From NCBI GenBank assembly GCA_009859145.1, contig VRVR01000058.1, positions 1 to 16,892 on the forward strand: DNA of 16,892 nucleotides, in the 5' to 3' direction. This DNA is from Andalucia godoyi And28. Taxonomy: Eukaryota > Protista > Jakobida. The stretch's first letter is position 1; each line of letters opens with the position of its first letter. Below are positions 1 to 16,892 of this stretch, in pieces. A model generated the notes under the pieces. The model was not told the origin of the DNA, searched no databases, and worked only from the letters and a program-made list of their open reading frames with translations. Made by a program: the position numbers and the translations under genes.

Positions 1-255
1 AGCACCTCGGACCGGTCTGCAGTTCACCATTCGCCGCCTGTCAAATTGGGTCATCTCGTCTGCAAGTTGTTGTCCTGGCAGCTTGTTTTCGAGCGAGTGC
101 GGCTTGCGTATCGAACTGGTCAGACAGTGCATGACAACATGTTCCAGTTGGGTGACGAAATGGAATCCCGCTTGCTCACATGGAGGATGCTTGTTTTGCT
201 ACAGGTCCGAGCCGGAGGTGGAGCAGACAGACATGTTTCACCGGAACGGTTTCTG

Positions 256-596
256 CTGCTTCGTGTATCAACGTTGAACATCAAAGCAATACGACGCTCT
301 TACCGTAGTCAAGTCCACCAGTCTTCACGTTGTTTTCCTCTTTCTATTATTTTCTATGTGTTTTGTCTTTTATCATCGAACCCTCAAGCAGCACCTCCTC
401 ATCAAAGACCGAACGTCTCGTGGCTCCAAAGAGGGATCTTCTCAACAAACTCAAAACGGCCATGCCCGACGATGCCGAGAACCATGAAACCCATTGATTC
501 CCTCTCAGCAAGAAGAAGCGATGACCCTTTGGTGCAGAGCAATCTGCATTGTGGCTTGGATCTGTCTTCGGTGATTGCTTAGCCAATGTTCAATAA
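256..596. repeat. Direct repeat copy A (~341 bp; partner at 3481-3828)
   Basis: 256-461 aligns to 3481-3687 with 6 substitutions and 1 indel. Beyond that only blocks match (GCGATGACCCTTTG, CAGAGC, TGGATCTGTCTTCGGTGA, CTTAGCC, TCAATAA), separated by non-matching spacers. Confidence 0.95.
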
Positions 597-805
597 AAAC
601 AGATTTTCCTGGTCTTGCGAGCTGCAGCAACAATTGTCTGACAGCCTGTGGTTCTCGAGCCTCAGTCTGTGACTCAGGGAGTCTGGCAAGGATTTGTTCA
701 AAAAATGCAAAAAGAAAGGGGGTGGAGGGAAAACCACATTAATTGAAACATTTCTCCACATCGGGGATACATAAATAATAATAATCGTACATCTCAAAAC
801 ATCCC

Positions 806-3367
806 TTACGCCATTGAGGCATACCGACGCTTGCGCAAGCGCAAGAAGACGAAGACTCCACAGCCACCAGCAATCAGAACAAAAGCGACAACAACAGGAA
901 CAACAATCGCCACAACTTTCTTTTTACCTTCCGAATCATCATCTGTGTGATTGGGAGGTACCGGTCCTGAGGGACACGAAACAGTGGAATAATCCTCGAG
1001 AACCCCGCCAAAGAAAACGGTGTTGTGTGGCGCGGCAACCGTGGTACGTATGTTGGGTCCGTCATGAATCCACTGTTCTGCAAAGGAATCTGGCACAAAT
1101 GAATATACTGACGAAACTCTTCGCCATAGTCCCGAGAGAACTCCGGATGTCGAAAATTCCAACTGACGGATCTGGCAGGTCGGGGAACAACCGAGGCTGC
1201 GAACCACGTCACTGAAATCTTGTGAGGTAGCATTGTACTCAACGACCGAAAATCCTGTCTTGACAGAGCCCGCGAAATAAAAGGCATTGGTAACCGAATC
1301 ATGGGCGGCAGCCTGACCGAAGTCGAATCCTGGCTGGAAGATCATCGTCCACGAAGATTGTTTTGTGTCAAACCAGGCCAACGGTACAACTTTGTCTTCA
1401 AGCTGGGCAGCAACCAAACTGCCAACAACATAAATCTTCGGATCGGAATCGGGTGCAAGAAGACCACTGTGTGCGACAGGATAATCCCCACCGATGTACG
1501 AAGGACCTCCAATAGGAAAGGAAACAGTGACCGTCGAGCCTTGCTGTCTAATAATCACGATGGGAGATCCGACATCCTCGCGGAAAAAGAATCCGGCAAG
1601 AACATACTCCGTCGCGTCTCCATCACATGAGCGACCAGTCATCGAACTGAGGTCAAAGAACGTCAAATTCTGAAAAGTTGTGAGAGGACTGATGAACTCA
1701 TTGGTCGCCCTGTGGAATTGCTTGAGCTCTCTTGCTTCACTGGAAACGATAGCAATGATTGAAGACCCCGGAACATGCGCAAGCCCCTCCACAGAACACT
1801 GACGACGATCTGCAGGTTGCGATGGGGCGAACAAAGTGTAGGAAGTGCCGGAAAGAGAAAGACCAAAGAAGCAACCCTCCAGCACTTGTTCTGAATTGGG
1901 AGCCGAAAGGTTGAGAGCAAAACGTGTGCCAAAGTAAACGGTATTAGGATCCACAACCACATAGTGGACATCGCTGATCGCATCCATTTCATAATGGCCA
2001 GTTCCTGTTGCAATCACCTCAACGGCATTCTCGCATTGCGTTCGTTGAATGTTCAACTGGTATTCAGAAATGCCGCTGACCAACGGAGATGTCATGGAAA
2101 TCGAGAGGAAGGCCTTTGATTTCGCTGGAGGGGGTGGGGCAGGAGGGGGACAAGACCTTGAAGTAGGATCGTTCAAAACACCGCCAAAGAACACGGCATT
2201 AACATTACTCTGCACAACAAAGCGGTCATCAACGCCATTGTCATAAACCCACTGTTCAGAGGACACGGTGTCTGGATCATAAGATAAGACTGAGGAGATT
2301 CTTCTCCACATGCCACTCATGTGGCCCGAACTCACAAACGTGATCTCGCGAACATTGCATTCAGGAGAGCACCCCAAGTCGACCGCAACATCTGTGACCG
2401 CTTTTGTGGAAGTGTCTAGCGTTCCAATTCTCCATCCCTTGTTGTATCCGCCGGCGACATACACTTCATTCGTTGCAGGATTATACCCAGCAGCACTACC
2501 CGGAAATATGGGAGCAGGAAGAATCACTGTCCACAGCTGCGTAAACGTGCTGAACCAGGCGACCGTCACGGGCACATACTCCGTCTCGTCCATCTGCAAA
2601 GCCCCGATAACATAAATGTTCGGATCATTAGGCGGTAGAACGACCCCGGTGGCAGCCACGGGCGTGGCTCCTCCTGCATAAGTGGGGCCATTGAGCGGAA
2701 ATACGACGTTTGTCAGCACTCCTGTTTGATTCACGATGACTATCGGGGACTGATGATCCTTCCAGTAAAAGCTCCCGCCCAGCACGTACTCGGTTCCGAA
2801 TCCATAGTCCTTGATTGCCAGAGCAGTCACATCAAACCCAAGAAAGTCATCGAATACGTCCAATGTGTCTCCAAACGTCTGGGTCTCAAGATGAAAAGGA
2901 ATCAAACCTCGAGTGTTGTCAAGGACGACAGTCAACACAGGCAAGGACGGCACATACGCCATGGAGGCAATCGTGCACGTACTTGGATTACCTGGTTGCT
3001 CAGGAAGGAATACTTCATACGAAGCTCCACTCAAGCGGAGACCAAAGAAGCAGCCTTGCAACAAGGTTTCAGAATTCGGACCGCTGAAATTGAATGAAAA
3101 ACGAAATCCAAAGAAAATCGTGGACGCATCGATCACTGCATACGGAAACGCGTTCAGAGGATCAAATTCGAATGCTGATGTGGCAGTGGCAATGGTCTCG
3201 ACTACGTTTCCACAAGCACTTCGCTGCATGTTCAATCGATACTGATGCACCCCATCGATCTTGGTGCTTGTTGTGCGCTCCATCGACAAGAACACATAGT
3301 TGTCCAGCGCAAAACACAGGCTTCCAACCGAAAACAACACAAGAAGTAGCAATGCGGAGAAGCGCAT
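806..3367 (-). CDS. Uncharacterised type I membrane glycoprotein (~853 aa) with two tandem homologous beta-rich ectodomain repeats
   Basis: Uninterrupted ORF. ATG at 3367 (aa 60 of the ORF-track protein) begins a signal peptide, MRFSALLLLVLFSVGSLCFA. Two halves (~3307-2148 and ~2117-971) share motifs (PNSExxLxGCFFGLxLSG, TEYVLxG, SPIVI, LGCSPxC, SGxWRRxSSV, FFGGVLxD..SCP) and are joined by a Pro linker (PPPAPPPPA). C-terminal TM VVAIVVPVVVAFVLIAGGCGVFVFL, basic stop-transfer RLRKRR, TAA stop. Confidence 0.85.
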   Translation of the reverse strand: MRFSALLLLVLFSVGSLCFALDNYVFLSMERTTSTKIDGVHQYRLNMQRSACGNVVETIATATSAFEFDPLNAFPYAVIDASTIFFGFRFSFNFSGPNSETLLQGCFFGLRLSGASYEVFLPEQPGNPSTCTIASMAYVPSLPVLTVVLDNTRGLIPFHLETQTFGDTLDVFDDFLGFDVTALAIKDYGFGTEYVLGGSFYWKDHQSPIVIVNQTGVLTNVVFPLNGPTYAGGATPVAATGVVLPPNDPNIYVIGALQMDETEYVPVTVAWFSTFTQLWTVILPAPIFPGSAAGYNPATNEVYVAGGYNKGWRIGTLDTSTKAVTDVAVDLGCSPECNVREITFVSSGHMSGMWRRISSVLSYDPDTVSSEQWVYDNGVDDRFVVQSNVNAVFFGGVLNDPTSRSCPPPAPPPPAKSKAFLSISMTSPLVSGISEYQLNIQRTQCENAVEVIATGTGHYEMDAISDVHYVVVDPNTVYFGTRFALNLSAPNSEQVLEGCFFGLSLSGTSYTLFAPSQPADRRQCSVEGLAHVPGSSIIAIVSSEARELKQFHRATNEFISPLTTFQNLTFFDLSSMTGRSCDGDATEYVLAGFFFREDVGSPIVIIRQQGSTVTVSFPIGGPSYIGGDYPVAHSGLLAPDSDPKIYVVGSLVAAQLEDKVVPLAWFDTKQSSWTMIFQPGFDFGQAAAHDSVTNAFYFAGSVKTGFSVVEYNATSQDFSDVVRSLGCSPTCQIRQLEFSTSGVLSGLWRRVSSVYSFVPDSFAEQWIHDGPNIRTTVAAPHNTVFFGGVLEDYSTVSCPSGPVPPNHTDDDSEGKKKVVAIVVPVVVAFVLIAGGCGVFVFLRLRKRRYASMA

Positions 3368-3480
3368 TTTTTTTTCAATTACCGAAGCGAAATACATGAA
3401 TTGGCAGGGGAAACCGTCGTTTAAAGAACAAATATAAGCTGAACGCTGATTATCATTATGATTATTGCTTTGACAGCTGA

Positions 3481-3828
3481 CTGCTTCGTGTATCAACGTT
3501 GAAACATCAAAGCAATACGACGCTCTTACCGTAGTCAAGTCCACCAGTCTTCACGTTGTTTTCCTCTTTCTATTATTTTCGATGTGTTTTGTCTTTTATC
3601 ATCGAATCCTCAAGCAGCACCTCCTCATCAAAGACCGAACGTCTCGTGGCTCCAAAGAGGGATCTTCCCGACAAACTCAAGCCGGCCACATTCTCTTCCC
3701 CCCAACGTTTACTTTTGAATGGTGAATCGACTGGGAAATATGCTGGTTGCGATGACCCTTTGATACAGAGCTGGTGCTCGCCCCAGACTGGATCTGTCTT
3801 CGGTGACACCTTAGCCGATGATCAATAA
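3481..3828. repeat. Direct repeat copy B (~348 bp; partner at 256-596)
   Basis: Direct alignment with 256-596: near-identical 5' ~207 bp, block-wise conservation in the 3' ~140 bp. Confidence 0.95.
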
Positions 3829-3892
3829 GGATTCATCTCTTTTGGCGAGCAGACGTGGAAGAGGAACCTCCCTTAGCTGTGCTGGAGAACCC

Positions 3893-3910
3893 TTTTTTTT
3901 TTTTTTTTTT
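3893..3910. repeat. T18 homopolymer in the intergenic region between divergent genes
   Basis: 18 consecutive T seen directly, lying between the starts of the 3367(-) and 4325(+) genes. Confidence 0.9.
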
Positions 3911-4324
3911 GGCTTCTGATTTGCCAGCTGTAAAATGCACTCCGCACTACGACTGCGAGTCACACGGCTGTTGCGCCCACAGCGGCAGCAACTGTAACAC
4001 AATTCCGGAAAAGGATAACAGAGTTTACAAAACCCAGAAACCTGAGATGGGGAACGAAAGTCCGGCTTGCCTTTTTCAGCTTTCTCGTCAATCAGACTGT
4101 GAAAACGCTCCTAGGAGTTGTGTGATGCGTATTCTCCAAAATGGGACGGAAACGACATCCAACGCATCAACTCGGGTACATAGAAGCAGAAATTCCCGAC
4201 GACGATTGCAATCCACTTCAGTCGTTTTCAAATGATGATTCCATTATTCTTCTACGGGCAGATTAAATCGTATTTATTTTCCAAAGCAGAGGATTTGTTT
4301 CCGTGTTCTCCGCTATGAAGTGAT

Positions 4325-7300
4325 ATGCATATTCTACAGTGTGCATTATATTCCATAGTTCTGTGTCTCCCAGTTGTGCTGGGTGCTTGTCCTTCGAACG
4401 TCGCCAACTGCACCCAGTGCATCTCGTTGGTACAGTCTGGAGACTGCAACAAGTTTTGTTATACAGCTTCAGACCCGACAGTATGTTCTCTTTTAATCGC
4501 GAAAAAAAGCTTTCTCACAGCACTGCATTCATGCAATGTATCATTCCCTCTAATGTTTTGTCAATTCATGATTGTAGAGTTCGAGATGCAAAACGGGAGC
4601 TTGTGGAAATCTGGGCGATCTGCAAGTAATATCACTATCGCATTGTGCCCTTCTTGGTATGATTATCCTTTGTGAATGCATTTTTGATTCTACTACCTTG
4701 CTGACATTTCGACATTCTTCCTCTCAATCAAATAGATTCCGGATACTTCTGTGAGCAGACATGCAATCTGACATATGGGAGTTGCGTAAACGGCGCTTGT
4801 GTTTGCTCCAATTCGCTATGGACGGGACCCAGCTGCACGAACTGCACTCAGAATCGAGTGAATTTTCCAACTTGTCAAACATGCAACTGCTCAAACGCGG
4901 GTAATTGCACAGGACCGGCATTTGGATGCGTTTGTAACACCGGGTACAATGGATCGAGCTGTCAAAACTGCTCTGCGAAATACTACGGACCCAGTTGCTC
5001 TGCGTGTTCCTGTCCAGTCGGCTCGTCATGTTTTGACGGTAAGAGTGGAAATGGAAGTTGCTTCTGTGCCAATTCATCATACTCTCCGAATTCCGGGTGT
5101 ACAGACTGCACGTCTTCCCGGTACGGGACAAACTGCTCTCTTGCATGTCCTTCCTGTCCTGTCGAATCTCCATGTGATTCTGGAAGCAATGGTACAGGAC
5201 GGTGCAAGTGCCCGGACGGCACGTCGTTTGCCGCAACCACCTGTCAGAATTGCAGTGCAGGCACCTACTCCAATGCGTCAACTGTGTATCAATGCCTTGC
5301 TTGCCCGGCTGGACAAGAAACCTCTCTGCCGTTCAAGAATTCCTGCGTTCTGTGCAAAGCTGGGTTCTACCGAAACGCCACAAGCGGTCCGGCTTGCACA
5401 GAGTGCCAGGTAGGACATGAATCTTCTCCTGGAAACACTGGCTGCAGGAGTTGCTACCCAAATCGCTTCGCTAACGCTTCGACAAATTCCCAGTGTACAG
5501 ACTGTCCAGCGGGGATGCAACCTACTGAATTCTACAATTCATGCCGCTCGTGTGATTCCGGAAAATTCTCTAATTCTTCTACAAACTTTCTTTGCACGGT
5601 CTGTTCTCCCGGCACGCAGCCAAGCATGGAGTCATCACAGTGCATGCAGTGTGCGAATGGACAGTACAGCAATTCGAGCACAGGTCACTTATGCTTGCAG
5701 TGTCCGCTCGGTCATATGTCCACCGCGACATATAATGCTTGCACAGCGTGTCTGCCTGGCACGTTCTCCAACTCGAGCGTGGACTACGCGTGCACACAAT
5801 GCTCGGCAGGGTCTCAGCCTACAGCGAACAGCAATGCATGCACATCGTGCGAAATTGGTCGCTACTCGAACGCTACGACTGGCTACATGTGCGTTTTCTG
5901 CGCACCTGGCTCGCAGTCGGCTGCTGACCATTCGCAGTGTCTGCAATGTCCGAGTGGATTCTACAGCAATGCGAGCTCGTCCTTTGTTTGCGTGTCCTGT
6001 GCGCCAGGAGAAGAGTCGTCTGCCTCGCGCGACAGCTGCAGAGCGTGCAGTGCATGGCAGATATCCAGCAATGTTTCGGATTTCATGTGCGCGACCTGTC
6101 CTTCTGGGACTCAGCCGTCTTCGGATCGCGATCGCTGCGTTGCTTGTGGCCTCGGACAGTATTCCAATTCGTCCACGTCAAATTTGTGTTCCGTTTGCCC
6201 CGATGGCAGCCAGCCAGCAGCTGGAAGCGGGTCTTGCGAGGGCTGTAGTGGTGGTCGCATTTCCAATGCTCTCACCGCGCACGTGTGTGTTTCATGCGCT
6301 CCTGGAACAGAGGGTAGCGTGGATGGCACGCAATGTGTCACGTGTCTGGAAGGGTACTATTCTAATTCGTCGTCCAACTTCCATTGCGAATTATGCCCTT
6401 CGCCGTTAGTGTCTTCTGACGACAAAAGCCATTGTCGCGCGTGTGCGTCCGGAATGTACGCAAATTCCTCGACCTCTTTTTTGTGCACTTTCTGTCCTGC
6501 TGGCTCTCAACCGGATGCGTCCTACTCATCATGCGAGGTCTGCACAGCGTCTGCATACTCGAATCTTGCTACCAACATAACATGTGAGAACTGCGCCTCT
6601 GGGACTGTCCCCACCCTTGACCACACCTCCTGTGTCAACTGTGGAGTGAATCAGTATTCGAATTCCAGCACGAACGGAAACTGCATATCTTGTCCAGTGA
6701 ACACCCAGTTGGCGCTGGATCTGGCCGGTTGCGACGCATGTGCTCCTGGAGAGTTTGTCAACAGTACAACAAACTTTTTGTGCACTGCGTGCCCCGACGG
6801 AACAGGACCGTCTCCCGATGGGCTGCAGTGCGTCCCTTGTTCTCTCGGGAAGTATTCCAACTCCACTTACCCAGGTGTTTGTCAAAATTGTCCTGAAGGA
6901 CACCAACCAAATCAGTTTCATGTGAACTGCTCTGTCTGCCGAGACAATGCATTTTCGAATTCATCGACGGATTTTGCATGTGTGGAATGTCCTGATGGAT
7001 CGATCCCAGTGAACGGCCACTCGCGTTGCGCAGACTGTCCTGCGAATCATTTCTCGAATTCCAGCACGAACGGAAACTGCGTAGCGTGCCCCTCCGCCTC
7101 TCAGTTGACGCCTTCACGCAATTCTTGTATGACCTGCCGGACTGGTCAATATGTCAATGAATCTACAGGGTACAGTTGCGTTGACTGCTCTGCCGGCGAA
7201 CAACCATCGCTCAATGCCTCCTACTGCGAATCCTGCCCTTCCAACATGTATTCGAACTCTTCAACGGCTTTTGCATGCAGCACGTGCCTCGAAGGCTACG

Positions 7301-10300
7301 AACCACATAGTTCCCAATCCCTCTGTTTGAGATGCTCCGGAAGCGAATACTCAAATGTATCCACCAATTCCTTGTGTTCTCCGTGCCCTGACGGTACAGT
7401 TCCCACTCAATTTCGGAACGAGTGCATCTCCTGTTCATTGAATTCATACTCTAGCGCAGTTACATTTGGTATCTGTGTTCCATGCCCTGCCAAGTTCCAG
7501 GTTGCAGCAAACCGTTCCGCTTGTGAAATGTGTTCAACTGGACATTATGTGAACGAATCTACTGCGTACAAGTGCCAACTTTGCGCTCCAGGAACAGAAC
7601 CCTCATCTGACGCATCCAACTGCTCTGCTTGTTCTGCCAACATGTACTCCAATGCCTCAACGACATTCGTTTGTGAATACTGCACCTCAGGATTCGAAGC
7701 CGCATTCGGCCGTTCAGCCTGCGAGAAATGTCCATTGAATTCGTTTTCGAACGCATCGACAGCATTCACCTGCAAATTTTGCGATAATGGAACTGTTCCT
7801 GTTGAAGGGCAAACCAGATGCGAACGTTGCCTGGTGAATTACTTTTCCAACTCGAATACCAATGGGACCTGCCTCCCGTGCCCCTCGGGTTACGAAACCT
7901 CGTCTGACCAAGGCATGTGCAGTGAGTGCGATACAGAACAGTATGCGAATGCATCTACGAACTATCGATGCACATTTTGCCTGCCGGGGTACTCGTCAAC
8001 TGCAAACAGGAGCACGTGTACAGAATGCGAAATTGGTCGCTACTCGAACGCTACGACTGGCTACATGTGCGTTTTCTGCGCACCTGGCTCGCAGTCGGCT
8101 GCTGACCATTCGCAGTGTCTGCAATGTCCGAGTGGATTCTACAGCAATGCGAGCTCGTCCTTTGTTTGCGTGTCCTGTGCGCCAGGAGAAGAGTCGTCTG
8201 CCTCGCGCGACAGCTGCAGAGCGTGCAGTGCATGGCAGATATCCAGCAATGTTTCGGATTTCATGTGCGCGACCTGTCCTTCTGGGACTCAGCCGTCTTC
8301 GGATCGCGATCGCTGCGTTGCTTGTGGCCTCGGACAGTATTCCAATTCGTCCACGTCAAATTTGTGTTCCGTTTGCCCCGATGGCAGCCAACCAGCAGCT
8401 GGAAGCGGGTCTTGCGAGGGCTGCGGCAACGGGACGTACGCAAACGCATCCTCTAATGGAATATGCACAGCATGTCCTGCTGGAAGCGTTCCAAATTCCA
8501 ATCGGTCTGGATGCAGAATGTGCGGTTCTTTGGAGTTTTCATTCGAAGACTCCTGTCTTTCATGCCCTGGCGGTTTTGAGATAAATTCTACTCGAACCGG
8601 ATGTCAGCAGTGTTCGCACAACACTTTCAGTAACCTGACACATCCGTTTTGCACATTTTGCGAAGCCGGCCAAGAGTCTTCACGAACAGGATGCATTGCG
8701 TGTGCAAATCGTCTGTTTTCAAACTCATCCACTAACTTTACGTGTCAGGAATGTCCACCGAACCAGTTGCCAACACAGGACTCTGCCTCTTGCGTGATGT
8801 GTCCTGCAGGATCTGTGGTGGATGACCAGTCTACCAGTTGCTCTACTTGTCAAGCTGGTACGGCACCGTTTTTCAATTTATCATTGGGGAAAAGCGTATG
8901 CTTAACTTGTGCAGCGGGATCGTTTTCGAATGGCAGCGCTTGCATGCCTTGTGAAGACGGTACTACACATTCTCCGTCTCACGCAGACTGTATCCCATGC
9001 GATGCTGCTAGATACTCAAATGCGTCTACAAGCCACCTGTGTAATGTGTGTCCGGATGGACATCAGGCGAGCCGACTGCAAGACCGATGTATCCGATGTC
9101 CCGCACATCAGTATGCTACCGCATCCACGGGTCACGTGTGTTCCGCTTGTCCGGCGGGAATGTCAGCACATGCACTGCAGTCATCGTGTGAACACTGTGC
9201 CGACGGTCGGTTTTCCAATCTTACTACAAATTTTACATGCGTCCCTTGCGCTTCCTCTGAATGGTCTGACGGATATTCCGGTCGTAACTCTTGTTTCGTC
9301 TGTCCCTCCATGTTTGTTACCAATGTTTCTACTGGACAATGCTCACCTTGTCCAGATGGGCAACAGCGTGACACGGCAAGTACGTGTCGGCCGTGTCCAT
9401 TGGGCTTGTTCGCCAGCGCTGCTTCCCGCTATCAATGCGCATACTGCAACCCCGGTTCACAACCCGACGATTCTCGTTCAGTCTGCAATCCTTGCGAACT
9501 CCCGCTGGTGTCGTATCCGCCGACGGTTGCACAGTGCACAAACTGCAGTCCTGGACAGGGTCCTCGATCAGACCAGTCGGGATGCGTTCCTTGCGCATCA
9601 GGTTTCTACTCGAATGCATCGACCAGCTTCGATTGCGTGAGGTGTCCTCCTGGAACAGAACCGTCCCGTTTGAAAGATCGATGCCAACCATGTTCAGTGT
9701 CGAGCTTCTCTAATGGATCAATATGCGATCCCTGTCCAGCTGGATTCACAACATCTGGAACAGGTGCTGCTTCCTGTGACGCCTGCGCAGCAGGATTTTT
9801 CGGACCTCTGTGCACCGCGTGCCCCCCTTGTTTCGAGGCGGCATTCTGCGATCAGGGCAGCGCTGGCACTGGACTTTGCGTTTGTCCTGAAAACCGTAGT
9901 GGTATTTGGTGCGAAACCTGCGCCGCAGGCTATTTCCCTGCGAGCGTTTGCAATGTGCACTGCACATCGAATGAAACGTGCTCAGGACATGGTCACTGTT
10001 CCAGTCGAGGCTATTGCATTTGCGAGGCTGGATTCAAAGGCAGCTCGTGCTCCGATCGCACAGTGGCTCCGGGATCCCCTGCTCTGCCGGTCGTCGGTTC
10101 TGGTGGGGAGACAGTCATGAAATCCACAGTTGCTGCGAGTGCTGTTTCCAGCCCCGGTTTTCTGCAACTGTTTGACAGTCTCCAGACGATAATGCGATTC
10201 TCATGCATGAGGATCGCGTATCCAATGTGGTACTTGGAGTTTGTCCAGTCCTTTTCTTTTGTGATGCTGGGCTTTCGAACTCCGCTGTACAGCATCGTGG

Positions 10301-12243
10301 ACAGCACTGAATTTTTCGAGGCTGAGGATGCGCACACAGATTCGAATTCGCCAAATCTTGAGATTCTTGTTGTCTCATCAACCGGGACCCTCAACGGACT
10401 CCTCATTGTTACGCTGTCATCCGTGTTGTTCATGCTGTTCGTGTTGTTGTGCTTGCACTTCTTTTCTTTCGGTCTTGCGTTTTCCATCATTGTTGCTCGG
10501 TATGTTCGACACTGTCGTTCAACAGGAAGGTCGTTGCACCTTTCTGATGTCTGCCGTCTTGTTAACTTCTCCAAACTTGCCCGGTTTTTCGATTCTCTCT
10601 ACTTTACTGTTTTCTACGCAGCAGCGTACCCGATATTTGTTGCGATTTCTCTGACATTCTTCGTTGCACAGTCTGCCAGCATGCTCATTCTTGCGTTGGT
10701 TGCCGCGACAGTCTACGTGCTTGTTGTGCTCCTTGCTATTGCTCCCTCTCTCAAACGCGGTCCAAGCATCAAAACGAAGCTGGATATCGCTTTCCACGTC
10801 TATCCGAAAGACTTGTGGTTTGTGCACGTACTCAACATTTCCATCTTCATCTTCGACGGCGTAATCGTTGCGGTTGGATCTCAGGCCGGCATGATGACAT
10901 CTTCGTTGCAAATTTGTTTGCTTGCGGGTCCTTCCTTCTTGAGACTTTTGCTTGCATTGGTTTTCATCCCTGCGGAAATGATGAAGGACAAAGCCTTGGG
11001 CATATTGAACGGTATTCTGGACGTTGTCCAGCTGCTGCTTGTGTTTGCTTTGGTGGGGAAAAGTAGATCTTCGTATTTGACAAACACCCTGATGACGTAT
11101 GTCGCATGGGCCCAGATGGTTGTTGTTATCATCAATATTTGTGTATCCGTATTCGAAATGGTCCTCGCGGTCGGCAGATTTCTAAAACACATGAGCCTTC
11201 TGGTTTCCGCTCGTATCCAGCGGGTTGGGAGCGATACGACGCAGAAGGATTTCAAGGACAAAATAGATGCGTGCCCAGCAGATCCAAAGACAGTCGCCGA
11301 ATGGACAAGCAATGACAGCAAATTCCTTCTACGCACAGGTCCAATCTGTGATCTTGATTCGGTCTCGGAAACAGACAGCGTTTCGTTTCCAGGGACATCT
11401 TACTCCAGTTCCGAACACGAGGGCAGTGCGTCTTGTCGCTCTCGCGCAATATCCAGTGCATCTTCGGCGGACCTCCATTCTGCTCCGGTGACACCTTCAA
11501 CCACTTCGAATCCTCTTGCGTTGAAATTCGATCTCACTCTGCGTCAGGACAGTGCAGTCGACCGCAACTATCAGCGGTCTCTTGTAAGCTTGCGCGATCC
11601 CCCCGATGATCAGTGCACAATCGACGCATTCGGTAATCCTGTTCCATACCATTCTCCCTTCTCTTCCAGCGCAGTGGAAATCGCACTGAGGACCACATCG
11701 GTCAAGAAAACAAAACCTGTGATCCTGCTGGATGCGAATGATCCAGAGAACAAGAACCCGCTGTGTCTCGCTTTTTCACAGCCCCCGCGACCGTCTGCTC
11801 GTCAGGCGCTGGTTCCAATTGGAATGCGAGCACTAAAGCGCAGTATTTCTCCGCAATCGGCAGCCCCCGAATTGCGAGACGGAGGAGCGAGTTCGTCGAT
11901 CAGCCCTCGAAAGGTCGCTGCTTCAGATCTCCCGTCTGAAGCATTTGCAACACCCAATCTTCACATCCATGCCCCCAGAAATCCCGTCTGTGTTCCCGAG
12001 GACTTTGCTCCGCCAACTCTTTCTTCTGCAACTTCTTCCTGGACGCTTCCGAACATCTCTGTGGAGTCTGCTGGACACTCAAACACTAACCCTCTTGCGA
12101 AGCCATTCGCCGATCGCTGGCCTTTTCCAAGTTCTGCAAATGTTTCAAGTTCCCGTCCGGGACTTACGTCTGTCGTTCCGAAGTACTCTATGGATCATCC
12201 TTTTCCTCTTCGTCGGTCATCTGGGAAATCGAAACAAGCATGA
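4325..12243 (+). CDS. Giant cysteine-rich multi-pass surface/receptor-like protein (signal peptide, EGF/laminin-EGF-like modules, GCC2_GCC3/furin-like-type Cys repeats, ~7-8 TM domain, Ser/Pro-rich tail); spliced, ~2580-2599 aa
   Basis: Model: join(4325..4480 or ..4537, 4578..4656, 4736..12243); the phases add up (0, then 1). ATG 4325 gives signal peptide MHILQCALYSIVLCLPVVLGA. The reading frame of ORF 4858 extends upstream to 4736 as (D)SGYFCEQTCNLTYGSCVNGACVC, an EGF-like pattern. Hydrophobic helices ~10150-11180; low-complexity S/P tail to TGA at 12243. Confidence 0.88.
4481..4577 (+). other. Spliceosomal intron 1 of the Cys-rich gene (donor 4481 GTATGT, or alternative in-frame donor 4538 GTATCA; acceptor TTGTAG at 4577)
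   Basis: Both donors are phase 0 relative to ATG 4325. Acceptor 4577 opens SSRCKTGACGNLGDLQ. An intron is required because the unspliced frame stops at 4675. Confidence 0.6.
4657..4735 (+). other. Spliceosomal intron 2 of the Cys-rich gene (79 nt)
   Basis: GTATGA donor, CTGAC branch-point match at 4701-4705, pyrimidine tract, AATAG acceptor. The phase-1 junction G|AT gives Asp and joins into the main ORF frame. Confidence 0.75.
5848..6245 (+). repeat. Intragenic duplication copy 1 (398 bp, four 33-aa units)
   Basis: Line-by-line comparison with 8026-8423 shows one difference (CAG at 6211-6213 vs CAA, synonymous Gln). Confidence 0.97.
8026..8423 (+). repeat. Intragenic duplication copy 2 (398 bp)
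   Basis: 397/398 identical to 5848-6245; offset 2178 nt = 22 x 99. Confidence 0.97.
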
Positions 12244-12704
12244 CCGAGACTGAAGACGGAACGCTCTACTGCTTCACGCTATATTGGTGGTGCACAAAAC
12301 TCTCACAGATACGCAAGAGACAGTACGCATGCAGCACTCGGGCAGAACGATGGGAATGGCTTTTTGACGCCTCCGGCTCTCGCCTACATTACACACTGAA
12401 GATGCATATCGACGGATGGACATGCATATTCAATCTTGGATCCCGTTGTCGGGAAGGGGATAGGCCTCAACACGCCTCTCGGCGCTCTTCAGATAGATGC
12501 TCCGCGCTCCGTTCCAATCTCGATCAATCGGTGAGCCACTTTCTCAGCGTGACACGTTGCTCCTGAGAAGGGTGCATTTTGATTCTGACGGCCCTGTATC
12601 GAGCGGCGTAGGCGTAGGCGAATGCATCATCCCAGCGCACTCACGCCCCTATTTGAATAAAAAAGAGTGAAACCAAAAAACCAAACCAACGAATGATAGA
12701 ATAG

Positions 12705-12833
12705 ATGGCTACGGATGCTGCGCTAAAGAGCGTCGAGAATGCGGAGCCTGTGTCACCGGCTGAATTCTGGCCGAGCGTGTGTAAGCACGGATTCCCCTGT
12801 GAAACAAAACGTGCTGGTGTCGGTCAGGATTGA
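12705..12833 (+). other. Short ATG-initiated ORF (42 aa, MATDAALKSVENAEPVSPAEFWPSV...), possible uORF or first exon upstream of the PHTF-like gene
   Basis: ATG follows an A/C-rich tract and the ORF contains a strong GTAAGC donor at 12781. Coding status unproven. Confidence 0.3.
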
Positions 12834-13018
12834 CCGTGTCTGTTCATGTATTCTTCCGTATGCATGACAATGGCGTGTTACTATTCTTCAGCGGCACTAT
12901 TTCTCTGCCCTGCAAGCCTTTTTTTCTGCTGATCCTCCGTCGGCATCAAGACATCAGGACTGTTTTTTTTCTCATTCTGTTGATACTTCAATGGGTCAGT
13001 AACCTTTGGTCGGCTACA

Positions 13019-14815
13019 ATGAATAGTTTGTTACTTAGCGATGCGGAGTATGCACGCTCCCCAGAATCTAGTGATGTGGAAATGTCAGAACAACGACGTC
13101 GTCATTCTGTCGCAGCGGCGTCTGAGCCTCCTGTTCTGCAGTGCTCCGGCGCTGCTGCTGCACCTAATCCTGTTTCGATTGCGGATGCATACGTCTCATT
13201 TCACTTTGCCATATTCATCCGAGAGTTTCTATATCATTTTCTGATACCGTTCGCGATTCCTGTCATTTATTTCTTTGAAGGTTGGTACAGTTTGATGAAT
13301 CGGTTGTTTTGGATTTCGTCTCGAGTTCCTGCATCCGCAATCTTCTTCATTCAGCAGTTGACTTTCTTTGGCCTGCACATTGCTTACAATGTGCTCTACT
13401 TCTACAATACAACAGACAAGAAAACCGGAAGAGTTGAGTACTCTGAGTCCACCGTTTCATTCATTGAAGTTGTTATTGTGAATCTGTTGTATTTGATCCG
13501 AGTTGCAACAATTGCTTGCAAGTACGCCTACCAGCCGCGATCCTTTTGGAAGAGATTCAACTCGGGACTGCTGTCGTCAAACGATGTTGGAGATATGTTG
13601 CTTGCGGTTGGGTGGTTCCAGTTGCGACCGCAGCTGATGATCCGGCAATTGTATTTTACGGAAACGCGTACCGGGATTGACCTTTCTTCTTCGTACTTGG
13701 TATTTCGGTCCGACACCCAAAACCTGGCTGTTATATCTCAGGTGAGTCCGGAGCAGCAAGTTGCGATCGACAATGAACTCTTGCGGGTGCCATACGAGAA
13801 AAAACGGTTGCATGCACGAGAAGTTGCTTGGCTGTGTCTTGCAGCAGCAGCCTCTCGAGTTAATGTTTCTCGTATTCGTGTCGCAGCAATGACGGTTACC
13901 GTCATTCATTCTTTTTTGCCGTGCCTGTTTAGACTGATCACGTATGGGACGTTCTTTGGCGAAAATCGATTTGACATCTCCGTTGTGGTGATTGGGATCG
14001 TTCTTTCGCTGTTTTTCATGTATGTTGACGTGCTCTTCCTGGCATGTTCTGCCGTGGACATGTACCGCCGTGCAAAGAGTCTTGGGCATTTGACAACAGT
14101 GACGAATCACATTGCTCAAGATGCATCTCCAATGAACTGGAGAGTGTGGATCGCCATTCGCCGTATTCTGGTAGATTTCGGACGCCAGTATCTTTCGCGG
14201 CTCTGTTGGTTCCTGGGCATGTTCCTTGTATTTCTGTTCATTTTGCTTCTATACATGGTGATCACCCTCTACAATGCGACGGATCTTTCGCAGATTGATT
14301 CCATTGCAATTGGAATAGTCGCCTTTGACAGTCTTGTCTTTTCGATTTGCATGATGGTTGTCGTCGTGAACGGAGCATCTGCAAACCAAATGTGCATTGC
14401 GCACCAGTCCAAGCTACGAAGCATTCAGCTCGAGCTCGCAAGCGGCGGCGGAATCGACAATGAATTGCACCAACATGAAATAGAACCAGAACTGAGGAAA
14501 GCAGCAGGTTCTTTCAAGGACGTTTACACGCAACCGGGGGACCATGATAGCGCTGTCATATCAAGGAGCTCAGCATTCGGGTCCGCTGCAAAGCGAGATT
14601 TGGACCTTGAGTGCATTCGGGCGATTGAAGCTCTGTGCCAGGCTGTCGGTGCCGAGCAGGAGCTGAACCCCATTAGCATTCTCGGCATCCAGGCAGGCTA
14701 TCCTTTTGCGCAGTTCCTTATGACTGTGGTCGGAGGCATCTTTGCAGCTTCCATCCAGCAGTACATCCATCTCATCCGACAGGACAAATCGACTTCTACT
14801 GCAAAACAAGATTGA
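13019..14815 (+). CDS. Polytopic membrane protein (~598 aa), PHTF-like / 7TM ion channel (GR/OR-like) superfamily candidate
   Basis: ATG 13019 has A at -3, and the upstream in-frame region is T-rich and UTR/intron-like. About 7 hydrophobic helices plus an N-terminal hydrophobic segment, with a long loop between TM2 and TM3. Motifs FLACSAVDMYRRAKSLGHLT, NWRVWIAIRRILVDFGRQ and terminal NPISILGIQAG..FLMTVVGGIFAASIQ resemble the corresponding PHTF segments as I recall them. Confidence 0.85.
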   Translation: MNSLLLSDAEYARSPESSDVEMSEQRRRHSVAAASEPPVLQCSGAAAAPNPVSIADAYVSFHFAIFIREFLYHFLIPFAIPVIYFFEGWYSLMNRLFWISSRVPASAIFFIQQLTFFGLHIAYNVLYFYNTTDKKTGRVEYSESTVSFIEVVIVNLLYLIRVATIACKYAYQPRSFWKRFNSGLLSSNDVGDMLLAVGWFQLRPQLMIRQLYFTETRTGIDLSSSYLVFRSDTQNLAVISQVSPEQQVAIDNELLRVPYEKKRLHAREVAWLCLAAAASRVNVSRIRVAAMTVTVIHSFLPCLFRLITYGTFFGENRFDISVVVIGIVLSLFFMYVDVLFLACSAVDMYRRAKSLGHLTTVTNHIAQDASPMNWRVWIAIRRILVDFGRQYLSRLCWFLGMFLVFLFILLLYMVITLYNATDLSQIDSIAIGIVAFDSLVFSICMMVVVVNGASANQMCIAHQSKLRSIQLELASGGGIDNELHQHEIEPELRKAAGSFKDVYTQPGDHDSAVISRSSAFGSAAKRDLDLECIRAIEALCQAVGAEQELNPISILGIQAGYPFAQFLMTVVGGIFAASIQQYIHLIRQDKSTSTAKQD

Positions 14816-15321
14816 GGTCTGCGGCGGTTGTTGTTGTTGGTGGTTTATGTTCTATTTTTAATGTCATTGCTTCCGTACAGGCCCACTTGCAGTCGAAGTA
14901 CGTGTCTTTTCCTGCCTCGTACTCGATCATTTTCGTTCGTGGCTTGTGCAACTTGGTGGTTTTTGTCCCCACCCCCCTTGTAAATGTATCGTTTTGACTG
15001 GTGCCTTCCAATTTACTGTTTATACCGTGAGTTCGTTCGGTCCATTGAATGACATTCAGAGGCTGCGTGAGCGAACAACAATTGAAACACGTACACATGT
15101 TGTCCGTGAGAGCGTCCATTCGCCGGGTATTTATTATTATTTTTTTCAAGGACGTCTCGCGTTTTCCTCGCATGCGTCGTATTGCACGAGGTGCGCCCTA
15201 ATGTGCGTTTCTCATTTGCCTCTTTCGGCTTTTTGAGTCGCAGGTTCCTGGCTGATTTGGGAACGTTGATCGTCGACAAATGCAAACTTCGCAGCATTCT
15301 CTGGTGGTTATCGGGTTTCAC

Positions 15322-15364
15322 AGGAAGAAAAAAGAAAGAAAGAAAGGAAAGAAAGGAAAGAAAG
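15322..15364. repeat. 43-nt pure-purine (GAAA)n-like tract upstream of nirK
   Basis: AGGAAGAAAAAAGAAAGAAAGAAAGGAAAGAAAGGAAAGAAAG seen directly. It explains the spurious KKKERKKGKKGKK extension in the ORF track. Confidence 0.85.
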
Positions 15365-15399
15365 CGAGGATCGTTATTGAAACTTTGGGGAAGGGGAAA

Positions 15400-16605
15400 A
15401 TGCTTTTCAGAATTGGTCGACAGCGCATCCTTCAATGGACTTCTGGTGCTGTGGCGACGGCTGCCGCACTTGCTGCATACTCGTCTCGCCTGTCAGCAGC
15501 CCCATCATCTGCGGATGCCGAAAGCCATTCGCAGACGATCTTGCTTCCACAGCCTCTTCCGAAATCAACTGTTTATGCTCGTACTCTGAATGAAGTTACA
15601 GGACTTTATCATTGGTTCCATCACAATCGAGGTGACCAGGCACGAGATTTGACCCCTGTTGTGGATGCCGAAGTGACGTTCGCTCCGAATGTTCCAAAGC
15701 CAATCGCTCGACGATACCCTGCGCGTGTTCGTGCAACTCTGGAATCTGTTGTCCGTTCCATTTCGTTGACCCCTCTGTACTCTTATGACGCATGGACGTT
15801 TAATGGATCGGTTCCTGGTCCAATGATTCGTTGTCGGGTTGGCGATGTGTTGGAACTGACTCACAAGAACAGCGATGAAAACGCTATCGGGCACAACATC
15901 GATTGCCATGGTGTGTTTGGACCCGGTGGCGGCGCTCCGGTTACAAACTGTGAGGCTGGGGAATCCCGAACGGCATACTTCCGTCTGCTCCACCCAGGGC
16001 TGTTCGTTGTTCACTGTGCTGCTGCGCCAGTTGTGCAGCACATTGCAAATGGAATGTATGCAATGCTACTGGTTGAACCAGAACACGGGCTTCCTCATGT
16101 GGATCGTGAGTTTTATGTCATGCAGAGCGAGTTTTATGGTGAAGAAGAAGAGAAGGGTTCCCGAAAGCTAGAGTTTTCCTATCCTCGCTGCCTGGACGAG
16201 AACCCTTCTCAGGTTGTTTTCAACGGGAAAGAAGGAGCATTAACGACACAGCCGCTTGTTGCCGAAGAAGGAGAAACCATTCGATTGTTTGTTGGCAATG
16301 CGGGACCGAACTTGGTGTCCAGTTTCCATGTGATTGGAGCCATTTTTGACAAGGTGTATCGCGAAGGAGATTTGCTGAGCACTCCGGCAAGAGCTCTGCA
16401 AACTACGTTGGTTCCGGCGGGCGGGAGCGTCGTTGTGGAATTCAACGCGGCCGTTCCTGGAACTTACTCACTCGTGGACCACAGCATTGCGCGCATCGAT
16501 AAAGGGGCGATCGGATTTCTCAAAGTCCGAGGCTCACCGCGCAAGGATATTTATGACTCCAACGATCCGGCACAGCCGTGTGATGGCTGTAAGCTTCATA
16601 ACTGA
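15400..16605 (+). CDS. nirK: Copper-containing nitrite reductase (NO-forming), AniA/class II-like, with organellar presequence (~401 aa)
   Basis: Type-1 Cu ligands His(15892), Cys(16015), His(16039), Met(16054). Type-2 Cu His(15907), His(16012), His(16480). Catalytic Asp in HNIDxH and His in SSFHVIG(16327). Signature segments APNVPxPIxRxYPARV, WTFNGSVPGPMIR, EFYVMQSEFY, VVFNG, GNAGPNLVSSFHVIGxIFD, LVDHS. Confidence 0.96.
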   Translation: MLFRIGRQRILQWTSGAVATAAALAAYSSRLSAAPSSADAESHSQTILLPQPLPKSTVYARTLNEVTGLYHWFHHNRGDQARDLTPVVDAEVTFAPNVPKPIARRYPARVRATLESVVRSISLTPLYSYDAWTFNGSVPGPMIRCRVGDVLELTHKNSDENAIGHNIDCHGVFGPGGGAPVTNCEAGESRTAYFRLLHPGLFVVHCAAAPVVQHIANGMYAMLLVEPEHGLPHVDREFYVMQSEFYGEEEEKGSRKLEFSYPRCLDENPSQVVFNGKEGALTTQPLVAEEGETIRLFVGNAGPNLVSSFHVIGAIFDKVYREGDLLSTPARALQTTLVPAGGSVVVEFNAAVPGTYSLVDHSIARIDKGAIGFLKVRGSPRKDIYDSNDPAQPCDGCKLHN

Positions 16606-16892
16606 GCGAATCCTCTTTTTTTGAAACAAAGGAAGGACGATCCTGTGCAGCTCAACGAGTCGTAACGCAGAGAAAGTTGGATTCAAAATAGCGTAAAGAA
16701 CTCTCTTCTTCGTTTGCATCCTTGATAGTGACAGAACTTCTCCCCCGGAACGCTGGATCGTCATGGTACTGTATGCAACAGATGTTTCGGACGGGTCGGC
16801 AACGCTGGTTCTCTGGAATAGCAGCTAGCAGGCCAGCCTACATGTACATTCACGAGGCAACCGGACGACAGACATGCGTCGCACGCTTGCAC

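Follow-up and report, generated by a model that had tools for sequence, protein, structure and literature searches.

The window analysed here, a stretch of 16,892 nt, corresponds to bases 1–16892 of contig VRVR01000058.1 in the assembly of the jakobid Andalucia godoyi (GCA_009859145.1), which fits the protist-type nuclear genome to which an earlier note, made from the letters alone, had assigned it. On the minus strand, 806..3544 reads as a type I membrane protein with two ~400-aa internal repeats and a weak Kelch-like profile match. On the plus strand, a giant Cys-rich receptor-like gene (4325..12243) carries ephrin-receptor-like/GCC2-GCC3 repeats and a C-terminal membrane region, as recognized by Pfam (PF07699, E = 8e-58; also PF23091 and PF07562). 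Two predicted GT..AG introns (4481–4577 and 4657–4735) join a signal-peptide exon to its 2461-aa Cys-rich ORF, and this two-intron model would yield one 2580-codon frame starting with a signal peptide. The next plus-strand gene (12830..14815) encodes a multi-pass membrane protein with no Pfam match, belonging to an A. godoyi-specific family: a search of 5.8 billion proteins returned, besides the protein itself, a single homologue, the paralogue ANDGO_01682 of A. godoyi (86% identity). Downstream of it lies nirK (15400–16605, plus strand), a single unbroken ORF of 401 codons followed by TGA and lacking introns. The window contains no N, and a 6,242-nt run of N starts 287 nt past the nirK stop. 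We also scanned the window, or the region around the gene, for tRNAs, Rfam families and bacterial promoters or terminators, with no relevant match.

Translated from its ATG at 15400, the frame runs for 401 aa to a stop, exactly the gene call made by NCBI on this contig. A larger frame, 15280–16605 (plus strand), is also open. Between the two ATGs, a 43-nt purine-only (GAAA/GGAAA)n tract (15322..15364, plus strand) is read from the sequence as presumed 5′ leader. We rejected the start at 15280, which would produce a protein of 441 aa: the 40 extra codons are a K/E-rich, low-complexity translation of the purine tract, and they are absent from homologues, whose N-termini fit the start at 15400. 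A resemblance between an upstream "MQTSQHSLVV" in A. godoyi and "MQTESLVV" in the sequence of an environmental eukaryote (P0001) was likewise set aside as chance or short leader similarity, the GTG start of P0001 coming from a prokaryotic gene caller.

We identified the product as a copper-containing nitrite reductase (NirK) by profile, alignment and structure comparisons. Pfam reports PF07732 (Cu-oxidase_3) and PF07731 (Cu-oxidase_2), both above their cut-offs. Against TIGR02376, the model for "copper-containing nitrite reductase", the protein reaches 283.8 bits (E = 1.8e-84), 12.5 bits short of the NCBI equivalog cut-off of 296.3 bits. That cut-off serves annotation and was tuned on bacteria; further eukaryotic NirKs fall at 269–302 bits and the nearest bacterial NirKs at 316–327, above the cut-off. 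We do not take the lower score to disqualify the A. godoyi protein as a NirK. Among solved structures, AniA (1kbv) matches best (E = 2.7e-94); residues 85–385 are collinear with it, with gaps of just 1–2 residues, and the catalytic core is therefore free of introns. Within the class II enzymes, AniA, RpNiR and PhNiR align at 44–50% identity (E = 1e-94 to 1e-80), whereas the class I enzymes AxNiR and AfNiR reach only 28–30% (E about 1e-37).

The catalytic core comprises two cupredoxin domains (residues 85–380; 15652..16539, plus strand), delimited by Pfam and modelled by AlphaFold2 as a monomer with pLDDT > 95. In Foldseek comparisons this core superimposes on AniA (5ue6/1kbv) with TM 0.94–0.96 and an rmsd of 1.7 Å, and the 50 highest-ranking matches consist entirely of NirKs (TM to target up to 0.96). 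Alignment to AniA locates each ligand of the two copper sites, all encoded on the plus strand. The motif H165-N-I-D168-C-H170 (15892..15909) supplies a type-1 copper (T1Cu) His, the catalytic Asp and a type-2 copper (T2Cu) His; H205 follows for T2Cu, with C206, H214 and M219 for T1Cu (16012..16056). H310 is the catalytic His and I312 the substrate-pocket Ile (16327..16335), and H361 (16480..16482) is the third T2Cu ligand, which would be given to the adjacent subunit of a trimer, as in the family. T1Cu would thus be held by H165, C206, H214 and M219, and T2Cu by H170, H205 and H361. All ten positions (seven ligands, D168, H310 and I312) are invariant across 56 aligned sequences. The residue between the catalytic Asp and the T2Cu His is Phe, Met or Leu in relatives and Cys169 in A. 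godoyi.

Judging from the family, the enzyme would be a homotrimer with T2Cu at the subunit interfaces. Electrons would enter at T1Cu and pass through the C206–H205 Cys-His bridge to the interfacial T2Cu, where nitrite would be reduced (NO2- + 2H+ -> NO + H2O) with D168 and H310 as the proton-delivering pair. A multicopper oxidase of another activity, laccase-like or CueO-like, might also show what Pfam reports, namely generic multicopper-oxidase domains only, and a TIGR02376 score slightly below cut-off. We consider such an assignment extremely improbable: other multicopper-oxidase models score 15–29 bits against 284 for NirK, there are two cupredoxin domains instead of three, the His-x-His pairs of a trinuclear cluster are absent, the NirK-specific Asp/His/Ile catalytic set is invariant, and the protein is 48–50% identical to enzymes solved with bound nitrite or NO. 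By its sequence, then, 15400–16605 encodes a class II (AniA-type) two-domain copper NirK, EC 1.7.2.1. The earlier note had proposed an intact, intronless nirK with complete type-1 and type-2 copper ligands and both catalytic residues, and both proposals hold up: the first on the 401-codon ORF and the AniA and TIGR02376 matches, and the second on the location and invariance of the seven ligands, D168 and H310.

Ahead of this core, the protein carries an N-terminal extension of 94 aa. Residues 1–31 (15400..15492, plus strand) form a presequence that begins with the basic MLFRIGRQRILQW and continues into the Gly/Ala-rich, hydrophobic TSGAVATAAALAAY..., with a predicted helix spanning residues 2–31; three basic and no acidic residues precede the hydrophobic segment. 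A little-conserved linker follows (residues 36–81; 15505..15642, plus strand), predicted to be disordered (pLDDT < 50) and not alignable among homologues. Eukaryote-type NirKs share this basic-then-hydrophobic layout, with a median extension of 98 aa, and their bacterial relatives have a 41-aa signal peptide. In composition, predicted helix and published predictor mean (82), the A. godoyi N-terminus has the presequence of the eukaryotic mitochondrial NirK clade. We infer that residues 1–31 act as a bipartite mitochondrial/intermembrane-space sorting signal or as an inner-membrane anchor. The hydrophobic segment is moderate, with a maximum Kyte-Doolittle value of 1.2 over 15 residues, and the protein could alternatively reside in the matrix or be cleaved to a soluble form.

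At the opposite end, the protein closes with a Cys-x-x-Cys-x-x-His motif, AQPC394DGC397KLH400N (16570..16602, plus strand), that is conserved in the alignment. C394, C397 and H400 are each at least 90% conserved among the 56 sequences, and the motif is present in 119/121 relatives. Every eukaryotic NirK sampled has the tail, from fungi (Aspergillus, Ophiocordyceps) and algae (Galdieria, chlorophytes) to the amoeboflagellate Naegleria, the jakobid, nematodes and rotifers. The eukaryotic sequences end in C-x-x-C-K-[LIVM]-H-x, a signature derived in the present analysis and not a published criterion, and A. godoyi has this form (C394-D-G-C397-K-L-H400-N). The closest bacterial MAGs carry the variant C-x-G-C-[LM]-[VI]-H-P, with Leu or Met at the eukaryotic Lys position. 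No PDB chain covers the tail, the alignments to AniA end at query residue 385, and the AlphaFold2 monomer, with pLDDT 57–73 in this region, does not give its placement.

Our literature search (NirK CXXC; copper nitrite reductase C-terminal tail) returned no description of this motif. An earlier description may exist, but the conserved tail of eukaryotic NirKs and their closest bacterial relatives seems to be undescribed. Our guess is that it serves as an extra metal-handling element, for example by capturing Cu(I) for self-metallation. A more specific proposal would make the tail a third metal-binding or redox element that defines a distinct NirK subclass, perhaps a Cu(I)-capturing arm replacing a PCuAC/AccA-type chaperone, whose restricted bacterial distribution would mark a non-alphaproteobacterial source of eukaryotic NirK; as a whole, we think this rather unlikely. 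We rejected haem binding by the tail, a reading modelled on the CxxCK of NrfA: in the bacterial relatives the sequence is CxGCL, the protein lacks a domain that could hold a haem, and a CxxCH motif is absent. If confirmed, the tail would hint at a step in the copper loading or regulation of NirK that has so far gone unstudied.

We placed the A. godoyi protein among its relatives using neighbour-joining (NJ) trees, which are distance-based, rest on a biased sample and are midpoint-rooted or unrooted, so that they separate groups without fixing the direction of transfer between bacteria and eukaryotes. It falls inside the eukaryote-type group, which splits from the bacterial type with 100/100 bootstrap support. 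Its sisters are P0001 and P0002 (61/100), two environmental eukaryotes that are also its closest relatives at only 59–64% identity; identity to Naegleria, chlorophyte and other eukaryotic sequences is 52–64%. The P0002 gene lies between RRM and BRCA2 genes, and that of another eukaryote-type member adjoins RCC1/SPRY genes. Compared with the corresponding loci of its closest relatives, the A. godoyi locus shows no synteny, with nirK alone matching.

These relationships also speak to the origin of the contig itself. The nirK of a prey or associated bacterium could have been mis-assembled onto A. godoyi sequence: the organism is cultured on bacteria, the gene is intronless and is the last feature of a contiguous block, just before the run of N, and its closest solved relatives and many of its database relatives are bacterial. 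Such a contaminant or chimeric join is nonetheless very unlikely. Neither an N nor a composition break separates nirK from the A. godoyi-specific gene upstream, and its codon usage is indistinguishable from that of its neighbours (RSCU correlation 0.58–0.66, the range among the neighbours themselves; GC3 0.47 versus 0.50–0.52). A bacterial promoter scan found no sigma-70-like promoter near the gene. The 94-aa basic-plus-hydrophobic N-terminus is of the eukaryotic kind and is not a signal peptide, the tail is the eukaryotic C-x-x-C-K-L-H-N and not the bacterial C-x-G-C-L-V-H-P, the eukaryote/bacteria split has full bootstrap support, and the nearest relative P0002 is flanked by the RRM and BRCA2 genes. 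In addition, the genome authors report an RNA-seq check of each candidate mitochondrial gene model.

The earlier note's argument against a bacterial contaminant is thus upheld by contiguity with A. godoyi-specific genes, matching codon usage, the presequence and the eukaryotic clustering. Its description of the neighbours as eukaryotic, one of them intron-containing, likewise agrees with the two-intron GT..AG model and with the A. godoyi-only paralogue of the upstream gene. For a linkage break near the gene, which it had named as a concern, the answer is divided: the left side is contiguous sequence, and the right side is interrupted by the run of N. We consider it highly probable that this is a single-copy nuclear nirK of the jakobid A. 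godoyi and that it encodes a class II enzyme, for which mitochondrial import and placement on the intermembrane-space side would follow from the features above.

Where the eukaryotic enzyme came from is a separate question. Published work favours an endosymbiotic origin of eukaryotic NirK because the eukaryotic sequences cluster together. In our searches, the nearest bacterial proteins come from MAGs labelled Omnitrophota, Planctomycetes, Verrucomicrobiia and Elusimicrobia (345–377 bits against the A. godoyi protein), and all remaining GTDB matches score at most 303 bits, including the alphaproteobacteria Pseudolabrys, Devosia and Caulobacter (276–303). Among the bacteria found, only those MAGs share the C-x-x-C-x-x-H tail. 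Eukaryote-type NirK is, in addition, scattered among nematodes and bdelloid rotifers, which suggests lateral spread; our search found no literature on nematode NirK. These observations would fit an enzyme that did not come from the alphaproteobacterial ancestor of mitochondria: a PVC/Omnitrophota/Elusimicrobia-type lineage would have been its lateral donor or have shared an ancestor with it, and spread or loss among eukaryotes would have followed. Against this stand the direction left open by distance trees of a biased sample, the MAG taxonomy labels, which we accepted at face value, and the published preference for endosymbiosis, and we give a lateral origin somewhat under an even chance.

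Several observations bear on where the protein acts. In Table S4 of Gray et al. 2020, gene _04647 is assigned to K00368 (NO-forming nitrite reductase) and predicted to be mitochondrial, with a mitochondrial-targeting score of 82. We infer that _04647 is the ORF at 15400–16605 because it is the sole K00368 entry and because homologue searches returned no second A. godoyi NirK among their matches. The NirK homologue of Acanthamoeba castellanii was detected by mass spectrometry in purified mitochondria (2026 mitoproteome paper), and both fungal and foraminiferal NirKs have been proposed to lie in the intermembrane space. Together with the N-terminal extension, these data suggest that A. godoyi NirK probably acts in mitochondria. 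The basic presequence would direct import of the precursor, and the hydrophobic segment would then sort or anchor the catalytic domain on the intermembrane-space side of the inner membrane. This side is the topological equivalent of the bacterial periplasm. The protein has no fused donor domain, and its electron donor would therefore be a separate protein, the likely candidate being cytochrome c reduced by complex III.

The role of this activity can be framed more tentatively. Candidate purposes include respiring nitrite under hypoxia, generating NO and detoxifying nitrite; nitrite respiration or enzymatic NO production, to which the earlier note had pointed, would be a putative role. In the genome paper's supplementary tables, an incomplete set, we found no P450nor, qNor, flavodiiron or hybrid-cluster protein, and the terms P450, nitric-oxide, flavodiiron, hybrid-cluster and globin have zero occurrences there. 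A full denitrification pathway is therefore without support. The gene could be genuine and its product non-respiratory, supplying an NO signal or removing nitrite during transient hypoxia with neither energy conservation nor a dedicated NO reductase. Consistent with this, the genome paper describes A. godoyi as fully aerobic with complete oxidative phosphorylation, the mitoproteome tables examined hold no NO reductase-like entry, the 2026 mitoproteome paper calls NirK function in Acanthamoeba unknown, and partial pathways running from NO2- to NO are described as common among algae (Bellido-Pedraza et al. 2020). A missing partner is weak evidence, however, in tables so incomplete that _04647 itself appears in just one, and electron flow from complex III through cytochrome c to NirK would conserve energy whatever the fate of NO. 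On balance, we give a purely non-respiratory role clearly less than an even chance.

The gene itself is not new: it was annotated by the genome authors, is listed as KAF0852161.1 by Bellido-Pedraza et al. 2020 (Table 2), and belongs, as an ordinary member, to the eukaryotic mitochondrial NirKs. These enzymes are already established as a group, though poorly understood, and finding the gene adds little. To our knowledge, the mitochondrial genome of A. godoyi is the most bacterium-like known, and its mitochondrion-targeted NirK is therefore useful comparatively, as a data point on whether the mitochondrion could reduce nitrite in the last eukaryotic common ancestor. It also bears on the job of these enzymes in nominally aerobic protists. 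If confirmed, the Cys2-His tail and the PVC/Omnitrophota-type nearest relatives could matter more than the gene, and such relatives, not being alphaproteobacterial, bear directly on the "protomitochondrial origin" hypothesis.

Compared with known systems, the A. godoyi protein is closest to the eukaryotic mitochondrion-associated NirKs (Fusarium oxysporum, Aspergillus, Acanthamoeba castellanii, Naegleria, Chlamydomonas/Chlorella, Galdieria), a group that was reportedly the subject of Kim et al. in 2009. It has the same two-domain class II core and catalytic residues, and shares with them the long basic-then-hydrophobic N-terminal extension and the C-x-x-C-K-[LIVM]-H-x ending. We see no structural difference from this clade; what differs is the host, a jakobid (Discoba), and the basis of its location, mitochondrial by prediction in A. 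godoyi and by mass spectrometry in Acanthamoeba.

Among bacterial enzymes, AniA of Neisseria gonorrhoeae (1kbv, 5ue6, 5tb7), the prototype class II NirK, is 48–50% identical over 300 residues (TM 0.95), with identical copper ligands and catalytic residues. Unlike A. godoyi NirK, AniA is a lipoprotein of the bacterial outer membrane; its N-terminus is of the signal/lipobox kind, its C-terminal region is glycosylated, and it has neither a presequence of the mitochondrial type nor the Cys-x-x-Cys-x-x-His tail. The closest bacterial NirKs, those of the Omnitrophota/Planctomycetota/Verrucomicrobiota/Elusimicrobiota MAGs (e.g. P0017 and P0039; loci L007–L013), reach 51–57% identity but have a short signal peptide (median extension 41 aa) in place of the ~98-aa presequence of the eukaryotic type. 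The three-domain NirKs of Ralstonia pickettii (3ziy), Pseudoalteromonas (2zoo) and Hyphomicrobium (2dv6) share a core that is ~48% identical (E around 1e-91 to 1e-80). In contrast to these, A. godoyi NirK carries neither a cytochrome c nor a cupredoxin as an extra redox domain and lacks a CxxCH haem motif; its chain ends 11–15 residues past the core, 11 residues beyond the point at which the three-domain enzymes run on into a linker.

A second eukaryotic lineage, the foraminiferal NirK of Globobulimina (clade 1b, Pold et al. 2024), is also proposed to reside in the mitochondrial intermembrane space. In published trees it falls outside the fungal/protist clade and is read as having arisen independently, and its contrast with A. 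godoyi NirK is drawn here from those published placements. Fungal and protist NirKs form clade 1g plus associated protists in the same work (Pold et al. 2024), and it is with this fungal/protist type that A. godoyi NirK groups in our NJ trees and tail comparison.

An open plus-strand frame runs from 15280 to a TGA at 16603-16605 in our ORF scan, and translation from its ATG at 15400 yields a 401-residue NirK product, identical to that of a called gene in the NCBI record. We place the start at 15400 because the MLFRIGRQR... encoded there corresponds to the N-termini of the closest relatives (MSRRLRLL... and MFRKLW...). Beginning instead at the ATG at 15280 would add 40 codons, in which a purine-only (GAAA/GGAAA)n tract of 43 nt (15322-15364), immediately 5′ of the nirK start codon, is translated as K/E-rich low complexity without a match in any homologue; we rejected this start as a spurious in-frame extension. 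The frame is uninterrupted and aligns collinearly over residues 85-385 with AniA of Neisseria gonorrhoeae, the class II prototype, as expected of the intact, intronless nirK (15400-16605, plus strand) proposed in the earlier note.

The product carries two multicopper-oxidase cupredoxin domains (Pfam) and is matched end to end by TIGR02376, the NCBIfam copper nitrite reductase equivalog (283.8 bits, E = 1.8e-84), at 12.5 bits under the curated cut-off. Against the same model, Naegleria, Chlorella and one further relative score 269-285 bits, a nematode homologue 302 and the nearest bacterial proteins 316-327; the sub-cut-off score is a trait of the eukaryotic NirK clade. AniA (1kbv) is the top PDB match (E = 2.7e-94), followed by the cores of three-domain enzymes of Ralstonia, Pseudoalteromonas and Hyphomicrobium, with the class I Alcaligenes/Achromobacter enzymes much weaker (~1e-37). 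The AniA alignment and residue positions assign H165, C206, H214 and M219 to the type 1 copper site (T1Cu), H170, H205 and H361 to the type 2 site (T2Cu), and D168/H310 to the catalytic pair, with I312 adjoining. All ten of these ligand, catalytic and pocket residues are invariant across a 56-sequence alignment of eukaryotic and bacterial relatives. An AlphaFold2 model built from that alignment reaches pLDDT >95 over residues 85-380 and superposes on AniA with a TM of 0.94-0.96 and an rmsd of 1.7 A, so that the complete catalytic apparatus is predicted to lie within a high-confidence AniA-like fold. With its ligands and catalytic residues complete, its fold AniA-like and TIGR02376 matched, the enzyme described in the earlier note was read correctly in every particular. 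Between catalytic Asp168 and T2Cu ligand His170 lies C169 (window 15904-15906, within H-N-I-D-C-H), where the inspected relatives have Phe, Met or Leu.

The window constitutes bases 1-16892 of VRVR01000058.1, a 173-kb scaffold of assembly GCA_009859145.1 to which an exact-sequence look-up assigned the protein. The scaffold is part of VRVR00000000, a draft of the nuclear genome of the jakobid Andalucia godoyi (Gray et al. 2020, PMC7050145). A 6,242-nt N run (record 16893-23134; 11494-17735 of L001, our A. godoyi locus) starts 287 nt past the nirK stop codon, so nirK lies at the right edge of 16.9 kb of gap-free sequence, beyond which comes either a scaffold gap or a masked stretch. A linkage break near nirK had been named beforehand as grounds for refuting its eukaryotic context; a scaffold gap does exist on the right, but the left side is contiguous: from the upstream neighbours into nirK the sequence has no N and shows no shift in composition. 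In relative synonymous codon usage, nirK and three large ORFs in its neighbourhood are correlated at r = 0.58-0.66, compared with 0.38-0.69 among the neighbours themselves, and its GC3 is 0.47 versus their 0.50-0.52. The upstream neighbour at 12830-14815, a multi-pass membrane protein in which no Pfam domain was found, matches only itself and the A. godoyi paralogue ANDGO_01682 (86% identical) among 5.8 billion proteins, and its family is found only in A. godoyi. Further upstream, a 2461-codon ORF (4858-12243) encodes ephrin-receptor-like, TNFR-like and EGF-like Cys-rich repeats, and gives a complete signal-peptide-bearing protein only when GT..AG introns at 4481-4577 and 4657-4735 are removed. 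This predicted two-intron model fits the published account of the genome as compact and poor in introns, its GT..AG introns having a mean length of 151 bp (Gray et al. 2020, PMC7050145). NirK itself does not begin with a bacterial signal peptide; its 94-residue N-terminal extension has a basic stretch, then a hydrophobic one rich in Gly and Ala, then a long linker that is not conserved. Elsewhere in the clade, the gene for the environmental relative P0002 is flanked by an RRM protein and a BRCA2 homologue, and another member adjoins RCC1/SPRY genes. The eukaryotic setting claimed earlier is thus upheld, its intron-containing gene as a predicted model, and several independent lines mark nirK as a protist gene; contamination or a chimeric join is very unlikely.

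Direct repeats occur among the neighbouring genes. One of 186 nt (277-462 and 3503-3688, 97% identical) represents the 5′ end of a minus-strand membrane-protein gene (806-3544) duplicated near the contig start, which suggests a tandem paralogue cut by the contig end. Another, of 300 nt (5791-6090 and 7969-8268, 92%), lies within the giant Cys-rich receptor-like gene, whose protein contains a ~135-residue block twice in nearly identical form, indicating a recent internal duplication.

The A. godoyi gene is already known and annotated, and the eukaryotic NirK family is established. Gene _04647 is listed in Table S4 as K00368, nitrite reductase (NO-forming), with a 'high' mean mitochondrial-targeting score of 82 and A. 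castellanii XP_004333377.1 as its partner, and the authors report having compared all of their candidate mitochondrial gene models with RNA-seq (Gray et al. 2020, PMC7050145). We infer that _04647 is the ORF at 15400-16605, because the table has no other K00368 entry and the best 120 hits include no further A. godoyi NirK. Bellido-Pedraza et al. (2020) give A. godoyi NIRK as KAF0852161.1 in their Table 2 and remark on NirK 'in Excavata'. Fungal NirK forms clade 1g, with which protist and algal sequences from Naegleria, Spumella, Galdieria and Emiliania group, and foraminiferal NirK forms the separate clade 1b (Pold et al. 2024). Fungal NirK has been viewed as endosymbiotic in origin and active in the intermembrane space (view summarised in Woehle et al. 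2018), and Acanthamoeba NirK was found in mitochondria by mass spectrometry, its function being called unknown (2026 Acanthamoeba mitoproteome paper).

Our neighbour-joining trees place A. godoyi NirK among eukaryote-type sequences, including those of Naegleria lovaniensis, Chlorella, Chlamydomonas, Edaphochlamys, nematodes and many others, separated from bacterial-type NirK with 100/100 bootstrap support. Its nearest relatives are the environmental proteins P0001 and P0002 (59-64% identity). At the P0002 locus (L003 ~4700-5000, L004 ~1370-1670) the NirK frame extends upstream into a presequence-like MFRKLWLPTATTLTVSLGAGLALNSY..., so the 338-aa gene call is N-terminally truncated; one in-frame TAA breaks the frame there, owing either to a short intron or to an error. 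Eukaryote-type NirKs with presequence-like N-termini and a CxxCK.H tail are also annotated in animals, namely the nematodes Aphelenchoides avenae (P0046, 214-kb contig) and Ditylenchus destructor (P0062, 233-kb contig) and bdelloid rotifers (P0162 cluster, Rotaria spp., contigs up to 3.3 Mb). No paper on nematode or rotifer NirK was found in the literature searched.

NirK enzymes are homotrimers in which T1Cu takes up one electron and passes it through a Cys-His bridge to T2Cu at the subunit interface. By family resemblance, the A. godoyi homotrimer would use the Cys206-His205 bridge and reduce nitrite to NO at T2Cu, with protons from D168 and H310. A basic segment, a moderately hydrophobic segment and a ~55-70-residue spacer recur in 32 eukaryote-type sequences; bacterial relatives have 41-residue signal peptides. 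Because of this N-terminal architecture, we suggest import into mitochondria, after which the protein would be sorted to, or anchored in, the inner membrane on its intermembrane-space side, which corresponds topologically to the periplasm. Inspection of the sequence revealed neither an extra redox domain nor a CxxCH motif; lacking a fused donor domain, the enzyme would need a soluble donor, for which cytochrome c is the obvious candidate. The A. godoyi supplementary tables examined, which are incomplete, contain no NO reductase terms. Candidate roles for the enzyme are respiration under hypoxia, NO signalling and nitrite detoxification.

The protein ends in ...P-C394-D-G-C397-K-L-H400-N (window 16579-16602), and C-x-x-C-x-x-H followed by 0-3 residues closes 119 of 121 proteins (the query and its best 120 hits), as C-x-x-C-K-[LIVM]-H-x in eukaryote-type and C-x-G-C-[LM]-[VI]-H-P in the nearest bacterial sequences. 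When 1.84 billion cluster representatives were searched exhaustively, the ten highest-ranking clusters and a small number of fragments had this tail, after which came an abrupt switch to tail-less NirKs; cluster look-up adds Aspergillus tamarii, Ophiocordyceps australis, Galdieria yellowstonensis and bdelloid rotifers (Rotaria) as bearers. From 185,579 GTDB species genomes, the 80 loci most closely related to P0017, a bacterial L-type query, were retained; seven carry the tail, in MAGs labelled Planctomycetales, Planctomycetia, Verrucomicrobiia, Elusimicrobia and Omnitrophota (three). These seven are also the closest of the 80 to A. godoyi NirK (345-377 bits); the remainder, including the alphaproteobacteria Pseudolabrys, Devosia and Caulobacter, score <=303 bits. 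No PDB chain aligns past query residue ~390, leaving the tail in no solved structure, and its pLDDT is 57-73 in the monomer AlphaFold2 model. The searched literature, to which a key 2009 paper does not belong, yielded no description of the motif. Because AniA copper insertion requires a PCuAC-type chaperone and some NirK organisms are without one, our guess is that the tail might act as a Cys2-His arm capturing Cu(I). Tail-less class II NirKs often end exactly in His, frequently as ...SGH (25 of 135 cluster representatives, P0131-P0271; 33 of 73 GTDB loci, L014-L086), far above the ~2% expected by chance and even where an extra C-terminal cytochrome c domain is present, and ending in His may be more general in class II NirK.

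Together, these findings identify A. godoyi nirK as a real gene, already annotated and ordinary within the group of eukaryotic mitochondrial NirKs. Only the tail motif and the apparently non-alphaproteobacterial identity of its nearest bacterial relatives, both read from sequence comparison, would lead past published work.
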